Positions 1 to 64,000 of a DNA stretch of 64,000 nt are shown one piece after another (within the stretch, counting starts at the first letter, position 1; the number at the start of each line of letters is the position of its first letter). The DNA is taken from contig OY760175.1 in NCBI GenBank assembly GCA_963663165.1, positions 2,816,001 to 2,880,000 of the forward strand, in the 5' to 3' direction. The notes under the pieces were generated by a model, which saw only the letters and a list, made by a program, of their open reading frames with translations, had not been told where the DNA came from and searched no databases. Origin of the DNA: an uncultured Desulfospira sp. GTDB taxonomy: Bacteria > Desulfobacterota > Desulfobacteria > Desulfobacterales > Desulfobacteraceae. The translations under genes were made by a program, and so were the position numbers.

Positions 1-20
1 TGCGGTGATTTGTGTTCAGT

Positions 21-67
21 CACAGGGTTTTGGTCAGCACCGAACCGTATCGGACCAAAACCCTGTG
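21..67. terminator. Stem-loop downstream of the flavodoxin gene
   Basis: Inverted arms cacagggttttggtc / gaccaaaaccctgtg just past the minus-strand stop at 80. Confidence 0.5.
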
Positions 68-79
68 TCCGGGCAGCGT

Positions 80-511
80 TTATACCATCCCGGCAATCTG
101 TTTTCCGTAGGCCTGGGCTGCCTCAACCCCGTCTTCAACCCAGGAGGCCTTGATCATCAAGGGGCCTGATGCCATTTCCATGTTATAAATATGCTTCATT
201 GTATCAAATATCCGTTGGTTGGCCTCCCCGCTCCAGCCATAGGCGCCAAAAGCCCCCCCTGGCTTGCCCTGCAACCCGGCCCGTTCAGCCATAAATAAAA
301 CCTGTTTCATTACCGGCAGCATTTCCCCGTGGTAGGTGGGGGAGCCAAAAACATAGGCATCATATCCGGTCAGATCGGTTTCACTGCTGATTTGATCCCC
401 GGTTTTGAGCACAGGCTCGTGGCCTGCCTGGCGAACGCCTTCGGCGATTAATTCAGCAATTCCCTTGGTTTCATTGACTCTGGAAGCATACACAATTAGT
501 ATACGGCTCAT
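80..511 (-). CDS. Flavodoxin-domain protein
   Basis: YASRVNET FMN loop, GSPTYHG and GAYGWSG motifs; GGAG RBS. Confidence 0.9.
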   Translation of the reverse strand: MSRILIVYASRVNETKGIAELIAEGVRQAGHEPVLKTGDQISSETDLTGYDAYVFGSPTYHGEMLPVMKQVLFMAERAGLQGKPGGAFGAYGWSGEANQRIFDTMKHIYNMEMASGPLMIKASWVEDGVEAAQAYGKQIAGMV

Positions 512-632
512 ATTTTCTCCTTTAGATTATTTTTATGAATTGAATTTAGTCGTTTAATTTTATATTATTTGTACAGCAATCGGCAATGGCACAGGGGTTA
601 AACCGACAACCAGAATAAGGTAATATAAATTC

Positions 633-1529
633 ATGACAGAGCCAAGAAAAATAAAACTTTTGCTGGCCTATGACGGGTCTAATCTGGCGGTGGATTCGGT
701 TCAGTATGTGGGACAGGTTTTTCCTAGTGACAGAACGCATGTGGTTATTTTTTATGTAGAAACCAAAATACCCCGGTCTTTCTGGTGCATGGAAAAAGAG
801 CTTGATTTCCGTTTCAAAACACCCGAAATACGGGCCAGCATGGCCCAACGGAAAAAAACCATCAAGATGGCCATGGAAAAGGCAAAAAACCTGCTTTTGG
901 AGTCCGGCTTTCCAGAAGATGCCATTGAAACCCGGGTCCACATCAAAAAGCAGTGCATTGTCAATGATATTATCGAAGAGTCGTACCAGGGATATGACGC
1001 CATCGTCATGGGCCGCAAAGGTAGCAGCCGGCTGAAGGATCTTTTGATCAACAGCCTGCCGGTCAAGCTGTTGGGGAAAATAAAAAATATTCCCCTGATT
1101 GTGGTGGGCAAAAAACCGGACCATAAGAATATTCTGATTGCCTATGACGGGACACTGGCCATTACCAAGGCGGTAAAGTCTTTGAGCAACCTGCTCAGAA
1201 CCCAGGACTGCAAACTGCTGCTGTGCTATGCCCAGCACAACTCCCGCCTGCTGCCGACCCCGAAACAGAAAAAATCCTCTGAAATGTTCACCTTATCGGT
1301 GGATTATCTGCTTGAGGCCGGATTTTCCAAAAATCAGGTGGCCTTTGAGATCATGGAGGGAGAGAAAAATCCCACCCAATGCATTCTCAACAAAGCCCGC
1401 TATGGCGGATACGGCACCATCGTCATTGGCCGCCGCGGATTGTCAACCCTGAAGCGGTTTTTTATGATGCGGGTGGGCAACAGCATTTTCAGAAACGCCG
1501 CCGGCCATGTGGTCTGGGTGGTGCAATAA
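633..1529 (+). CDS. Tandem universal stress protein (two USP domains)
   Basis: Two L(L/I)AYDG starts and IVMGRKG / IVIGRRG motifs. Confidence 0.9.
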   Translation: MTEPRKIKLLLAYDGSNLAVDSVQYVGQVFPSDRTHVVIFYVETKIPRSFWCMEKELDFRFKTPEIRASMAQRKKTIKMAMEKAKNLLLESGFPEDAIETRVHIKKQCIVNDIIEESYQGYDAIVMGRKGSSRLKDLLINSLPVKLLGKIKNIPLIVVGKKPDHKNILIAYDGTLAITKAVKSLSNLLRTQDCKLLLCYAQHNSRLLPTPKQKKSSEMFTLSVDYLLEAGFSKNQVAFEIMEGEKNPTQCILNKARYGGYGTIVIGRRGLSTLKRFFMMRVGNSIFRNAAGHVVWVVQ

Positions 1530-1917
1530 ATGAAGGAGAACGGAAACCGAAAGATTGGATGTGGTAAACCCTTAAAGGGTAAGCATCCGGTCTTTCGGTT
1601 TGTTTTTTATATGCGCTCCATATCTCAGGCCCCTTAGCTGCCCGCAATGACCACTTCGTCCACCCTGTCCAATTTCGTCCGCAAAAAAACTTCCAAGCCC
1701 CCAATAACCCGCCCTATCCCCCCAAACCCCATATTACAATTCTGTTAAATAAAAATTTACTCTATAATTTAGGCTTGATTTAAATGGAAAAATCTGAGAT
1801 GAATGGAGTTTTTAAAAATTCAGGCGTCCCTGTAACGGGCACCTGAGTTGATTTGGGATAGACGGTTGGATTTTCTGCCTATCTGTGGTGATCAGCAAGT
1901 AAGGTATATAAAAATAT

Positions 1918-3288
1918 ATGGGTTTATTCAGGTTAAAGGGATTTCCGGGAACCGGCAATTTCCCTCATGGTGTCCATCCCCGGGATAACAAAGATCTGTC
2001 CGCCAATGAAACCGTTGAGGTGATGGAAACACCAAAAACAGTGACCCTGCCCCTGCTTCAGCATCTCGGGGTGCCCTGCACCCAGACGGTCAAGTTCGGG
2101 GATACGGTCGGATACGGGCAGATGATCGGCAAAGGAGAGGCCTTTGTGTCGGCCTCGCTTCATTCCCCCATTGCCGGAAAAGTCAAAAAAAATACAGTGG
2201 TCACCCTGCCCAACGGCAGGCACCTGGATGCCATTACCATTCAGGCTGAAGGGGATCAGGTCTCCCCTCAAAAACTCTGGGATGAGATGAAGTCCAAGGA
2301 GTGGCCCAGGGACTGCATCTCCATTTATGATCCACTGACCATTGTCAAAGTGATTCATGATTCCGGCGTTGTGGGCTTAGGCGGGGCCGCATTTCCCACC
2401 CACGTCAAGGTAACCCCCAATGACACCCGGATGATTGATACCCTGATGGTGAACGGGTGTGAATGCGAACCCTATCTGACCTGTGATTACCGGCTCATGG
2501 TGGAAGCCCCCCGGGCCATTGTCGCCGGGGCACTGTTAACGGGCCGGGCCGTATCGGCAAGGGAAATTGTCATCTGCGTTGAGGACAACAAACCCGAAGC
2601 CATAAAAAAACTCACAGAGGCTGTGGAACAAACCGTTATCAAAATTGCCGTACTGAAAACCAAATATCCCCAGGGAAGTGAAAAACAGCTGGTGAAGTCC
2701 GTCCTCGGCCTTGAAATTCCCCTGGGCGGCCTGCCCGCCGATGTGGGGGTGGCCATGAGCAACGTGCAGACCATGGCCACTGTAGCCCGGGGCATTATCA
2801 AGGAAACCCCCTTGACCCACCGGGTGATCAGTGTCTCAGGCCGGGGGATCCGCACGCCCAAAAATATCTTTGCCCCCATCGGGGTTTCCATGGGGGAAGT
2901 CATAGACTTATGCGGGGGCCTGACCCCGGACGCCGCACGGATCATTTCCGGCGGCCCCATGATGGGATTTGCATTTTCAGACCTGTCCGCACCGGTGACC
3001 AAAGGAACCTCCGGGCTTACCATCCTCACCCACGATGAGGTGCGAAGAAGTGACGCCCAGACTCATTGTGTCCGGTGCGGCCGCTGCGTGGATGCCTGCC
3101 CCATGAACCTTGTGCCCACACGGCTCGCTTTGGCGGCCCGGTACAAGAACCCTGCCGTGGCCAGCCAGTACCATATACGTGCCTGTGTTGAATGCGGCTG
3201 CTGCACCTATGTGTGCCCGGCCAGAATAAACCTGGTTCAGCTGATCCGCGCGGGCAAGGTCCAGGTGGCGGCCTGGGAAACTCGATAA
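1918..3288 (+). CDS. rnfC: Rnf complex subunit C
   Basis: GVHP start, GLGGAAFPTHVK, NGCECEPYLT, YPQGSEKQL, two ferredoxin CxxCxxCxxxCP motifs. Confidence 0.95.
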   Translation: MGLFRLKGFPGTGNFPHGVHPRDNKDLSANETVEVMETPKTVTLPLLQHLGVPCTQTVKFGDTVGYGQMIGKGEAFVSASLHSPIAGKVKKNTVVTLPNGRHLDAITIQAEGDQVSPQKLWDEMKSKEWPRDCISIYDPLTIVKVIHDSGVVGLGGAAFPTHVKVTPNDTRMIDTLMVNGCECEPYLTCDYRLMVEAPRAIVAGALLTGRAVSAREIVICVEDNKPEAIKKLTEAVEQTVIKIAVLKTKYPQGSEKQLVKSVLGLEIPLGGLPADVGVAMSNVQTMATVARGIIKETPLTHRVISVSGRGIRTPKNIFAPIGVSMGEVIDLCGGLTPDAARIISGGPMMGFAFSDLSAPVTKGTSGLTILTHDEVRRSDAQTHCVRCGRCVDACPMNLVPTRLALAARYKNPAVASQYHIRACVECGCCTYVCPARINLVQLIRAGKVQVAAWETR

Positions 3289-3289
3289 A

Positions 3290-3380
3290 TTAGCTTTTAG
3301 CCATTAGCGGTTAGCTATTCGCTTTTCCATCGGCTAAGCGCTAACAGCTAAAAGCTAATGGCTAAAGGCTAAGCGCTAAC
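3290..3380. repeat. Heptamer-periodic TTAGC/GCTAA inverted repeat block
   Basis: ttagc units followed by gctaa units about every 7 nt; related blocks at 12297-12316, 36090-36153 and 40137-40163. Confidence 0.75.
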
Positions 3381-3396
3381 AAAAAAGGAACAAAAC

Positions 3397-4410
3397 GTGT
3401 CAGACACCAATATACAAATCGACCCGGCTGAACCGCCTGAAAACGAAACCGGGGAAACCCCGGCCATTCATGTGGCCCCCTCCCCCCATATTTCGGAACC
3501 CGGGGTCGGCACCCAGAAAATGATGGTGGATGTCATAATCGGGCTGTCGCCGGCCATGGTGATATCTATTTATTTATTTCGATTTTATGCCGTAAAACAG
3601 ATCCTTGTCTGCGTAATGGCCTGCCTTGCCGCAGAATTTGTGTTTGTGCGCATGCGGGGCCGGGCATTTACCCTAAAGGACTGTTCTGCCGTGGTCACGG
3701 GCATTATCTTAGGCCTTTCCATGCCGGGGTCAGCGCCCTGGTTTGTGGGGGCCTTGGCATCAGTGGTGGGCATCGGGATCGGAAAAATTATCTTTGGCGG
3801 CGTGGGGATGAATATCTTCAACCCGGCCATGGTGGGCCGGGCCTTTGTCATGATTGCCTTTGCCCAGCTCATGGGTGCCGGCTCCTATGAAACCATGACC
3901 GGTCTTGTGGATGCCGTGTCCGGGGCCACCCCGTTAAGCCAGCTGAAATTTAACGGGGCTGCCACGGGGATTGCCTCTTTGTTTACCGGCGTAACCAACG
4001 GGTCCGTGGGAGAGACCAGCGCCGCAGCCTGCCTTGCGGGCGGGCTGTTTCTAGTTTTTAGAAAAACCGCTTCCTGGCAGATTCCGGCGAGCATACTGAT
4101 TACCGTCACCCTCATTGCCGGGATCACGGATGTGGCAGGCTCCCATCACGGCCTGCTTTTGCTGCACCACCTGTTTGCCGGGGCATTGATGTTCGGTGCC
4201 TTTTTCATTGCCACGGACCCCGTAACCTCGCCTTTAACCAACAGGGGAAAATGGATATTCGGCGTGGGAACCGGCTGCCTGATCATGGTGATCCGCCTTT
4301 TTTCCGGATATCCCGAAGGGGTGATGTTTGCCGTTCTGATCATGAATGCCTTAACCCCGCTGATCAACCGCTGGACCATCCCCCAGCCCATGGGACAAAG
4401 GGAGGCCTGA
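3397..4410 (+). CDS. rnfD: Rnf complex subunit D
   Basis: SPHI, NIFNPAMVGRAF, SGATPL FMN site, FIATDPVTSP, YPEGVMFAVL. Confidence 0.95.
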   Translation: MSDTNIQIDPAEPPENETGETPAIHVAPSPHISEPGVGTQKMMVDVIIGLSPAMVISIYLFRFYAVKQILVCVMACLAAEFVFVRMRGRAFTLKDCSAVVTGIILGLSMPGSAPWFVGALASVVGIGIGKIIFGGVGMNIFNPAMVGRAFVMIAFAQLMGAGSYETMTGLVDAVSGATPLSQLKFNGAATGIASLFTGVTNGSVGETSAAACLAGGLFLVFRKTASWQIPASILITVTLIAGITDVAGSHHGLLLLHHLFAGALMFGAFFIATDPVTSPLTNRGKWIFGVGTGCLIMVIRLFSGYPEGVMFAVLIMNALTPLINRWTIPQPMGQREA

Positions 4411-4411
4411 T

Positions 4412-5098
4412 ATGACATCATTTAAAAACAGCAACCTGGCCCAGGCCTGGCTGGTTCTTGTCCTTGCCACAGTGTTCGGCACCGCCCTGGCCGGTATTCA
4501 GGCCAAATTAGGCCCTGTAATCGAAGACAATAAAATCAAGGAAACCCAGGCCAAAATACCCGGGCTGGTCCTGGGCGAAGACGGTGCCGCAGGCCTTGCG
4601 GCCCAAAACCAATCTTTGAAAGTAAAATCCCGGGTCATTGAAGTTAAAAAAGGCGGCACAACCAAATTTTATACCGTATACGATGCATGGATGCCCGACG
4701 GAAACCTGGCCGGCCATGTGGTCAAGGCCGCAGGCCAGGGCTATGCCGATAAAATCGAACTGCTGGTGGGCCTTAATGCCAATGGAGATAAGATCACCGG
4801 GCTTTTTATCCTGGACCAGAAAGAAACCCCGGGCCTTGGGGCCAAAATTCTGGATGATCCCTGGCGGGCCCAGTTCACGGATGCGTCCACCGGCCAGAAC
4901 CTTACGGTAGTCAAAGGGGGCGGCACCGGCCAGGCCAATGAAATTGACGCCATTTCCGGGGCCACCATATCATCGAGAAGCGTGACCGGCATTGTGAACA
5001 CGGCAGTGGCCGATGTAAAGCCCCGGCTTGGGGAAGATCCCGCCGGTTCCCCCCGGGCGGCCAATGAAACAACCGGTAAAGATAAGGAGCGTTCCTGA
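4412..5098 (+). CDS. rnfG: Rnf complex subunit G (FMN-binding)
   Basis: N-terminal TM helix, ETPGLGA, DAISGATISS. Confidence 0.93.
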   Translation: MTSFKNSNLAQAWLVLVLATVFGTALAGIQAKLGPVIEDNKIKETQAKIPGLVLGEDGAAGLAAQNQSLKVKSRVIEVKKGGTTKFYTVYDAWMPDGNLAGHVVKAAGQGYADKIELLVGLNANGDKITGLFILDQKETPGLGAKILDDPWRAQFTDASTGQNLTVVKGGGTGQANEIDAISGATISSRSVTGIVNTAVADVKPRLGEDPAGSPRAANETTGKDKERS

Positions 5099-5715
5099 TG
5101 GCTGAGCAACCCACGGCCTTAGAAAGATTTGTACAGGGGATACTGCCCGAAAACCCGGTGTACCGGCAACTTTTAGGGCTTTGTGCCACCCTGGCCGTTA
5201 CCAACGGCATGAAACCGGCCCTGACCATGTCCGTTTGCGTGGCCTTTGTTCTGGTCTGCGCCAATGTGGTGGTCAGCCTGATCCGAAACCTCTTAAAACC
5301 CCATCTGCGCATCGTTGTCTTTACCCTGACCATTGCCACCTTTGTAACGGTGGCGGACCGGGTTCTGGCCGCTTACATGTTCCAGATGAGCAAAACCCTG
5401 GGGCCCTATATTCCATTAATTATTGTGAACTGCCTGATCATCTGCCGCTGCGAGGTGTGCGCCTCCAAGCAGTCCGTGGTTACGGCAGCCGCCGATGCCT
5501 TAGGACAGTCCATTGGATTCGGCCTGGCCCTGGCCAGCATTGCCGCGGTCAGGGAGATCCTGGGCACCGGCATGCTCATGGGATTCAGGGTATTGCCCGC
5601 AGCCTGGCCCGACTGGGTGATCATGGTGCTGCCGCCCGGGGCCTTCATTACCTTGGGACTGCTGCTGGGCCTGATGAACTGGATTGACCTCAAAAAGGCC
5701 GAGGCAAAAAAATGA
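5098..5715 (+). CDS. rnfE: Rnf complex subunit E
   Basis: ENPV..LGLCATLAVT, YIPLIIVNC, LPPGAF. Confidence 0.95.
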   Translation: MAEQPTALERFVQGILPENPVYRQLLGLCATLAVTNGMKPALTMSVCVAFVLVCANVVVSLIRNLLKPHLRIVVFTLTIATFVTVADRVLAAYMFQMSKTLGPYIPLIIVNCLIICRCEVCASKQSVVTAAADALGQSIGFGLALASIAAVREILGTGMLMGFRVLPAAWPDWVIMVLPPGAFITLGLLLGLMNWIDLKKAEAKK

Positions 5716-5743
5716 AAGATTTACAGAATTTGAGGCATAACTA

Positions 5744-6544
5744 ATGGACTATCTTCTGGATATTTTGCTGATTGCCCTGACGGCGTCAGTGATTAATAAT
5801 TTCATATTTTATTATTTTGTGGGCATCTGCCCCTTTGTGGGCGTGTCCAGAAAAGTGGATATGGCTTTTGGCATGGGGTGTGCCGTTACCTTTGTCATGA
5901 GCATTGCCGCCCTGCTCTCCTGGGGCATCACCATCTTTGTGCTGATTCCCGGGGCCCCGGTATCAACCTTTATTGCGGGCTTTTTCACCACCCCTGAAGC
6001 CGCCGCACAGATTGATCTGACCGTCTTAAGTTATATTGTGTACATCTTTGCCATTGCTTCGTCGGTTCAGTTTGTGGAAATGTATGTCAGAAAATTTTTT
6101 CCGCCCCTTTACCAGTCATTCGGGGTGTTTCTGCCCTTAATCACCACCAACTGCGCCATTCTGTTTGCCTGCCTGACCATCATGAGCCATGTGGCGGGGG
6201 TTGACAATCCCAAGGAGATCTGGGACCTGGGCCGCTCCCTTGCCCTGGCCCTTTTCGGCGGACTGGGATTTACCCTGGCCATTGTGATCATGGCCGGGAT
6301 CAGGGAGGAGCTCGAACTGTGCGACGTCCCCAAACCCTTTGAAGGAGCGGCCATCACCCTGGTCATCGGGGGGATTCTGGCCATTGCCTTTATGGGATTT
6401 ACCGGTGTGGATTCAGGGGTGAAAAACGCGTTAAAACCGCCGGCAAAAGTGGCTCAGGTGATGGATACGGCTCCGGTACCGCCGGAAAGCCTGGCCTTGA
6501 TCAAGGCCCAAACCCCGGCCAGCCGGACGGGGGTGCAGCCATGA
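5744..6544 (+). CDS. rnfA: Rnf complex subunit A
   Basis: [30 protein letters not shown]. Confidence 0.93.
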
Positions 6545-7371
6545 TCATCTCCCTTGGCATTGCCGGTGCCAGCATGCTGGTTATGGCCATCATCTTTTCT
6601 TATATTTTGGGATGGGCCAATAAAAAATTCATGGTTGAGGTAGACCCCAAAATCGAGGCGGTCAGGGATGCCCTTCCCGGTGCCAACTGCGGGGGGTGCG
6701 GCTACCTGGGGTGCAGCGACTATGCCGTGGCCATTGTTGCGGACAATGACCCGGTCAATAAATGCACCGTGGGCGGCGAGGCCTGCGCCAAAGCCGTGGC
6801 CGACATCATGGGCGTGGCGGTTGGCGACATGGTGTCCATGCATGCGGTGGTCCATTGCAGTGCCCCTTTATCCCACCGGTTAGGCCGGACCGAATACCGG
6901 GGAGAACCCCGCTGTTCATCCGCCCACCAGGTGGCCGGGGTTCAGGCATGCACCTTCGGGTGCCTCGGGTATGGCGACTGTGTTCTGGCCTGTAATTACG
7001 ATGCCATCCATATCATCGAGGGTCTGGCCCGGGTGGACTACGACAAGTGTATTGGCTGCGGTGCCTGCACCAAGGTATGCCCGAGACACATCATCTCCAT
7101 TGAAGGATTCAAGGAAAAGACCATGCCCGTGGTGGCCTGTTCCAACAAAGACAAGGCAAAAGATGCCAAGGCCGTATGCCAGAATGCCTGTGTGGCATGC
7201 AAAGCCTGCACCAAGGTGTCGGACCTGTTCACCATTTCAAACAATCTGTCCCAATGCGATCTTGACGGCTATTCAGCCCAGAAATATGAAGAGGTGATGC
7301 AGGCCGTGGAAAAATGCCCCACCGGCTGCATTCATTTCATGGGAGCGGGAAACCTCCCCAAGGAGGAATAA
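6541..7371 (+). CDS. rnfB: Rnf complex subunit B (polyferredoxin)
   Basis: [14 protein letters not shown] plus several Fe-S Cys motifs; last gene of the CDGEAB operon. Confidence 0.95.
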
Positions 7372-7383
7372 ACCCCTATTTAA

Positions 7384-7474
7384 TGTCTGAACGAAAACCC
7401 GTGTTTGGGCGAAAAGTTGCCCAGATGGAAATTTTTCTGCAACGCAGCAGATGGGTGACTTTTCGTTCAAACAC
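7384..7474 (-). repeat. MITE/REP-like intergenic element, internally shortened copy
   Basis: Reverse complement matches both ends of 41798-41941 (gtgtttgaacgaa..tcacccatctgc..catctgggcaac..caaacacgggttttcg..cagaca). Confidence 0.8.
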
Positions 7475-8817
7475 TATTTATACTCAGCCGGGATAATCCC
7501 GTATTTCTTAATCTTGTAATGGATGGCCCGCTTGCTGATATTGAGCAGGTCTGCCGCTGTTTTCTGGACGCCCCGGGTTTCTTTTAAGGCCCGGATGATG
7601 GTGTTTTTCTCGCTTTTTTCAATGGAAAAATCATCGTGGGTTTCTGCCGTTACAGCGGCCTTTCTGACCGGTTCCAGCTGCAAGTCACCCGGGGTGATGG
7701 TCTGGTTCCGGCACAGGATGGCCCCGGCCTCAAGGGTGTTTTTCAATTCCCGGACATTGCCGGGCCAGGGGTGGGCCTTGAGGATGGCCATGGCCGGGTC
7801 TGAAATCTGTATGGGCTCAATGCCCTGGGCCTTTACATACCTGTCCAGAAAAAATTTTGAAAGCTGAGGGATATCTTCTGTTCTGTCCCGCAGGGGCGGA
7901 ATGGTCACGGCAATTCCCTTGAGCCGGTAATAAAGGTCCTGGCGGAAACCGCCTGTTTCAATGGCTTCCCAGAGATCGGCATTGGTTGCGGCAATGACCC
8001 TGGCATCGACCTTTGTTTCCACCACCGATCCCACCTGGCGGATGGCGCCCTGCTCCAGAAACCGCAACAGGCGGCATTGCATCTCATAAGAAATATTACC
8101 GATCTCATCGAGAAACAGGGTGCCGGTATCCGCCGCCTCAATCAGCCCTTTTTTATCTTTGACCGCATGGGTAAACGCCCCTTTCAGGTGGCCGAACAGC
8201 TCACTTTCCAGAAGACCTGCCGGGGTCGAGCCGCAGTCCACCACCACATAGGGCCGGTCACTGCGGTCCGAGTGCCGGTGGATGTGGGCGGCAATCCGTT
8301 CCTTTCCCACCCCGCTTTCGCCTAAGATCAGCACATTGACCTGGGTTGCAGCCACCTTTTGGATCACCGGATACAGGGCCGCCATGGCCTGGCTTTTGCC
8401 CCAGATAAAATCATCTGTTGATTCTGAAACGGTTTTTACCCTGGCGTCCTTGCCGGATAACACCTGTTTGACCTTTTCCACCAGCAGCTTTCCGTCAAAG
8501 GGCTTGGTCATGTAATCCACGGCCCCGAGCTTCATGGCATCCACGGCATCAGGGATAGTGCCAAAGGCCGTTAAAAAAATGACCGGCAGCCCGGGCAGCT
8601 CCTCACGGATATCCACAAACAGATCCATCCCGTTTTTCCGGGGCATTTTAACATCAGACACCATCAGGTCTAAGGGATGTTCCTTTGCAAGGCGCAGGGC
8701 ACCCGAGGCGCCCGAAGCTTTAAACACCCTGAAGCCTGCCGTTTCCAGCCGGGCTTCAAGCACCTCAAGAATACCGGGGTCATCATCGACAATTAAAATA
8801 TTTTCCCGGGCACTCAT
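7474..8817 (-). CDS. Sigma54-dependent response regulator (NtrC/GlrR-like)
   Basis: Receiver domain, GESGVGKE Walker A, GAFTHA variant loop, WPGNVREL, Fis-type HTH. Confidence 0.93.
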
Positions 8818-9350
8818 TGGTTCTTCCTTTTTTCCAGGCGTTCCTGTTCAATGTTTTCCAGAACGGATATCTGATGTTTCAGTGAATCCACCTCTTCCTG
8901 CAATGCGGTTATCTCCTGTTTTAACTGCTTTTGGGCCAGCCGCCCTTTGGCAGCCTGCTCAATCATCTGGCATTCAAGTACTTCCATAAGCCGGATACCA
9001 TTGTCCAGGGCAATAATCAAGGGGTCAGGGGTTTCTTTGCTCAAATCCAGGTCTTCTTCCTGATCCAGAATCTGCCTGGCCTTCTCAAACTGGGCCCTGG
9101 TCTTTGCCAAGGCCATCTGAACACAAGCCCTCAGATAAAACACCGAAGATCTGTCAGCCAAGGGGGACGCCTTAACCGGCTGAAGGACTGGTTCCGGCGT
9201 TGTGGTCCGGCAGCCTGAAACCGGCAGAACAAAAAGGAAGATCAACATCAAAAACAGCACCTGCCGAAACCCTGTTTTAGGACTGGAAAGATAAAATTTC
9301 ATGGGGAAATATTTCCTTTGTATACAGGCAGTGTGAATGTAAAGGTACAC
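8814..9350 (-). CDS. Putative lipoprotein with C-terminal coiled coil (true start probably near 9302 or later)
   Basis: Hydrophobic stretch ending in lipobox-like VSGC; lies between kinase and regulator. Confidence 0.65.
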   Translation of the reverse strand: MYLYIHTACIQRKYFPMKFYLSSPKTGFRQVLFLMLIFLFVLPVSGCRTTTPEPVLQPVKASPLADRSSVFYLRACVQMALAKTRAQFEKARQILDQEEDLDLSKETPDPLIIALDNGIRLMEVLECQMIEQAAKGRLAQKQLKQEITALQEEVDSLKHQISVLENIEQERLEKRKNQ

Positions 9351-10738
9351 CCTTTGCCGGTATTATTTCTCACGCTGATCCGCCCGCCATGGTCCCGGAT
9401 GATCCGCCGGGCAATGTTCAGGCCTAAGCCGACACCGTCAAGGGTTTCTCTGATTTCCTGGGCCCTGTAATATTTTTTAAAAATCAGTTCTTGCTTTTCT
9501 TCGGGAATCCCGGGACCGTCATCACAGATGAAAAAACTTAAAAACTCATTTTGGGGACATGGTTCAAGCCCGGCCTCGACCCGGCCGTTTTCAGGGGCAA
9601 ACTTCAAGGCATTGCCCATGATGTTCAGCAGTACCTGAAGGATCTCCTTTTTTTCCCCCACCACCTTGGGCGGATGGGGTAGCGGCGTATAGGAAAGGGC
9701 CACGGCCCTGAATTCGGCGGCCGGTTCAAGGGCCTGTACCGCCTCTTTGATCAGGGCATCCGGGTCCATGGGTTCGAAAAGCGGCTTTTCATGTTCCGTT
9801 TCAAGCTTGGAGGTGTCCAGCAGATGGTTTAACAGCGTGGTCAGCCGGGAGATTTCCCTGGCCGCAATCTTTAAAAACTTTTGCTGTTTGGGATTCACCG
9901 GCCCCAAAACCCCTTCAACGATCATGTTCACCGACTCCCTCACCGAGGACAGGGGGGTCCTGATTTCATGGCTTAAGCTGGCAATAAAGTCCGAGCGTAT
10001 TTCCTCATCGGCTTTGAGCTGGCGGTTCATCTCGTTAAAGGCCCGGGCTAAGTCCTCAAACTCATCGTTGGTGGCAATGTGGATCTGGTGGGAATAATTG
10101 TCCCGGGACACCTTTCCAAACCCTGTCTTGAGCTTGTTTAAAGGGGAAATCATGGACCTTGAAATAAACAGAACCCCGAGAAGGCCCACAATAATGGAGA
10201 TGCCAAAGCCAATGGTGCCGTTTTTCACAATGGCCCGGGTCTGTTCATTGATATTCAGAAGAGCCTGCTCAATGTGTCTTTCATTGTCCTGCCTTGCCCG
10301 GCTGATATCCCTTATCCAGCCGGAAATCTGCTCTTCTGAAGCCCAGGATTTTTCTTCATCCAGAAAAAAGGCTTGGCTGTGGGAGCGGGCGAATTCGGCA
10401 TAGGTGGCGCTGATGTTTTGCCAGATGCCATGGTCCCGGGGGACCAGGTTTAAAATCCGGTTCAGGTCCCGGTTGTATGCCAGTCTTGCCGTTTCAAATC
10501 CCTCAAAATAGAGTTGTTTTTTGAGCAGCCTGAACTTTTTTTCATTGGCATCCATTTCAACCAGGTTGTCCAGAAGATTCTTTGACAGGGAGGCAATATG
10601 GTTGTTGACACTGACAATTCCGGCTGAAATGGCGGACATCTGCCTGACTTTAATGAAAAGCCCCACCACCGTGCCGTAAAAAATCAGGACAAAGCAAAAA
10701 ATAAAGATCAGCAGTTTTGTGGAAATCCCAAGTCTCAT
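9299..10738 (-). CDS. HAMP-domain sensor histidine kinase
   Basis: Two TM helices, HAMP, SHEIRTPL H-box, N/G1/F/G2 boxes. Confidence 0.95.
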   Translation of the reverse strand: MRLGISTKLLIFIFCFVLIFYGTVVGLFIKVRQMSAISAGIVSVNNHIASLSKNLLDNLVEMDANEKKFRLLKKQLYFEGFETARLAYNRDLNRILNLVPRDHGIWQNISATYAEFARSHSQAFFLDEEKSWASEEQISGWIRDISRARQDNERHIEQALLNINEQTRAIVKNGTIGFGISIIVGLLGVLFISRSMISPLNKLKTGFGKVSRDNYSHQIHIATNDEFEDLARAFNEMNRQLKADEEIRSDFIASLSHEIRTPLSSVRESVNMIVEGVLGPVNPKQQKFLKIAAREISRLTTLLNHLLDTSKLETEHEKPLFEPMDPDALIKEAVQALEPAAEFRAVALSYTPLPHPPKVVGEKKEILQVLLNIMGNALKFAPENGRVEAGLEPCPQNEFLSFFICDDGPGIPEEKQELIFKKYYRAQEIRETLDGVGLGLNIARRIIRDHGGRISVRNNTGKGCTFTFTLPVYKGNISP

Positions 10739-10840
10739 GATGAGAATCTCAGCCCGGATATTTAAAAGAAGGTTTTCTGCTTCATATGAACGGCATCATA
10801 GAAGCCATAGGAACAGAAGTCAAGTCCGGGGAAAGGGGAT

Positions 10841-10931
10841 TAGACTGAAGGGGTTTAGACTGAAGGGATGCGCAACCCTGAACCCCTTCAGCCTGCCCAC
10901 CTTCAGCCTTCAGTCTATAAACCTTCAGCCT
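10841..10931. repeat. CTGAAG/CTTCAG periodic inverted repeat
   Basis: ttagactgaaggg twice, then several ccttcagcct/cttcagtcta units; related hairpin at 17043-17085. Confidence 0.7.
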
Positions 10932-12271
10932 TTCTTATTGCTCTGCTTCCATATCCCCTGCTCCCCGGCCGCCTTGATCAGGTCATCCCTGAAATCCGGG
11001 TGAGCCAGGCTTATGATGGCTTCGGCCCGCTGCCAGGTGGGCAAAAGGTGCATCCGGGCTGCGCCGTACTCGGTGACAATGTAATCCACCATCTGCCGGG
11101 GGATGGTGGTGATGGAGCCCGGCTTGAATGTGGGAACAATTCTGGAATGGACCTTTCCCGCCTGATCCGTGAAGGTGCTGGCAAGACAGATAAAACTTTT
11201 GCCGTTTTTAGACCACTGGGCCCCCAGGACAAAATCCCACATGCCGCCATTGCCCGAGATCTGGGAGTACCCGTTGCTTTCCGCATTCACCTGGGTATAA
11301 AGGTCCACCTGGAGGGCATTGTTAATGGAAATAAAATGGTCATGCCGGCTGATCACCCGGGGGTCATTGGTATAGGTCACAGGATAGGACGCCGCCGCCG
11401 GGTTTTTGTGTAAGAAATCATACATGCGCTGGCTGCCGATGGCAAAGGTATAGGCCACCCGGTGCCGGTCAAAGGCCTTTTTTGAACCGTTCATGCGGCC
11501 CGCCTGAATCATGTCCACATAGGCATCCACGAACATCTCGGTATGCCCGCCTAAATTTTTAAGGTCGCTGTCGGCAATCAGCCGGCCCACGGCATTGGGC
11601 ATGCCGCCGATGCCCAGCTGGATCACGCACCCGTCATGGATATGCGCCATGACATGTCCGGCAATCTTTTTGTCTGTTTCCGAGGGCTCAACCGCCGGGG
11701 CGGCAAAGGGGACCTGATCCTCGGGGGCTTCCACAATATAATCAATGTCGGATATATGGATGGATTCTTCGGCCCCCCCTAAGCAGACCGGCATGTGCTG
11801 ATTGACTTCCACCACCACTTTCTGGTTGATCTGCATCTTGATCCGGGTTTCGGAATTCTGGGGCCCTAAGTTAAACCAGCCCTTATCATCCATGGGGCAG
11901 ACCTGGTAGAACCCTACATTCCGGACAGGTCCCAGGCCGTTTTCAACCAGGGGGGGAATCAGGTGGTACAATACCGGTCCATAATATATATTGTTGTGGT
12001 GCTGTCTTAACAGACGGGTCAGTTTGCTGAACTGCAGATCGTTGTAAGTAAATGCATTGGGTTTGGTGACCACCATGGGAATGGGCGGCAGGGTGACGGC
12101 GGAAAATATGGACACATCCTCCAACTCATCCCCCCTCTCGGTCAGGGCCAGATCGCAGACACCGGGCTTGCCGTTGAAAAACCCATAATCCACCACATCA
12201 CCGGATTTAACAATCTTGACAGCCTGTTCGGCACTGGTCAGTTTCTCTTTGTATTCCTTTTGATATGACAA
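10925..12271 (-). CDS. Acetyl-CoA hydrolase/transferase family CoA-transferase (4-hydroxybutyrate/butyryl-CoA type)
   Basis: [15 protein letters not shown] catalytic Glu, [21 protein letters not shown]. Confidence 0.92.
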
Positions 12272-12314
12272 TTTGACTCTCCTTTATTGTTTAAAAGCCG
12301 TTAGCAATTAGCGG

Positions 12315-12938
12315 TTATCCTTTGATTAATCCTGTCAGAAAGAACTGTTCAATCATCTCAATACAAGGCTCCATGGGGCTCTGCCCGCCGTCGTTATACC
12401 AGTCAAGGAGGCAGTCGGTGATAATGGTTCGCAGGCACAACAGGGCCGTTTTGGGGGGGATGGATTTAAACCGGCCTCTTTCCTTTCCTGACATGAACGC
12501 CTGCTCCACATGGCTTGCACAGGCCCGGTAGCGGGCCGCAAGGGAATCGGGCAGCTGGTATCCCGGGTCCATGCCGGCACCGGCAAACTGCTTTAAATAC
12601 ATGGACATCTGTCTTGGATAAATTTTATAGACGTTGGCCGCGGCCCGGATATACTGGCGGATAAGATCAGTTTCGTCGGTCACACCGGCAAGAAGGGCCT
12701 GGATTTCCTCTTCAAAGGCCTGAACCACTGCCTCCTGGATGGCATAGTAGATCCCCTCTTTTCCCCCGGGAAACAGGCGGTAGATCTTCCCCACGCCAAA
12801 TTCAACGGCCCGGGCAATTTGGGCCACGGTCACACCGGTATACCCTTTTTCATAAAACAGGGTAACGGCGGCCTCCAGGACCTCTAAGCGGTTGAATTGC
12901 CGTTCCAGCATCTTCCGGGTTGGTGTCTGCCCGTCCAC
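12315..12938 (-). CDS. TetR/AcrR family regulator
   Basis: LEAAVTLFYEKGY..VAQIARAVEFGVGKIYRLF HTH; GGAGG RBS before GTG. Confidence 0.9.
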   Translation of the reverse strand: MDGQTPTRKMLERQFNRLEVLEAAVTLFYEKGYTGVTVAQIARAVEFGVGKIYRLFPGGKEGIYYAIQEAVVQAFEEEIQALLAGVTDETDLIRQYIRAAANVYKIYPRQMSMYLKQFAGAGMDPGYQLPDSLAARYRACASHVEQAFMSGKERGRFKSIPPKTALLCLRTIITDCLLDWYNDGGQSPMEPCIEMIEQFFLTGLIKG

Positions 12939-12954
12939 ACGCCTCCTTTAAAAA

Positions 12955-12978
12955 AAAACGGAATGGTCATTCCGTTTT
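12955..12978. promoter_or_regulatory. Probable TetR operator
   Basis: Palindrome aaaacggaatg-gt-cattccgtttt about 16 nt upstream of the TetR start. Confidence 0.7.
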
Positions 12979-13098
12979 GAAATTATCATTCTAATAATAT
13001 AAATTTTTCTTTTTTGCAAGCTGGAGCTGACCCAAGGTCACTTGTTATCATGCGTAAGGGATGACCGGGGAGCGGCAGGTTATACCGATGGAAAAATG

Positions 13099-13210
13099 GT
13101 GGACAGTGTGGACCGGGTGGACCGGGTGGACCGGGTGGACGTTGTGCGAAAAATTCCTCAGCTGTCCACAGGGTCCACTTTGTCCACCATGTCCACTTGT
13201 CCACTATGTC
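13099..13210. repeat. 9-bp periodic GTGGAC x5 / GTCCAC x5 inverted array
   Basis: Five gtggac units at 9-nt spacing, then five gtccac units. Confidence 0.85.
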
Positions 13211-13371
13211 AAAGACACTTGACAGCTGCGGCAAGAAAAGAAGGAATTATTTTTATTGAGGCTTGGCCTTGAAGGCAGGGCCTTAAAAGGTTCCGGCCCA
13301 TGTTCCGCTGACAAACAAAAAGCGAACCATGGGCCGGGGAAGCGTGGAGGGATCAGTTTAGAAATTCAGGC

Positions 13372-14172
13372 TTAGGCCTGTTTTCTGCGAAGGCCGGCAA
13401 GACCGATCAGGCCGCCTGACAGTAAAAAGACAGCCGAAGGGACCGGCACGGCACTGGCCGTATTGAGAACAGCAATGGCATCCAGGTCAAACCCGGCGCT
13501 GCCACTTGTCATATAAGGATCGTAGATAACATCTCCGCTAGTGTCTGTGTATGTCCCATCGCCGATAATGTCGATTATCTTGACATAGCTGATGCTGTTA
13601 AAATCCAGGTATTGCAGCTCTTCTTCTGTATATGAATCATAAAGATCGGACAAATCAAAAGGAGTACCGTATCCTTGTTTGTATTTGCCGGCCAGACCGG
13701 TAATATTGGTGGGGTCCACAGATCCAAACGCACTTACACTGCTTGAGGTCTGTGAATCATTGTAGAACCGGTACCAATTTATCCCGTCAGAAGAAACTTC
13801 CACATAGGCAAGTTCCAGAAAAGTGTTATTAAAACTGTTCTCAAAAACGGCAAAGTCATAGCCGTCCCCGTCAGCAATGACCGTATCAAAGGTCAATGTG
13901 ATTGACCCGCCTGCTCCCAGGCAGACAATGTCGTATGAAGAGCCTACCGCCTCACCCAATGCCTTTTCCGGGGTCTGCCAGCTACTAGAAACTCTGTCGC
14001 CGACAATATAGTCCTCATATCCGGTAGCCCAGGCTATGATGGATTCATCAGTCATATAAATTGCAGTGGAACCATCCACTCCGGCTGCTGGGGCATAAGG
14101 TCCCGCCACAGCCGTACCGCAAATCAAAAAAGCAGCCATTAGATTGAGTAGCAATAAAATTTTTCTTGTCAT
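13372..14172 (-). CDS. VPLPA/PEP-CTERM sorting-domain surface protein
   Basis: Signal peptide; C-terminal [30 protein letters not shown] motif. Confidence 0.88.
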
Positions 14173-14321
14173 GTTTTCTCCTTTGTTCTTAAATTTTTAA
14201 TCACAGTCTTTGCCATCGCTGTCATAAAGTAATGGGGAAAATCCCCAAAGAAAACCCGGACTACCCGGGCTTTATCCGAATAGCGGTATACCATAAGACA
14301 AAGAGGCATTGCTGGTACTTA

Positions 14322-14370
14322 TTTGCTAAATGATAGGACTTTCTTGCTAAAGATAGCACTTTCTTGCTAT
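14322..14370 (-). promoter_or_regulatory. Tandem TAGCAAGAAAGT direct repeats, candidate activator site
   Basis: Minus strand tagcaagaaagtgctatctttagcaagaaagtcctatcatttagcaaa; near match at 48288-48332. Confidence 0.5.
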
Positions 14371-14976
14371 TCCCAATTTTTTTAAGAAAATTGAACCTGA
14401 AATGGCCAAATTATACAGGGCAGATGCATTCAACCTGGCTGTTTTATCCACCGATCTAACCCAGCGCCATGTTTTTCCTCAGCCTGCCATAACAACTTTT
14501 ATTTTTTCCAGTCAAATCCCCCAATCCGGTCATCTCATCCGGCCCCTTCCAGGCCAGGCGAATTTATCATCGCAACCCAAGTTAGCCTGACATATCTGAA
14601 AACAAACCTTGTATTTAAGTTCCGCGTGTGTTAAATATCGTACGATCTAAACTAAAGTTCATTCATACTTTTTTTAAATTAAACTGGATTCTAATCCCCC
14701 GGCCTGCGCCGGCCAAACCACGCTGAGGATCTGTTCGCCGATGATCCGTAAAAGGACGAAACCGCTTGCCGAAAACCGGCACCAGCGAAATTTTCATGGG
14801 GCAACCGGTGCGTTCAGACGGCTGCCCTAAACCGGATGACAGGTTCAAAATGACGCCGCCATCAAATCAAACGGGTCCCATGCCCGGTCCCCCTATCCGG
14901 CCCTCTCCGGACAATCGTGTGAGCCGGAAAAAAACAATCTTAATTCAGCCATTTTTAATACGGAGGTTAGTGACAT

Positions 14977-17022
14977 ATGAAAAAGCTTCACAGTATTTCA
15001 TCGCGTTTTCTGTTATGGACGGTGCCGCTGCTGTTTATTTCCCTGGCAGCAATGACCGGCATTATCTATGTGATTGAACAGGGAAACCAGAAAAATGCCA
15101 CCATCGCCATTGGCCAGCAGGCCACGGAACAGACCTCCGTGGCATTGGAGAACTGGATCGCAGACCAGGTCAGGATCGTTCAGATGATCGCCGGCCAGAG
15201 CGTGGTGATCGCGGCCTGTAAGGACCCCGGAAATCCGGAAGCCGTGACAGCTGCCCAGGCATATGCGCAGTCCATCCATAAGCAGTTTCCATATTATGAG
15301 AATGTTCCCCTTTTCGCGAAAATGGCGGACGGAAAGACCGCGGACATTCAGACTAAAAATGGCATAAAACCGGTGGGGGACGGCCAGATCTTCGTGGACA
15401 CCGTGGACACCAAAACCATTGGCAAAGGCGGCCCCAACCTGAGCTATGTCAAGGCGGTTTTCAGCGGAAAAGACTATTTTATCAGCCAGGTTTATCCCAG
15501 CCTTCTCCGGGGGAACCCGATTTTTGTGATCGCCGCCCCGGTGAAAGATGACGCCGGAAAATTAATCGGGGTGGCTGCCATTGCCCCCCAGATGAGTTTT
15601 TTCACGGATATCTTTGTCAGCCAGATCGCCATCGGAAAAACCGGGTATCTGTTCTTTATTGACGACCGGGGAATGATGCTGGCCCACCGGGACAAAAGCC
15701 TGATTCTGAATAAAGATGTCCGGGAAAAGTGGGGCGGACTGATCGATCAGATCCTGTCCGGAGACAAACTGATTGAGGCATCCGACAATGGCTCGCAACG
15801 GTTTTATATCACCCGGATGATCAAAATCCCCGACGAAAAGATTCTGCACAAATGGTACATGGTGTTTGGCCAGAATCAAAAAGAGGTCATGGCATCGTCG
15901 GCCCATTTTCTCAAAATTCTGTCCCTGATCAGTCTGATCCTGCTGGCCTGTTTTTGCGCGGGTCTCTACTTTTTATGCCGGATGATCGTTGTCAATCCGG
16001 TGAATCAGACCATGCTGGCCATCAAGGATATTGCCCAGGGCGAGGGCGACCTGACCAAACGGCTGGATATGTCTTCCAAGAATGAAATCGGGGAGCTTTC
16101 CCGGTGGTTTAACGTCTTTATTGAACGTTTGCAGACCATTGTCCAAAAAATAGCCGCCACCTCAAGTGCCATTGATTCAAATTCCAATCTGTTATCCGAG
16201 ATTTCAGAAAGCCTGCTGAACGATTCAGGCGCCACTTCGTCAATGGCGGCCAGTGTCACCGGTGCCTCAGAAGAGATGAATACCAACCTGGCCAACGTGG
16301 TCCGGGCCATGGAAGACTCTTCTGCCAATGCCAATATGGTTGCCAGCGCCGCTGAAGAAATCAACAGCACCATTCAGGGAATCTCCCAGAATGCGGAAAA
16401 GGCGCGGGATGTGTCCAAGGATGCGGTAAACCAGGCCGGAGAGGCCTCAAAGAATATGGCAGACCTTGGCACTGCGGTAGATAAAATCGGTAAAGTGACC
16501 GAAACCATCACCGACATTTCCGACCAGACCAATCTGCTGTCCCTTAATGCCACTATTGAGGCAGCCCGGGCCGGTGAGGCCGGAAAAGGATTTGCCGTTG
16601 TGGCCAATGAAATCAAAGAACTGGCCAAGCAGACGGCCGGCGCCACCTTAGAAATCAAAACCCTGATCGAAGCAGTTCAGAATACCACCGGCAAAACCGG
16701 AGACGATATCACACGAATTTCAGAAGTGATCAGCGGCGTCAATGAAACCGTGGGGGCCATCGCCGTTGCCGTGGAAGAACAGACCGCCACCACCAGCGAA
16801 ATCGCCACCAACATCACCCAGACCAGTGAAAGCATCCGGATGGTCAACGAAACTGTTAACCAGAGTTCTGCTTTGGCATCCAATATTGCCGGGGATATTG
16901 CCCAGGTATCCACGGCATCCCAGAGCATTGAGGACAACAGCAGAAACATTGAACAATATGCCCAGGAGCTGACGCAGCATTCAACCGAACTCAATGAAAT
17001 CGTGAGCAGTTTTAAGGTATAG
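14977..17022 (+). CDS. Methyl-accepting chemotaxis protein (Cache-HAMP-MCP)
   Basis: Two TM helices, periplasmic Cache-like domain, [34 protein letters not shown]. Confidence 0.96.
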
Positions 17023-17131
17023 CGTGCAGGGAAATATCCGGGTTAGGCTGAAGGTATTTGAAGCCCCCCAATCCCTTCAGCCTAAATTTTATTATTATCC
17101 CTATCACCCAAACAAAGTGCTGTTAACTACG

Positions 17132-17164
17132 GGCAAGTTACATGCGATCACCCTGACCGGCCCA
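17132..17164 (+). repeat. 33-bp direct repeat, copy 1
   Basis: ggcaagttacatgcgatcaccctgaccggccca, identical at 21487-21519; here it is the left arm of a hairpin ending at 17182. Confidence 0.9.
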
Positions 17165-17455
17165 CAGGGCAATCGCATGTAAAAGAAAGCCATCTATTCC
17201 GCAATTGAAAATAAGGATAATCTCCAATTATGTAGCGTGTTTGATTATGTTGTGAGTTTTATTCATTTTTATTCAAAAAGATTTTTCAAATCTTTCATTT
17301 TATTCGTATAATTCCAAATCATATGCATAGAAAAAGCCCGGAGTAGCCCCTCCGGGCTTTGATTGTGAACTCCCGTCGATAGCCGGAGAAGCCCACACAC
17401 ACAGTTATATTTCTATATCATTTTCCGGTTATCTGCAATACCGGAAAAATCTAAA

Positions 17456-17842
17456 ATGCTTTTAATTCCAAATACATGCCGATGGTGCCATTTCGTATTT
17501 TTTGTTTGCAGGTTCTGCTGGAGAGGGCAGGCCTATTGTTGCAGGGACTGCCGTAAGGCCGGAATCCTCAGAAACAAAAGAGAAGCACAGCGACGATACC
17601 GCCAGACCGAGAAGGGGAAAAGACGGCATCGGGAAGCCGAGAACCGGCGTCGGCATCGAAAAAAAATTCAAGAGACAAAAAACATGGATGATACAGCTTC
17701 CACAGTGCTGCCTGCTTGGTGTAGGACAATAATATTGTGGATTTTGTTTCAGATTCAGGGCCTTCCAATCAAACCATATTGTCAGTTCTGCGGCTCTTCA
17801 GGTCAAGTCGTCACACAATTTCCCCGGCGGGGATATGGATAA
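17456..17842 (+). CDS. Cys-rich, basic hypothetical protein (putative zinc finger)
   Basis: CRWC..CRFC..YCCRDC, Arg-rich helix, C-terminal CQFC. Confidence 0.7.
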   Translation: MLLIPNTCRWCHFVFFVCRFCWRGQAYCCRDCRKAGILRNKREAQRRYRQTEKGKRRHREAENRRRHRKKIQETKNMDDTASTVLPAWCRTIILWILFQIQGLPIKPYCQFCGSSGQVVTQFPRRGYG

Positions 17843-18275
17843 ACGTAAAAACTGGAGGCGCGGCATGGTAAAAAAAGAAATCCTGAACCCTTCAAGGGTG
17901 CGTTGTATCAAAGGAGGATTTAGTTTTATCCCCCATCGGTTTCTTACGGGTGGATTTTTGCGAGCATTAAGCCGGGACGAGTTGTTATTGTATTTTTTCC
18001 TGGTTCTGGCCGGTGACCGCAACGGATTAAGTTTTTACAGTTATGATAAAATATGCACCCTGCTAAAAATGCAACTGGACCAGTACATTGAAGCTCGGGA
18101 TGGATTGATGGAAAATGATCTGATTGCCTTTGACGGCACCATTTACCAGGTGCTTTCCTTACCGGCCAACCTTATACAATCTGCTGTACAAAAAAAATCT
18201 TCCCTGAACAGCCGTCAACCTGAATCAGTTGGAAAAATTTTGAGCAAACTGGTTATGGAGGCCGATCATGGTTGA
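17835..18275 (+). CDS. Putative HTH DNA-binding protein (start may be 17865)
   Basis: GFSFIPHRFL..LLLYFFLVL..GLSFYSYDKIC; overlaps both neighbours. Confidence 0.7.
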   Translation: MDKRKNWRRGMVKKEILNPSRVRCIKGGFSFIPHRFLTGGFLRALSRDELLLYFFLVLAGDRNGLSFYSYDKICTLLKMQLDQYIEARDGLMENDLIAFDGTIYQVLSLPANLIQSAVQKKSSLNSRQPESVGKILSKLVMEADHG

Positions 18276-19185
18276 GCAGACACCCAAAAGTCCGCCCGGT
18301 TATGATCTGGATCAGATCCGCCGGGATTATCTGGACCATATGCTTAAAATCAAGGAAAGCTCTCCTTCTCAAACCTGTTGCAGGACCAAAATTATCAAAG
18401 CGTTTGACAGTTATCTGCAAACATCGGGAGTCTCACTGGTCAATATAAACATAGGGCATGTTGATGATTTTCTGGCAAGGTTCAATGCCCCATATGCAAA
18501 GAGTACCCAGGGGGTATACCGTTCCTGTTTTCGAGGCTTTTTGCACTACCTGTATAATGAACGGCATTTGATCCAACAGAATTTAGCCCCGCTTGTGACC
18601 GGTCCGCCAATGTTTGCTCAAGTCAAGCCTCCTAAATTTTTAAGACCCGGTGAAGTCCGTCAGTTATTTGATCATTTGCCCTGTGCAACATCCAAAGAGC
18701 TTCGTGTCTATGCACAGGTTCACCTGGCTTATTATCTTGGATTGCGCCCCATTGAAATCAGCCGCCTTACTCTGGACGATATCTGTTTTGCCAAAGGACT
18801 GCTAAACCTGGAAAACACAAAAAATGCAAAGCCCCTTCAATTGCCCATTCCCGATGAAGTTATCAAAGCAATCACCGCTTATATCGTTGGAGGCAGGCCT
18901 AAAAGTCAGTCTCGCTCTCTTTTTTTAACCAGCCATTGCCCACCTTACAGAGCTGTAAGTGCCTGGCTCACCAGGCACGATTTAACAAAGGCGTTGCGGG
19001 CTGCCGGTCTTCCCGGTACAGGATATTGGCTGCGCCACACCTTTGCACAAAACATGCTGGAAGCAGGTGCCGGCATTTTTGAAATCAAAGAAATGATGGG
19101 GCATTCCATCATTGATTCCACAAAAGTATATCTAAGTATCCACAAGGAATTGATGCGCCGGGTGTTGTTCGATGAAACCGTTTAA
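18268..19185 (+). CDS. Tyrosine recombinase, first of trio
   Basis: GLRPIEI, YWLRHTFA, MGH, TKVY. Confidence 0.92.
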   Translation: MVEQTPKSPPGYDLDQIRRDYLDHMLKIKESSPSQTCCRTKIIKAFDSYLQTSGVSLVNINIGHVDDFLARFNAPYAKSTQGVYRSCFRGFLHYLYNERHLIQQNLAPLVTGPPMFAQVKPPKFLRPGEVRQLFDHLPCATSKELRVYAQVHLAYYLGLRPIEISRLTLDDICFAKGLLNLENTKNAKPLQLPIPDEVIKAITAYIVGGRPKSQSRSLFLTSHCPPYRAVSAWLTRHDLTKALRAAGLPGTGYWLRHTFAQNMLEAGAGIFEIKEMMGHSIIDSTKVYLSIHKELMRRVLFDETV

Positions 19186-20146
19186 AAGCTTTTTGGCCAC
19201 AGAGATGGAAAACTTTATTGTTTACCGGCAAGGACTGGGATACAGTTGCCATATGCTCCGGTGGGCCTTGCTTACCTTTGACGATTTTTTAATGAGGCAG
19301 CCGGATCTCTCAGACATTTGGATGCCCCATTTTTATATCACCTTTAAAAATGAGATTGGCCTTGAGCCCTCCGGCGTAGCCAGCATTCTAAATGTAGTTC
19401 GAGGCTTTTTTGATTATCTGAAACGGCAGCGGATAAATCTTGATAACCCTTTGAAAGATGTGACCGCTCCGGCCCGACGCACCTTCATCCCCTTTATATT
19501 CTCACCGGAGCAGGTAGAAATGTTACTGGGGGTGGTATGCGGACGGATCCGGCAAACCCCTATGCGGTTCCTTAAAGATTACAGTGAATATCTGGTGATC
19601 CTTCTGCTTGCCCGCTGTGGGCTGAGGATGAATGAACCCTTGCGCCTGAGATTGAAAAATTACCGGCCGGATGAAAAGACGATTTACATAGAGAAAACCA
19701 AGTTCAAAAAGGACCGTCTTATCCCTATTCCAAAATCAACTGCCATGCAGATTGACAACTATCTTTTAACCAGGGCCGCTTTAATTGAAAACGATATGAA
19801 TCCCTACCTGTTCATGGGGATAGGGGAAAACGGCTTGAACGATAACCGTATTCGCTCTGTTTTTCACGATGCTGTGCGTCAAATCGGGATCCGCCGCCCA
19901 AGGAAAATTATCGGCGACACGACCTTTGGGAAGCCCACTCCGCACTGTTTACGGCACTCTTTTGCCATTAACACCTTGAAGGCAGCCATTGCCCGGAAAC
20001 AATCACCCCGGAATGTGCTGCCGGTGCTTGCCGGCTATATGGGTCATGTTGAGTATAAATACACCATGGAATATTTGAAAGCAGTTGATGCTGAAAGCCG
20101 CGACAGCCTGTTCAAATTTACCACCGGCAGAAGGGATGAATCATGA
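19172..20146 (+). CDS. Tyrosine recombinase, second of trio
   Basis: GLRMNE, KTKFKKDRLIP, HCLRHSFA, YMGH..TMEYL. Confidence 0.93.
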   Translation: MKPFKSFLATEMENFIVYRQGLGYSCHMLRWALLTFDDFLMRQPDLSDIWMPHFYITFKNEIGLEPSGVASILNVVRGFFDYLKRQRINLDNPLKDVTAPARRTFIPFIFSPEQVEMLLGVVCGRIRQTPMRFLKDYSEYLVILLLARCGLRMNEPLRLRLKNYRPDEKTIYIEKTKFKKDRLIPIPKSTAMQIDNYLLTRAALIENDMNPYLFMGIGENGLNDNRIRSVFHDAVRQIGIRRPRKIIGDTTFGKPTPHCLRHSFAINTLKAAIARKQSPRNVLPVLAGYMGHVEYKYTMEYLKAVDAESRDSLFKFTTGRRDES

Positions 20147-21162
20147 ACCTGACCCGTTGCGTTGTTCAATTTTTTGACCAATACCTGCCTTATGTCAAAG
20201 GGTGCCGCCCCAATACGATCAAAAGTTACCGGGATACCATGCGCTTTTTTTTACCGTTTGCTGCCGAGTACCACAGCGTAAAGGTCAGTTCGCTCAATCT
20301 GGAACATATCACGGTAGAATTAATTTTGCAGTTTCTCAATGAGCTTGAATCCAAACGGTCCAACACGGCTAAAACCCGGAACCAGCGCCTGGCCGTTTTA
20401 AAGTCTTTTGCCAAAATGATCCGTTTTATTTATCCCGAGCAACAAAAACTGACCAATGCGATCCTTGATATTCCCCGGAAACGAAGCCAACACAAGTTGA
20501 TCGGATTTTTGTATCCCCAGGAGATCAATCAAATCCTTAATGCGGTCCAACTTAAAAGAAAGGACGGGTTCCGAGATTATACCCTTCTGTATCTATTATA
20601 TGATACCGGTGCCAGGGCAACGGAAATCGCTACCCTTGAGATGGATTATTTTGATTATGAAAATCAAACTCTGGCGATTCTTGGGAAGGGTAACCGATAT
20701 CGACAAGTTCAGTTGCTTGGGAAAACAGTAGAGCTTATGCATCAGTATATTGAAGAACATCGCAATACGCCAATCCATCCGTTTAAAAAAAGGCTGTTCA
20801 TCAACCAAAGAGGAACAAGCTTGACCCGCCACGGTATCAACCGGATCTGTAAAAACTACCTTGAACAGGCTTTACCGGCAAAGCGGACAGCGACCATGCA
20901 CCCCGTCCATAGCTTCCGTCATTCGTGTGCCGTTCGAATGCTCTCAGAGGATCGGCCTTTATCTGAAATTAAGAATCGCTTGGGGCATTCTAATGTCAAA
21001 TCCACAATGGTTTACTTAAAGCTTGATCTAGGCCAGAAGCGACATTTACAAGAGAACTTCATCCAGTTCACCAAACAGCACCTGAAATCTGATCCGAAGA
21101 TTGAGGAGTTGATCCAGTGGGAAAACAAGCAAAACGTTCTTGAGTGGCTGGATAGTCTATAG
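20143..21162 (+). CDS. Tyrosine recombinase, third of trio
   Basis: NTIKSYRD, TRNQRLA, GARATE, GKG, HSFRHS, LGH..TMVY. Confidence 0.93.
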   Translation: MNLTRCVVQFFDQYLPYVKGCRPNTIKSYRDTMRFFLPFAAEYHSVKVSSLNLEHITVELILQFLNELESKRSNTAKTRNQRLAVLKSFAKMIRFIYPEQQKLTNAILDIPRKRSQHKLIGFLYPQEINQILNAVQLKRKDGFRDYTLLYLLYDTGARATEIATLEMDYFDYENQTLAILGKGNRYRQVQLLGKTVELMHQYIEEHRNTPIHPFKKRLFINQRGTSLTRHGINRICKNYLEQALPAKRTATMHPVHSFRHSCAVRMLSEDRPLSEIKNRLGHSNVKSTMVYLKLDLGQKRHLQENFIQFTKQHLKSDPKIEELIQWENKQNVLEWLDSL

Positions 21163-21345
21163 ATCCTTACAGACTTCATCACCAGCACTCCTCAGGGCAA
21201 ACTGTAGCTGTTTATTATGTTTAGTGATTTGTTGCAAATTTGTCATACCCTTGATAACCCACTGTTTATTTGAACGATTTTGACTTACGGCATTACGGCG
21301 CCCAAACCACCGTCAATCAAGGCTTCAGGACCGCTCGCAACATAA

Positions 21346-21459
21346 CTCCAAAAAATTGGACTTGGGACTTGGGATATGGGACCTGGGGATTGCGGCATCC
21401 ACGGCCTCCCCAAGTCCCATATCCCATATCCCAAGTCTCAACAATATACATTATTATCC
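21346..21459 (+). repeat. 114-bp hairpin repeat, copy 1
   Basis: Identical to 26966-27079; arms built from ttgggac/tgggata and tcccata/tcccaag heptamers. Confidence 0.95.
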
Positions 21460-21486
21460 TTATCACCAAAATTGGCATCACCAGCA

Positions 21487-21519
21487 GGCAAGTTACATGC
21501 GATCACCCTGACCGGCCCA
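21487..21519 (+). repeat. 33-bp direct repeat, copy 2
   Basis: Identical to 17132-17164. Confidence 0.9.
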
Positions 21520-21591
21520 TCCCCATCCTTGACAAAAACTGAAAACAATGTCAGCTATATGGCATGAGACTCAACCGTTGAGGGGGCCATC

Positions 21592-22308
21592 ATGAAAAAA
21601 CCGGCCATTGTCCTTTTTTTATTGATACTTTCTGTACCGGCCTTGCGTGCCCAGGAAATCACCCTTGTGGCAGGGATGTCGCTTCCGCCCTACTTTTTGC
21701 GGGAAACCCATAACGGTATGGAACATGATATTGTAAAAGAAGCCCTGGCTAAAAGCGGTTATACCCTGACGTTAAAATTTGTCCCTTTTATCCGGCTTGT
21801 TGTTGACTATCCCAAATATGACGGCGCCCTGACCATCAATGAGGCCTCAGGCGCAAAAGGCAGTTATTCCGATGTGGTTATCGTTTACCGGAATTATGCC
21901 ATTTCTCTTAAAGAAAAAAATATATTCATCCATACACTTCAGGACCTGAAAGACAAACGAATTATCGCTTTTCAAAACGCCACGACATATCTTGGGAACG
22001 TTTACAAAACAATTGTAGAGGCCAATCCCCATTACAAGGAAACCGCCGATCAGGAAGGCCAGGTAAAAATGCTCTTTTCCGGCAGAACAGACACGGTGGT
22101 GATGGACCGGAATATTTTCAAATATTTTAGAAAAACAACCACCGGAATGGATACCAGCCCCCAAGTGGTTTACCATAACCTGTTTGAGGCATCGGAATAC
22201 AAAGTCCTGTTTAATGACCCGGTTGTCAGGGACCGATTTAACAAGGGGCTTGCCCAATTAAAGGCATCCGGCCGGTACCAGGAGATCATCAACACCTATG
22301 TCGAATAA
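21592..22308 (+). CDS. Periplasmic substrate-binding protein (family 3-like)
   Basis: Signal peptide, LPPYF, G.EHDIVKEAL, FNKGL..LKASGRY. Confidence 0.85.
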   Translation: MKKPAIVLFLLILSVPALRAQEITLVAGMSLPPYFLRETHNGMEHDIVKEALAKSGYTLTLKFVPFIRLVVDYPKYDGALTINEASGAKGSYSDVVIVYRNYAISLKEKNIFIHTLQDLKDKRIIAFQNATTYLGNVYKTIVEANPHYKETADQEGQVKMLFSGRTDTVVMDRNIFKYFRKTTTGMDTSPQVVYHNLFEASEYKVLFNDPVVRDRFNKGLAQLKASGRYQEIINTYVE

Positions 22309-22311
22309 GGA

Positions 22312-23604
22312 TCACCCCCCGGCAAGGCCGTTGATAATCCGTTCAATCAGGTAAAGGGCACCCTTGGGTCCCATATGGGGTTTGGGAATCACATGCATAT
22401 AGCTTCCGGCAGGAAGGCTGATTTCAATTCCGGCAATGTCCGGATATTTAAGACCGAGCCTGGCGATAAACGCGCCGCTGCCAATAGCGATATCCGGTTT
22501 TACCCGGGCGGTATCTGCCTGCCATGCGTCAAGGCAATTAATGGATGCCAGAAATGCCTGGATTCTTTCCTCAAACAGGCCGGATTCCCCGGTCACCCAC
22601 ACGGAAACCGGCACCAGCCCTAAATACTCATAAAGCCAGACCAGCAGGGGCCAGACCAGGGACCCGTCTGCCGACAGGGCAAAACAGGCCCCCTTGGGAA
22701 GCCCGGTCAGGGTATTAAACCGGTTCAAGGCCGTATAGGCCTGCCTGCGGGCTTTTTGGATCATTTTCAACGCCGGTTCCGGATCCGCATCAAGGCGGCG
22801 GCAGACCAGCTCAATCCATGAGGCAGTGGCCTCAAACCCCACCGGCGCCCCCATGGGCGGCACCATGCTGGCCACGCCCCAATTTTCAGCCATAAACGGG
22901 ACCAGTTCTGTGGCGTATTCTTCGTGGATCACCACATTAAACCTTGCCGAGCCGGCATTTTCAAGTTCTGCCAAGGTACAGCCGGCGCCCATGCAGGTGT
23001 TGACCTGAATGCCGCAGGCATTGAGCAGCCCTTTGAGCTCATCCACATTTCCCTGAAAGTGGTGGTGGGCTATGCTGATTCCCACCAGGTTTACCGTTTT
23101 TTCAGACCAGGCCCGGCGTTTAACGTCAAGGGCCTTTAGCACCCCCATCATCCCGCGCTGAAACCCCTGGGACATGGGCAATGAAAACCCGGCGTTTTCA
23201 ATGGCAACACAAGGAACGGGCAGGCGGGCATTCTGGATAAACCGGTCCAGATCATCGCCGATCAAGGCCGCGCCCGGGGAGTTGACCACGGCAATGAGGC
23301 CATGCCCCTTTGCCGCCACCACGGGCAGGATATCCTCAAGTTTCCCGGTGGCCCCGAACACATAATCATAATCATCCAGAAAGGTGGCCGGGACCCGGGA
23401 CTGGCCAAAATAGAAGGGTTCCGAATAATAGAGCGGGTCCAGCAGGCCGGTCCTTGGCATCTGGCTCTCGCAAAGGGCCCCGTGAAAAAATTTACAGCCC
23501 GTGGGGCCGTTGAGCAGCACTGCCGCATCCCAAATCCCTTCAACGGCGGCAATGGCCCCGGTAAAACTGTCCGGGATCAGTATGGTCCCCTCAAATCCCG
23601 TCAT
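22312..23604 (-). CDS. Nitrogenase component 1-like subunit (K-like)
   Basis: NGPTGC, VFGA..KL, LIGDD, PVGFEAT..W; stop/start overlap with the upstream fusion gene. Confidence 0.85.
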
Positions 23605-25837
23605 TTTTCCATCCTTCAGTTACCGGGGCGCACAGCAGGCCGGCCCAGCGCCGGGCAAAGGCAAGCCCGCTGTAAAAGCCTGTATCCGGGCACATGGGAA
23701 TGATATCCACATGCAGGTCAAAGGGCAGGTTTCGCGGGGTATAGTTCCCCAAAAGCAGGTCCGGCTTTAACCGTAACAGGTCCGGGTCCCGTTTGGCCGG
23801 GTCATAATCCAGCTCCACATCAAACTGCCCGGGATACCGGGTGATGAACCGGTTGTCCTGGGAATAGTTGAGAATCCCCACCTTAACCACGGTCATGCCC
23901 AGGTCCCCGGCCGCCTCAACGATCCAGTCCACATTGTGAATATAGGTAAGGATCATCAGCCGACGCCCTTTGAGCTGTTTGCTGTATGCCCGGATCATCT
24001 GGTCATAGGTTCGCTTATGGGAATCAATCAGGGCCTGCCCTTTATCCCGGCAGTTGAAAAAGTCCGCCACCTGAAGGATCCAGGCCACGGTTTCGGTAAA
24101 CCCCACGGGAAAGGGCAGGTCTGCCGTGGGTACGCCCAAGCGGGATTTCGCAAAATCAGCCATGAGCCTTCCCAGGTAATCATTGTAAGCCGCCAGGTTC
24201 AACGGTGCTTTTTTAAAATGCTTAAGCTGAGCCACCGTGGTGTTTCTGACAAACCGGCAGTTGACCCCGATGCCCATGGACTTGAGAAGCCCTGCCATGG
24301 CGGCAAAGTTGCTCTCGGCATTATAGGCGATATTTTTTTCCGCCAGGATGTTCACACACCGGTCCTCGGGGGTAACGGTTTCATCCACCAGGGCGGCGGC
24401 CCCCTCCATACAGGCATTGATGACCCCCTGCATGTAATCGCCCTGCATATTGCCGTCGGTGGCAATGGGGATCACCGGCACATGGGGATGCCGCTTGTGA
24501 ATATCTGTGATGGCGGCTTTGGGATCATCCCCGATCACCCCGGACGGGCAGGTGGTTAAAAGAAACACGGCCCCGGGCCGGTTTGAGGCGGTATTTTCCA
24601 CCGGCCGGTTCAAGGCCTGTTCGACGGTCTCAATCAGATTTTGTTTACCGCCGTAAATCACTACGGACTCGTCCATATCCGAGGAGACCACGGCCGGTGC
24701 CAGCTGATGGGCAAGGCGTATCTTTTTTTGAGCCTCCAGCCGGAGCCCGGCGGAAAGCACGGCCTGGCAGGCAATGTGGGTGCAGCTGGCCGGCCCGTGG
24801 GCCACGGTCACCGCATCCGTGATCTGGGTGGTGGTGGACAGGGCCCCGGAAAAAGCGCAGCCGTGCAGGGGTTCTCTTGAAATCAGGCTTTTGGATAAAA
24901 ACATGGGGGGCCGGCCAGAACCCTGCTGGTCCCGGGGGTCCCCGGATTGGCCGGCAGGTTCCGGATCTATGGTTTTTTCTTTAATGATGTTAAAGGGGGG
25001 TATCCCGGGGGCCTTATCCGGGCAGACCAGGTTTTCCAGGACGGTTTCATCCAGAAACCGGGCAGGGTAAACCGTCCTGTTCTCCAGGACATCCCGGGCC
25101 AGTTCCTGGAAAATCCAGGCTTCCCTGGAATCGCCAAATGCCTCCACCACGGTTTTTTCCTTCATTTCCGCCTGGCGGAACAGCCGGCTTCTCGGGATGA
25201 TCTGCTTTAAGGGAACCCCCACCTGACCGGCAAACCGCTTCAAAGGGTTACGGCCTTCATCTTCCCCCCGGGAGTTTAAAATCAGGCCGGCCAGCCCCAA
25301 CCCCTCCTGGTCAAAATTTTTCACGCCTTTGAGGATATTATTGGCCGCATAAACAGACATGAATTCCTCAGAGGTAACCACATATACCCGGTCGGCAAAC
25401 CCCCGGCGCAAGGGCACGGCAAAGCCCCCGCAGACCACATCCCCGAGCACATCGTAGACCACGACATCAAAGGCGTCCATGTCAAGCCCTAACCGCTCGA
25501 ACAGGGCAAAGGTGCTTAAAATCCCCCGGCCGGCGCACCCCACCCCGGGTTCAGGCCCGCCGGCTTCGGCACAGACCACCCCGCCAAAGCCCTTGTGAAG
25601 GACCTTGTCCAGGCGCTGCAAGGGGGGCGGCGTTTCTTTCATATAGTCCAGGGCCGTTACAATCCGCCGGCCGCCCAGCAGCAGGCGGGTGGAGTCGTGC
25701 TTGGGATCACACCCGATCTGCAGCACCTTTTTGCCCATGCCGGCCAGGGCGGCGGAAAGATTGGCACAGATGGTGGATTTGCCGATACCGCCTTTTCCAT
25801 ATATGGCGATTTTTATGGCCGGGCTTTGTTGGCCCAT
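23591..25837 (-). CDS. NifH-like Fe protein fused to a nitrogenase component 1 (D-like) domain
   Basis: [46 protein letters not shown]; then [22 protein letters not shown]; start placed at ATG 25837 behind an AGGA RBS. Confidence 0.9.
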
Positions 25838-25859
25838 ATTAAAATTCCTGACAGAACAT

Positions 25860-26840
25860 TTAAGGGGTAACCCCCACCCACCTGCCGTCACGGGCCGATT
25901 TAAGACAGGCCTCACAGATTTGAACAGCGGCCAGGCCCTCTTTGGCCGGGATGGGATTAGGGGCACCGCGCAAAAACTTTTGAAAATCCCCCAGTAACGG
26001 CATAATGGTGTGGACCTGATGTTTAGGGCTTAAGTCCGACAGGGCTTGTCCTTTAACCTTGGTGACCCGGTTATAAATATGGTCGCCCCAGAGCTGCCCC
26101 TTTTCCCCCACGAACTGAAACGATCCGGAACGGGCATGCCCCACCTTTGAACAGTCAACCGTGCCCACCACCCCGTCTTCCATCTCCAGCAGAACGGCCA
26201 GCAGATCCTCAAGGGGGTTTTTCCCATGACAGCGGGTGACGGCCGAGACCCGGACAATTTCCCGGCCGGTGATAAGCCGGAGGGCGTCAAACACATGGAC
26301 TGCGGTATGAAAGCTGACCCCGGCACCGGCAAGTTCCGGGGCATGAAGCCATTCAAGGGTGGCCGGTTCCAGCCGCTGATTGGCAGCAAAACTGAACATG
26401 GGGCCAAGATTTGGCAGTTCTGTTTTCAGTATGCCCACCACCGCATTATACCGCAGGGTATGGCCGACCATGAGATGAAGCCCCTCATGCCGGGAAAGCC
26501 TTTCAATAAACCGGGCATCTTCAAGGCTGCCCGCCAGGGGCTTTTCCAGAAGAAGCGGCTTTTGAGCTTTGGCACAGGCCAGGGCAATGTCCTTGTTCAA
26601 AGCCGGCGGCACCACGGAAATGACGGCATCAACATCATCGGCGACCACCAGTCCCTGCCAGTCACGGTGATACCGGCATTGCCACTGCCCGGCCTGAACA
26701 GCCCCCTTGGCCGAACGGCGGCTGACGGCCTGAAGTAAAAGCCCGGGAATGTCATGAACCAAATGATGGGCATACCGGCTGCCGTGTTTGCCCGTGCCGA
26801 TCACTCCGACGCGCATGGGCCTTATGTTTTCGGTCATCAT
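25860..26840 (-). CDS. Gfo/Idh/MocA family NAD(P)-dependent oxidoreductase
   Basis: [11 protein letters not shown]ossmann motif, LLEKPL, VGHTLRY. Confidence 0.9.
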
Positions 26841-26965
26841 GCCTGTTCTGGCGAGTCCTTTTCACTAGAGCCTGTTTATCGGATTTTCTATGTACAACAG
26901 ACTGAGCCATTTGGCAAATAGCCGGCCCATCGTACTGAGTATAATTTTTAAAAATTAAGAATGAT

Positions 26966-27079
26966 CTCCAAAAAATTGGACTTGGGACTTGGGATATGGG
27001 ACCTGGGGATTGCGGCATCCACGGCCTCCCCAAGTCCCATATCCCATATCCCAAGTCTCAACAATATACATTATTATCC
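26966..27079 (+). repeat. 114-bp hairpin repeat, copy 2 (uninterrupted site)
   Basis: Identical to 21346-21459. Confidence 0.95.
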
Positions 27080-27138
27080 ATACCGACACAACAAACAGTC
27101 GGCGGATATGATAACCCTGCAAGTGCTATGGTGAAGTG

Positions 27139-28554
27139 TTAGATATAAGGGGAAAGCCCCGGGCAAAAGGCTTCAAAGTCGCGGATCCGGGCCTCCATAT
27201 CTTCCGGAAGCGGCTGAGTTTGGGAAGCCGGACCCCCATTCTGCCCTAAGAAAGTTTCAGCAAAGGCCGGGATTTGTTCTGCCTCAAGCATAATGCCGGG
27301 ATGCCGGTTATCCCGTTCAATCACCACCTCTTTGTCCGGGTTCAGGCAGACCACGGCATGGGGATACCGCAACGAAGCAGAGGGCCTCAGTGCTGCGGCA
27401 TTATAGGTGAGCTTTAAGGTCAGGCCGGACAGGTCGCCATGGGGCCAGAGCCTTTGACTTACGGCCACACGATCTCTTTTTTCGGACACATGCCAGTCGG
27501 TTTCCTTCTTTCCCTTTTTTTCAAACCCGTCACAAAGGGTCTGGACCAGGCCGGGATCGCCACAAAATTCCATGGTCCGGATGTATCCGGGTTGGGTTAT
27601 GTCTTCCCAGGGGTAGGCCACCATTGAGCCGTTGCGCCGTCTTGCCGCCGCCTTCTGGAACTGGTTGCGGAAGGTAAAAGAGCAGTAGTTGACCGGCAGC
27701 AAAATTTGTTCTTCCAGTGCATGGAGAACAAGGGACAATGCGGTCAGTTCCGTTTCAAGGACGGCCGTTCCCGGCCCATGAAGAAAGGTATACCCCCGGT
27801 TGATGAGTTTGGGGGTGTTAAACGGGGTACAGCGGATCTGGTGAAGGTTTAAAAAATTGACCCCGGTGTCGGCAAGGACCTTCAGCAACGGTTTTGTTTT
27901 TTCCAGGTCTTCGGGAATGGCCGGGATTTCAACGGTGACAATGGGAATGATCCCGACGGCTTTTTTCAGGCTGTTCAGATGATAATCCACAGCAGACAGG
28001 TCAAAGCGTATTTCCTTAAGACCGTTGTCCCGGAGGGCCTTGAGCCGGTCGGAGCTGGCCAGAATGCCGTTGGTATACATCCAGGTGTGAAGGGGCGATT
28101 TCACCTGTTCCCCAAGCGCCTTGAGAAAAGCGACCACCCGGTCAAGGGTCATGAGGGGTTCTCCGCCGCTGAACCCCACCCCCTGAATATCAAACCGCTT
28201 CACATAATCGGCATAGTCCCGGGGTTGGTCAAACTCTACCGAACTTGTGATGGGAACGCCCGGCTCTTTTTGGGGGGCGGGGCAGTAAAAACAGCCCGCA
28301 TTGCAGATGCCGTTGATAAACAGGCAGGACCATTTTCCCTGGCCGCACAGGGCACAGCCCGGAGACATGCCGTGGGCAAACAGCTTGGTCCCTTCAAAGG
28401 CCCATCCGGCCTTAGCGTCCTGCTGGTCAAATATCCGGCCAAGCAGCTCCTCACGATACTGCTCGGCTGCCCGGGCTGCTCCGGCCGAAAGCCAGTGCAT
28501 GGTCTGGTACAATCCGGGGAATTCCCTGCGGGTACGGTTAATCCAGGGGTTCAT
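27139..28554 (-). CDS. Radical SAM protein of unknown function
   Basis: CNAGCFYC, SGGEP, YTNG, EIRF; extra N-terminal PGCALC. Confidence 0.9.
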   Translation of the reverse strand: MNPWINRTRREFPGLYQTMHWLSAGAARAAEQYREELLGRIFDQQDAKAGWAFEGTKLFAHGMSPGCALCGQGKWSCLFINGICNAGCFYCPAPQKEPGVPITSSVEFDQPRDYADYVKRFDIQGVGFSGGEPLMTLDRVVAFLKALGEQVKSPLHTWMYTNGILASSDRLKALRDNGLKEIRFDLSAVDYHLNSLKKAVGIIPIVTVEIPAIPEDLEKTKPLLKVLADTGVNFLNLHQIRCTPFNTPKLINRGYTFLHGPGTAVLETELTALSLVLHALEEQILLPVNYCSFTFRNQFQKAAARRRNGSMVAYPWEDITQPGYIRTMEFCGDPGLVQTLCDGFEKKGKKETDWHVSEKRDRVAVSQRLWPHGDLSGLTLKLTYNAAALRPSASLRYPHAVVCLNPDKEVVIERDNRHPGIMLEAEQIPAFAETFLGQNGGPASQTQPLPEDMEARIRDFEAFCPGLSPYI

Positions 28555-28676
28555 ATCAAATTATAAATAATAAAATTCATCTCAAGGCCAAAGGGACACA
28601 CCGGCAAAACAGAAGCCACAGATCCTGTTTCTGCTGTAAACCGGAACCAAAAGTTCTTTTCTAATGCTGTTTATGG

Positions 28677-28862
28677 CTAATACTTCTCTTCCCAGCTGTC
28701 TTCCGGATTCCGATCCCGCTGACGTTTCTTTTTTCCCTTTTTTTTTCTGTGAAAAAAATCGTCTAAATCTTCATCACTGTAGGATTCGTCATAATGGTTT
28801 CGAAATTTTGGATTTTTGATTTTCCTGGATTTCCCAGGCCGCTCATGATCATACTTTCCCAT
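28677..28862 (-). CDS. Small highly charged hypothetical protein (61 aa)
   Basis: ATG at 28862 behind AAGGA; downstream of a sigma54-type promoter. Confidence 0.55.
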   Translation of the reverse strand: MGKYDHERPGKSRKIKNPKFRNHYDESYSDEDLDDFFHRKKKGKKKRQRDRNPEDSWEEKY

Positions 28863-28925
28863 GGAATCGTCCTTTAATACAGCATTCTTTCCCGGCAGCA
28901 AGCCGGCGTTCAAGGCTTCTTGGCG

Positions 28926-28941
28926 AGCAGGTTTCATGCCA
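28926..28941 (-). promoter_or_regulatory. Sigma54 -24/-12 promoter
   Basis: Minus strand TGGCATGAAACCTGCT (GG-N10-GC). Confidence 0.65.
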
Positions 28942-29028
28942 TAAGGTGAAAAAAATCTGTCTTTTAATTTATTCCGGCTAAAAAATTATTCTACCTGGGG
29001 CATTGATGACCATTTTTCAGATAGAACC

Positions 29029-29044
29029 GGGCATGAAATTTGCT
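29029..29044 (+). promoter_or_regulatory. Sigma54 -24/-12 promoter for the dksA-like gene
   Basis: GGGCATGAAATTTGCT (GG-N10-GC). Confidence 0.65.
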
Positions 29045-29120
29045 GTGAACTGCTTTCATTTGCAACCCTCTTTCAGACAGAACATCAACCGGCAACAGAT
29101 TTATCTCATGGGAGCGAATA

Positions 29121-29480
29121 ATGGACCCTAAAGAAATGGAACGATTCAAGGCCATACTGACCGAGCAGGTAGACCGTCTTTTAGATCAGGCCAAAATCAG
29201 CAAATCAGAATTGGCCACGGAAAACACGAGGGAAACCGAATATGTGGACCGGGCCTCAATCCATGCAGCCCAGGCCCTGCGGCTCCGGTTCCGTACCCGG
29301 GAAAGCCGGCTGCTCAACAAGCTTCGGCTGGCCCTGGAGCGGATAGAAAACGGCACTTACGGGGAATGTGAGATCTGCGGAGAGCCCATTTCCATTCAAC
29401 GGCTTGAAGCCAGGCCAGTCACCACAAAATGTATTAGCTGCAAAGAGCAGGAAGAACTTATGGAAGCCATCTCCAAATAA
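29121..29480 (+). CDS. dksA: DksA/TraR C4 zinc-finger RNA polymerase-binding protein
   Basis: EYVDRA coiled-coil tip, YGECEICGEPI..RLEARP..CISCK. Confidence 0.85.
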   Translation: MDPKEMERFKAILTEQVDRLLDQAKISKSELATENTRETEYVDRASIHAAQALRLRFRTRESRLLNKLRLALERIENGTYGECEICGEPISIQRLEARPVTTKCISCKEQEELMEAISK

Positions 29481-29721
29481 GGGCTGCCGGTACTCTTTTG
29501 CCTTATTCAAAGCCTTTTTATTGCTTAGCTGTTCGAAATTTTACCCTTTTTCCGTGAATCTGAATTTTACTTTTTACCGGCATCTTCTCGCGAAAAATGT
29601 GTTTAACCCTTGCAAGTTTTTTCTTTTTTCCTTAAATAAAAGCAACAGATAAGAACTGAAAATTCCGTTTTAAACAAGAAAACGGAACAGGGCGTTCACC
29701 TAAAAGGCTGAGCAGGGAATT

Positions 29722-31125
29722 TTGAAAAAACTCCATTTCATTCTGACACAGACCGGCGGTTTTAAGGAAATCCGGGACAGCCTTGGCCGGACCTTTGATA
29801 TCGACCTCAGCCGGCAGCTAACCCCTGCCCTTCAGGTGATGGGCCGAAGCCGGCCGGATTTCATATTTATTGACATTGAAATCCTGATGCAGGCAGCGTC
29901 CAACAGCAGTTTCAAGGCGTTATTCCAGACCATTGCCCTGATCTGCCCCAACATCAGCATCATCGTTCTTTCCCCTGCCGGCCTTTTGCCCCACGCTGTA
30001 AAAATGGTTCATGAGGGGGCCCAGTCTTATCTGACCTACCCCCTTGTGGCCGATGAAATCCAGCTGGTGGTCAACAGCATCATTGAGCAGGCCCGGGCCC
30101 GGTCGGAGCTGGACTATTTGAGGGACCAGGTATGGCAGGAGGATGACTTTGAGCTGCTCAATTCCAAAAGCCCTGCCATGAAAACGGTCTTTGAAAAAAT
30201 CCGGGCCGTGGCCCCCACCCGGAGTACCGTGCTGTTAACCGGGGAAACCGGCACCGGCAAGGGGTTTACAGCCCGGTTCATTCATAAGATTTCCCAAAGA
30301 AAAAATGACCGGTTTATTGAGGTTCACTGCGGGGCCATTCCCGACACCCTGGTGGAAAGTGAAATGTTCGGCCATGAAAAAGGGGCATTTACCGGCGCAT
30401 TCAAACGAAAGCTGGGAAAATTTGAACTGGCCGGAAGCGGGACCATCTTTCTGGACGAAATCGGCACCATTACCCCGCCGGTCCAGATCAAGCTTCTCCA
30501 GGTGCTTCAAAACGGCACCTTTCACCGGGTGGGCGGTGAAGAAGAAATTCAGTCAGATGTCCGAATCATCGCCGCGTCCAATATCGATCTAAAACAGCTC
30601 AGGGATGAAAAGCTTTTCCGCTCGGATCTGTATTACCGGCTCAATGTGTTTCCAGTGGAACTGCCCTGCTTAAATGAACGAAAAGAGGACATTCCCCAAT
30701 TGGTGGAAATCTTTCTGGCCAAGCTGAACACCTTCCATTCCAAGGCCATTTCCCAGGTGCATCCCAAGGTGCTAGAGGCATTTTTGACCTATTCCTGGCC
30801 GGGCAATATCCGGGAGCTTGAAAATGTTCTGGAAAGGGCATACATCCTTGAAAGCACCTCCACACTGCGGCCGGAAAATTTTCCAGTGGAACTGTTCACC
30901 CACTCCCCCCAACCCTTTTCCGGAACCATTGACCAGGGCATGACACTGGCCCAGGTCAGAAAACAGGAAGTGGAACGGGTCGAACAAAAGTACCTGGACC
31001 TGCTGTTGACAAAATTCGGCGGCAGGATAAACGCCACGGCAAACGCCGCCGGCATCACCACCCGGCAGCTCCACAAGCTGATGAAAAAACACGCGCTGAT
31101 CAAAGAAACCTATAAAAAGAAATAG
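29722..31125 (+). CDS. Sigma54-dependent transcriptional regulator with receiver-like N-terminus
   Basis: GETGTGKG, GHEKGAFTGA, FLDEIG, WPGNIREL, HTH. Confidence 0.92.
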   Translation: MKKLHFILTQTGGFKEIRDSLGRTFDIDLSRQLTPALQVMGRSRPDFIFIDIEILMQAASNSSFKALFQTIALICPNISIIVLSPAGLLPHAVKMVHEGAQSYLTYPLVADEIQLVVNSIIEQARARSELDYLRDQVWQEDDFELLNSKSPAMKTVFEKIRAVAPTRSTVLLTGETGTGKGFTARFIHKISQRKNDRFIEVHCGAIPDTLVESEMFGHEKGAFTGAFKRKLGKFELAGSGTIFLDEIGTITPPVQIKLLQVLQNGTFHRVGGEEEIQSDVRIIAASNIDLKQLRDEKLFRSDLYYRLNVFPVELPCLNERKEDIPQLVEIFLAKLNTFHSKAISQVHPKVLEAFLTYSWPGNIRELENVLERAYILESTSTLRPENFPVELFTHSPQPFSGTIDQGMTLAQVRKQEVERVEQKYLDLLLTKFGGRINATANAAGITTRQLHKLMKKHALIKETYKKK

Positions 31126-31139
31126 CCGCCCATGCCCCC

Positions 31140-32300
31140 CTACCCTTTTGCATGGGGCGCCAGGGGTTTTTTGGGGAAAAACCATGCTTTGTCCAGATAA
31201 GGAAAGTGCCTCATGGCCCATTCAAGGGGGGCATTGGAATGGGACTTCAGCCAGAGCCGGATCACCGCCTGGTATAAACCAAAAAAAAGGATGGCCCCGG
31301 CAACCACCGGCAGAACAGCGTAATCCTCTCTAATTTGGGGGACATGCTCAGCAAAGTTTATCCATAGAACATGAAGGACGTACAGGGTCAGGGTGCTTTT
31401 CCCTGCAAAAATAAAATAACTGGCTATCCGCTGCCCAAAAGATGCGGCCCATATCAAGCTCAGGGAAATGACGAAAAGGCCGGTTCCAAGTCCCGATACA
31501 ATGGAAAAAGGACTGGGAAGGGTCAGATCCATCCCGGTCAACTCGGCCCAAACCATGTAAATCAGAGCTGCCTGGTCCCGGGAACTGCCACAGGAAAGGG
31601 CTGCCCGGGCCATGGCACCCGGCATAAAATCTGCGGCCGCCCCGCAAATCACCATCATCACAAGGCCTGAAACCAGAAGTTTGAATAAAAAGGACAGTTT
31701 GTCCAGATGCTGCCGTCCCAGCCACATGCCGAAAAGATAGAGGCAGGCCCAGGGAAACACAGGATAGTAACCCGTGAAAAACAGGTCTGACACCATCCCG
31801 GCAAAACTTTCAGGGTCTATGTTTTCCAGGCCCTGGGCAATCAGGTCAAGGAACCGGACAAAGCCTGTCAGCCAGAAGACAGCCGCAGCGGCCAAAAGCC
31901 TTTTGCCGGGCATCTGTCCGAAGATGATGCCGATAAAAATAAACACCCCGTAATAATGAAGGATGTCGGCAGACCAGATTTGGGTCAGCAGCCCTCCCGA
32001 TAAAATCAGAAACACCGCCCGTTTAAAAAAAACTTTCCGGCTATGATATATCCCGGCATTTTTGACCAGCAGGGTCATGCCCACACCGGCCAGCATGACC
32101 AGAACAACAGCCGCCCGCCGGTCCATATATTCAAGCCCATGGAAAAGCCAGACCGGGGACGTCTCTTTCACACAAAAAAAGGCTCTAAAATCTATAATTA
32201 TCATGGCAAAGATGGCCAGGCCCCTTGCCAGGTCAATCCCCTGCAGCCGGGTTGATTTATTGTTAGGTATGCTGCCCATTGGTTTGCCGCTTCCTTTCAC
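31140..32300 (-). CDS. DUF418/DUF1624-like membrane protein
   Basis: RLQGIDLARGLAI, DILHYYG, YPVFPW, LTLYVLH, PLEWAMR. Confidence 0.8.
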   Translation of the reverse strand: MKGSGKPMGSIPNNKSTRLQGIDLARGLAIFAMIIIDFRAFFCVKETSPVWLFHGLEYMDRRAAVVLVMLAGVGMTLLVKNAGIYHSRKVFFKRAVFLILSGGLLTQIWSADILHYYGVFIFIGIIFGQMPGKRLLAAAAVFWLTGFVRFLDLIAQGLENIDPESFAGMVSDLFFTGYYPVFPWACLYLFGMWLGRQHLDKLSFLFKLLVSGLVMMVICGAAADFMPGAMARAALSCGSSRDQAALIYMVWAELTGMDLTLPSPFSIVSGLGTGLFVISLSLIWAASFGQRIASYFIFAGKSTLTLYVLHVLWINFAEHVPQIREDYAVLPVVAGAILFFGLYQAVIRLWLKSHSNAPLEWAMRHFPYLDKAWFFPKKPLAPHAKG

Positions 32301-32856
32301 CGCTGTTGCCTGTGCCCTTGCCCGGCGGGTCAGCCCCCCGTTTTGTAAACGGCCCTTCCCTGCCCGGCTGTTTTACCGCACCTTGTAAAGTGCAGGCTTT
32401 TCGTAAACAATTCATAAAGTGCGCCAAAAGATGAAAGGAAACGCAAAAGGCCGGCATGCGGCTGAGATGCTTTTTAAGGTTTTGTTTTTAATCGGTTTTT
32501 TGTTTATCGAGGGCAGAAGCAGTCCAGCCAAAATCCGGGGCACAGGCACTTTTCATTCAAAGCTGTCTGCCAAACCGGAACTTAGAATTCTTTTTCCCCC
32601 AATTTACCGTTTTTTAAACATCAAGCCCGGGTAGTTTAGAGTATAATCCGTAAATCTTGCAGCTCGCTATCGAACGGGTCTTGAATTCGAGTTCGATTTC
32701 GATTTCGAGTCACACGTCCGGACTGCATGAAAAGAATCCATCATGAATATGGGATCTTGTGCCTCAACCCAATGAGGCATGTTTTAAACCGGAAAAATTT
32801 TTGTGGGCGGTTCTTGGTTGGATAACCAAGACGGCCCGTGGCCGTCAGTGCCATAT

Positions 32857-32889
32857 GTCCACACTGTCCACCAGGTCCACTATGTCCAC
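32857..32889 (+). repeat. GTCCAC x4 array at 9-bp period
   Basis: Same unit as 13164-13204. Confidence 0.7.
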
Positions 32890-33144
32890 TGTTATCCCTG
32901 ACGTTGTGTTTATCCAGAGAAAAGCCACGTCTGGAAGAAACATTATTGAGCATCTGATCCGTTGGGTTCTAAAAAAGCCAAAAGCCGCGGGTTATGATGA
33001 ATATCGCCACCGGCAGGACATGGGGCTGAGCTTTAAGGCTTTGTTTTTAATTAAAGAACGCGGTTTACGGTTGACTTTTGTCGTTTTAAACCCCTATAGA
33101 TTGAGGGTCGCAATCACTTACAACAACCAAGGGGGGAAAGAACG

Positions 33145-33546
33145 ATGAAGATTCTGAAAATTGATCATCTCGGTATAGCTGTTTCAAGTATTGACGAAAA
33201 AAAAAATTTCTGGACCGATGCCTTAGGCCTGTCCTTTGAGGGCACGGAAACCGTTGAAGAACAGAAAGTGACCACGGCCTTCCTGCCCGTTGGCGAAAGT
33301 GAAGTGGAGCTTCTCGAATCCACGGCTGACGACGGCCCTGTGGCCAAATATATTGAAAAAAAAGGCGAGGGCATCCAGCATGTGGCCTTCAGGGTGGAAA
33401 ATATTGACGAGGCTTTAGCCGAACTCAAAGAAAAAGGGATCAAACTCATTGACCAGGAACCCCGGAAAGGGGCCGGCGGTGCCCGGATTGCCTTTTTGCA
33501 CCCCAAAGCCACCTCAGGTGTTTTAGTGGAGTTGTGTGAACGATAG
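33145..33546 (+). CDS. mce: Methylmalonyl-CoA epimerase
   Basis: IDHLGIAV, VELLE, GEGIQHVAF, AFLHPK..GVLVEL. Confidence 0.93.
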   Translation: MKILKIDHLGIAVSSIDEKKNFWTDALGLSFEGTETVEEQKVTTAFLPVGESEVELLESTADDGPVAKYIEKKGEGIQHVAFRVENIDEALAELKEKGIKLIDQEPRKGAGGARIAFLHPKATSGVLVELCER

Positions 33547-33979
33547 GGGGATGGACAGCAGGTTAAAGGCGCTTTGATGGGCGGGGTCACCCACCGGTAT
33601 ACTGCAAAATAATATCAATTTTGGCCCCCTTGAAATTCGTCTTTTATTGCACATCTCCATATACCATGCACCTGAATGGCCTTTTTGCCCAAAGAAAAGT
33701 TTTTGCTAAGGCACTAATTTGGCAGAAAAAAAAGCTTTTTTTTTCTGGTCATGGACAATGGGGCAAAAAAGGATTGAATAGTTGAAAAAACAAAGTGCTT
33801 CTGATAAGAAGATCGTTGCTGGAAAGATTGCCTTTCCGGGAGACTTAAATTTAAGGGGGAGACCGGTAAAATCGGAATGTTCGTGGTGGTTTTCCATGCT
33901 GTTGAATTCGCTCCTGTGCCTTTTGGTATATCCGGTCATAACTTGTTCTTTTCCTATATATAAATGAAGGAAAGTTTTA

Positions 33980-35140
33980 ATGAAGATTCACGAGTACCAA
34001 GCAAAAGCGTTGTTTAGAGAGTATAACGTGCCTGTGCCCGAGGGCCAGGCAGCCTTTGATGTTGAAGAGGCAAAAAAGGTGGCAGCGGGTCTGGGGAATT
34101 TTCCCGTGGTGGTCAAGGCTCAGATCCATGCCGGAGGCCGGGGCAAAGGCGGCGGAGTCAAGCTGGCCCATTCCATGGAAGAGGTGGAGACCCTGGCCGG
34201 TGAAATTTTAGGCATGACCCTGGTCACCCATCAGACCGGACCCGAAGGCAAACTGGTTCAAAAACTGCTCATTGAGGCCGGCCAGAATATCCTAAAAGAA
34301 CTCTACCTGTCGCTGCTGGTGGACCGGGCAACGGCCACCGTCGTGATCATGGCCAGCCAGGACGGTGGCATGGACATTGAAAAGGTGGCCGCTGAAACCC
34401 CGGACCGGATCATCAAGGTGCATGTCAACCCGCTCATGGGGCTTCAGGGCTACCAGATCCTGGAAGTGGCCTACGGCCTTGACCTGCCCAAACCGGCCAT
34501 GAAAAAATTCTCCGGGCTTCTGTCCAACCTGTATAAATTTTTTGTCGCCAATGACTGTTCTCTGGTGGAAATCAACCCCCTGATCCTGACGGCCGACGAT
34601 GATGTTCTGGCCCTGGACGCCAAGGTGGATTTTGACTCCAATGCCCTTCACCGGCATAAAGATCTTTTGGAATTAAGAGACCTTACCGAAGAAGATCCCC
34701 TGGAAGTGGAAGCCTCTAAATACAATCTGAATTATATCAACCTGGACGGCAACGTGGGCAATATCGTCAATGGCGCCGGCCTTGCCATGGCCACCATGGA
34801 CATCATCAAAAATGCCGGGGCCACCCCTGCCAACTTCATGGACGTGGGCGGCGGCGCCTCTGCCGAACAGGTGGAAAACGCCTTTAGAATCATCCTGGCC
34901 GATGAAAAGGTCAAGGCGGTTCTTATCAATATCTTTGGCGGCATCTTAAGATGCGACATCTTTGCCCAGGGCGTGGTGGAAGCCGCTAAAAAGACAGGGC
35001 TCAAGATCCCGGTGGTGGTCCGGATGGAAGGCACCAATGTGGATGAAGGCAAACGGATTCTGGCTGACGCCGGGCTTAACCTGACCAGTGCAAGTGACCT
35101 TGCCGATGCCGCCGAAAAGATCGCGCAAGCTGTAAAATAA
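33980..35140 (+). CDS. sucC: Succinyl-CoA synthetase beta subunit
   Basis: [45 protein letters not shown]. Confidence 0.97.
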
Positions 35141-35153
35141 GGAGATAATCGCT

Positions 35154-36020
35154 GTGAGTATATTTGTAAATAAAGACACCAAACTGCTGGTCCAGGGAAT
35201 TACGGGTAACGAGGGCAGCTTTCACGCCAGACAATGTATCGCCTACGGCACCAATGTCGTGGGCGGCGTCACCCCGGGCAAGGGCGGCCAGAAAATGGAC
35301 GACGTCCCGGTATTCAATACCGTGGCCGGTGCCGTCAAAGAAACCGGGGCCGATGCCTCTCTGATCTTTGTTCCCCCGCCATTCGGGGCCAATGCCATCA
35401 TGGAAGCCGCTGATGCCGGCATCAAGCTGATCGTCTGTATCACCGAAGGCATTCCCATCCTGGACATGGTCAAGGTCAAAAACTTTCTGGCATCCAAAAC
35501 ATGCCGGCTTATCGGGCCAAACTGCCCGGGTATCATCACCCCGGAAGAGACCAAGATCGGCATCATGCCGGGAAATATTCATAAAAAAGGCCACGTGGGC
35601 GTGGTCTCCAGATCCGGCACCCTGACCTATGAAGTGGTGGATCAGCTCACCAAACTTGGCATGGGCCAGTCCACCTGCATCGGGATCGGCGGTGATCCCG
35701 TAAACGGGACCAACTTTATCGATGTATTATCCGCGTTCCAGGCCGATGACGAAACCCAAGCCATCGTCATGGTCGGGGAAATCGGGGGCAGCGCCGAAGA
35801 AGAGGCTGCCGCATATATTAAAGCAAACGTCACCAAACCGGTGGTCGGCTTTATCGCAGGCCTGACAGCACCTCCCGGCAGAAGAATGGGTCATGCCGGG
35901 GCCATCATTTCAGGTTCCAGCGGTACGGGCGAGGCAAAGATCAAAGCATTCAAGGACAACGGCATTCATGTATGCGAAAACCTTGGAAAAATCGGCCAGA
36001 TTTGCAAGGAAGCATTTTAA
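35154..36020 (+). CDS. sucD: Succinyl-CoA synthetase alpha subunit
   Basis: [29 protein letters not shown]. Confidence 0.97.
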
Positions 36021-36030
36021 GTAACAGCCA

Positions 36031-36067
36031 CAGGCCGGCCTTGGGCGCTGATCCAAAGGCCGGCCTG
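36031..36067. terminator. GC-rich stem-loop after sucD
   Basis: caggccggcctt...aaggccggcctg. Confidence 0.55.
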
Positions 36068-36171
36068 AAGCAAAAAAGTCGAAAGCGAACAGTTAACAGC
36101 TCATGGCTGATAGCTAACTGCTAATGGCTAAAACGCTGACGGCTAAAAGCTAACCTAAGGGAGGTTAAAAA

Positions 36172-37179
36172 TTGGAAAGTTATACGATCGAATCAAACCG
36201 GGAAAAAAGTTCCAGGCTTCCGGCGCGGCTTGACCTGGCCCAGAGCGGGACAGGTCTGATTCTGGGATTGTTCATGTGGGTCCACATGCTCCTGGTAGCC
36301 AGCATTATCCTGGGAAAAGGCTCTTTTAATTTCGTGGCAAAGACCATGGAACTCTCCTTTTTGTCCGGAACTGGGCAAGGATACCCTTCTGCGGTATTCC
36401 TGGCGGTGGCAGGCGTATTTACCCTGTTTATTCTCCATGCCCTTTTAGGGATGAGAAAACTGCCCATTTCCTGGAAACAGCACCGGATCATGCGCGACCA
36501 GATGGTGATGATGAAACATCAGGACACCAATCTGTGGTACATCCAGGCGGTAACCGGGTTTATCATGTTTTTTGCCGGCTCCGTCCACCTTTACACCATG
36601 CTCACCAATCCGGGCTCCATTGACCCTTATGTGTCTGCCGACCGGGTGGTATCCCATCATTACTGGTTTCTTTATATCATCCTTCTGGTCTGCGTGGAGC
36701 TTCACGGCACCATCGGCCTTTACCGGCTGTGCATGAAATGGGGATGGTTCCAGGGCAAAAATTTTAAAACCGGCCGGGAAAACCGCAAAAAACTCAAACT
36801 GCTTAAAAACCGGCTTACCATTTTCTTTTTATCTGTGGGCGCTTTGGCCCTGCTGGTCTTCATTGTCATCGGCATCGGACACCGGGACAACGTGGGAGAA
36901 CGGTACCGCATCTCCCATGCCATAGCCCAGGAACCGGCAGCTGAACCGGAAGCAGCGGTTCAAGAAGAAGCGGCGGCTGAAACTCAAGCCGTAGAAGAAG
37001 AGACTGTCCAAGAAGCGGCACCGGAAGCGGTTCAGGAAGAAGAGCCCCCGGCTGAAGCGGTCCACACTGAGACCCAAAGCCATGATGACACAGGCGATGC
37101 CCATGAAGAGGGCGGGGCCCATGAACATGAACCTGAAGCCCATGACACCGGTCATGCTGCCGAAGAAACAGTACACTAA
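36172..37179 (+). CDS. frdC: Fumarate reductase cytochrome b subunit with acidic/His-rich tail
   Basis: [13 protein letters not shown], heme-ligand His residues, [12 protein letters not shown] (Wolinella-type FrdC). Confidence 0.9.
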
Positions 37180-37193
37180 GAAGGGAAAATTCA

Positions 37194-39164
37194 ATGAAGA
37201 TCATATATACGGATTCACTTGTTATCGGTGGCGGCCTGGCAGGCTTAAGGGTGGCCATTGCTTCCATGCAGAGGGGATATGACACCATTATCCTTTCACT
37301 GATTCCTGCCAAACGATCCCATTCCGCCGCGGCCCAGGGCGGCATGCAGGCAAGCCTTGGCGCCTGTATCAAGGGAGAGGGAGACGATGAAGACGTCCAC
37401 TTTGCGGACACGGTAAAGGGAAGCGACTGGGGATGCGACCAGGACGTGGCCAGGATGTTTGTGAACACCTCGCCCAAGGCCATCCGTCAGCTTTCCGCCT
37501 GGGGGGTTCCCTGGTCAAGGGTTCGCGGCGGCGACCGGGAAGTTATCATCAACGGCGAAAAGGTCACCATTACGGAAAAACATGAGGCCCACGGCCTGAT
37601 TTCCGCCCGGGACTTCGGGGGAACCAAAAAATGGCGGACCTGTTTTACCTCGGACGGCACCGGCCATACCATGCTGTATGCCATGGACAACAAGGCCATC
37701 CAGATGGGGATTCCCGTCCATGAAAGAAAAGAGGCCGTTGCCCTGATCCATGAAGGCGGCACCTGTTACGGCGCCATTGTCCGTGACCTGATCACCGGTG
37801 AACTGATCGCCTACGTGGCCAAGGCCACCACCATTGCCACGGGCGGCTACGGCAGGCTGTATGCCGTGTCCACCAACGCGGTGATTTCCGAAGGCATCGG
37901 CACCGCCATTGCCCTTGAAACCGGCGTTGCCACTTTGGGGAACATGGAAGCGGTCCAGTTTCACCCCACGGCCATTGTTCCGGTGGGCATTCTCACCACA
38001 GAAGGATGCCGGGGTGACGGCGGCCTGCTCCTGGACAAGGACGGGTACCGGTTCATGCCCGACTATGAACCCGATAAAAAGGAACTGGCCTCAAGAGACG
38101 TTGTGTCCCGGCGCATGACCGAGCACATGAGAAAAGGCAAGGGCATCCCCTCAAGATACGGGGATCACCTCTGGCTTGACATCACCCTGCTGGGCCGGGA
38201 ACACATTGAGAAGAACCTAAGGGAAGTCAAGGAAATCTGTGAATACTTCCTGGGCATTGACCCGGTCAAAGACTACATCCCGGTCAGGCCCACCCAGCAC
38301 TACTCCATGGGCGGAGTCAGGACCAAGGCCACGGGCGAGAGCCCGACCTTAAAGGGGCTGTTCTCAGCCGGTGAAGCCGCCTGCTGGGATATGCACGGGT
38401 TTAACCGCTTAGGGGGCAACTCGGTTGCGGAAACCGTTGTGGCCGGCATGATCGTGGGCGAGTTTGTGGCCGATTACTGCGCTGCCAACCCCCTGAATAT
38501 CTCCACATCCACCATCGAGCATTTCATGAAACGAGAAGAAAAGAAGATCACTGATCTGCTGGTCAGGGATTATGGGGAAAATCCCTATGAACTCAAGGCG
38601 GAAATGCAGAAAATCATGATGGACAAGGTGGGGATCTTCAGAAACGCCGAAGATCTTGAAAAGGCCGTTGAAGAACTCAAGGTTCTCAACCAGCGGGCCA
38701 AAAACATTGCTTTGAGAAACAAAATCTCCTCCGCCAACCCGGAACTGGTAGAGGCCATCCGGGTGCCCAAGATGATCAAACTGGCCCAGTGCGTGGCCTA
38801 CGGCGCCATGCTCAGGACTGAGAGCCGCGGGGCCCATGCCCGGGAAGATTATCCCGAAAGAAACGACCGCGACTGGCTCAAACGGACCCTGACTACCTGG
38901 AAAGACGATCAGGCGGATCTGCCAGAAGTTAGTTACGAGCCGCTGGATGTCATGAAGATGGAACTGCCGCCGGGCTCCCGTGGATACGGGGTGGACAAAA
39001 CCATTCACCATCCGGACACGGAAAAGCGCGTTGCGCAGATCGAAGAAATCAAAAAGGCCAACCCGACGGCCGACCGGTTTGAACTGCAGGAACTGTTGAA
39101 TCCCATACCCATTCCGGACAAATTCAAAGGCAGAAACGAACGTATAGGAAGGGGGTTTAAATAA
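37194..39164 (+). CDS. frdA: Fumarate reductase/succinate dehydrogenase flavoprotein
   Basis: [37 protein letters not shown]. Confidence 0.97.
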
Positions 39165-39898
39165 TGAGCGAAGAAGCAAGAGTATTAAAATTTCATGTAT
39201 TCAGGTACAATCCCCAGAAACCCGGGGATAAACCCCGCATGGTCACCTATGAGGTGACCGAAGCCCCGGGGATGACCATCTTTATTGCCTTAAACGATAT
39301 CAGGGAACACCAGGACCCGTCTTTCCAGTTTGACTTTGTCTGCCGGGCCGGCATCTGCGGCTCCTGCGCCATGGTCATCAACGGCCAGCCCGACCTGGCC
39401 TGCCGGACCCTGACCTCCAAGTTCGAAGACGGGGAAATCAAGCTGCTGCCCTTGCCCGGATTTGAGCTGATCGGAGACCTTTCCGTGAACACGGGCAAAT
39501 TCATGCGGGCCATGAGCGAACGGGTGGAATCCTGGATCCATGACAAGAATGCCGACAACGTTGATTTTAACAAGCTTGAAGAACGCATGGACCCGGATGT
39601 GGCCGATGAAATCTACGAGCTCGAACGGTGCGTTGAGTGCGGCTGCTGCGTCTCTGCCTGCGCCACCAAACGGATGCGTCCCGACTTCCTGTCTGCTGTG
39701 GGCTTTATGCGCCTTGCCCGGTATGCCCTGGACCCCAGGGACAAACGGTCTGACGAAGAATTTTACGAAGTCATCGGCAACGATGACGGCGTATTCGGCT
39801 GCATGACCCTTCTGGGATGCGAGGATTACTGCCCCAAGGATCTGCCCCACCAGACCCAGATTGCATACTTGCGCCGAAAAATGGCCCTGGTAAAATGA
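39164..39898 (+). CDS. frdB: Fumarate reductase iron-sulfur subunit
   Basis: CRAGICGSC, CVECGCC..C, CMTLLGC..CP. Confidence 0.96.
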   Translation: MSEEARVLKFHVFRYNPQKPGDKPRMVTYEVTEAPGMTIFIALNDIREHQDPSFQFDFVCRAGICGSCAMVINGQPDLACRTLTSKFEDGEIKLLPLPGFELIGDLSVNTGKFMRAMSERVESWIHDKNADNVDFNKLEERMDPDVADEIYELERCVECGCCVSACATKRMRPDFLSAVGFMRLARYALDPRDKRSDEEFYEVIGNDDGVFGCMTLLGCEDYCPKDLPHQTQIAYLRRKMALVK

Positions 39899-39899
39899 C

Positions 39900-40021
39900 G
39901 CTTGAACGACAATTCACCCATCTGCGGCGTTGCTGCAAAAATTTAAGATCCTTACGTACATCTGTACGCTGCGGTCTTAAATTTTCTTGCGCCTTGCATA
40001 TGGGCAAATTCTCGTCCAAGC
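39900..40021 (+). repeat. MITE/REP-like intergenic element
   Basis: Inverted ends gcttgaacga / tcgtccaagc; core tcacccatctgcggcgttgc. Confidence 0.8.
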
Positions 40022-40039
40022 TTGGGGTTGAACTCAATT

Positions 40040-40077
40040 AACCGTTAAGGGGACAAACCATTGTCCCCTTAACGGTT
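40040..40077. terminator. Stem-loop after frdB
   Basis: aaccgttaaggggacaa-acca-ttgtccccttaacggtt. Confidence 0.65.
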
Positions 40078-40184
40078 TAAAAAAACATCATGGACGAGCC
40101 GGATCAGCACCCGGCCCAGTCCATGGCCAATATTGAAAGCTAACGGCTAAAGGCTAACAGCTTTTAAATACAAAAGGTGAAAAG

Positions 40185-41795
40185 ATGAGCGAATTTAAAT
40201 TTGAATCCATGTTCCCGTTAGGGGAAGATGATACCGAATACCGCCTGATATCCAAGGACGGGGTCAGGGTCAGGGAGTTTGAAGGACGGGATGTCCTTAT
40301 GGTGGAACCCCAGGCCTTAACCCTGCTGGCGTCCCAGGCCTTCAAGGATGCGGCCCACCTTTACCGGGCCGAACACCTTGAAAAACTGAAAATGATCATT
40401 GATGATCCGGAAAGCTCGGACAATGACCGGTACGTGGCCCTGGAACTGTTAAAAAACGCGGCCATTTCAGCCGACAAAATCTATCCCATGTGCCAGGACA
40501 CCGGCACGGCCATTATCATGGGCAAAAAAGGCCAGCAGGTCTGGACCTGGTCCGATGATGAGGAAGAGCTGTCCAAAGGTGCTTTTGAGGCATATACCCA
40601 GAACTATCTGAGGTATTCCCAGAACGCCCCTTTAACCATGTACAAGGAAGCCAACACCAAAACCAACCTGCCGGCCCAGGTTGATATCTCGGCCATCCAG
40701 GGAGAGGCTTACAAATTCCTGTTCATGGCCAAAGGCGGCGGATCGGCCAATAAAACCTTTTTGTACCAGATGACCAAGGCCGTTCTCAACTCCGAAGAGA
40801 CCCTGCTCAATTTCATGACCGAAAAGATGAAAGAGCTGGGCACGGCTGCCTGTCCGCCCTACCACATTGCTTTTGTCATCGGCGGAACCTCGGCCGAACT
40901 GACCCTGAAGACCGTTAAACTGGCCTCGGCCCGGTACCTGGACTCTCTGCCCGAAACCGGCAGTGAGACCGCCCGTGCTTTCAGGGACAAAGACCTGGAA
41001 GAAAAGGTCCTGGTCCGGTCCCAGGAACTTGGCCTTGGGGCCCAGTTCGGGGGCAAGCATTTTGCCCTGGACATCCGGGTGATCCGGCTGCCCCGGCACG
41101 GGGCCTCCTGCCCTGTGGGCATCGGGGTCTCCTGCTCCGCCGACCGGCAGATCAAGGGCAAAATCACCAGAGACGGGGTGTTCCTGGAACAGTTGGTGGA
41201 AGATCCTTCCAAATACCTACCTGCGGCAGAACCTGAAATGAAACCGGCCGTGGAAATCAACCTTGACAAACCCATGGATGAAATCCGGGCGGAACTGTCC
41301 AAATACCCGGTGGCCACAAGGCTTTCACTAACCGGTAAAATTATCGTGGCCCGGGATATTGCCCATGCCAAATTCATGGAACGGTTTGAGGCCGGCAACG
41401 GCCTGCCCGATTACCTGAAAAACCACATCGTTTACTATGCGGGTCCTGCCAAAACACCGGAAGGCGAAGCTTCCGGGGCATTCGGCCCCACCACGGCGGG
41501 CAGAATGGACCCTTACGTTCCCGTATTCCAGGAACAGGGAGCATCCATGATCATGCTGGCCAAAGGAAACCGGACCCGTCAGGTCACCGATGCCTGCCAG
41601 AAATTCGGCGGGTTCTACCTGGGATCCCCCGGCGGCCCGGCCGCCCGGTTAGGCAAGGATTTCATCAAGAAAGTAGAGCTGGTGGAGTATGAGGAACTGG
41701 GCATGGAAGCCGTCTACATGATCACGGTGGAAAAATTCCCGGCCTTTATTATTGTTGATGATAAGGGGAATGACTTCTACGCCAACCTGCTTTAG
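40185..41795 (+). CDS. Class I (Fe-S) fumarate hydratase
   Basis: [39 protein letters not shown]. Confidence 0.96.
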
Positions 41796-41797
41796 GG

Positions 41798-41941
41798 GTG
41801 TTTGAACGAAGCGTCACCCATCTGCGGCGTTGCAAAAAAAGCTGCAATCCTCACAACCCTAAAGGTTGCTCCGGTTGCAGCTTTTCGGGCGCCCTGCATC
41901 TGGGCAACACTTCGTCCAAACACGGGTTTTCGGCCAGACAC
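41798..41941 (+). repeat. MITE/REP-like intergenic element, longest copy
   Basis: gtgtttgaacgaa...ttcgtccaaacac inverted arms, core tcacccatctgcggcgttgc, internal hairpin aaaagctgcaa/ttgcagctttt. Confidence 0.8.
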
Positions 41942-42210
41942 GTCCTCTGCTTCTGCTGTGGTGCCGGTGTGTTCAAACCGGTACCACGGCTTTTTTAATG
42001 CCGTTTGAAAGATCTCCTGATTAGTGATACAACCGGTGATTAGAGGGGGAGGCGACAATAATCATGAATCAACAATTAAAAAAGAAAAAAAATATATTCA
42101 TCCGTTTTCTTGAATGGATATCCAAGGGGAGTAAACAGGCCGCCCAAAAGGGGCAGTTCTGCGCGTCTTGAGCGATCAAGAAAAAGTAACCCGGTCCGGG
42201 TTAGTGTTCC

Positions 42211-42270
42211 AGCGATAACTCACCCATCTGCGGCATTGCTGCAAAATCCGCAGATCGGCAAGTTCACGCC
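42211..42270 (+). repeat. Partial copy of the same element
   Basis: tcacccatctgcggcattgctgcaaaa. Confidence 0.6.
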
Positions 42271-42326
42271 CACAAGGTACCGGAAAGGGGTAACGGATTA
42301 ACTGACAAAAACGGTAACAGAACAGC

Positions 42327-42755
42327 ATGAATCATAAAGTCAAAGGCTTGTTGCAGAAGATCAATTTTATTGAAACCGATATGGACCTGCACCGGCATAT
42401 CCTGGCGTCCATTCCCTCTGCCCAGACAGCCGAAATTGAAAAAACCGCAAGGACCATTGCGGCCATGAAACAGCAGATCCAGGATCTGAGAATGGAAATC
42501 AAAGCCGTTGATGAGACCGAGTACAACCGGATCATGGCCATAGAAAAGGGCACTGAAAAGTTCAAAGAAATGGCTCAGGGCAAAAACTTTATCCTGGTCA
42601 ACACCCTCAATGAAACCGGTGAGTGCTTTGTCACCCTGGCCGATGATACCCGGATAGACTGTCTGGTGGCGGCAAAGGAAGAGAACGGAACCTGGACCAT
42701 CCTCACCATTGACGGCCAGGTAAAGCAGCTGCCGATAGGCTTAATAAAGGCTTGA
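42327..42755 (+). CDS. Hypothetical protein with N-terminal coiled coil
   Basis: 142-aa ORF with host-like codon usage, co-directional with mntP. Confidence 0.75.
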   Translation: MNHKVKGLLQKINFIETDMDLHRHILASIPSAQTAEIEKTARTIAAMKQQIQDLRMEIKAVDETEYNRIMAIEKGTEKFKEMAQGKNFILVNTLNETGECFVTLADDTRIDCLVAAKEENGTWTILTIDGQVKQLPIGLIKA

Positions 42756-42776
42756 CGGCTTCTTCTCCCTCATCAT

Positions 42777-43325
42777 ATGGGAACCATCGATATATTCATC
42801 ATCTCCCTGGCCCTTGCCATGGATGCAGCCGCAGTCTGCCTTGGTGCCGCATCAGCCGGATATGCCGCCAATAAGCGGGCGGTCTTCCGCCTGGCCTTTC
42901 ACTTTGGCCTTTTCCAGGCCCTGATGCCCCTGGCGGGATATTTTATTGGAACGGGATTTGCCGGTTTTGTCCAGACCGCGGCCCCGTTCATCGCCTTTGG
43001 CCTGCTCTTGTTTGTGGGCGGCCGCATGATCATATCAGGCCTGGACAAATCAAAAGAGGTGATCAGCAAAGATCCCTCCCGGGGCATGACCATGGTGGCC
43101 TTGAGTGTTGCCGTCAGCATCGACGCCATGGCCGTGGGCGTCAGTTTCGCCTTTATGAAGGTATCCATCTGGACCCCGGTTCTTCTCATCGGCCTGGTCA
43201 CGGCACTAATTTCCTGGCTGGCCGTCCGTATCGGCCGAGACTTAGGGACCCGGTTCGGCAAACCCATGGAAATCTTCGGCGGCCTGGTCCTGGTGGGCAT
43301 CGGGCTCCGGATCATTCTTTCCTGA
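42777..43325 (+). CDS. mntP: Manganese efflux pump MntP family
   Basis: ALAMDA, FGLFQALMP, SIDAMAVG, GGLVLVGIG. Confidence 0.9.
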   Translation: MGTIDIFIISLALAMDAAAVCLGAASAGYAANKRAVFRLAFHFGLFQALMPLAGYFIGTGFAGFVQTAAPFIAFGLLLFVGGRMIISGLDKSKEVISKDPSRGMTMVALSVAVSIDAMAVGVSFAFMKVSIWTPVLLIGLVTALISWLAVRIGRDLGTRFGKPMEIFGGLVLVGIGLRIILS

Positions 43326-43351
43326 CCATTCCCCGTGTACCGGCCGCCGCG

Positions 43352-43654
43352 CTACTCAATCCAGAACAAAGCCGTCCCGATCCGGCCATCCCGGCATTTC
43401 GGGCATTTGCCCGGTTTTTTGTAGGTTTTTCGATCTTTGAACTCAAATCCGCAATCCAGGCAGTGGTAAGGCTTAACACGCACCTTCTTTTTTAACTGCC
43501 GGACGGTCTTTTCAATGAAGGGCAGATGGTGGAAAACATCCTTTTCCATGATGCCCGCCAACTGGGAAATTTCCCGTACGGACAGCCGGTTCTTTTCAAG
43601 ATAACCGATGATTTCCTGCCGGATGGTTTGATATCTTTGATTGGTCATGAGCAA
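43352..43654 (-). CDS. HTH plus zinc-ribbon transcriptional regulator
   Basis: TIRQEII..LSVREIS HTH; CLDCGFEF..KPGKCPKC. Confidence 0.8.
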   Translation of the reverse strand: MLMTNQRYQTIRQEIIGYLEKNRLSVREISQLAGIMEKDVFHHLPFIEKTVRQLKKKVRVKPYHCLDCGFEFKDRKTYKKPGKCPKCRDGRIGTALFWIE

Positions 43655-43811
43655 TGGACTCTCTTGAATTCTTTCATTAGCAAACGAATAATAAATTTAG
43701 AGGATAGAGTCAAGCCGCGGGTAGAGGGTCATTGCAATTTGACAAGCCCGGGAGCTTTGGCTAAAATCCTTATTTCGTAAGTAAAAACTTAACTGATTCA
43801 ACAGACAAAAG

Positions 43812-44738
43812 GTGATTTTAATGTTTTTAAAAACACAGACAATTTATTCTATAAACAGCCTTGCCTGCCGTTTTGCAAAAAACAAGCTGTGGCGAAAAGG
43901 GCTGGTCTCCCTGGCCATATTGGCGATTTTGCCTAACGGAGGCTGCGGTCACCCCACGGCCAACGCCCCAAAAGACATGGGGGACCAGGCCGTTGAAGGC
44001 CGGATTCTCTGGCGGGATCTGCTGACCCGGGATGCGTCCAAGGCAAAGGCATTTTATGGGACCTTGTTCGGGTGGGAATTCCGCACCCAGGGGAAATTTT
44101 GTGCCATTCTCCGGGATGGACAGGAAATCGGCGGCATCGTTGAAATCCCCGATGCACCGGATACGGCGGCAGACCGGTGGGTTCCGTCCATGGCTGTGAA
44201 AAGCCTGGAACAGGCCATACCCCTTACCGAACAAAAGGGCGGACAAATTAACGAGGGGCCCATGAAACTGGGCGACCGGGGAACCGGTGCCCTGGTAAGG
44301 GATGCCGGCGGCGCACAATTCGTCCTTCTTCAGGCAGCGTCAGCCCATCCCGTCAGCCGGCCCCTTAACATGAATGACTGGCTCTGGGATGAGCTGTGGA
44401 CCGACGATGTGCCGGAATCCATAGATTATTACAGCGCCCTTGCCGGTTTTTCGGCCAATCAGGAACAGGACGGTTACTGGATATTGACATCAGACGGAAC
44501 CTGGCAGGCCGGGGTCCGGAAAGTATTCAATGAACAGTTTGTGCAGCGGTGGGTCCCGGTGGTCCGTGTGGCCGATTCTGATGAAACAGGGAAAAAAGCC
44601 CAGGATCTGGGGGGCCGGATATGGGTTGAAGCGCCAAAAACAAAAGAACACCAAAAGGCCGCACTGATTTCAGATCCGGCAGGCGGCCTTTTCATTGTCC
44701 AGGAATGGGCCACTGATACTGAACAAGGGAGGGAATAA
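43812..44738 (+). CDS. VOC/glyoxalase-family protein, probably a lipoprotein (start uncertain)
   Basis: WRDLLTRD..FYGTLFGW and WDELWTDD tandem VOC domains, DPAGG. Confidence 0.85.
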   Translation: MILMFLKTQTIYSINSLACRFAKNKLWRKGLVSLAILAILPNGGCGHPTANAPKDMGDQAVEGRILWRDLLTRDASKAKAFYGTLFGWEFRTQGKFCAILRDGQEIGGIVEIPDAPDTAADRWVPSMAVKSLEQAIPLTEQKGGQINEGPMKLGDRGTGALVRDAGGAQFVLLQAASAHPVSRPLNMNDWLWDELWTDDVPESIDYYSALAGFSANQEQDGYWILTSDGTWQAGVRKVFNEQFVQRWVPVVRVADSDETGKKAQDLGGRIWVEAPKTKEHQKAALISDPAGGLFIVQEWATDTEQGRE

Positions 44739-44740
44739 AG

Positions 44741-45061
44741 ATGAATTACCGCTTAGCCCTCATATCGTTATGTTTCCTGGCCGGCATGGTTGCCCTGTCG
44801 GGCTGCGCCGGCGTTTCCGGCACCATTACCTATGAAACCGGCTATTACCATGGATTTTACGATCCCTATCCCTGCTGGGGATGTGTGGATCATCATCCGC
44901 CGCCACCGGACAGACCGGGAAAACCCGGCAAGCCGGGAAAGCCTGGGAACCCCGGCAAGCCGGTCGCCCCCAAACCGCCCGTCATTAAACCGCCGATTTC
45001 AGGACCTCCCGGCGGCATTGGACGGCCCAGGCCCGGAGGAGGGGGCGGCCGTAGAAGATGA
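44741..45061 (+). CDS. Pro/Gly-rich putative lipoprotein
   Basis: LSGC lipobox, (PGK)n repeats, GGAGG RBS. Confidence 0.7.
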   Translation: MNYRLALISLCFLAGMVALSGCAGVSGTITYETGYYHGFYDPYPCWGCVDHHPPPPDRPGKPGKPGKPGNPGKPVAPKPPVIKPPISGPPGGIGRPRPGGGGGRRR

Positions 45062-45077
45062 TGTTGTTTTAATTACG

Positions 45078-45108
45078 GGCCAGGCCTTATCCATGGTAAG
45101 GCCTGGCC
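45078..45108. terminator. Stem-loop between convergent genes
   Basis: ggccaggcctta...taaggcctggcc followed by a T-rich tract. Confidence 0.65.
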
Positions 45109-45109
45109 T

Positions 45110-45781
45110 TTATTTTTTCAGCCTTCTTCTGCCCGCTCCGGCAAAGCCGATCAACCCGGCACCAAACAGGAAAATGGCGGCAGGCTCGGGAACCGTTTGG
45201 GAGGATAATTCCATTGTGAATGCCAGATCCATGCCGGATCTGATTTGCCAACTGCCGGTAAATAATTGGCTGAAATCGCTTCCGTTATGCATAAAAACCC
45301 AAGATCCTTCGCCATAAGTGCTGCTGACGGCCCCCACTGCAGATTCACCACTTATCCCGTCAAAAAAATTGCTTGCACAAATGAACCAGACGTAATCTGT
45401 ACCGGTCTCCAGACTCACTCCACCAGTGTCCACGGTAAAGGATTCAAATCCGTCGGCACCGGAAGTTGAGTACATACTGCTGGTATACAAGGCATCACCG
45501 GTTATGTTTGTACCTGTCCATTTATACAGATAAAAAGCAAATTCCACGGTATCGGGATTGGTGAAGTCATTGATATAGAAAGTCACCGAGTCAAGCACGG
45601 TATCGTCTCCGGAATTCAGTGTAAAGGTCTGCCCAAAGGTAGCCGCATTGATCTCACCAAACCAACTCAGCGATTGAGAACCATCCCAGGAGGATGCCGT
45701 ATCAATAGTTGTGGCATGAGAACTGCTGATTAATAAAAAAACGGCAGATAAGGTGACAACAGCCCAGATTAACTTCTTCAT
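45110..45781 (-). CDS. PEP-CTERM surface protein
   Basis: Signal peptide; VPEPAAIFLFGAGLIGFAGAGRRR. Confidence 0.9.
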   Translation of the reverse strand: MKKLIWAVVTLSAVFLLISSSHATTIDTASSWDGSQSLSWFGEINAATFGQTFTLNSGDDTVLDSVTFYINDFTNPDTVEFAFYLYKWTGTNITGDALYTSSMYSTSGADGFESFTVDTGGVSLETGTDYVWFICASNFFDGISGESAVGAVSSTYGEGSWVFMHNGSDFSQLFTGSWQIRSGMDLAFTMELSSQTVPEPAAIFLFGAGLIGFAGAGRRRLKK

Positions 45782-46161
45782 AATTCCTGCTCCATGTTAA
45801 ATTAGAATTTACAAACCAAAACGATTCTTCATGTTCCGCCCATCCATCTCAGGCTTTTAAACAAAACTTCATTTTTTATTACCTTTTTTTCACCCATTGT
45901 TTGTTTTTATGTTTTACACCTGTTTTTTAATGGTTCAAGCTACATTTTAAGGCTGTCTTGGTGCAGGCGCCGCTGCAAGGCTGTACACGAAGATGAGGGG
46001 CATTTAGGCCGGGGAAAATCGGTTGGACTTTGTCGATGGTGCCTGCTAAGCTTTCACGCAAAAAAACAGTATGGGCCCAACAATGCCGGGCCATGGGTGT
46101 ATTGCCCGGACAACCCTGGAACATGATCCATAACCATAAGGATACTGACAAAGATACAAGA

Positions 46162-46542
46162 ATGAAGGCCGTTAAGAGGGTCATTCTGGGAATCTATTTC
46201 CTGGGCATGTGCATGTTTTTTACGCCTGTGGTTTTTGCATCGGACAACCCGGCACCCCCGTCGGACCGCCCCCCGGCCGCAGCCGGCCTGGAAGAACAGA
46301 ACAATTCACCGCGCTATCTGTGGCTGGTGGGTGAGATAGCCCTGGCAGTGATTACCGCAGTCATCCTGCTGATCATTTATAACCGGCATTTAAGGGCCGT
46401 GGTGGCGGACAAGACCCGGGAACTGCAGGAGGTTAATGCGCAGCTTGAAGATAAGGTGCGGGTTCGCACAGCGGAGCTGAGGCAAAGTACCGAGGCGTAT
46501 AAAGAGATGTCCATCCACGCCGTTTGTTGTCGCCGTCATTGA
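46162..46542 (+). pseudogene. Sensor-protein remnant (signal peptide joined to TM and signalling helix, then truncated)
   Basis: YNRHLRAVVADKTREL..LEDKVRVRTAEL with no periplasmic or kinase domain. Confidence 0.6.
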
Positions 46543-47086
46543 TGTCGGCCTGCCGGATCAATCCGGGTATGAACTGTCTGAGTATCTGCGGGCCAACACA
46601 AAGATGGGCGTCATCATTTTCACCGCCAGAACCGGGATTGACAATAAAATACAGGGCTTTTCAGCCGGGGCAGACTATTATTTCTCAAAGCCTGTGGACA
46701 GCCGGGAGCTGTCGGCTGCCATCACCAATCTGATGTGCCGGCTTGCCCCGGAGTGCCGGGAGGATACCGCCGCCGATACAGATGCATGGATATTCCGGGA
46801 AAACGGCTGGTACCTGACCTCACCCAAGGGCATAGAGATCCGCCTGACCGCCAAAGAGGGGGAGTTTATACGGCTCTTGCTGAACACAGAAAACGACTGC
46901 CTGGAAAAAGAAAAGGTCCTTCATGCAATGGGGTACTTAATTGAGGGCCCTTATGGCAACAGGGCCTTAGGCGTTATGGTGACCCGGCTTAGAAAGAAAA
47001 TCAAAACCCGGGCCGGAGACAATGCCCTGATCAAAACCGTTCACGGTTTCGGATTTTCACTGGGCGAAAAACTGCACAGGGCCTGA
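46520..47086 (+). pseudogene. OmpR-family response regulator lacking its N-terminus
   Basis: Frame reads PFVVAVIDVGLPDQSGY..GADYYFSKP..LTAKE..RLRKKI..IKTVHGFGF; first part of the receiver is missing. Confidence 0.75.
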
Positions 47087-47113
47087 TTCTTTTTTTTCTC
47101 TGCCACAAGGGCC

Positions 47114-47540
47114 TCATAAAGCTCTTCCTGGGAGCGATGGCTGTGAATCAAAAGAAAAAAACAGCCCCACGCCAAGCACGGCAATCAGGGTGAACAGGAG
47201 ACCCGCTCCCATATCAAGGCTATCAAAGACATTGTTGTAGCCTTTGCGGATAAACAGGATCACGGAAGTGAAGACCAGTCCGACAAACCGCATGACAAAA
47301 AGTCCGCCGCCTAACCAATATAATGCTCTGCCCGTTCTCGGGTTAAACAAAAACAGCGTGTTGCACATGATAAAAACAAAGGGTGCAACAGACACCACCA
47401 ATATCACGGACCGCATGGGCAGGCTGTCGTCAACATAATAAAAATACAGATTCATCACCACAGAAAACAAGATGGACAAGTAAGAGTACAGGGGCAGTTT
47501 TTTATCTTTTATGAACCGCAGGATGCCGTCTGTATAAAGT
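47114..47540 (-). pseudogene. Multi-TM membrane protein fragment (sensor-like)
   Basis: Open hydrophobic frame YTDGILRF.. begins right at the oriIS-like repeat, with no proper start. Confidence 0.5.
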
Positions 47541-47541
47541 G

Positions 47542-47602
47542 TGAGTCAAAAAGCAAGTTCTTATCTGTTACTTCTTGAGTCAAAAAGCAAGTTCTTATCT
47601 GT
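47542..47602 (+). repeat. Two tandem copies of the IS91-like terminal (oriIS-like) sequence
   Basis: 27-bp and 34-bp copies of (tacttct)tgagtcaaaaagcaagttcttatctgt, identical to 52161-52194. Confidence 0.85.
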
Positions 47603-47855
47603 GGGATCGGTCTTAAGCAGTTGGTCCACACGCTTTACCCCAAGCTTGCAGTAATTGATTTCCGCCATGAATATCAAGGCGTACAAAAGCGGTTCGTAAA
47701 TTCTGGGCCCTAAAATAAGAAACATGGTATAAACGGGAAGCGCAATTTCCCCTGCTGCGGCCAGAGTAAAGCCGAAAATGATGATAAATGTAAACCCACC
47801 GCTTAATACAAAGGAAGAAAACAGAATAGTCGGCCCGGAAGCGGTTTTGAGACGG
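47603..47855 (-). pseudogene. Internal fragment of an ABC transporter transmembrane domain
   Basis: Manual translation ..GEIALPVYTMFLILGPRIYEPLLYALIFMAEINYCKLGVKRVDQLLKTD resembles the end of a fused ABC TMD. Confidence 0.55.
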
Positions 47856-48004
47856 TATGTTAGTCTGCTTGACCCCTTCTCTTAGCTTGTCAGAACCATT
47901 GCCTCGATTAGAGAAAATTGAGACGGTGTGAGAGCGGCATTAGCCGCCCCAATATATACGTCATTACCGTGATTTACAGATACCGCGGCTGTGGTGATCT
48001 TCAT

Positions 48005-48288
48005 ATGGGTTTTCAGCATCCCTAAACGGTTACGGATTTATTTCCTTTATGACCGTACATTACTTGCAAAACTTTCTAAATGCGCATGGAATGTTATTAC
48101 AGCTTACCTTAAATCGACGGTCCCGGATAATGAAGCTGTTCCCGGTACCAGCATTGCTGTGTAGACATACGGTGACTGTCTCAATTTCAATCCCCATCTA
48201 CACGCCATGGTTTCAGGTGGTTGTTCCTTAAAAGGAAGTGGATCCTTTGGTTTGCCCAAAATGTCAGGGGGAAAAGCATCTTCCTATC
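48005..48288 (+). mobile_element. Miniature, internally deleted IS91-family remnant
   Basis: Similar to 50962-51190, then jumps to the 51728-51762 equivalent, then ends aaaagcatcttcctatc. Confidence 0.8.
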
Positions 48289-48332
48289 AGCAAAAAAATC
48301 CTATCATTTAGCAAAAAAATAGCAAAAAAGTC
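48288..48332 (+). promoter_or_regulatory. Tandem (T)AGCAAAAAA direct repeats, candidate activator site
   Basis: agcaaaaaaatcctatcatttagcaaa matches the minus-strand motif at 14322-14348. Confidence 0.5.
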
Positions 48333-48390
48333 CGAGAAATCATAAATGAAAATTTGGTATAAGTGTCCTTAAGCTGAAAAAGCCACACCC

Positions 48391-48464
48391 CAGGTAACCA
48401 AGAGCCAGAAAGCCACGGAGACTCTCTTAAAAGGACAGTAAAGCAGGATCTCCGGGTTGCCCTG
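48391..48464 (+). ncRNA. Possible degenerate cyclic-dinucleotide (GEMM/c-di-GMP-I-like) riboswitch
   Basis: aaagccacgg...ccgggttgcc matches the 3' half; the 5' GNRA stem is not recognisable. Confidence 0.3.
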
Positions 48465-48667
48465 AACAGTTAATCCCGGTGGTCTTTTTTCTATTGAACC
48501 ACCAAAAAGTTAAAAGGAGGAAGCAATGACCACCAACCTTGCAATGACCTGTCAGCCCGGAAGGATTGTATGTCATTGCAGGCAATTAAACCAAAACGGT
48601 TCTTAGGGAAATCGAAGAACAGGCAGCAACTCAAAAAAGACAAAATCGAAAAGAAAGGACAAACAAC

Positions 48668-49321
48668 ATGAAAAAATCAGTTTTAATGACAGCAGCAATC
48701 TTTTCCATGCTTCTAATGGTTTTTGCAGCTGCTTCCACAGCCGTGGCAGCAGTCACTATCTTTACAGATGAAACCGCATTTGCCCAGGTTCTTGGCGCAT
48801 ACTATCTAGAGGATTTTAGTAATTTTTCTGAAACTGGGGAGGAAGGGCCCGAATCAATAGACATGGAATCATCAAACGGGTTCAGCTACACAATAAAATC
48901 CAGTAGCTGGCTCGACCATTCCAGTAGCAGTCTCTACTATTGCGATGGTGCTGTAGCTGTCTATGATGACACCGATAATCTTATAGTTGAATTTACAGGC
49001 AACTCGGTTACCGCTTTTGGTGGAAATTTCTGGCTCACGGATATTGATGTGAACAACCAGACAGATGATGTTACCGTTGAAATTTCTTTTGCCGACGGCA
49101 GCAGCTATTCCTACCTGATTGAAAGTGCTACCGTAGATACCTTCATTGGGTTCACCAGTTCGGCATCAATCTCCTCTTTTAGTGTTACCTATAACAGCAA
49201 GAATTACTATCCCACAATGGACAACCTGTATGTGGGCAGTGCAGTTCCGGTTCCGGCTGCGGGGTGGCTTATGGGCAGCGGCCTTTTGGCCCTTGCCGGC
49301 ATCCGGCGCAAAAAAGCCTGA
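48668..49321 (+). CDS. VPLPA/PEP-CTERM surface protein
   Basis: Signal peptide; VPVPAAGWLMGSGLLALAGIRRKK; AAGGA RBS. Confidence 0.9.
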   Translation: MKKSVLMTAAIFSMLLMVFAAASTAVAAVTIFTDETAFAQVLGAYYLEDFSNFSETGEEGPESIDMESSNGFSYTIKSSSWLDHSSSSLYYCDGAVAVYDDTDNLIVEFTGNSVTAFGGNFWLTDIDVNNQTDDVTVEISFADGSSYSYLIESATVDTFIGFTSSASISSFSVTYNSKNYYPTMDNLYVGSAVPVPAAGWLMGSGLLALAGIRRKKA

Positions 49322-49349
49322 TAAATCGAAAAACAAACAGTAAGCCTAT

Positions 49350-49673
49350 CACCGGTTTTCATATGCCAGGCATCGTTTAAGTCCTTCCATGGATATGGCG
49401 GCCTGGCAATTGATAAACTGCAGACTTTCGGGGGCAACAAAAACCATTTATCTGACTGCCAAGTCCCTTGAAATCATCGCCCTGGCCATGGGCTTTTCCC
49501 AAACCGGTTCTTTCTTTTCTTCAGATTCTCCCAAGGCCCATGGCCATCTTCCAGGCGCCCGGGAAAAAGAGCAGCTTAACCTTGCCTGGCGCATTCTGGA
49601 CAGGCAGTATCATGACCCGCCCGGCCTTGACTTGCTTGCAAGGCAGACAGGACCGAACCAGACCAGCAGATAA
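49350..49673 (+). pseudogene. AraC (PchR/YbtA-like) regulator, middle fragment
   Basis: QLINC.LSGATKTIYLTAKSLEII..AWRILDRQYHDPPGLDLLARQTG.NQT. Confidence 0.65.
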
Positions 49674-49679
49674 CAGATA

Positions 49680-49940
49680 AAACAGATAGGAATCCTTTAA
49701 GCAAGATGAAGAAGTCTCAATTTCTCCGGACAGACAAAAGCCGAACCCCAAATAGGAGCTCGGATTGGTGTACTCTAAAACAGCCGGCTTGTAGAACTCA
49801 TAATCCGAAACCACCAACTGCATGCCACAGTTTAAAGGAATATGCTTAATCCCCCCCCTGCCCATGGATGGGGGAATTGTGAATTGATTTTTTGTTACAG
49901 ATTTTTTCTGATCAGGCGGAAACAGTTGAAGTATGTCCAT
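49680..49940 (-). pseudogene. AraC (PchR/YbtA-like) regulator, N-terminal fragment
   Basis: IPPSMGRG.I..I.LNCGMQLVVSDY..LGFGFCLSG. Confidence 0.6.
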
Positions 49941-50549
49941 ATGGTTTGCTGTCCTGATGGCGCAATCAATAAATGTAAAAGGACGTTCAGTCAGTACAGG
50001 GCCGCCAGGGCACTGATCGAACTGGTCCCTTTTAAGGGGGCAGTGGCCCTGGATGAGGACGCCGGGCTTATTTGTGCCAATCAGGCTGTCCGGACAGCCA
50101 TGGACCCTGCAACCGGGGATGACGGCCGTGAGTCCTGGGACACCTTCCTGGAAAAAATCAGGCCGGACTGTCTTAAATTGAAGGCCGGAGCACCAGACAG
50201 CCCCCGCAGAACAAAGATCCTGACGGATACGAAAACCCCGCTCGGGATCAAGGATGTCGAATTACGCATCATCCAGGACGATCACAATTGCACCCTTTTC
50301 CTGGTCTTATTTGACCGGTATCCGATTCAGGATGCCTGGTATTCAGTCCTGAAGGCCGGTCAGATCAGTAACCGGGAACTGGATGTGATTTACTGCGTCC
50401 TTGACGGACTTTCCAATAAAGAAATTGCCAAAGCCCTTTATATCAGCAAATTTACAGTGGAAAACCATCTTAAATCCATTTACAGAAAGCTTAAGGTTAA
50501 AAGCAGAACCCACCTGCTTTATTCCCTTTTAAAAAGTGATTGGAGATAG
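49940..50549 (+). pseudogene. LuxR-type HTH regulator, probably truncated at the N-terminus
   Basis: ISNRELDVIYCVLDGLSNKEIAKALYISKFTVENHLKSIYRKLKVKSR; no convincing start or RBS. Confidence 0.65.
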
Positions 50550-50648
50550 AGATTGGGGTCGGACCAAGCAGACTGGTGTAATGTTGTTCTTGTCCTTCCA
50601 CCCCCTTCACCTCGTCCTAGGGAATAAGAAACAAACAGGATAAGTCAG

Positions 50649-50880
50649 TCACGTCATTGGATGCGACGCCTGCGATGCGACGCCGCACCCGAGCCGGTAG
50701 GCCGACGGCCGGATGCCGTACCGTTTGCAAAAGGCCCGGGCAAAATGGCTGGAACTGCTGAAGCCTGCATCAAAGGCTGCCCGGGTGATGCTTGCCCGGT
50801 TTGAAGCAATGAGCATTCTGGCATACTCCAGACGTTCCCGGCGCAGGTACTCAAATACGTTGCACCCGAACACCTTTTTG
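50649..50880 (-). pseudogene. AraC regulator, C-terminal HTH fragment
   Basis: KKVFGCNVFEYLRRERLEYA..SITRAAFDAGFSSSSHFARAFCKRYGIRPS. Confidence 0.8.
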
Positions 50881-51943
50881 CCCATCCTGTCATCAGAAAA
50901 GGGTTGTCGAATATGGAGAATGGCTGCTGACAAATGTCTTAAAAAATGTCCCATACCGGCAATGGGTTTTCAGCATTCCTAAACGGTTACGAATTTATTT
51001 TCTTTATGACCGCACTTTACTGGCAAAACTTTCCAAATGTGCATGGAGTGTTATTACAGCTTACCTGAAATCTACGGTCCCGGATGGAGAAGCTGTTCCC
51101 GGTGCCAGTATTGCAGTGCAGACCTATGGCGACTTTCTAAATTTCAATCCCCATCTTCACGCCATAGTTTCAGATGGTTGCTTCTTAAAAGACGGCAGCT
51201 TTCAGACTGCTCCGATATTTATGCTTAAAGACCTGGAAGAAGCATTTCAGTATGAGGTGCTGAAAATGCTCAAGAAAGAGGGGAAAATCAATGATGCCAT
51301 CATTGAAAACATGCTTTCCTGGCATCATTCCGGGTTTAATGTTTATATCGGAGGCAGAATCGAGCCTGATGATAAAGTCGGGCTTGGCAACCTGGCAAGA
51401 TATATCATTCGAGCCTGTTTCTCCCAGGAAAGACTGGTCTATTTTCCGGCCGAAAAATCTGATGATGGCGTCGCTAAAATCATTTATACCGCCAAAGACG
51501 GAAAATCCCAAAAGAGGTTTAATGCTTTGGATTGGCTGGCCAGGTTGGTGACACATATTCCAGGAAGATACGAGCATACCGTTCGTTACTATGGTCACTT
51601 TTCTAACAAGTCCAGGGGGATGAGAAAGAAGGCGGAAACTGATAACACAATCCCGACAATTATGCAAAATAAGATGTCTTCAAAAGAAGCAAGGCAGAAT
51701 TGGGCCAGGTTAATCCAAAAAATTTATGAAGTTGATCCTTTGGTTTGCCCAAAATGTCAGGGTCAAATGAAACTGATTTCTTTTGTGGAAAATCTCGATG
51801 TTATAGAAAAAATTCTGCGTCACCTGGGCTTATGGGATATTCACAACCATGATCCACCGCAGGCGGTTATTTCTGAGCCCATTCCTGAGTTGGTTTATGA
51901 CTTTTCAGACTCTCAAATTCCGGCGGTTGAGTATTGGAATTGA
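50876..51943 (+). pseudogene. IS91-family HUH transposase missing its N-terminus
   Basis: Frame open from FCPSCHQKRVVEYGEW..VPYRQWVFSIPKRLR; NPHLH HUH motif; HSGFNV; LARYIIR; VRYYG; YEVDPLVCPKC. Confidence 0.9.
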
Positions 51944-52079
51944 TTTTCACTGTACGCGGGGTTTCTGGTGAGGTGCGCTTAAAATCAGCTTAAATTTTGG
52001 AATTTTCATATTTGCTTTGGAAATTTCTGATACAGACTGTTCTTTTACCTCTGTCCTGCGACATCCCTTTTTTCGGCGA

Positions 52080-52135
52080 ATGCCCCCGCCGGGCCACAGG
52101 CACAACATGTTGTGCCTGTGGCCCGGCGGGGGCAT
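52080..52135. repeat. Perfect 56-bp palindrome with no spacer
   Basis: atgcccccgccgggccacaggcacaaca | tgttgtgcctgtggcccggcgggggcat. Confidence 0.95.
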
Positions 52136-52310
52136 ATTTCAAGCTTCCAATATTTTTCTATACTTCTTGAGTCAAAAAGCAAGTTCTTATCTGTAATTAA
52201 GTATAATCAAGTAGATAGCATATGAATGAGTAGGGTTTTCTTTTTCGCTTTTGGTTGTCTCCTTTTTCTGTAAAGTTGAATTTAACTTTTATAACATACA
52301 GGATGGAAAT

Positions 52311-52472
52311 ATGGAAAAATGCGATTGGAAGATTATTGATGCTAATGAAAATCATTACGAATCAGAATGCGGCGGGGACTGGTTCTTTTTTGAGGGGACT
52401 ATAAAAGATAATGAAATGGAATTATGCCCATTTTGCGGTGAACCAATAAATGAGATAGAATCTGTACTCTAA
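52311..52472 (+). CDS. Small AT-rich zinc-ribbon-like protein (53 aa)
   Basis: C..ECG..CPFCG motifs; AGGA/GGA RBS. Confidence 0.55.
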   Translation: MEKCDWKIIDANENHYESECGGDWFFFEGTIKDNEMELCPFCGEPINEIESVL

Positions 52473-52958
52473 GCAGTAGTTTTTTGGGACAACAAAGTAC
52501 GTTATTCGGATGTTTTCTCACAGCGAGTCAACAGAATGATATCAACTGCCGCCCAGGCCTCTTTCAGAGCAGCATTCAATAACAGGGAAAGTCCACAGTA
52601 TTTTGGAAGGATGAATGCGTTAATTTTACTCTGACCCCAATTATATACCAATTATATATGAAAGAGCTTAATAAGTTGTTGAGCCCTTTCGACTTTCGTT
52701 ATGGGCTGAGCCTGGCAGATGATATGTCAGGTCAGCCCATGGTTGTTTATAACGAAATCGAGGTTAGAATCTTGATTTAAAGATGGTATTTAAAATCGTT
52801 ATATTCTATACATCCAATATCATAATTACAACAGGGTCACGTTAAATAAGCAGCAGATTGCTACGGAATGTTAATTTCCGTTTAACAGCCCCGGAATGAC
52901 TTGATATATCAACACTGAGGCAGAGCCCACAACGAAGGTTGAAAGAACAAGGAGAAGA

Positions 52959-55900
52959 ATGGGGTTGGACAATGCCTGTGACATGACAAGTACTGACAGG
53001 TACCGGGCATTGAGAAGTGATAAACCTTATCAGGACACCTGCTGTCTTTCAGATTATATCCGGGATAGAAAATCGGGACTCAAAGATGCACTTAAACTTG
53101 CTGAAAACATTGCATCCTCCTTCATAAAACTGCACCAGACCGGTGCCTTTCACGGCTGCCTTTCCCCCGGGAATATTATTGTTTCTTTGAACGGGTACAC
53201 GATTGATCCGGCCGGGTTTGACATCGTTCACCCGGGACAGGCCTTCCGGGATACAGGCGCGGACCTGTCAACACTGGATTCCGGAACCCTTGCCTATATT
53301 GCCCCGGAACTTACCGGCCGGCTCGACTGCCCGGCTGATTCTAAAAGTGACCTGTATTCCCTGGGAATTATTCTGTTTCAACTGATTTTCGGCAGGGTTC
53401 CGTTTGATTTCAAGGATCCGTCAAGGGTCATCCATGCCCACCTGGCCAGGGACCCCTTTGCCGGGGTGGATCCCGGGCCCGATATCCCTTCCGTGGTTGT
53501 AAGAATTATAAAAAAGCTGCTGTCAAAAGATCCCATGAACCGGTATTCAAATGCGGCAGGGCTTAAAGCCGATCTTGAAAATTGCCTGGCACAGTTGGTC
53601 ACCTGCGGTGCCATTGATGATTTTATACTGGACCAGGCAGGAAAGGCCCCGGTGATCCGGCCGGACCAGAACTTTTACGGCCGCAGGGAAGAGTTAAGGA
53701 CGCTTGAGACCCTCTTTGACAAAAAATCATCCCACCATACGGATATGGTCCTGGTAAAGGGGGTGTCCGGGATCGGGAAGACATCTTTGGTCACAAAGTT
53801 CTGTGACAGGATAAAAGACAGACATAACGGCAGCGTCATGGCCATATCCGGAAAATATGACCAGGTCCGGCAGCACATTCCTTACCCGGCCCTGGCCCAG
53901 GCCTTGAAAGCCTTTGTCCGTCAATCCCTGGCCCAGGACAACCCGGTCCTTGACAGCCTTAAAGATGATATCTTAAAGGCAGTGGGCCAAAACGGCCAAC
54001 TCATGTCGGATATGATTCCGCAGCTTGAATGGATCATCGGCCCCCAGCCCGAAGTTCCGGATCTGGATATCATAGAGAGCCGGAACCGCTTCATCAATAC
54101 CTTTGTCCGGTTCCTGTCCGCCCTGGCCGATGGCGGCCGGCAGATCATTTTGTTTCTGGATGATCTGCAATGGGTTGATGCCCCATCCCTGCTTCTGTTA
54201 AAAAAAGTCCTTGGGACAGGCATACCCGGCCTGTTTATCGTGGGGGCCTATCGAAAGGAAGAGGTGGATGCCTTTCATATTCTCAAGGGTTTTATCAAAG
54301 AGGCTGCAGAATCAGGAGCCTCACTGAACAGCATTTTTTTAGGCCCCCTGGACAAAGAGACTGTCACCCGGATGGTCGCGGGTTCCTCAAATACCGGCAT
54401 GGCCGCAGCCGCAGTTGTGGCTGAAACCCTTCGGGATCAATCCTGCGGCAACCCGTTTTACATCAAGGAATATATTCGCTCCCTGCTTTATTTGAACCAC
54501 CTGAAATATGATATAAACCGAAACATCTGGGCGTGGGACATCAAAGGGATTAAAGAACTTGGGCAAACCACGTCCTTAAAGGAACTGACACGCAACAGAA
54601 TAAAAGGCCTGGATACACCCCTTGCCGACATCCTTAAAAAAGCGGCCTGTCTAGGCAGTACCTTTGACCGCGAAGATCTTGCTCTGGTATGCGATGTCCT
54701 TTCCCCTGGGATCGATACTATTCTCAATAAGGCAATGCAACATGAACTGATTGCTGTGGCCCAGGCGGATCAAAAAGGCAAACCACAACGTTTTCAATTT
54801 GTTCATGACGATATCCAGCTTGTTTTTTACCACCTGATCCCCGAAAAAAAAAGAGCGGCGGAACATTACAGGATCGGTAAAATGCTTCACAGCGCCATTG
54901 ACACCGGGATAAAAGATACAAGATTCATGGATGCCGTGGCCCAGATGAACCTTGGCAAAGGTATCGTAAGCAGGACCAGGGAAAAACTGTCCCTTGCAAA
55001 AATAAACCTTGCAGCCGCCCGCACAGCCAAAAAAACAGCCGCTTATCACACCGCCCTTTCCTATGCCGCCACAGGAATCGATCTTGTGGGGGACAGGGCC
55101 TGGCAGGACCATTATAACTTAACCCTGCTCCTTCATAACGAGGCTGTTCAGACCGCATTTTTATGCCTCAAATTTGATCTGGCCCAAAAGCTGGCAGACC
55201 AGGTAACCTGCCATGCCCGAAATTCCCTGGACAAAATGAAGGTTTATGAGATCCGGTTGCTGTTACGCATGGCGGAAAATGCCATCCCCAAGGCACTGGC
55301 CACTGTCCTTGACGCCCTGGGCCAACTGGGTGAAAAACTGCCGGCAAAACCCCATGCAGGACATGTCCTTGCGGCCTATCTAAAAACCAGGGCCGGTATG
55401 ATTAAAAGGCCCCCGGCATTTCTTGAGCATCTCCCGGCCATGGCGGACCCAAGGGCAATGGCCGCGATCCGGCTTTATGCCCAGGGCATAACAACCACCT
55501 ATGTGGCAGCCCCCATGCTTACGCCGGTGTTTGTGTTCAACGAGTTTGCCCTGATTTTGAAATACGGGAACCCGCCCCTGGCCCCTTTTATCTACGCCAT
55601 GTACGGTATGATGCTCTGTTGTGTTATTCATAATGTACCCGCAGGCTTATCATATGCCCGGATTGCTGAAAACCTGTTAAAAAAAGATGAATTCAAGGCC
55701 CAGGCCGCCAGAACCCGGCTTATACTCAACTGCTATGTCAATCCCTGGCAGCATCATCCCAAAAATGATCTGGCCCAGTTAAAACAGGGCCTGGATTCAG
55801 GCCTTGCTGCGGGAGATTTTGAATTTGCCGCTTTTTCCATCCACATGTATTGCGGCCACAGTTTTTACTGCGGAAATCCTTTGCAGCAAATAGAACCGGA

Positions 55901-57947
55901 ACTGCGCCGGGGCAGCCGGGAGATCCGGGTGCTGCAGCATGGCACCATTATCATCGCCAACACCATTTTTCACCAGACCGTATTAAATCTTTTAGGGGAG
56001 TCAGATGATCCCTGCCGCCTTGAAGGTGAAGTTTACAGCGAAAAAGAGATGATGCCGCGCCATCAGAAAAAAAACCATAAAAATGCATTGTGCATTGCAT
56101 GCCTTAATAAACTGCGGCTTTGTTATCTGTTTTACCGGTTTGAAGACGCCCTGGAATGGGCACGCCTGACACAGGAAAATCTCGACGCCGTCATGGGGTC
56201 GCTGCTGGTTCCCTGGTTTTATTTTTATGACGCCCTGGCCCATCTGGCCGTTTATGAAAAGGCGGGTAAAAAGAGGCAGAAACAAATCCTGTCCAGAATT
56301 TCGGCAAGCCTGAAAAAAATGAAAAAATGGGCAACCATAGTCCCTGTCAACCACCAGCATACCTATTTGCTTGTCAAGGCGGAAAAGGCACGGATTAAAG
56401 GAGAAAGCACCCGGGCAACCGATTTTTACAACCAGGCTGTTGATGCCGCCAAAAGACACGGTTATATCCACGAAGAAGCGCTTGCCTGGGAGCTTGCCGC
56501 AAAATTTTACGATGGACAGGACCGGCCGGCCCTTGCTGCCGTCTACCTGACCCGGGCCCTTGCCTGTTATGAAAAATGGGGTGCAAGGGCCAAAATTGAC
56601 CACCTTAAAAAATGCTGTTCCCAGATTTTAACCCATGCCGGTCTGCATCTTTGTTCCCTTAATCCATACGGTGCCTGCCCGGGCAGTTCCCTGGATCTTG
56701 CCGCTTTGACCAGGGCATCCGAAGCCATTGCAAAACAAACCCATATTCCAAGGCTCATGGACAAGCTCATGTCCATTGTCCTGGAAAATGCCGGTGCAAG
56801 AAAAGGGGTTCTGATTTTTAAAACCAACGGGGTCTGGCAGGCAGAAGCCCGGGTGGAAGTGGAAGAGAGCAAAAAATTCAAGCCGCGAAAGCTTTCTGAA
56901 TGCACGGACCTGCCCCATATCGTCATCCGTCATGCCCTGCGGACCGGGCGGGATATTGTGCTGCCCCATGCCGCAGCAGATCCCCGGTATGAACAGGACC
57001 CTTATGTGAGAAATGAAAAATTAAAATCCGCCCTGGGCATCCCCATTTTTCACCAGGGAGAGACACACGGGGTTCTGTATCTTGAAAACAACAGCATGAC
57101 GGCGGTATTTACCCCGGAAAAAATTGAGGTACTCAAAAGCGTTGCAAGGATACTGGCCAATGCCAGGGCAAGGAATCTGGCAGAGGAAAAGATCATTGAT
57201 TACCAGGACCGGCTTCGCTTTCTGTCCTCCCAGCTGCTCCTGGTGGAGGAAAAAGAGCGGCGCCGCATGGCCGTGGCCCTGCACGACACTGTCGGCCATG
57301 GCCTTTCCGGCATTGCCGTGGAATTTGAAAAACTTAAAAAAGAGAGCCCCCGGCCGGACCCTGCACGCTTCAACATGATCCAATCCATTATAGATGAATC
57401 CGTTAAAGCCACCCGCACCCTGGCCTTTGAGCTCAGCCCCCCGGTGCTCTACGACTTGGGACTTGGCGCCGCCCTTGACTGGCTGGCTGAAAAAACCCAA
57501 GCACAGCATGGCGTCCAGGTCCGGTTCATTGATCTTGGCGCAACTGCTGATATTGATCAATCAAGTGCGGTGCTGGTTTTTCAGTCTGTGCGGGAACTTG
57601 TTTTTAACATGGTAAAACATGCCCGCGCGGACAGGGCTGAAATTTTTATGAAAACAGAAAAATTGGACCTGGTGGTGGTTGTCAATGACAACGGCAAAGG
57701 GTTTGATCCGTCCCGCATTAAACCCTGCGGCCATGCAAGAGGTGGGTTTGGCTTGTTTTCCATCCAGGAGAGACTGGGCAGCCGGGGCGGGTATATGCAG
57801 ATTGATTCCGTCGCCGGCAAAGGAACCCGGATCACCCTGGTGCATCCCCTTGAACAGTTGCCGGCCCGGGAAAACAGCCGGCCGGCGAACCGGCAAATAC
57901 GATGTAAGGAACGCAAAAATGACCATAAAGATAGTATTGGCAGATGA
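52959..57947 (+). CDS. Degenerate Ser/Thr kinase-AAA ATPase-GAF-HisKA_3 histidine kinase
   Basis: LAYIAPE and SDLYSLG; GVSGIGKT; LDDLQWVD; GNPFY; GAF (GVLYLEN); ERRRMAVALHD; DNGKGFD; GFGL. Confidence 0.92.
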   Translation: MGLDNACDMTSTDRYRALRSDKPYQDTCCLSDYIRDRKSGLKDALKLAENIASSFIKLHQTGAFHGCLSPGNIIVSLNGYTIDPAGFDIVHPGQAFRDTGADLSTLDSGTLAYIAPELTGRLDCPADSKSDLYSLGIILFQLIFGRVPFDFKDPSRVIHAHLARDPFAGVDPGPDIPSVVVRIIKKLLSKDPMNRYSNAAGLKADLENCLAQLVTCGAIDDFILDQAGKAPVIRPDQNFYGRREELRTLETLFDKKSSHHTDMVLVKGVSGIGKTSLVTKFCDRIKDRHNGSVMAISGKYDQVRQHIPYPALAQALKAFVRQSLAQDNPVLDSLKDDILKAVGQNGQLMSDMIPQLEWIIGPQPEVPDLDIIESRNRFINTFVRFLSALADGGRQIILFLDDLQWVDAPSLLLLKKVLGTGIPGLFIVGAYRKEEVDAFHILKGFIKEAAESGASLNSIFLGPLDKETVTRMVAGSSNTGMAAAAVVAETLRDQSCGNPFYIKEYIRSLLYLNHLKYDINRNIWAWDIKGIKELGQTTSLKELTRNRIKGLDTPLADILKKAACLGSTFDREDLALVCDVLSPGIDTILNKAMQHELIAVAQADQKGKPQRFQFVHDDIQLVFYHLIPEKKRAAEHYRIGKMLHSAIDTGIKDTRFMDAVAQMNLGKGIVSRTREKLSLAKINLAAARTAKKTAAYHTALSYAATGIDLVGDRAWQDHYNLTLLLHNEAVQTAFLCLKFDLAQKLADQVTCHARNSLDKMKVYEIRLLLRMAENAIPKALATVLDALGQLGEKLPAKPHAGHVLAAYLKTRAGMIKRPPAFLEHLPAMADPRAMAAIRLYAQGITTTYVAAPMLTPVFVFNEFALILKYGNPPLAPFIYAMYGMMLCCVIHNVPAGLSYARIAENLLKKDEFKAQAARTRLILNCYVNPWQHHPKNDLAQLKQGLDSGLAAGDFEFAAFSIHMYCGHSFYCGNPLQQIEPELRRGSREIRVLQHGTIIIANTIFHQTVLNLLGESDDPCRLEGEVYSEKEMMPRHQKKNHKNALCIACLNKLRLCYLFYRFEDALEWARLTQENLDAVMGSLLVPWFYFYDALAHLAVYEKAGKKRQKQILSRISASLKKMKKWATIVPVNHQHTYLLVKAEKARIKGESTRATDFYNQAVDAAKRHGYIHEEALAWELAAKFYDGQDRPALAAVYLTRALACYEKWGARAKIDHLKKCCSQILTHAGLHLCSLNPYGACPGSSLDLAALTRASEAIAKQTHIPRLMDKLMSIVLENAGARKGVLIFKTNGVWQAEARVEVEESKKFKPRKLSECTDLPHIVIRHALRTGRDIVLPHAAADPRYEQDPYVRNEKLKSALGIPIFHQGETHGVLYLENNSMTAVFTPEKIEVLKSVARILANARARNLAEEKIIDYQDRLRFLSSQLLLVEEKERRRMAVALHDTVGHGLSGIAVEFEKLKKESPRPDPARFNMIQSIIDESVKATRTLAFELSPPVLYDLGLGAALDWLAEKTQAQHGVQVRFIDLGATADIDQSSAVLVFQSVRELVFNMVKHARADRAEIFMKTEKLDLVVVVNDNGKGFDPSRIKPCGHARGGFGLFSIQERLGSRGGYMQIDSVAGKGTRITLVHPLEQLPARENSRPANRQIRCKERKNDHKDSIGR

Positions 57948-58569
57948 TCATGCCATTACCCGGGAAGGCATCAAATCCCTGATCCGGGAAGAGAAAAACA
58001 TGGTAATAGCGGGCGAGGCGGACAATGGCAGGGCTGCTGTTGAAAAGACCCTGGAACTTGTTCCGGATATCGTCATCATGGACATCAATATGCCCGGCCT
58101 TAACGGGATCGAGGCCACCCGGCGGATTCTTGGCCGTTTTCCCCGGATAAAGGTAATTGCCCTGTCCATGTTTTCCGAACGCAGGTATGTCATGGGCATG
58201 CTCAAGGCCGGAGTGGCTGGCTATCTGCTGAAAAACTGCGCATCTGAGGAACTGACCGACGCCGTTAACACCGTTTTCAACGGCAGCCGCTATTTAAGCC
58301 GGCAGATCACCGACATGGTCATGGATGATTTTGTAGCCGGCCGTTCTTTAGAGCAGGATGTTTCCAGCAAAATCCTGAGTTCAAGGGAGCGAGAAATACT
58401 TCAGCTTACCGCTGAAGGCTTTACCTGTCTTCAGATTGCCGCCCGTCTCCATATCAGTGAAAAGACCGTGTCCACCCACAGAAGAAGGGTGATGGACAAG
58501 CTTAATATCCATTCCATTGCAGGGCTGACCAAGTTCGCCCGTCAGGGAAGGATTGACCTTTCTGGATGA
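57919..58569 (+). CDS. NarL/LuxR-family response regulator
   Basis: LADDH, MDINMP, GYLLK, LSSREREIL HTH; start set at ATG 57919 behind AAGGA. Confidence 0.93.
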   Translation: MTIKIVLADDHAITREGIKSLIREEKNMVIAGEADNGRAAVEKTLELVPDIVIMDINMPGLNGIEATRRILGRFPRIKVIALSMFSERRYVMGMLKAGVAGYLLKNCASEELTDAVNTVFNGSRYLSRQITDMVMDDFVAGRSLEQDVSSKILSSREREILQLTAEGFTCLQIAARLHISEKTVSTHRRRVMDKLNIHSIAGLTKFARQGRIDLSG

Positions 58570-58586
58570 TTAAGAAGCCGTAAATC

Positions 58587-61500
58587 ATGTCAACCCAATA
58601 TCATACAAATCAAATCTGCAGCACAATTGATGATTTTTTGCCGGATCAGGCCGGGGAAAACCCCTGGTTCAGGCTAAAGGACAGGTTTTACGGCCGGGAC
58701 AGGGAATTGTCCCGGCTGCACCGGTTTTTTCTGAAAAACGGCAACGCATGCGGACTTGCACTGGTATCCGGCGTGTCGGGGATTGGGAAAACAGCCTTTG
58801 TCCGGGCTTTTTGCCAAGGGATTAATAAAGCGGGGAACCCTGTGGTTCCAATCATCTGCGGAAAATACGACCAGGTCCGCCAGGATATCCCTTATTCCGC
58901 CCTGGCAGACGCATTAAGGCAATTTGTACACCAGTCCATGGCCCAAAGCGACCCGGTGTTTAAAGCGTTGCAGGATAATATTAAAAAAGCCCTGGGCGGC
59001 AACGGGCGGCTTATGACCGACATGATCCCGGAACTGGAATGGATCATCGGCCCCCAGCCCAGGGTATCTGAATTGAATATTCTTGAGACCCGGAACCGGT
59101 TTATTGCAACATTTATCCGGTTTCTCAGGGCTGTTTGCAAAAAAACAGGAAAAGTTTTTCTTTTTCTGGATGATCTGCAATGGATTGATGCAGGCTCCCT
59201 TACCCTGCTGGAGGCTGTCCTTGAACAGGGCATTCCCGGTTTTTTTATTATCGGCGCCTTTCGAAGGGAAGAGGTCGATTCCTCGCACAGGCTTTACAAG
59301 GTGATTGATGCCGTCCACGGCACCGGCATACCGGTTGAAAAGATTTCCATTGGCCCCTTAAGCCAGGCTGCCATCACCCGGATGCTTGCCGGGTCCTCGA
59401 ATACCGGCGTGGCCGCTGCCGGCCCCCTGGCGGAAATCATCAGGGACAGATCCTGCGGCAACCCGTTTTTCATCAAAGAATATGTCCGGTCCCTGTTTCA
59501 TTTTAACTACCTGAAATATGATCTGGCCCGTAACAACTGGGAATGGGATATCCGGCGGATCAAAGAGATGAATACAAGGACCTCCATGCAGGAACTGACC
59601 CGGACCAGGATTTTGGCTTTAGATCCTTCTCTTACAGGAATTCTTGAAAAAGCCGCCTGCCTGGGCAATGCATTTGACTGCCGCGATCTTGCCCTTGCCT
59701 GCGATCTGCCCCTGTCCGTGATTAATGCCTCACTGAAACAGGCGGTCCTTCATGAACTCATTGTAGCGGATAAAAAAAATGACGGGAAAGACGGTGCTCC
59801 TCACCCTGGCACCTATGGGTTCAAATTTGTTCATGACGGGATTCAACTGTGTTTCTATGATCTGATTCCCGGGGAGAAAAGAGCGGCAGAACACTACCGG
59901 ATCGGAAAAAAACTTTACAATACCGTGCAGACAAAGAAAAAAGACGGCAGGCTCATGGATGCCGCAGGCCAGATGAATCTTGGTAAAAGCGCCGTTACAG
60001 ACAAAAAGGAACAACATGCGCTTGCAAAAATAAACCTGGCTGCTGCCCGGGAAGCAAGGACTGCCGCTGCCTACCATACCGCCCTTTCATACGCCGCCAC
60101 AGGGATCAGCCTTTTGGGGGACACGGCATGGCAGACCCGCTATGACTTAACCCTGGCCCTTTACAACGAAATCGTCGAGGTCTGTTTTCTGTGCCTGAAA
60201 TTTAATGAGGTGGAAGATTACGGTAAAAAGATACTGGATCACGCCCGGACGCCCCTGGACAAAATGAAGGCCTATGAAATCTTTATTATCATGCTTGGCT
60301 CACGCAAAATATTTAACAGGGCCATTGAAACCGGTATTGACGCCCTGGCGCAACTGGGTGAAAAACCACCTGTAACCCCACGTAAAGGACAGATCCTGGC
60401 CGCTTATTTAAGAACCAGGATCTCCATGTTCAACAGGCCGCCGGCCGTCCTTGAACACCTCCCGCCCATGGAAGATCCAAGGGCCCTGGCAGCCATCCGG
60501 ATCTATTCACAGTCAGCCACGGTTGCCTTTGCCGCAGCCCCCATGCTTGTCCCCCTGTATATGCTTCACTGTTTTTTACTGACCCTGAAATACGGCAACC
60601 CGCCCTTTGCCCCTTTTGTCTATGCCATGTACAGCATGATCCTTTGCGGCATCACCGGGGATGTGCCCCTGGGGCTTGAGTATGCCCGCCTTGCCTTAAA
60701 GCTTCTGGAAAAAGATGAATTTAAAAGCCTGGCCGTAAAAACCCGGCTGATCATCAACTGTTATGCAACCCAGTGGCAGCACCACCCGAAAAATGATCTG
60801 GACCAGATGAAACAAGGCCTTGAACTCGGACTTGCCGACGGCGACTTTGAGTATGCCGCGTTCTCCATCCATATGTACAACGGCCACCGTTTTTACTGCG
60901 GCCGGCCATTATCCGGACTGGACCTTGAAATGCGCCGGGGCAGCCAGGAGATCAGGACCCTGGGGCAGGATGCCATCCTCAACATAAACCTGATCTTTCA
61001 CCAGGCGGTATTGAACCTTCTGGGCAGATCCGCAGATCCCTGCTGCCTTGAAGGAGAGGTTTACAGCGAAAAAAAGATGTTCCCCCAGTATGTGGAGACG
61101 GGCAACACCAATGCCCTTTGCATCGCCAATCTCAACAAGATGCTGCTGTGCTGTCTGTTTTACCGGTTTGAAGATGCCCGAAAATGTGCCGGAAGGACAG
61201 AGGCGAACCTGGACTCGGTCACTGGGCTGAGCCTGGTGCCCTGGTTTTATTTTTATGATGCCCTGGTTCATCTTGCGGCTTATGAGAATGCGGACCCCAA
61301 AAGCCGGAAGAAATTTTTATCCAGGATATCGGCCACCCGGAAAAGGCTGAAAAAATGGACAAAAATAATCCCGGTCAACTATGAGCACAGATATCTGCTG
61401 GTTGAAGCGGAAACGGCAAGGATCAAGGGCAAAAAAGACCTTGCAGCCGATCTTTACAACCGGGCCGCCGATGCGGCCCAAAAAAACGATTATATCCACG

Positions 61501-62906
61501 AAGAGGCCCTTGCCTGGGAGCTTGCCGCAAAATTTTACGATGAACAGGACCGGTCAACAATTGCTGCCGTCTACCTGGACAGGGCCCTTGCCTGCTATGA
61601 AAAATGGGGGGCTGTTGCCAAGATCGCCCACCTTGAAAAACACTTTTCCCATCTTTTAAGCAATAACGGCCGGCATCTTTGTTTCCACTCCCCCCCAGGT
61701 TTACAGAAAAGCGCTTCCATTGATCTTGCCGCCTTGACCAGGGCATCCGAGGCCATTGCAAAGGAGACCGTGATCATAAGGCTCATGGACAAACTCATGG
61801 CCATTGTACTGGAAAATGCCGGGGCCCAGAAAGGATCCCTGCTTTTTAAAACCAGCGGGATTTGGCAGGTAGAAGCCCGGGTGGATGTGGAAAAAGATAA
61901 AAGATTCAGGCCCGTGCCTCTGGAAGAATGCCCGGACCTTCCCCATGCCTTGATCCGATATGCCCGGCGCACCGGCCGGGACATTGTGCTCGCCCATGCA
62001 GCAGAAGACCCGGGATATGAATGGGACCCTTATGTACGAAAAGAAAAATTAAAATCCGCCCTGTGCATCCCCATTTCCCACCAGGAGAAAATAAGCGGGG
62101 TCCTGTATCTTGAGAACAACAATCTTACAGGCGTATTTACCCCTGAAAAAATTGAGGTACTCAAAAGCGTGGCACGGATTCTGGCCAATGCCCGGGCAAG
62201 GAACCTGGCAGAAGAAAAAATTATTGATTACCAGGACCAGCTTCGCTCCCTGTCTTCCCAGCTGCTCCTGGTGGAGGAAAAAGAGCGGCGCCGCATGGCC
62301 GTGGCCCTGCACGACACCATCGGGCACGGCCTGTCCAGCCTTGCCATGGCGTTTGAAAAACTCAAAAAACAGACCCGCAATCCCAACCAGGACCGGTTTG
62401 ACACGATCCGCTCCATTATCGATGAATCCATAAAAGCCACCCGGACCCTGACCTTTGAACTGAGCCCCCCGGTTCTCTATGACCTAGGCCTTGGAGCCGC
62501 CCTTGACTGGCTGGCCGAAAAAACCGAGGCACAGCACGGCATCCGGGTCAGGTTTATGGATATAGGAACAAGCGCGAACATTGATGAATCAAGCGCAGTA
62601 CTGATTTTTCAGTCAGTCCGGGAACTGCTTTTTAACATGGTTAAGCATGCCCATGCCATCAGGGCTGAAGTTCTAATGAAAACAGACGAATCAGACCTCA
62701 TGGTTGTTGTTAAAGACAACGGCAGGGGATTTGACCCCTCCGGTGCTGATTTGCAGGACCGGGCAAAAGGCGGGTTCGGCCTGTTTTCCATCCATGAGCG
62801 CCTGGGCAGCCGGGGCGGATATATGGAGATTGACTCGAACCCTGGCCGGGGAACAAAAATCACCCTGGTACTGCCTCTTGAAACCGCCCCGGAACCAGCA
62901 TCCTGA
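58587..62906 (+). CDS. AAA ATPase-GAF-HisKA_3 histidine kinase, paralog without the Ser/Thr kinase domain
   Basis: FYGRDRE, GVSGIGKT, LDDLQWID, GAF, ERRRMAVALHD; colinear with 52959-57947. Confidence 0.92.
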   Translation: MSTQYHTNQICSTIDDFLPDQAGENPWFRLKDRFYGRDRELSRLHRFFLKNGNACGLALVSGVSGIGKTAFVRAFCQGINKAGNPVVPIICGKYDQVRQDIPYSALADALRQFVHQSMAQSDPVFKALQDNIKKALGGNGRLMTDMIPELEWIIGPQPRVSELNILETRNRFIATFIRFLRAVCKKTGKVFLFLDDLQWIDAGSLTLLEAVLEQGIPGFFIIGAFRREEVDSSHRLYKVIDAVHGTGIPVEKISIGPLSQAAITRMLAGSSNTGVAAAGPLAEIIRDRSCGNPFFIKEYVRSLFHFNYLKYDLARNNWEWDIRRIKEMNTRTSMQELTRTRILALDPSLTGILEKAACLGNAFDCRDLALACDLPLSVINASLKQAVLHELIVADKKNDGKDGAPHPGTYGFKFVHDGIQLCFYDLIPGEKRAAEHYRIGKKLYNTVQTKKKDGRLMDAAGQMNLGKSAVTDKKEQHALAKINLAAAREARTAAAYHTALSYAATGISLLGDTAWQTRYDLTLALYNEIVEVCFLCLKFNEVEDYGKKILDHARTPLDKMKAYEIFIIMLGSRKIFNRAIETGIDALAQLGEKPPVTPRKGQILAAYLRTRISMFNRPPAVLEHLPPMEDPRALAAIRIYSQSATVAFAAAPMLVPLYMLHCFLLTLKYGNPPFAPFVYAMYSMILCGITGDVPLGLEYARLALKLLEKDEFKSLAVKTRLIINCYATQWQHHPKNDLDQMKQGLELGLADGDFEYAAFSIHMYNGHRFYCGRPLSGLDLEMRRGSQEIRTLGQDAILNINLIFHQAVLNLLGRSADPCCLEGEVYSEKKMFPQYVETGNTNALCIANLNKMLLCCLFYRFEDARKCAGRTEANLDSVTGLSLVPWFYFYDALVHLAAYENADPKSRKKFLSRISATRKRLKKWTKIIPVNYEHRYLLVEAETARIKGKKDLAADLYNRAADAAQKNDYIHEEALAWELAAKFYDEQDRSTIAAVYLDRALACYEKWGAVAKIAHLEKHFSHLLSNNGRHLCFHSPPGLQKSASIDLAALTRASEAIAKETVIIRLMDKLMAIVLENAGAQKGSLLFKTSGIWQVEARVDVEKDKRFRPVPLEECPDLPHALIRYARRTGRDIVLAHAAEDPGYEWDPYVRKEKLKSALCIPISHQEKISGVLYLENNNLTGVFTPEKIEVLKSVARILANARARNLAEEKIIDYQDQLRSLSSQLLLVEEKERRRMAVALHDTIGHGLSSLAMAFEKLKKQTRNPNQDRFDTIRSIIDESIKATRTLTFELSPPVLYDLGLGAALDWLAEKTEAQHGIRVRFMDIGTSANIDESSAVLIFQSVRELLFNMVKHAHAIRAEVLMKTDESDLMVVVKDNGRGFDPSGADLQDRAKGGFGLFSIHERLGSRGGYMEIDSNPGRGTKITLVLPLETAPEPAS

Positions 62907-62946
62907 CATCCTGATCCGAATATCCCATGATCCTCTTCAGGTATAT

Positions 62947-62983
62947 CTTCAGATTTCCTGAAGCGCGAAATCAGAATTTCTGA
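62947..62983. promoter_or_regulatory. Two TCAG-N5-CTGA boxes, candidate NarL/LuxR-type binding sites
   Basis: cttcagatttcctgaag and tcagaatttctga, 22 bp apart, upstream of 63111. Confidence 0.5.
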
Positions 62984-63110
62984 AGGTAAAATTCCGAATT
63001 CCCGAACCGCAAAATCTACCTTTCCCTGATTGTTTTTGCCCTGAATTAATGATTAATCTTGCCCTAAACAGCCATGTTCCGACAGACACAACAAAAAAGG
63101 AGAATTTAAG

Positions 63111-63845
63111 ATGAAAAAAAAGTTACTGGCAGGGTTTGTAGGGACATTTTTATTGTTTTGTATGTATAGTGCAGCACAAGCTGTCACAATTAATTTTACA
63201 GGTCATCTTAGTCGATTACAAAAAAGAACTCCTGAATCATGGACTTACGATTATATTGATCCTAATTTTGCAATAGGAGATACTTTTTCTGGTAGTTTTA
63301 TTTATAGTAAAATATGTCCGCCTGAGAATGTGTCGGAAGGCGCCACTGACTCGTATTCATATCGTGGAGTGATATCAGATTTCAGTTTGATGTTTAACAC
63401 AGGAAACAGCACCGGGTTCACACTCACCAACACCATTGATGCCAATGATGATGCCCGTATCAGCATAAGCAATGCCACAGCAGATCCTTGGCGGTATCAG
63501 GATATCACATCTACCGTTATCGATTTAACCCAGTCAGATCAATCATTGGGCCTGGATGTTATTAATATAATCTGGCGGTTATATGATGATGACGGTGACA
63601 TGTTTGACAACTCAACACTTAAGGATTTGGATTATGTAAGTGTTTTAGATAACATTGAACACCAAAGTAATGACATCCAATTTTATTTTAGTGATGGGTC
63701 CGGTGTATTGGATACACAATGGGTCTTTGATACAATATCTTTCGAATCGTCAACGGTCCCTATTCCCGGATCAGCCTGGCTACTGAGCACAGGCCTTTTT
63801 TGTCTTGTTGGGTTAACCAGAACCGCCTTTCACACAAATTTTTAA
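63111..63845 (+). CDS. VPLPA/PEP-CTERM-like surface protein
   Basis: Signal peptide; VPIPGSAWLLSTGLFCLVGL; AGGAG RBS; AT-rich. Confidence 0.85.
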   Translation: MKKKLLAGFVGTFLLFCMYSAAQAVTINFTGHLSRLQKRTPESWTYDYIDPNFAIGDTFSGSFIYSKICPPENVSEGATDSYSYRGVISDFSLMFNTGNSTGFTLTNTIDANDDARISISNATADPWRYQDITSTVIDLTQSDQSLGLDVINIIWRLYDDDGDMFDNSTLKDLDYVSVLDNIEHQSNDIQFYFSDGSGVLDTQWVFDTISFESSTVPIPGSAWLLSTGLFCLVGLTRTAFHTNF

Positions 63846-63901
63846 CGGTTGCAGGTGGCGGGTTGGGCCGACCCAATGAATTGAAATAAAAAGAAAGAAC
63901 A

Positions 63902-63990
63902 AATTTGGGTCAATTTGGGGTCAAGCAATTTGGGGTCACACAATTTGGGGTCAGGCACAATTTGGGGTCAGGTCTTGAATTATCAGTTTT
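63902..63990 (+). repeat. Tandem AATTTGGGGTCA units, possibly the end of a mobile element or REP region
   Basis: Five copies with short variable spacers, ending ggggtcaggtcttgaattatc. Confidence 0.8.
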
Positions 63991-64000
63991 TGATTCGAAA

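Follow-up and report, generated by a model that had tools for sequence, protein, structure and literature searches.

A five-gene RIT variant in an uncultured Desulfospira: exact ends, a 6-bp core and its probable part in landing at the edge of a host repeat

A mobile element of 4118 bp (17228-21345) lies in the window, by which we mean the whole stretch of 64,000 nucleotides analysed here, with CTCCAA on both flanks and a dispersed hairpin repeat of the host at its right-hand edge. The locus raises the question of what such an element reads at its target, the repeat or the six bases. In the RIT literature (PMC3414803, PMC8138268 and PMC10214605, which like PMC2817482 and PMC1525189 below are cited for part of their text) neither an att core nor a rule for targets is stated; ends and targets may be covered by Ricker et al. 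2013. According to a 2023 paper, laboratory work has not reproduced RIT transposition, and neither target specificity nor empty sites have been tested (PMC10214605). A literature search, with Ricker 2013, Van Houdt 2009 and supplements outside its scope, returned no description of five-gene RITs, of element-specific 6-bp cores or of RIT insertion at dispersed repeats. The present locus makes a RIT target rule testable, with its exact donor ends, predicted junction and eight natural targets, and the same genome offers dozens of unoccupied cognate sites together with natural core variants. The features of the locus are, in window coordinates:

17132-17182, no strand assigned: second host hairpin repeat (B), 42 loci
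17222-17227, plus strand: left 6-bp crossover core CTCCAA, present left of 7/8 copies
17228-17256, plus strand: left end, two tandem recombinase half-sites of TTATGT type, 17 bp apart (17228, 17245)
17285-17312, plus strand: promoter-like site ahead of the operon, perfect -10 box ending at 17312, putative function
17332-17360, plus strand: terminator-like hairpin in the leader, possible attenuator
17456-17842, plus strand: orf1, 128 aa, Cys-rich, 10 invariant Cys/His
17835-18275, plus strand: orf2, 146 aa, winged helix, HTH_36 below cut-off
18268-19185, plus strand: ritA, 305 aa tyrosine recombinase, short form, catalytic R, RH, H and Y motifs present
19172-20146, plus strand: ritB, 324 aa tyrosine recombinase, catalytic motifs present
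20143-21162, plus strand: ritC, 339 aa tyrosine recombinase, catalytic motifs present
21215-21226, plus strand: internal half-site some 130 bp from the right end, in inverted orientation relative to the terminal site
21334-21345, minus strand: right terminal half-site, found in 136/160 related loci
21346-21351, plus strand: right 6-bp core CTCCAA, with which host repeat A begins
21346-21455, plus strand: hairpin repeat A of the host, some 110 bp long with subrepeats of 7 bases; its arms span 21359-21389 and 21407-21437
26966-27075, plus strand: unoccupied paralogous copy of repeat A

A preliminary description had placed end motifs at 17228 and 21345, an inner site at 17245 and CTCCAA on both sides; the motifs are found at these positions and the hexamers at 17222-17227 and 21346-21351, and the reading as a RIT-type element with exact ends and a 6-bp core between inverted half-sites is supported. 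The further copies that it had called for were sought, and the genome holds eight, 99.85-100% identical and identical to the base at both ends; because eight full-length copies begin and finish at the same bases, the ends are not due to chance. In three runs of a single sample, taken from another study, the element is collapsed in the assembly graph to a single piece of 4130 bp, made up of core, 4118 bp and core, and the DNA examined here may come from these runs. Inverted similarity at the tips extends over only about 12 bp and is accompanied by the left tandem site and the right inner site. A left tandem pair with a spacing of 16-18 bp occurs in 82/160 related loci, as called by a rule that was revised twice (once failures had been seen, a wider spacing of 16-18 was allowed and a higher left score cut applied) and that in its final form is blind to the cores. 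At the internal right-end site, TTATGT is invariant in all 15 aligned right ends, and the RIT of pHG1 has a comparable inner site; the internal half-site at 21215-21226 is likely to be an accessory binding site. The left core of the copy at 5568541 had to be pieced together across an IS insertion; a deletion caused by that IS could also account for it.

The closest described counterpart is the RIT on Cupriavidus necator pHG1 (NC_005241.1:51476-54721; PMC3414803, PMC8138268), which has the same three adjacent, overlapping tyrosine recombinase genes and TTATGT-type end motifs. Each Rit protein has the pHG1 gene in the same position as its best blastp match (29%, 25% and 32% identity), and RitA, RitB and RitC types follow in order, with catalytic motifs in all three and multiple identical copies of the element. 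The rit genes overlap by 14 and 4 bp, the typical RIT overlap being 4-8 bp (PMC3414803). A canonical RIT, however, has about 3.5 kb and three genes only, whereas here there are 4118 bp and five genes. Its terminal inverted repeats are about 28-34 bp long; the inverted similarity seen at the tips here is the 12 bp or so described above, next to the tandem and inner sites. RitA of the canonical type has two sequential core-binding domains (PMC8138268), whereas the present product lacks about 110 N-terminal residues, its alignment being confined to residues 117-413 in a relative of 415 aa and to residues 145-408 in pHG1 RitA; a short RitA is also found in 27 of the 53 complete relatives scored. 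The element is a variant of RIT and not a canonical member, and its eight same-ended copies at different sites point to movement as a unit.

The preliminary description was silent on the two extra genes within the ends, which precede ritABC and encode the Cys-rich and winged-helix proteins. For orf1 no family scored above cut-off, and structure comparison gave nothing at Z 5 or more. The top structural match of orf2, a plasmid replication initiator (4PTA at Z 8.3, rmsd 3.3, 86 aligned), ranks level with generic winged helices (CRP-family matches at Z 8.0-7.8), and the best Foldseek E for orf2 is 0.014. Among complete relatives, 64 of 69 carry a Cys-rich gene plus a winged-helix or CHC2 gene, and a Cys-rich and winged-helix pair also precedes the recombination genes of IS21 elements with two upstream hypothetical genes (e.g. 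NZ_CP049160.1, SBC1_RS39065-39080), which differ in having a DDE transposase and ATPase in place of three tyrosine recombinases. As a lead, we suggest that the two accessory genes might help a replicative (copy-out) step. Upstream of them, the -10 box is retained in 7/9 aligned left ends, this element's included.

The six bases beside the ends behave as a property of the element. Among 160 related loci, 59 of the 69 unique two-ended sites have the same core on the left and on the right, compared with a mean of 7.4 matches and a maximum of 17 in 5000 shuffles, and 17 distinct cores occur behind the same terminal sites. Within this genome alone, families with CTCCAA (8 copies), TGGTAT (4) and GTCTAT (4) have identical terminal half-sites. 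A hand-picked set of ten mismatched sites has the odd core on the left in four, on the right in four and on both sides in two; single core mismatches could be mutations after insertion. An internal guide or spare core was considered and is rejected for this clade, as the element's own core lies inside the non-coding ends of 9/59 elements with 8.4 expected.

We consider it probable that this five-gene RIT integrates at weak AT-rich sites that carry the 6-bp core of its own junction, and that the repeat edge supplies this core. The element would likely move as a circle with an end-core-end junction, and the circle would likely integrate by tyrosine recombination wherever a weak AT-rich site has a matching core, with homology-tested strand exchange starting at core positions 5-6; tyrosine recombinases generally require identity in the overlap region (PMC2817482). 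A rare mismatched integration would leave the target's core at one junction, by which a lineage could change its address, and the present lineage may have gone from TGCAAG to CTCCAA, gaining dozens of intergenic landing sites. Because the repeat edge carries the element's own core, most copies would lie there, and landing at that edge is likely due to the core match and not to reading of the hairpin.

The assembly does not contain the predicted end-core-end junction, nor did it appear in the Logan contigs of six runs (X1-X6), which drop rare variants and hence provide no evidence of absence. The resemblance of the predicted empty site to an uninterrupted repeat copy is borne out, CTCCAA lying at 26966-26971 in that copy. 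As for an empty allele matching the prediction, the exact 35-base sequence exists once elsewhere in the genome, at the repeat copy G000:C1:4108576; this is a paralogue, not the empty allele of the locus at 17228-21345. The same paralogue explains an empty-site joint in runs X1 and X4 (depth 196 and 130, about single-copy level), which is therefore not taken as a sign of excision. At the orthologous position the congener G001 has neither the element nor the composite repeat (a gap of 127 bp vs 384 bp) and so provides no confirmation at the level of the allele, and G002 and G386 yielded no orthologue.

That the element recognises the host repeat itself, by its hairpin or a bound host protein, and inserts at its edge in the manner of REP-targeting IS elements is in our view very unlikely. 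Repeat A has about 70 good copies in the genome, and the right flanks of the element have 71-76 look-alikes there. Six of the eight copies adjoin the same repeat A edge in one orientation, a strong enrichment against all CTCCAA sites, only 41 of 1932 of which are repeat edges (p about 2e-9 on a core-only null). Most copies of ISPsy8, ISPpu9 and ISRm22 likewise sit at one position of a dispersed palindromic repeat (PMC1525189), but these use IS transposases, whereas tyrosine recombinases are encoded here and the repeat preference is not a family trait. The enrichment is moreover unremarkable once AT-rich arms are required, when 22 of the 48 candidate sites are repeat edges (p about 0.10, with a motif picked after the targets were seen). 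The two remaining copies lie at unrelated sites that lack the hairpin and have the same right-hand core, so the repeat is a hot spot and not a requirement; the preliminary idea that the element uses this repeat family as its target, with copies sharing the repeat, holds for six copies and is not supported as a general rule. Among relatives, 0/88 flanks fold below -20 kcal/mol, vs -32.5 here, the distant CTCCAA-core relatives L097, L085 and L087 have flanks without this repeat, and two other RIT families in the genome and three multi-copy relatives lie mostly on unrelated flanks. Scarcely credible is the view of CTCCAA as an ordinary target-site duplication or a Tn916-like homology-free coupling sequence, shared through a founder effect. 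A 6-bp direct repeat on both flanks and mismatched junctions in both polarities would fit it, yet family annotation of the element's genes gives no DDE enzyme, a free duplication would vary by copy whereas seven of the eight right cores, at independent sites, are CTCCAA (the other being CTTCAA), and homology-free exchange would produce unlike left and right cores in place of the 59/69 matches.

It is also unlikely, to a lesser degree, that the core and its neighbours are recognised directly by protein, be it the recombinases or an accessory one, with cores changing only as specificity evolves. Such protein read-out would, like core homology, fit the sharing of cores between independent sites, which falls from 31/37 pairs at 97% RitC identity or more to only 102/5565 pairs below 70%, and the retention of one core by entire clades. 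The bases beside the core vary together with it, flanking-base preferences differing by core type, and the RitC of this element sits on a comparatively long branch (0.24, the end branches of the nearest sisters measuring 0.007-0.05). Against it, this element lies, in a tree from a quick search, in a clade of 11 rows with SH-aLRT 100 that has 8 TGCAAG and 2 GATAAT members, while the CTCCAA core turns up again in a clade of no more than about 54% identity, and near-identical elements differ in core: L149 and L148 (RitC 94% identical) differ in 3/6 core bases on both flanks, L071 is altered in both cores relative to L165 (99%), and one 99.6%-identical orphan end carries two different cores in this genome. 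Mismatches also spare positions 5-6, as a homology-tested first exchange predicts (1 of 19 changed core bases, p 0.005, in a hand-picked set that leaves out L081, with four mismatches and a right end that is probably wrong, and L116, whose donor core is not known, and in which the identical own-genome site stands in for L092). As to the core-homology account itself, cores are strongly clade-structured, as they would also be if a protein read the core, and the long RitC branch implies that protein change accompanied the core change.

Strand-biased circularizing elements (SEs) and Tn554 (PMC10214605) likewise use several tyrosine recombinases and selected targets, and a 6-bp spacer separates their terminal motifs, but in them attR receives the spacer of the donor and attL that of the target, leaving unlike flanks, whereas flanks here are mostly identical and mismatches show no side bias. 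A requirement for identity that is asymmetric, falling on one side of the overlap, as in IntDOT/CTnDOT and Tn916 (PMC2817482), would fit the conserved positions 5-6; in those elements the coupling sequences vary by site, whereas the whole 6-bp core is normally matched here. A further-reaching proposal, which we put forward tentatively and with more doubt than confidence, is a DNA-addressed integrase whose core serves as an address that is inherited, can be switched and is recognised by base pairing. Six changed bases would then retarget an unchanged three-recombinase machine, the lineage would have switched to, and multiplied at, the edge of a host repeat that has been spreading recently, and the initiator-like winged-helix gene, which is swappable with a primase-type zinc finger and common to IS21, would prime copy-out replication. 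If the core is such an address, this would explain the very different targets of one family and provide a tool for integration that can be retargeted through DNA. The hot spot shows that a host repeat can give a mobile element many intergenic landing sites.

With a partial copy of repeat B at 21487-21519, repeat B is present on both sides of the element and the original target was therefore a composite B-A-B repeat. Production of repeat A by the element is rejected, since the repeat is present in the congener G001, with 31 edge matches, where a RitC search at E 1e-40 is negative. A search of Rfam with repeat A gave nothing at gathering score. A REP/REPIN would flank a RAYT (Y1 transposase) gene; one of 11 PF01797 loci checked, of 14 in total, has a repeat A copy within 2.5 kb, with another gene between. 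Repeat A also has no copy within 1360000-1375000, around a group II intron. Among repeat copies, AAG at -9 to -7 occurs in 5/6 occupied and 13/36 empty ones, which is not significant (p 0.07). Compared with the sister-clade profile, which was built from only 8 sequences, the left arm of the targets used by this element gives a better fit when shifted by one base (6/7 sites), a shift that plain 6-bp homology does not explain. The lone copy with CTCCAA on one side and CTTCAA on the other agrees with unoccupied CTTCAA variants of repeat A.

The element is a five-gene RIT (recombinase in trio) of 4118 bp, occupying window positions 17228-21345 with CTCCAA on either side and a GC content of 45% against 50% for the genome. 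Eight full-length copies, 99.85-100% identical, are present in the single-contig genome and share the same first and last base, confirming the ends and the 6-bp core proposed in the preliminary description; four match the window copy exactly and the four others carry 5-6 substitutions, some in common. The element holds five overlapping genes:
orf1, 128 aa, Cys-rich
orf2, 146 aa
ritA, ritB and ritC, tyrosine recombinases (305, 324 and 339 aa), catalytic motifs present in all three

The best match of each recombinase is the same-position gene in the trio of pHG1, a plasmid named as RIT-rich (PMC3414803). RITs are a known element class, and multi-copy RITs (PMC3414803), possible free RIT intermediates (PMC5737581), similar cassettes in Bifidobacterium (PMC2430713), a two-domain feature of RitA (PMC8138268) and IS insertion into REPs (PMC1525189) have been described. 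The literature searched yielded no account of a RIT with five genes or of cores specific to an element. The element is a genuine five-gene variant of the RIT type that has spread recently.

An alignment of six RitC proteins served to retrieve relatives; it matched 280 genome loci and at least 380 metagenome loci, and the 80 best of each set were taken, most of them from sulfate-reducing lineages to judge by record title. Calling ends in these 160 loci by a core-blind rule produced 82 left and 136 right ends, with both found in 72 loci representing 69 unique sites. Left and right cores were identical at 59 sites, one base apart at 6, three at 3 and four at 1, compared with a mean of 7.4 and a maximum of 17 identical cores under shuffled pairing. 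The 59 identical-core sites comprise 17 distinct cores. Sharing of a core between different sites varied with RitC identity (31/37 at ≥97%, 94/125 at 90-97%, 276/462 at 80-90%, 31/244 at 70-80% and 102/5565 below 70%), the site pairs not being independent of one another. The core thus does not arise as a free duplication, nor is it a free coupling sequence, but is an inherited feature that is slow to change. A rapid maximum-likelihood tree (106 RitC proteins) places the element in an 11-row clade with eight TGCAAG and two GATAAT members. CTCCAA recurs in a distant RitC clade (L087, L097, L125), L085 has it at its left end, and none of the element's five proteins is closer to the distant CTCCAA loci than to the TGCAAG sisters. 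Near-identical elements with differing cores also occur (L149/L148, L071/L165). Of 88 flanks taken from relatives, not one folds below -20 kcal/mol, and among 25 flanks compared within three multi-copy relatives just two pairs are related. Loci L092 and L244 are not independent evidence, because each apparently repeats a host-genome site base for base in another assembly.

Six of the eight copies in the host genome abut, with their right end, the opening bases of repeat A, a hairpin repeat of ~110 bp (-32.9 kcal/mol, z -7.6), in one orientation throughout. Look-alikes of at least 40 bp number 71-76, and loci including partial ones 124; among the 65 copies that have the loop motif, 6 hold the element, 36 are vacant and show a CTCCAA or CTTCAA edge, and 23 show a different edge. 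The copies at 5568541 and 5588389 have unique right flanks that open with the same core and continue with TAAAA. The copy at 6122073 has CTCCAA on the left and CTTCAA on the right, and empty CTTCAA variants of repeat A exist. An IS adjoins the left end of copy 5568541, where the left core after IS removal differs at three positions; this IS (1.54 kb, G000:C1:5566999-5568540, at least 7 copies, 4-bp YTAW duplication) is inserted exactly at the left end. The preference for repeat A is strong against all CTCCAA hexamers (41/1932 at repeat edges, p ~2e-9) and not significant against CTCCAA with AT-rich arms, a motif picked after the targets had been seen (22/48, p ~0.10). The earlier suggestion was that a host intergenic repeat family may serve as target; repeat A is a hot spot, explained best by the core, and two copies lie elsewhere.

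The congener G001 contains 31 repeat A edge matches (3/81 family genomes match, host genome included), and a RitC search at E 1e-40, in which 9/61 genomes match, gave no hit in it; repeat A is therefore independent of the element. Neither repeat nor element was found at the orthologous intergenic position in G001, so the repeat itself is polymorphic between the two species. Hairpins lie upstream of the insertion at window 17043-17085 and 17138-17182, the latter belonging to a 42-locus repeat family often joined to repeat A in a composite that is absent from the orthologous G001 spacer. At G000:C1:1448282-1449454 a four-helix-bundle (PF05635) gene is flanked by 7-base repeat arrays that resemble those in repeat A; two other PF05635 genes are without them.

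Two further RIT families of the host genome, four copies each, share the element's terminal half-sites and have the cores TGGTAT and GTCTAT, with mostly unique flanks. One GTCTAT copy adjoins an orphan end, and a 99.6%-identical twin of that end, located elsewhere, has TGGTAT. The two abutting ends form an end-core-end junction of the type predicted for a circle, and one end occurs with two cores. Three orphan RIT-type ends carry RIT cores without recombinase genes (G000:C1:4446853 (-), 2337517 (+) and 2890958), and no partner was found within 9-12 kb. About 200 bp from each lies cargo, either a RhuM-family gene (two near-identical copies, one of them broken into two ORFs) or what looks like an AbiE-type toxin-antitoxin gene pair. 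At one GTCTAT-family target (G000:C1:7849-11911) the core is surrounded by a near-perfect 10-bp inverted repeat. Inside its left end the TGGTAT family bears an antisense passenger gene (L001:345-770 (-)), with a Cys motif we take to be SEC-C-like.

Tyrosine recombinases normally require identity in the overlap region, IntDOT needing it at one side only (PMC2817482). From this chemistry we infer that an end-core-end circle would recombine with an arm-core-arm target, matching cores leaving identical flanks and a mismatch giving heteroduplex junctions that could resolve either way; a junction retaining the target's core might then found a new address. Ten mismatched sites fit this circle model, since the odd core lies left in 4, right in 4 and on both sides in 2; one of 19 changes falls at positions 5-6, where strand exchange may begin. 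In strand-biased circularizing elements (SEs) and Tn554, by contrast, the donor spacer is placed at attR (PMC10214605). A pure homology rule does not explain everything, however: cores follow clades, the bases neighbouring the core vary with it, and the element's left arms match the profile of its sisters better when shifted by one base at 6/7 sites.

The accessory genes are shared with other mobile elements. Among 69 complete relatives, 54 have a Cys-rich gene (a class pooling five queries, which may not be one family) with a winged helix, and 10 the Cys-rich gene with a CHC2 primase-type zinc finger; in 4 the Cys-rich gene stands alone, and in the last a CHC2 gene follows another ORF. For orf2 (model pLDDT 79), initiator structures, presumably staphylococcal RepA_N, top both structure searches (5KBJ, E 0.014; 4PTA, Z 8.3) and tie with generic winged helices, so that a possible replication role is only a lead. 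The Cys-rich and winged-helix pair also precedes IS21 genes in Caballeronia. A search of 300 phylum genomes gave 21 other loci, where the winged helix neighbours IstA (12), RitA (1), the presumed ParB-like gene of element L003 (1), IstB (1) or none of the queried genes (6). In the host, a 5-copy, 4.5-kb IS21 element (L003, G000:C1:5395500-5400400) carries orf1, a winged helix and a third gene, presumably ParB-like and without a Pfam match, then istA and istB. A 4.3-kb transposon (L004, G000:C1:1893000-1897600; 6 orf1 copies) has orf1 ahead of a CHC2 zinc finger, an ORF of 184 aa, a transposase-like protein of 555-582 aa that lacks a Pfam match above cut-off, and an AAA ATPase; several of its copies are nested in another multi-copy element of 1.4 kb. 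In another genome, G005, an 8-copy composite (L040-L047, L233) combines a broken Cys-rich/winged-helix IS21 front with two nested recombinase sets.

Follow-up and report, generated by a model that had tools for sequence, protein, structure and literature searches.

Background

For most nitrogenase-like enzymes the substrate is unknown, and the accessible text of a 2026 review (PMC13474568) regards gene context as of little use for this group. Nitrogenase and the NifEN scaffold hold six P-cluster cysteines (3 alpha + 3 beta). DPOR (BchLNB) and COR (BchXYZ), the tetrapyrrole reductases of Group V, instead take three cysteines from one subunit and, at the second position, a single ligand from the other, with no FeMo-co ligands; in COR the partner ligand is a cysteine at the position of the BchB Asp, as given in the same accessible text (PMC13474568). 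CfbCD (Group IV-B) uses ATP and simple [4Fe-4S] clusters to reduce a metallo-tetrapyrrole, and MarHDK (Group IV-C) has the same fold.

A fused nifH-nifE-like gene accompanied by a nifN-like gene was mentioned by Dos Santos 2012 (PMC3464626) in one sentence, marked 'data not shown', that says nothing of its function, its cysteine pattern, its clade or a connection to B12. A fused nifH/nifE is also merely listed in a table of PMC4153887. Term searches of PMC13474568, PMC13753814, PMC11423573, PMC4285132, PMC10418091, PMC13759103, PMC10846266 and bioRxiv 10.64898/2026.08.20.746119 returned no description of the fusion, and a literature search covering mainly open-access main text listed none linking it to B12. 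The fused clade may figure in Additional file 4 of Dos Santos 2012 or in the PMC13753814 tree files. The layout was already noted in 2012, and that search found no study devoted to it.

Gene organization of the locus

The window, a 64,000-nt stretch of the genome of an uncultured Desulfospira sp., a bacterium of sulfate-reducer type, contains a two-gene system, henceforth referred to as HD-K, with the following features.

23591..25837, minus strand: NflH-NflD fusion gene, 748 aa, starting at ATG 25837
25028..25816, minus strand: Fe-protein (NifH-like) ATPase domain, residues ~8-270 (PF00142), with P-loop, switch I/II and cluster cysteines Cys101 and Cys136
24902..25021, minus strand: flexible linker, residues ~273-312
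23594..24901, minus strand: component-1 (D-like) domain with Cys327, Cys352 and Cys430, lacking the FeMo-co Cys and His
22312..23604, minus strand: K-like partner gene, 430 aa (PF00148, E 3e-51)

The fusion reading frame matched PF00142 (E 6e-90) and PF00148 (E 7e-67), contained no frame break and overlaps the K-like gene by 14 nt; the upstream start assigned by an ORF finder, GTG 25966, would overlap the preceding Gfo/Idh/MocA gene. Both Pfam domains were present in 117 of 120 homologues among the matches listed. An earlier note on this DNA had described an intact Fe-protein domain fused to a component-1 domain, and the P-loop, switch residues and both cluster cysteines were indeed found; these key residues are kept at 75 of 76 loci, the remaining copy being truncated by a contig end. 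The H-domain model superposed on NifH with Z 36.6 and an rmsd of 2.1 Å over 266 residues. Judged by its residues and predicted fold, the tethered H domain is a fully preserved Fe protein of the ATP-binding [4Fe-4S] kind. The linker region, with pLDDT <50 over residues 273-325 of the predicted model, varies from 27 to 107 residues among 77 sequences. One relative carries a tandem pair of fused H domains.

The concern raised in the note that the fusion might be an assembly artefact was excluded by in-frame relatives and spanning contigs. H and D share one reading frame at 76 of 80 related loci, bacterial as well as archaeal. One contig of 5504 nt and another of 5496 nt, from the runs of two studies and one of them possibly from the source sample itself, each cover the region unbroken (positions 21490-26993 and 21490-26985) with zero mismatched letters. 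An apparent H-D-K triple fusion in another relative (L037) was a shadow ORF.

Cluster ligands and predicted structure

The D-domain cysteines are Cys327 (HGCAF), Cys352 (GPASC) and Cys430 (TTCP), and the three beta P-cluster positions of the K-like protein are occupied by Asp12, Cys37 (NGPTGC) and Pro110, giving a count of 3 + 1 against the six of nitrogenase and NifEN. The D set was conserved at 76/76 loci and the K cysteine at 79/80. In the alignment the NifD Cys275 column corresponds to Tyr551 of the fusion (Cys in 2/76 relatives), and the column of NifD His442 lies in IIPM, where His is absent. The three D cysteines, the single K cysteine and the lack of a Cys at the FeMo-co position were therefore all seen as the note had reported them. 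Its proposal of a COR-like interface site also gained support from the conservation of the four cysteines, from their location within the predicted D-K interface and from the alignment of Cys37 in one column with the BchZ cysteine; a 3+1 Cys interface [4Fe-4S] site resembling that of COR is supported at the level of sequence and model. Cys527 is kept in 74/76 loci. Cys716 was rejected as a ligand, being invariant in the initial 25-row alignment yet kept in just 49/76 loci.

Structure prediction of the complex, as suggested in the note, yielded a D-K pairing with a score of 0.81 compared to 0.00 for the best of three controls; solved complexes of like kind exist, and the pass may reflect that likeness. 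Runs shared at least 72% of contacts with a partner pLDDT of at least 87, and the mark set for the complex score was reached by 116/157 solved pairs and 2/215 mismatched pairs. The best fold match of the K-like model was BchB of DPOR (Z 38.2, rmsd 2.7 Å, 388 residues). Foldseek with the whole fusion returned Fe proteins only, ESM Atlas matches were PF00148 clusters only, and no CfbD or Isr chain was among the structure-search matches listed. On these sequences and models, D and K constitute a component-1 pair with three D cysteines and one K cysteine at the interface.

Placement among nitrogenase-like systems

Phylogeny, another check named in the note, put the fused domains in a deep clade of their own, distinct from Nif, Cfb, Bch and MarD-like proteins; unlabelled rows of the trees could belong to IsrHDK (IV-F), NfaHDK (IV-A), Groups IV-D/E or VI. 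Such a clade may not be monofunctional. The placement supports a nitrogenase-like reductase with a substrate other than N2, set apart from the characterised clades, as far as sequence comparison can assign it.

HD-K differs from Nif, Vnf, Anf and NifEN in lacking equivalents of alpha-Cys275 and alpha-His442. The fusion and K fall outside the NifD/E, NifK/N and NifH clades and score below the model cut-offs (nifH 309 vs 394, nifD 91 vs 654, nifE 121 vs 505, nifK 35 vs 427). The three-Cys plus partner-Cys pattern is that of COR, whereas the scores (BchX 208 vs cut-off 331, BchZ 35 vs 529) and the trees separate the two. DPOR differs at the fourth-ligand column, where BchB has Asp and HD-K has Cys, and in score (BchL 198 vs 345, BchN 41 vs 324, BchB 62 vs 490). 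Unlike both, HD-K has a fused Fe protein and is carried mainly by non-phototrophs; two phototroph-type carriers possess their own Bch sets in addition to the fusion.

CfbC gave the top NCBIfam score of the H domain (320 bits), but this lies under the cut-off of 402, and CfbD scores were 29 (D) and 34 against a cut-off of 268. HD-K has two distinct component-1 subunits compared to one in CfbCD, CfbD (one long-branch row) fell outside the fused clade, and a true CfbCD is encoded elsewhere in the Methanosarcina carrier. Among solved structures, it was MarK that gave the K family its highest sequence-profile score (117 bits). However, D scored 63 bits on MarD against 453 for a true relative, HD-K retains 4 of the 6 P-cluster cysteines and lacks the catalytic-cluster cysteine, no NifB-type gene was found among the scanned neighbours, and MarD-like rows, of which a single one (P0370) was checked as MarD-like, fell outside the clade. 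The closest description is the fused set of Dos Santos 2012 (PMC3464626), with the same layout in the same taxa (Archaea, Firmicutes, Deltaproteobacteria); identity with it rests on layout and taxa, as the accessible text names no loci.

Local gene context

The note had further suggested that the reductase may act together with two neighbouring enzymes, here taken as a pathway on one shared small substrate. The features concerned are as follows.

25860..26840, minus strand: Gfo/Idh/MocA oxidoreductase gene, 22 bp upstream of the fusion; not a conserved partner
26949..27103, no strand assigned: one copy of a short intergenic repeat, in the gap that separates the radical SAM and Gfo/Idh/MocA genes; second copy at ~21346-21462
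27139..28554, minus strand: radical SAM gene, outside the system; frequent in the family, whether or not the reductase is present

The Gfo/Idh/MocA stop ends at 25860 on the strand shared with the fusion, with a ribosome-binding-like CAGGA in the 22-bp gap before the fusion ATG. The two genes are probably co-transcribed here, and this fusion copy is probably read from the Gfo/Idh/MocA promoter; promoter and terminator scans were equal to shuffles (6 vs 6.4 and 13 vs 13.2), and no RNA data set containing the locus was listed. The intergenic repeat had 116 blastn matches genome-wide. In a sister genome (G113) a degraded 51-nt Gfo/Idh/MocA remnant adjoins the radical SAM gene, so this pair predates the present strain. 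These points favour the proposed pathway, but neither gene gave a tblastn match at any of 90 related loci. The Gfo/Idh/MocA gene was found in 0/160 other family genomes, including all 10 fusion carriers, and its named closest relatives are Desulfobulbaceae-type. The radical SAM gene occurs in 72/160 of these genomes, located elsewhere and mostly without the fusion. The partnership is largely refuted by this distribution, and the shared pathway is highly improbable.

Vitamin B12 context across the family

Related loci revealed a cobalamin-riboswitch and corrinoid-salvage setting that the earlier reading of the gene context had overlooked. A cobalamin-class riboswitch was detected by Rfam scan at 22/72 related loci. 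Where genome-wide counts were available it was present at 16/41 loci compared to 1.5 expected, or 4.3 expected if those counts are threefold too low. It lies within ~140-180 nt of the fusion start in two Chloroflexaceae and one Solibacteraceae (L053, L080, L098) and leads a same-strand run into the fusion at 8 further loci. Corrinoid-specific genes (CobN/ChlID, CbiK, CbiZ, CbiR, CobA, CobT/U/S) flank 18/80 loci, and 32/80 have a riboswitch or a corrinoid gene; positive loci are partly kin or from the same genome (L050/L052/L059, L064/L068/L070, L053/L054/L080), and the counts overstate independence.

The gene order in Methanolobus (L064) is CbiZ-ChlI-ChlD-importer-HD-K-CbiK-CobN. In Marinifilaceae (L066) and Desulfosarcina (L033) the surroundings of the fusion likewise include CobN, ChlI/D and CbiZ, so that one module recurs in bacteria and archaea alike. 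Two further loci read riboswitch-...-CobD-CbiB-CbiR-Dph6-like-HD-K-BtuR (L046) and PduO-importer-HD-K-CobU-CbiR-CobT-CobS (L099), and the CbiR of both exceeds the NCBIfam cut-off.

No switch and no corrinoid gene turned up at 48/80 loci, including the close relatives L027-L031, which short contigs, 8 unscanned archaeal loci and 123/377 unscanned neighbour clusters explain only in part. The window gave no Rfam match, and the nearest of the genome's 8 cobalamin riboswitches is 357 kb from the fusion; this copy is proposed to have lost its riboswitch and B12 neighbours. Neighbouring receptors and binding proteins fell short of the BtuB and BtuF cut-offs. CbiD was found in 40/50 carrier genomes, which can therefore make corrins de novo and for which salvage is inessential. 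This genome lacks a stand-alone CbiZ, as do 6/11 family carriers. A close CbiZ query matched 14/161 family genomes, 5 of them among the 11 fusion carriers, a weak and kin-confounded overlap, and a distant query at E 1e-60 matched 0/161, an uninformative result.

Proposed function and alternatives

The analysis favours, with a probability of roughly 0.6, a two-gene ATP-driven [4Fe-4S] reductase resembling DPOR and COR, with a salvaged corrinoid as its putative substrate. By analogy with DPOR, COR and CfbCD, two tethered H domains would pair as one Fe-protein dimer, hydrolyse ATP and deliver electrons of low potential to one [4Fe-4S] cluster at the interface. This cluster would reduce a tetrapyrrole in the cleft that holds FeMo-co in nitrogenase. 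Gene context suggests that the substrate may be a scavenged corrinoid, incomplete or oxidised, handled by import, tail removal (CbiZ/CbiR), metallation (CobN with ChlI/D, or CbiK) and adenosylation (CobA/PduO), with PMC7242693 consulted for pathway steps. Within this corrinoid reading, reduction of the macrocycle is possible, with the odds somewhat against it, while reduction of cobalt or removal of an upper ligand ahead of adenosylation is unlikely.

A broader proposal, tentative and a little short of an even chance, is that the clade represents the first nitrogenase-like enzyme of B12 metabolism. It would supply the reduction step, ATP-driven and tethered, of a hitherto undescribed salvage route (import, CbiZ/CbiR, CobN with ChlI/D, reduction, adenosylation) that lets methanogens and anaerobic bacteria restore cobalt-free, oxidised or otherwise damaged corrinoids to cofactor. 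The tether would impose an uncommon stoichiometry of one Fe-protein dimer per (HD-K)2, a limit that the tandem-H relative would escape. If true, B12 would join chlorophyll, bacteriochlorophyll and F430 as the fourth tetrapyrrole pathway of the family, and the cobamide exchange of anoxic communities would gain a further step. Context here yields a short testable list of substrates, namely corrinoids and their precursors.

Cobalamin riboswitches also govern B12-independent enzymes, including isoenzymes, and cobalt uptake. In one alternative, B12 control would reflect cobalt supply, with HD-K acting on an imported chelate or tetrapyrrole to release or exchange its metal in cobalt or iron scavenging, alongside a CobN-like de-chelatase. 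CobN-like proteins flank 8/80 loci and CbiK 5, a few loci have CbiQ, NicO or Fur/Znu-type genes, and 2/3 neighbouring TonB receptors score higher on heme or siderophore models. The CobN-like HmuS strips iron from heme and requires a reductant, but it works without ATP (PMC12583661, accessible text). The sole neighbouring CobN tested exceeds the cobaltochelatase cut-off (997 vs 822; also BchH, 846 vs 829), several CobN are accompanied by ChlI/ChlD, which fits ATP-driven insertion, and CbiZ, CbiR, CbiB, CobU/S/T and adenosyltransferases suggest an intact corrinoid. Metal scavenging is thus quite unlikely. A B12-independent stand-in that takes over from a B12-dependent enzyme under cobalamin shortage would account for the switch directly ahead of the fusion at three loci. 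It is improbable, since the fusion sits amid import, chelatase and salvage genes even in archaea without the switch, and no recurrent B12-dependent enzyme family adjoins it.

Replacement of CbiJ, the cobalt-precorrin-6A reductase of de novo corrin synthesis, was mostly rejected and is very improbable. CbiJ was not found in 26/40 CbiD-positive carriers, but the other 14/40 do have it and its absence tracks taxonomy; the fusion occurs in just 11/161 family genomes, and the scanned neighbours included no ring-contraction gene. A NifEN-like scaffold or nitrogen-fixation accessory is suggested by source annotations of homologues as NifH1 or NifEH and by NifE being the best component-1 model of the D domain, but at 121 bits this is far from the cut-off of 505. 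The genome also has its own nifE/N/B, 2.5 Mb from the fusion, and carriers such as Clostridium tetanomorphum had no nif component-1 genes or NifB match. Together with the variant in which the deep clade has several functions and this copy is not corrinoid-related, this explanation is marginally less probable than the B12-independent stand-in.

Nitrogen-fixation genes and carriers

The note had called the reductase an orphan, which holds within the window and fails genome-wide. The genome encodes a full Mo-nitrogenase cluster (NifH, D, K and E above NCBIfam cut-offs, an N-like gene and NifB) and a second, unrelated H-D-K nitrogenase-like set. The fusion is a trap for nitrogen-fixation surveys. 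The accessible text of one genome paper (PMC10536192) treats a gene labelled nifEH, possibly of this family, as evidence of diazotrophy. A NifB match was absent from 16/51 carrier genomes. With two genes, apparent independence from NifB and a natural Fe-protein tether, HD-K would lend itself as a simple model to work on ATP-coupled electron transfer. The fusion is also recorded in cultured organisms (Desulforapulum autotrophicum, Desulfocicer vacuolatum, Clostridium tetanomorphum and Methanosarcina).

Organization and putative cysteine ligands of the fused nitrogenase-like reductase

The locus comprises three genes on the minus strand:
22312-23604, minus strand: K-like component-1 gene (K), 430 aa, overlapping the fusion by 14 nt
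23591-25837, minus strand: HD fusion of an Fe-protein domain (H) and a component-1 domain (D), 748 aa
25860-26840, minus strand: Gfo/Idh/MocA oxidoreductase gene (Gfo)

The K-HD-Gfo block was spanned with zero differences by single contigs from sequencing runs of two studies. Every motif quoted in the earlier note was found in the fusion and the K-like gene. The Fe-protein domain is intact, D and K form a pair with a 3+1 Cys site (Cys327, Cys352 and Cys430 of the fusion, Cys37 of K), and the FeMo-co ligands are absent: Tyr551 occupies the NifD Cys275 column, and His is lacking from the His442 column. Asp12, Cys37 and Pro110 of K occupy the three beta P-cluster columns. K Cys37 aligns with the BchZ cysteine, giving the pattern that a 2026 review proposes for COR (PMC13474568).

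The AlphaFold model of the fusion had a mean pLDDT of 80.5, with residues 273–325 disordered, and the K model scored 83.5. K matched BchB best (Z 38.2, rmsd 2.7 Å over 388 residues), followed by MarK and ChlB (Z 34.7 and 34.6). D resembled MarD (Z 27.9) and BchB (Z 27.0) to about the same degree. The predicted D-K complex scored 0.81 versus 0.00 for the best of three controls, with contact agreement between runs of at least 72% and partner pLDDT of at least 87. The complex-score mark was attained by 116 of 157 solved pairs and 2 of 215 mismatched pairs; since solved complexes of like kind exist, the D-K score demonstrates likeness rather than binding. All four cysteines of the 3+1 site lie within the listed interface of the predicted complex.

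Distribution and phylogeny of the fused clade

Searching with the D domain returned 231 matches among 8000 candidates, and both domains were present in 117 of the 120 homologues listed. Among the best 80 of 160 genome loci with K relatives, H was in frame with D and directly upstream of K in 76, and the other four were truncated at the edge of a contig; the D of L100, which belongs to the 76, is interrupted farther along. According to record titles, carriers include Desulfobacterota, Bacillota, Bacteroidota, Spirochaetota, Chloroflexota, Actinomycetota, Proteobacteria and Methanosarcinales, among others. The three D cysteines were conserved in 76/76 related loci, K Cys37 and K Asp12 each in 79/80, and the H-D linker ranged from 27 to 107 residues.

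In a component-1 tree of 108 rows, made after removal of 11 fragments from 119, the 42 fused D domains all shared one branch with 17 unfused or truncated rows (SH-aLRT 100). This branch was separate from NifD/E, NifK/N, Bch, CfbD and a MarD-like pair, in a tree whose deep branches are weak and whose CfbD is one long-branch row. K formed its own branch. In the tree of H domains, 27 of the 29 fused ones, including the source copy, grouped as one clade (100/99) that was distinct from NifH, CfbC and BchL/X. Neither the fusion nor K reached any NCBIfam cut-off. Compared with Nif, Bch, Cfb and MarD-like references, the fusion is a real and widespread clade of its own within a known superfamily, and an uncharacterised one. 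The layout is mentioned in one 2012 sentence (PMC3464626).

One homologue, P0281 (1081 aa), carries two complete H domains in tandem ahead of D, with the cluster cysteines kept in both, and its sequence reads as a natural single-chain Fe-protein dimer. It is represented by one metagenomic sequence, and its D part deviates from the family motifs.

Genomic setting in the source organism

The source genome (6.74 Mb, one contig) encodes a full Mo-nitrogenase cluster including NifB elsewhere, together with a second, unrelated H-D-K set; the fusion is therefore not a leftover of its nif genes. Within the host's family the fusion is patchy, being carried by 11 of 161 genomes and absent from both same-genus genomes in that set. 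Synteny with the sister genome G113 extends on either side of the block; at the block's position, G113 carries a Cache-GGDEF gene and a degraded remnant of Gfo, 51 nt long. The GC3 of the fusion (0.70) is near that of resident genes (0.64–0.66).

The earlier note had proposed that the reductase may work with Gfo and a nearby radical SAM protein. Neither partner proved to be conserved: Gfo, the radical SAM protein and also the solute-binding protein gave zero tblastn matches in 90 related loci. The window's Gfo occurred in none of the 160 other family genomes, and the radical SAM gene in 72 of them. These distributions indicate that the proposed pathway is a local juxtaposition. Gfo and the fusion are likely co-transcribed in the source genome, given their 22-bp spacing; joint action of the reductase with Gfo is very improbable.

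Several other features of the setting were recorded. A RIT-like element (window 17023-21344) consists of three tyrosine recombinases in tandem plus two small ORFs. It has eight near-identical copies in the source genome and is missing at the syntenic G113 site, and is therefore recently mobile. Two copies of a short intergenic repeat (26949-27103 and about 21346-21462; 116 blastn matches in the source genome, and many in G113 as well) bracket the solute-binding gene and the K-HD-Gfo block. An exported-looking 266-aa protein (13372-14172) without a Pfam match has a tail ending in RRK that by eye resembles a PEP-CTERM sorting signal. The second H-D-K set, also nitrogenase-like (L001 4947-13658; G000:C1 about 1.752-1.761 Mb), shares its run with HydE, an aspartase-like gene, a GTPase that by eye looks HydF-like and a NiFe large-subunit-like ORF that looks broken or divergent; the run adjoins nifU/nifS-like genes.

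Cobalamin context of the fused clade

Neighbouring proteins were searched with Pfam (254 of 377 clusters) and loci with Rfam (72 of 80). Cobalamin-class riboswitches were detected in 22 of the 72 loci. Genome-wide counts were obtained for 41 bacterial loci. Of these, 16 had a riboswitch versus 1.5 expected by chance, or 3.0–4.3 if genome counts are 2–3-fold low; no more than 47 candidates were scored in any genome, and loci from kin do not count as independent. In the source genome, 1.5% of random 16-kb windows contained one. L053, L080 and L098 have the riboswitch immediately in front of the fusion. In L024, L026, L034, L037, L044, L046, L069 and L091 it begins a same-strand run that leads into the fusion.

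Corrinoid-specific genes flank 18/80 loci, and 32/80 have such a gene or a riboswitch. The clearest cases are Methanolobus L064 (CbiZ, ChlI, ChlD, importer, HD, K, CbiK, CobN), Desulfosarcina L033, Marinifilaceae L066, L046 and Spirochaetaceae L099. Several observations speak against a corrinoid link. In the part of neighbours and loci scanned, 48/80 loci had neither, as is the case for the source window, and importers beside fused loci scored below the BtuB and BtuF cut-offs. The clade has better examples than the source copy. No B12 link of the HD fusion was found in the literature searched, and the 2026 review (PMC13474568) contains neither "fused" nor "fusion" and names no corrinoid role. 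The fused clade offers a specific, testable functional lead.

Proposed function and alternatives

Fe proteins act as homodimers, and DPOR, COR and CfbCD use a single [4Fe-4S] cluster to reduce tetrapyrroles, as described in PMC13474568. Two tethered H domains would give one Fe-protein dimer per (HD-K)2, which may serve one side at a time or link tetramers; the tandem H domains of P0281 would supply each D with its own dimer. The substrate is probably a salvaged corrinoid. By analogy with family precedent, its ring may be reduced, a reading to which we assign a probability of about 0.35. Reduction of the cobalt or upper ligand is a less likely possibility, suggested by adenosyltransferase neighbours (BtuR in four loci, PduO in two). 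According to PMC7242693, CobN-type chelatases use the cobalt-free ring, after which the cobalt needs reduction ahead of adenosylation.

Among the rival readings, metal release from a chelate is unlikely. A B12-independent isoenzyme is improbable, and a nif accessory role, or mixed function within the clade, marginally more so. A NifB match was missing in 16 of 51 carrier genomes, many of them incomplete. Across 50 carrier genomes, CbiD was present in 40, CbiZ in 34 and CbiJ in 15. Replacement of CbiJ by the reductase is highly improbable, because 14 of the 50 own both CbiD and CbiJ.

The B12 loci L043, L046, L050, L052 and L059 have a PF01902 ATPase (diphthine-ammonia-ligase-like) close to the fusion or immediately in front of it; this ATPase may amidate or repair corrinoids. 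L052 and L059 are two HD-K copies in one Marinisporobacter genome, with a cobalamin riboswitch and DUF4430/S-layer genes after each. In Syntrophomonadaceae (L056-L058), LarE/LarB/LarC-like genes and a Fur-Znu-type importer come shortly downstream of the HD-K pair, and in two Methanosarcina records (L081, L087) the pair is convergent with mcrA.
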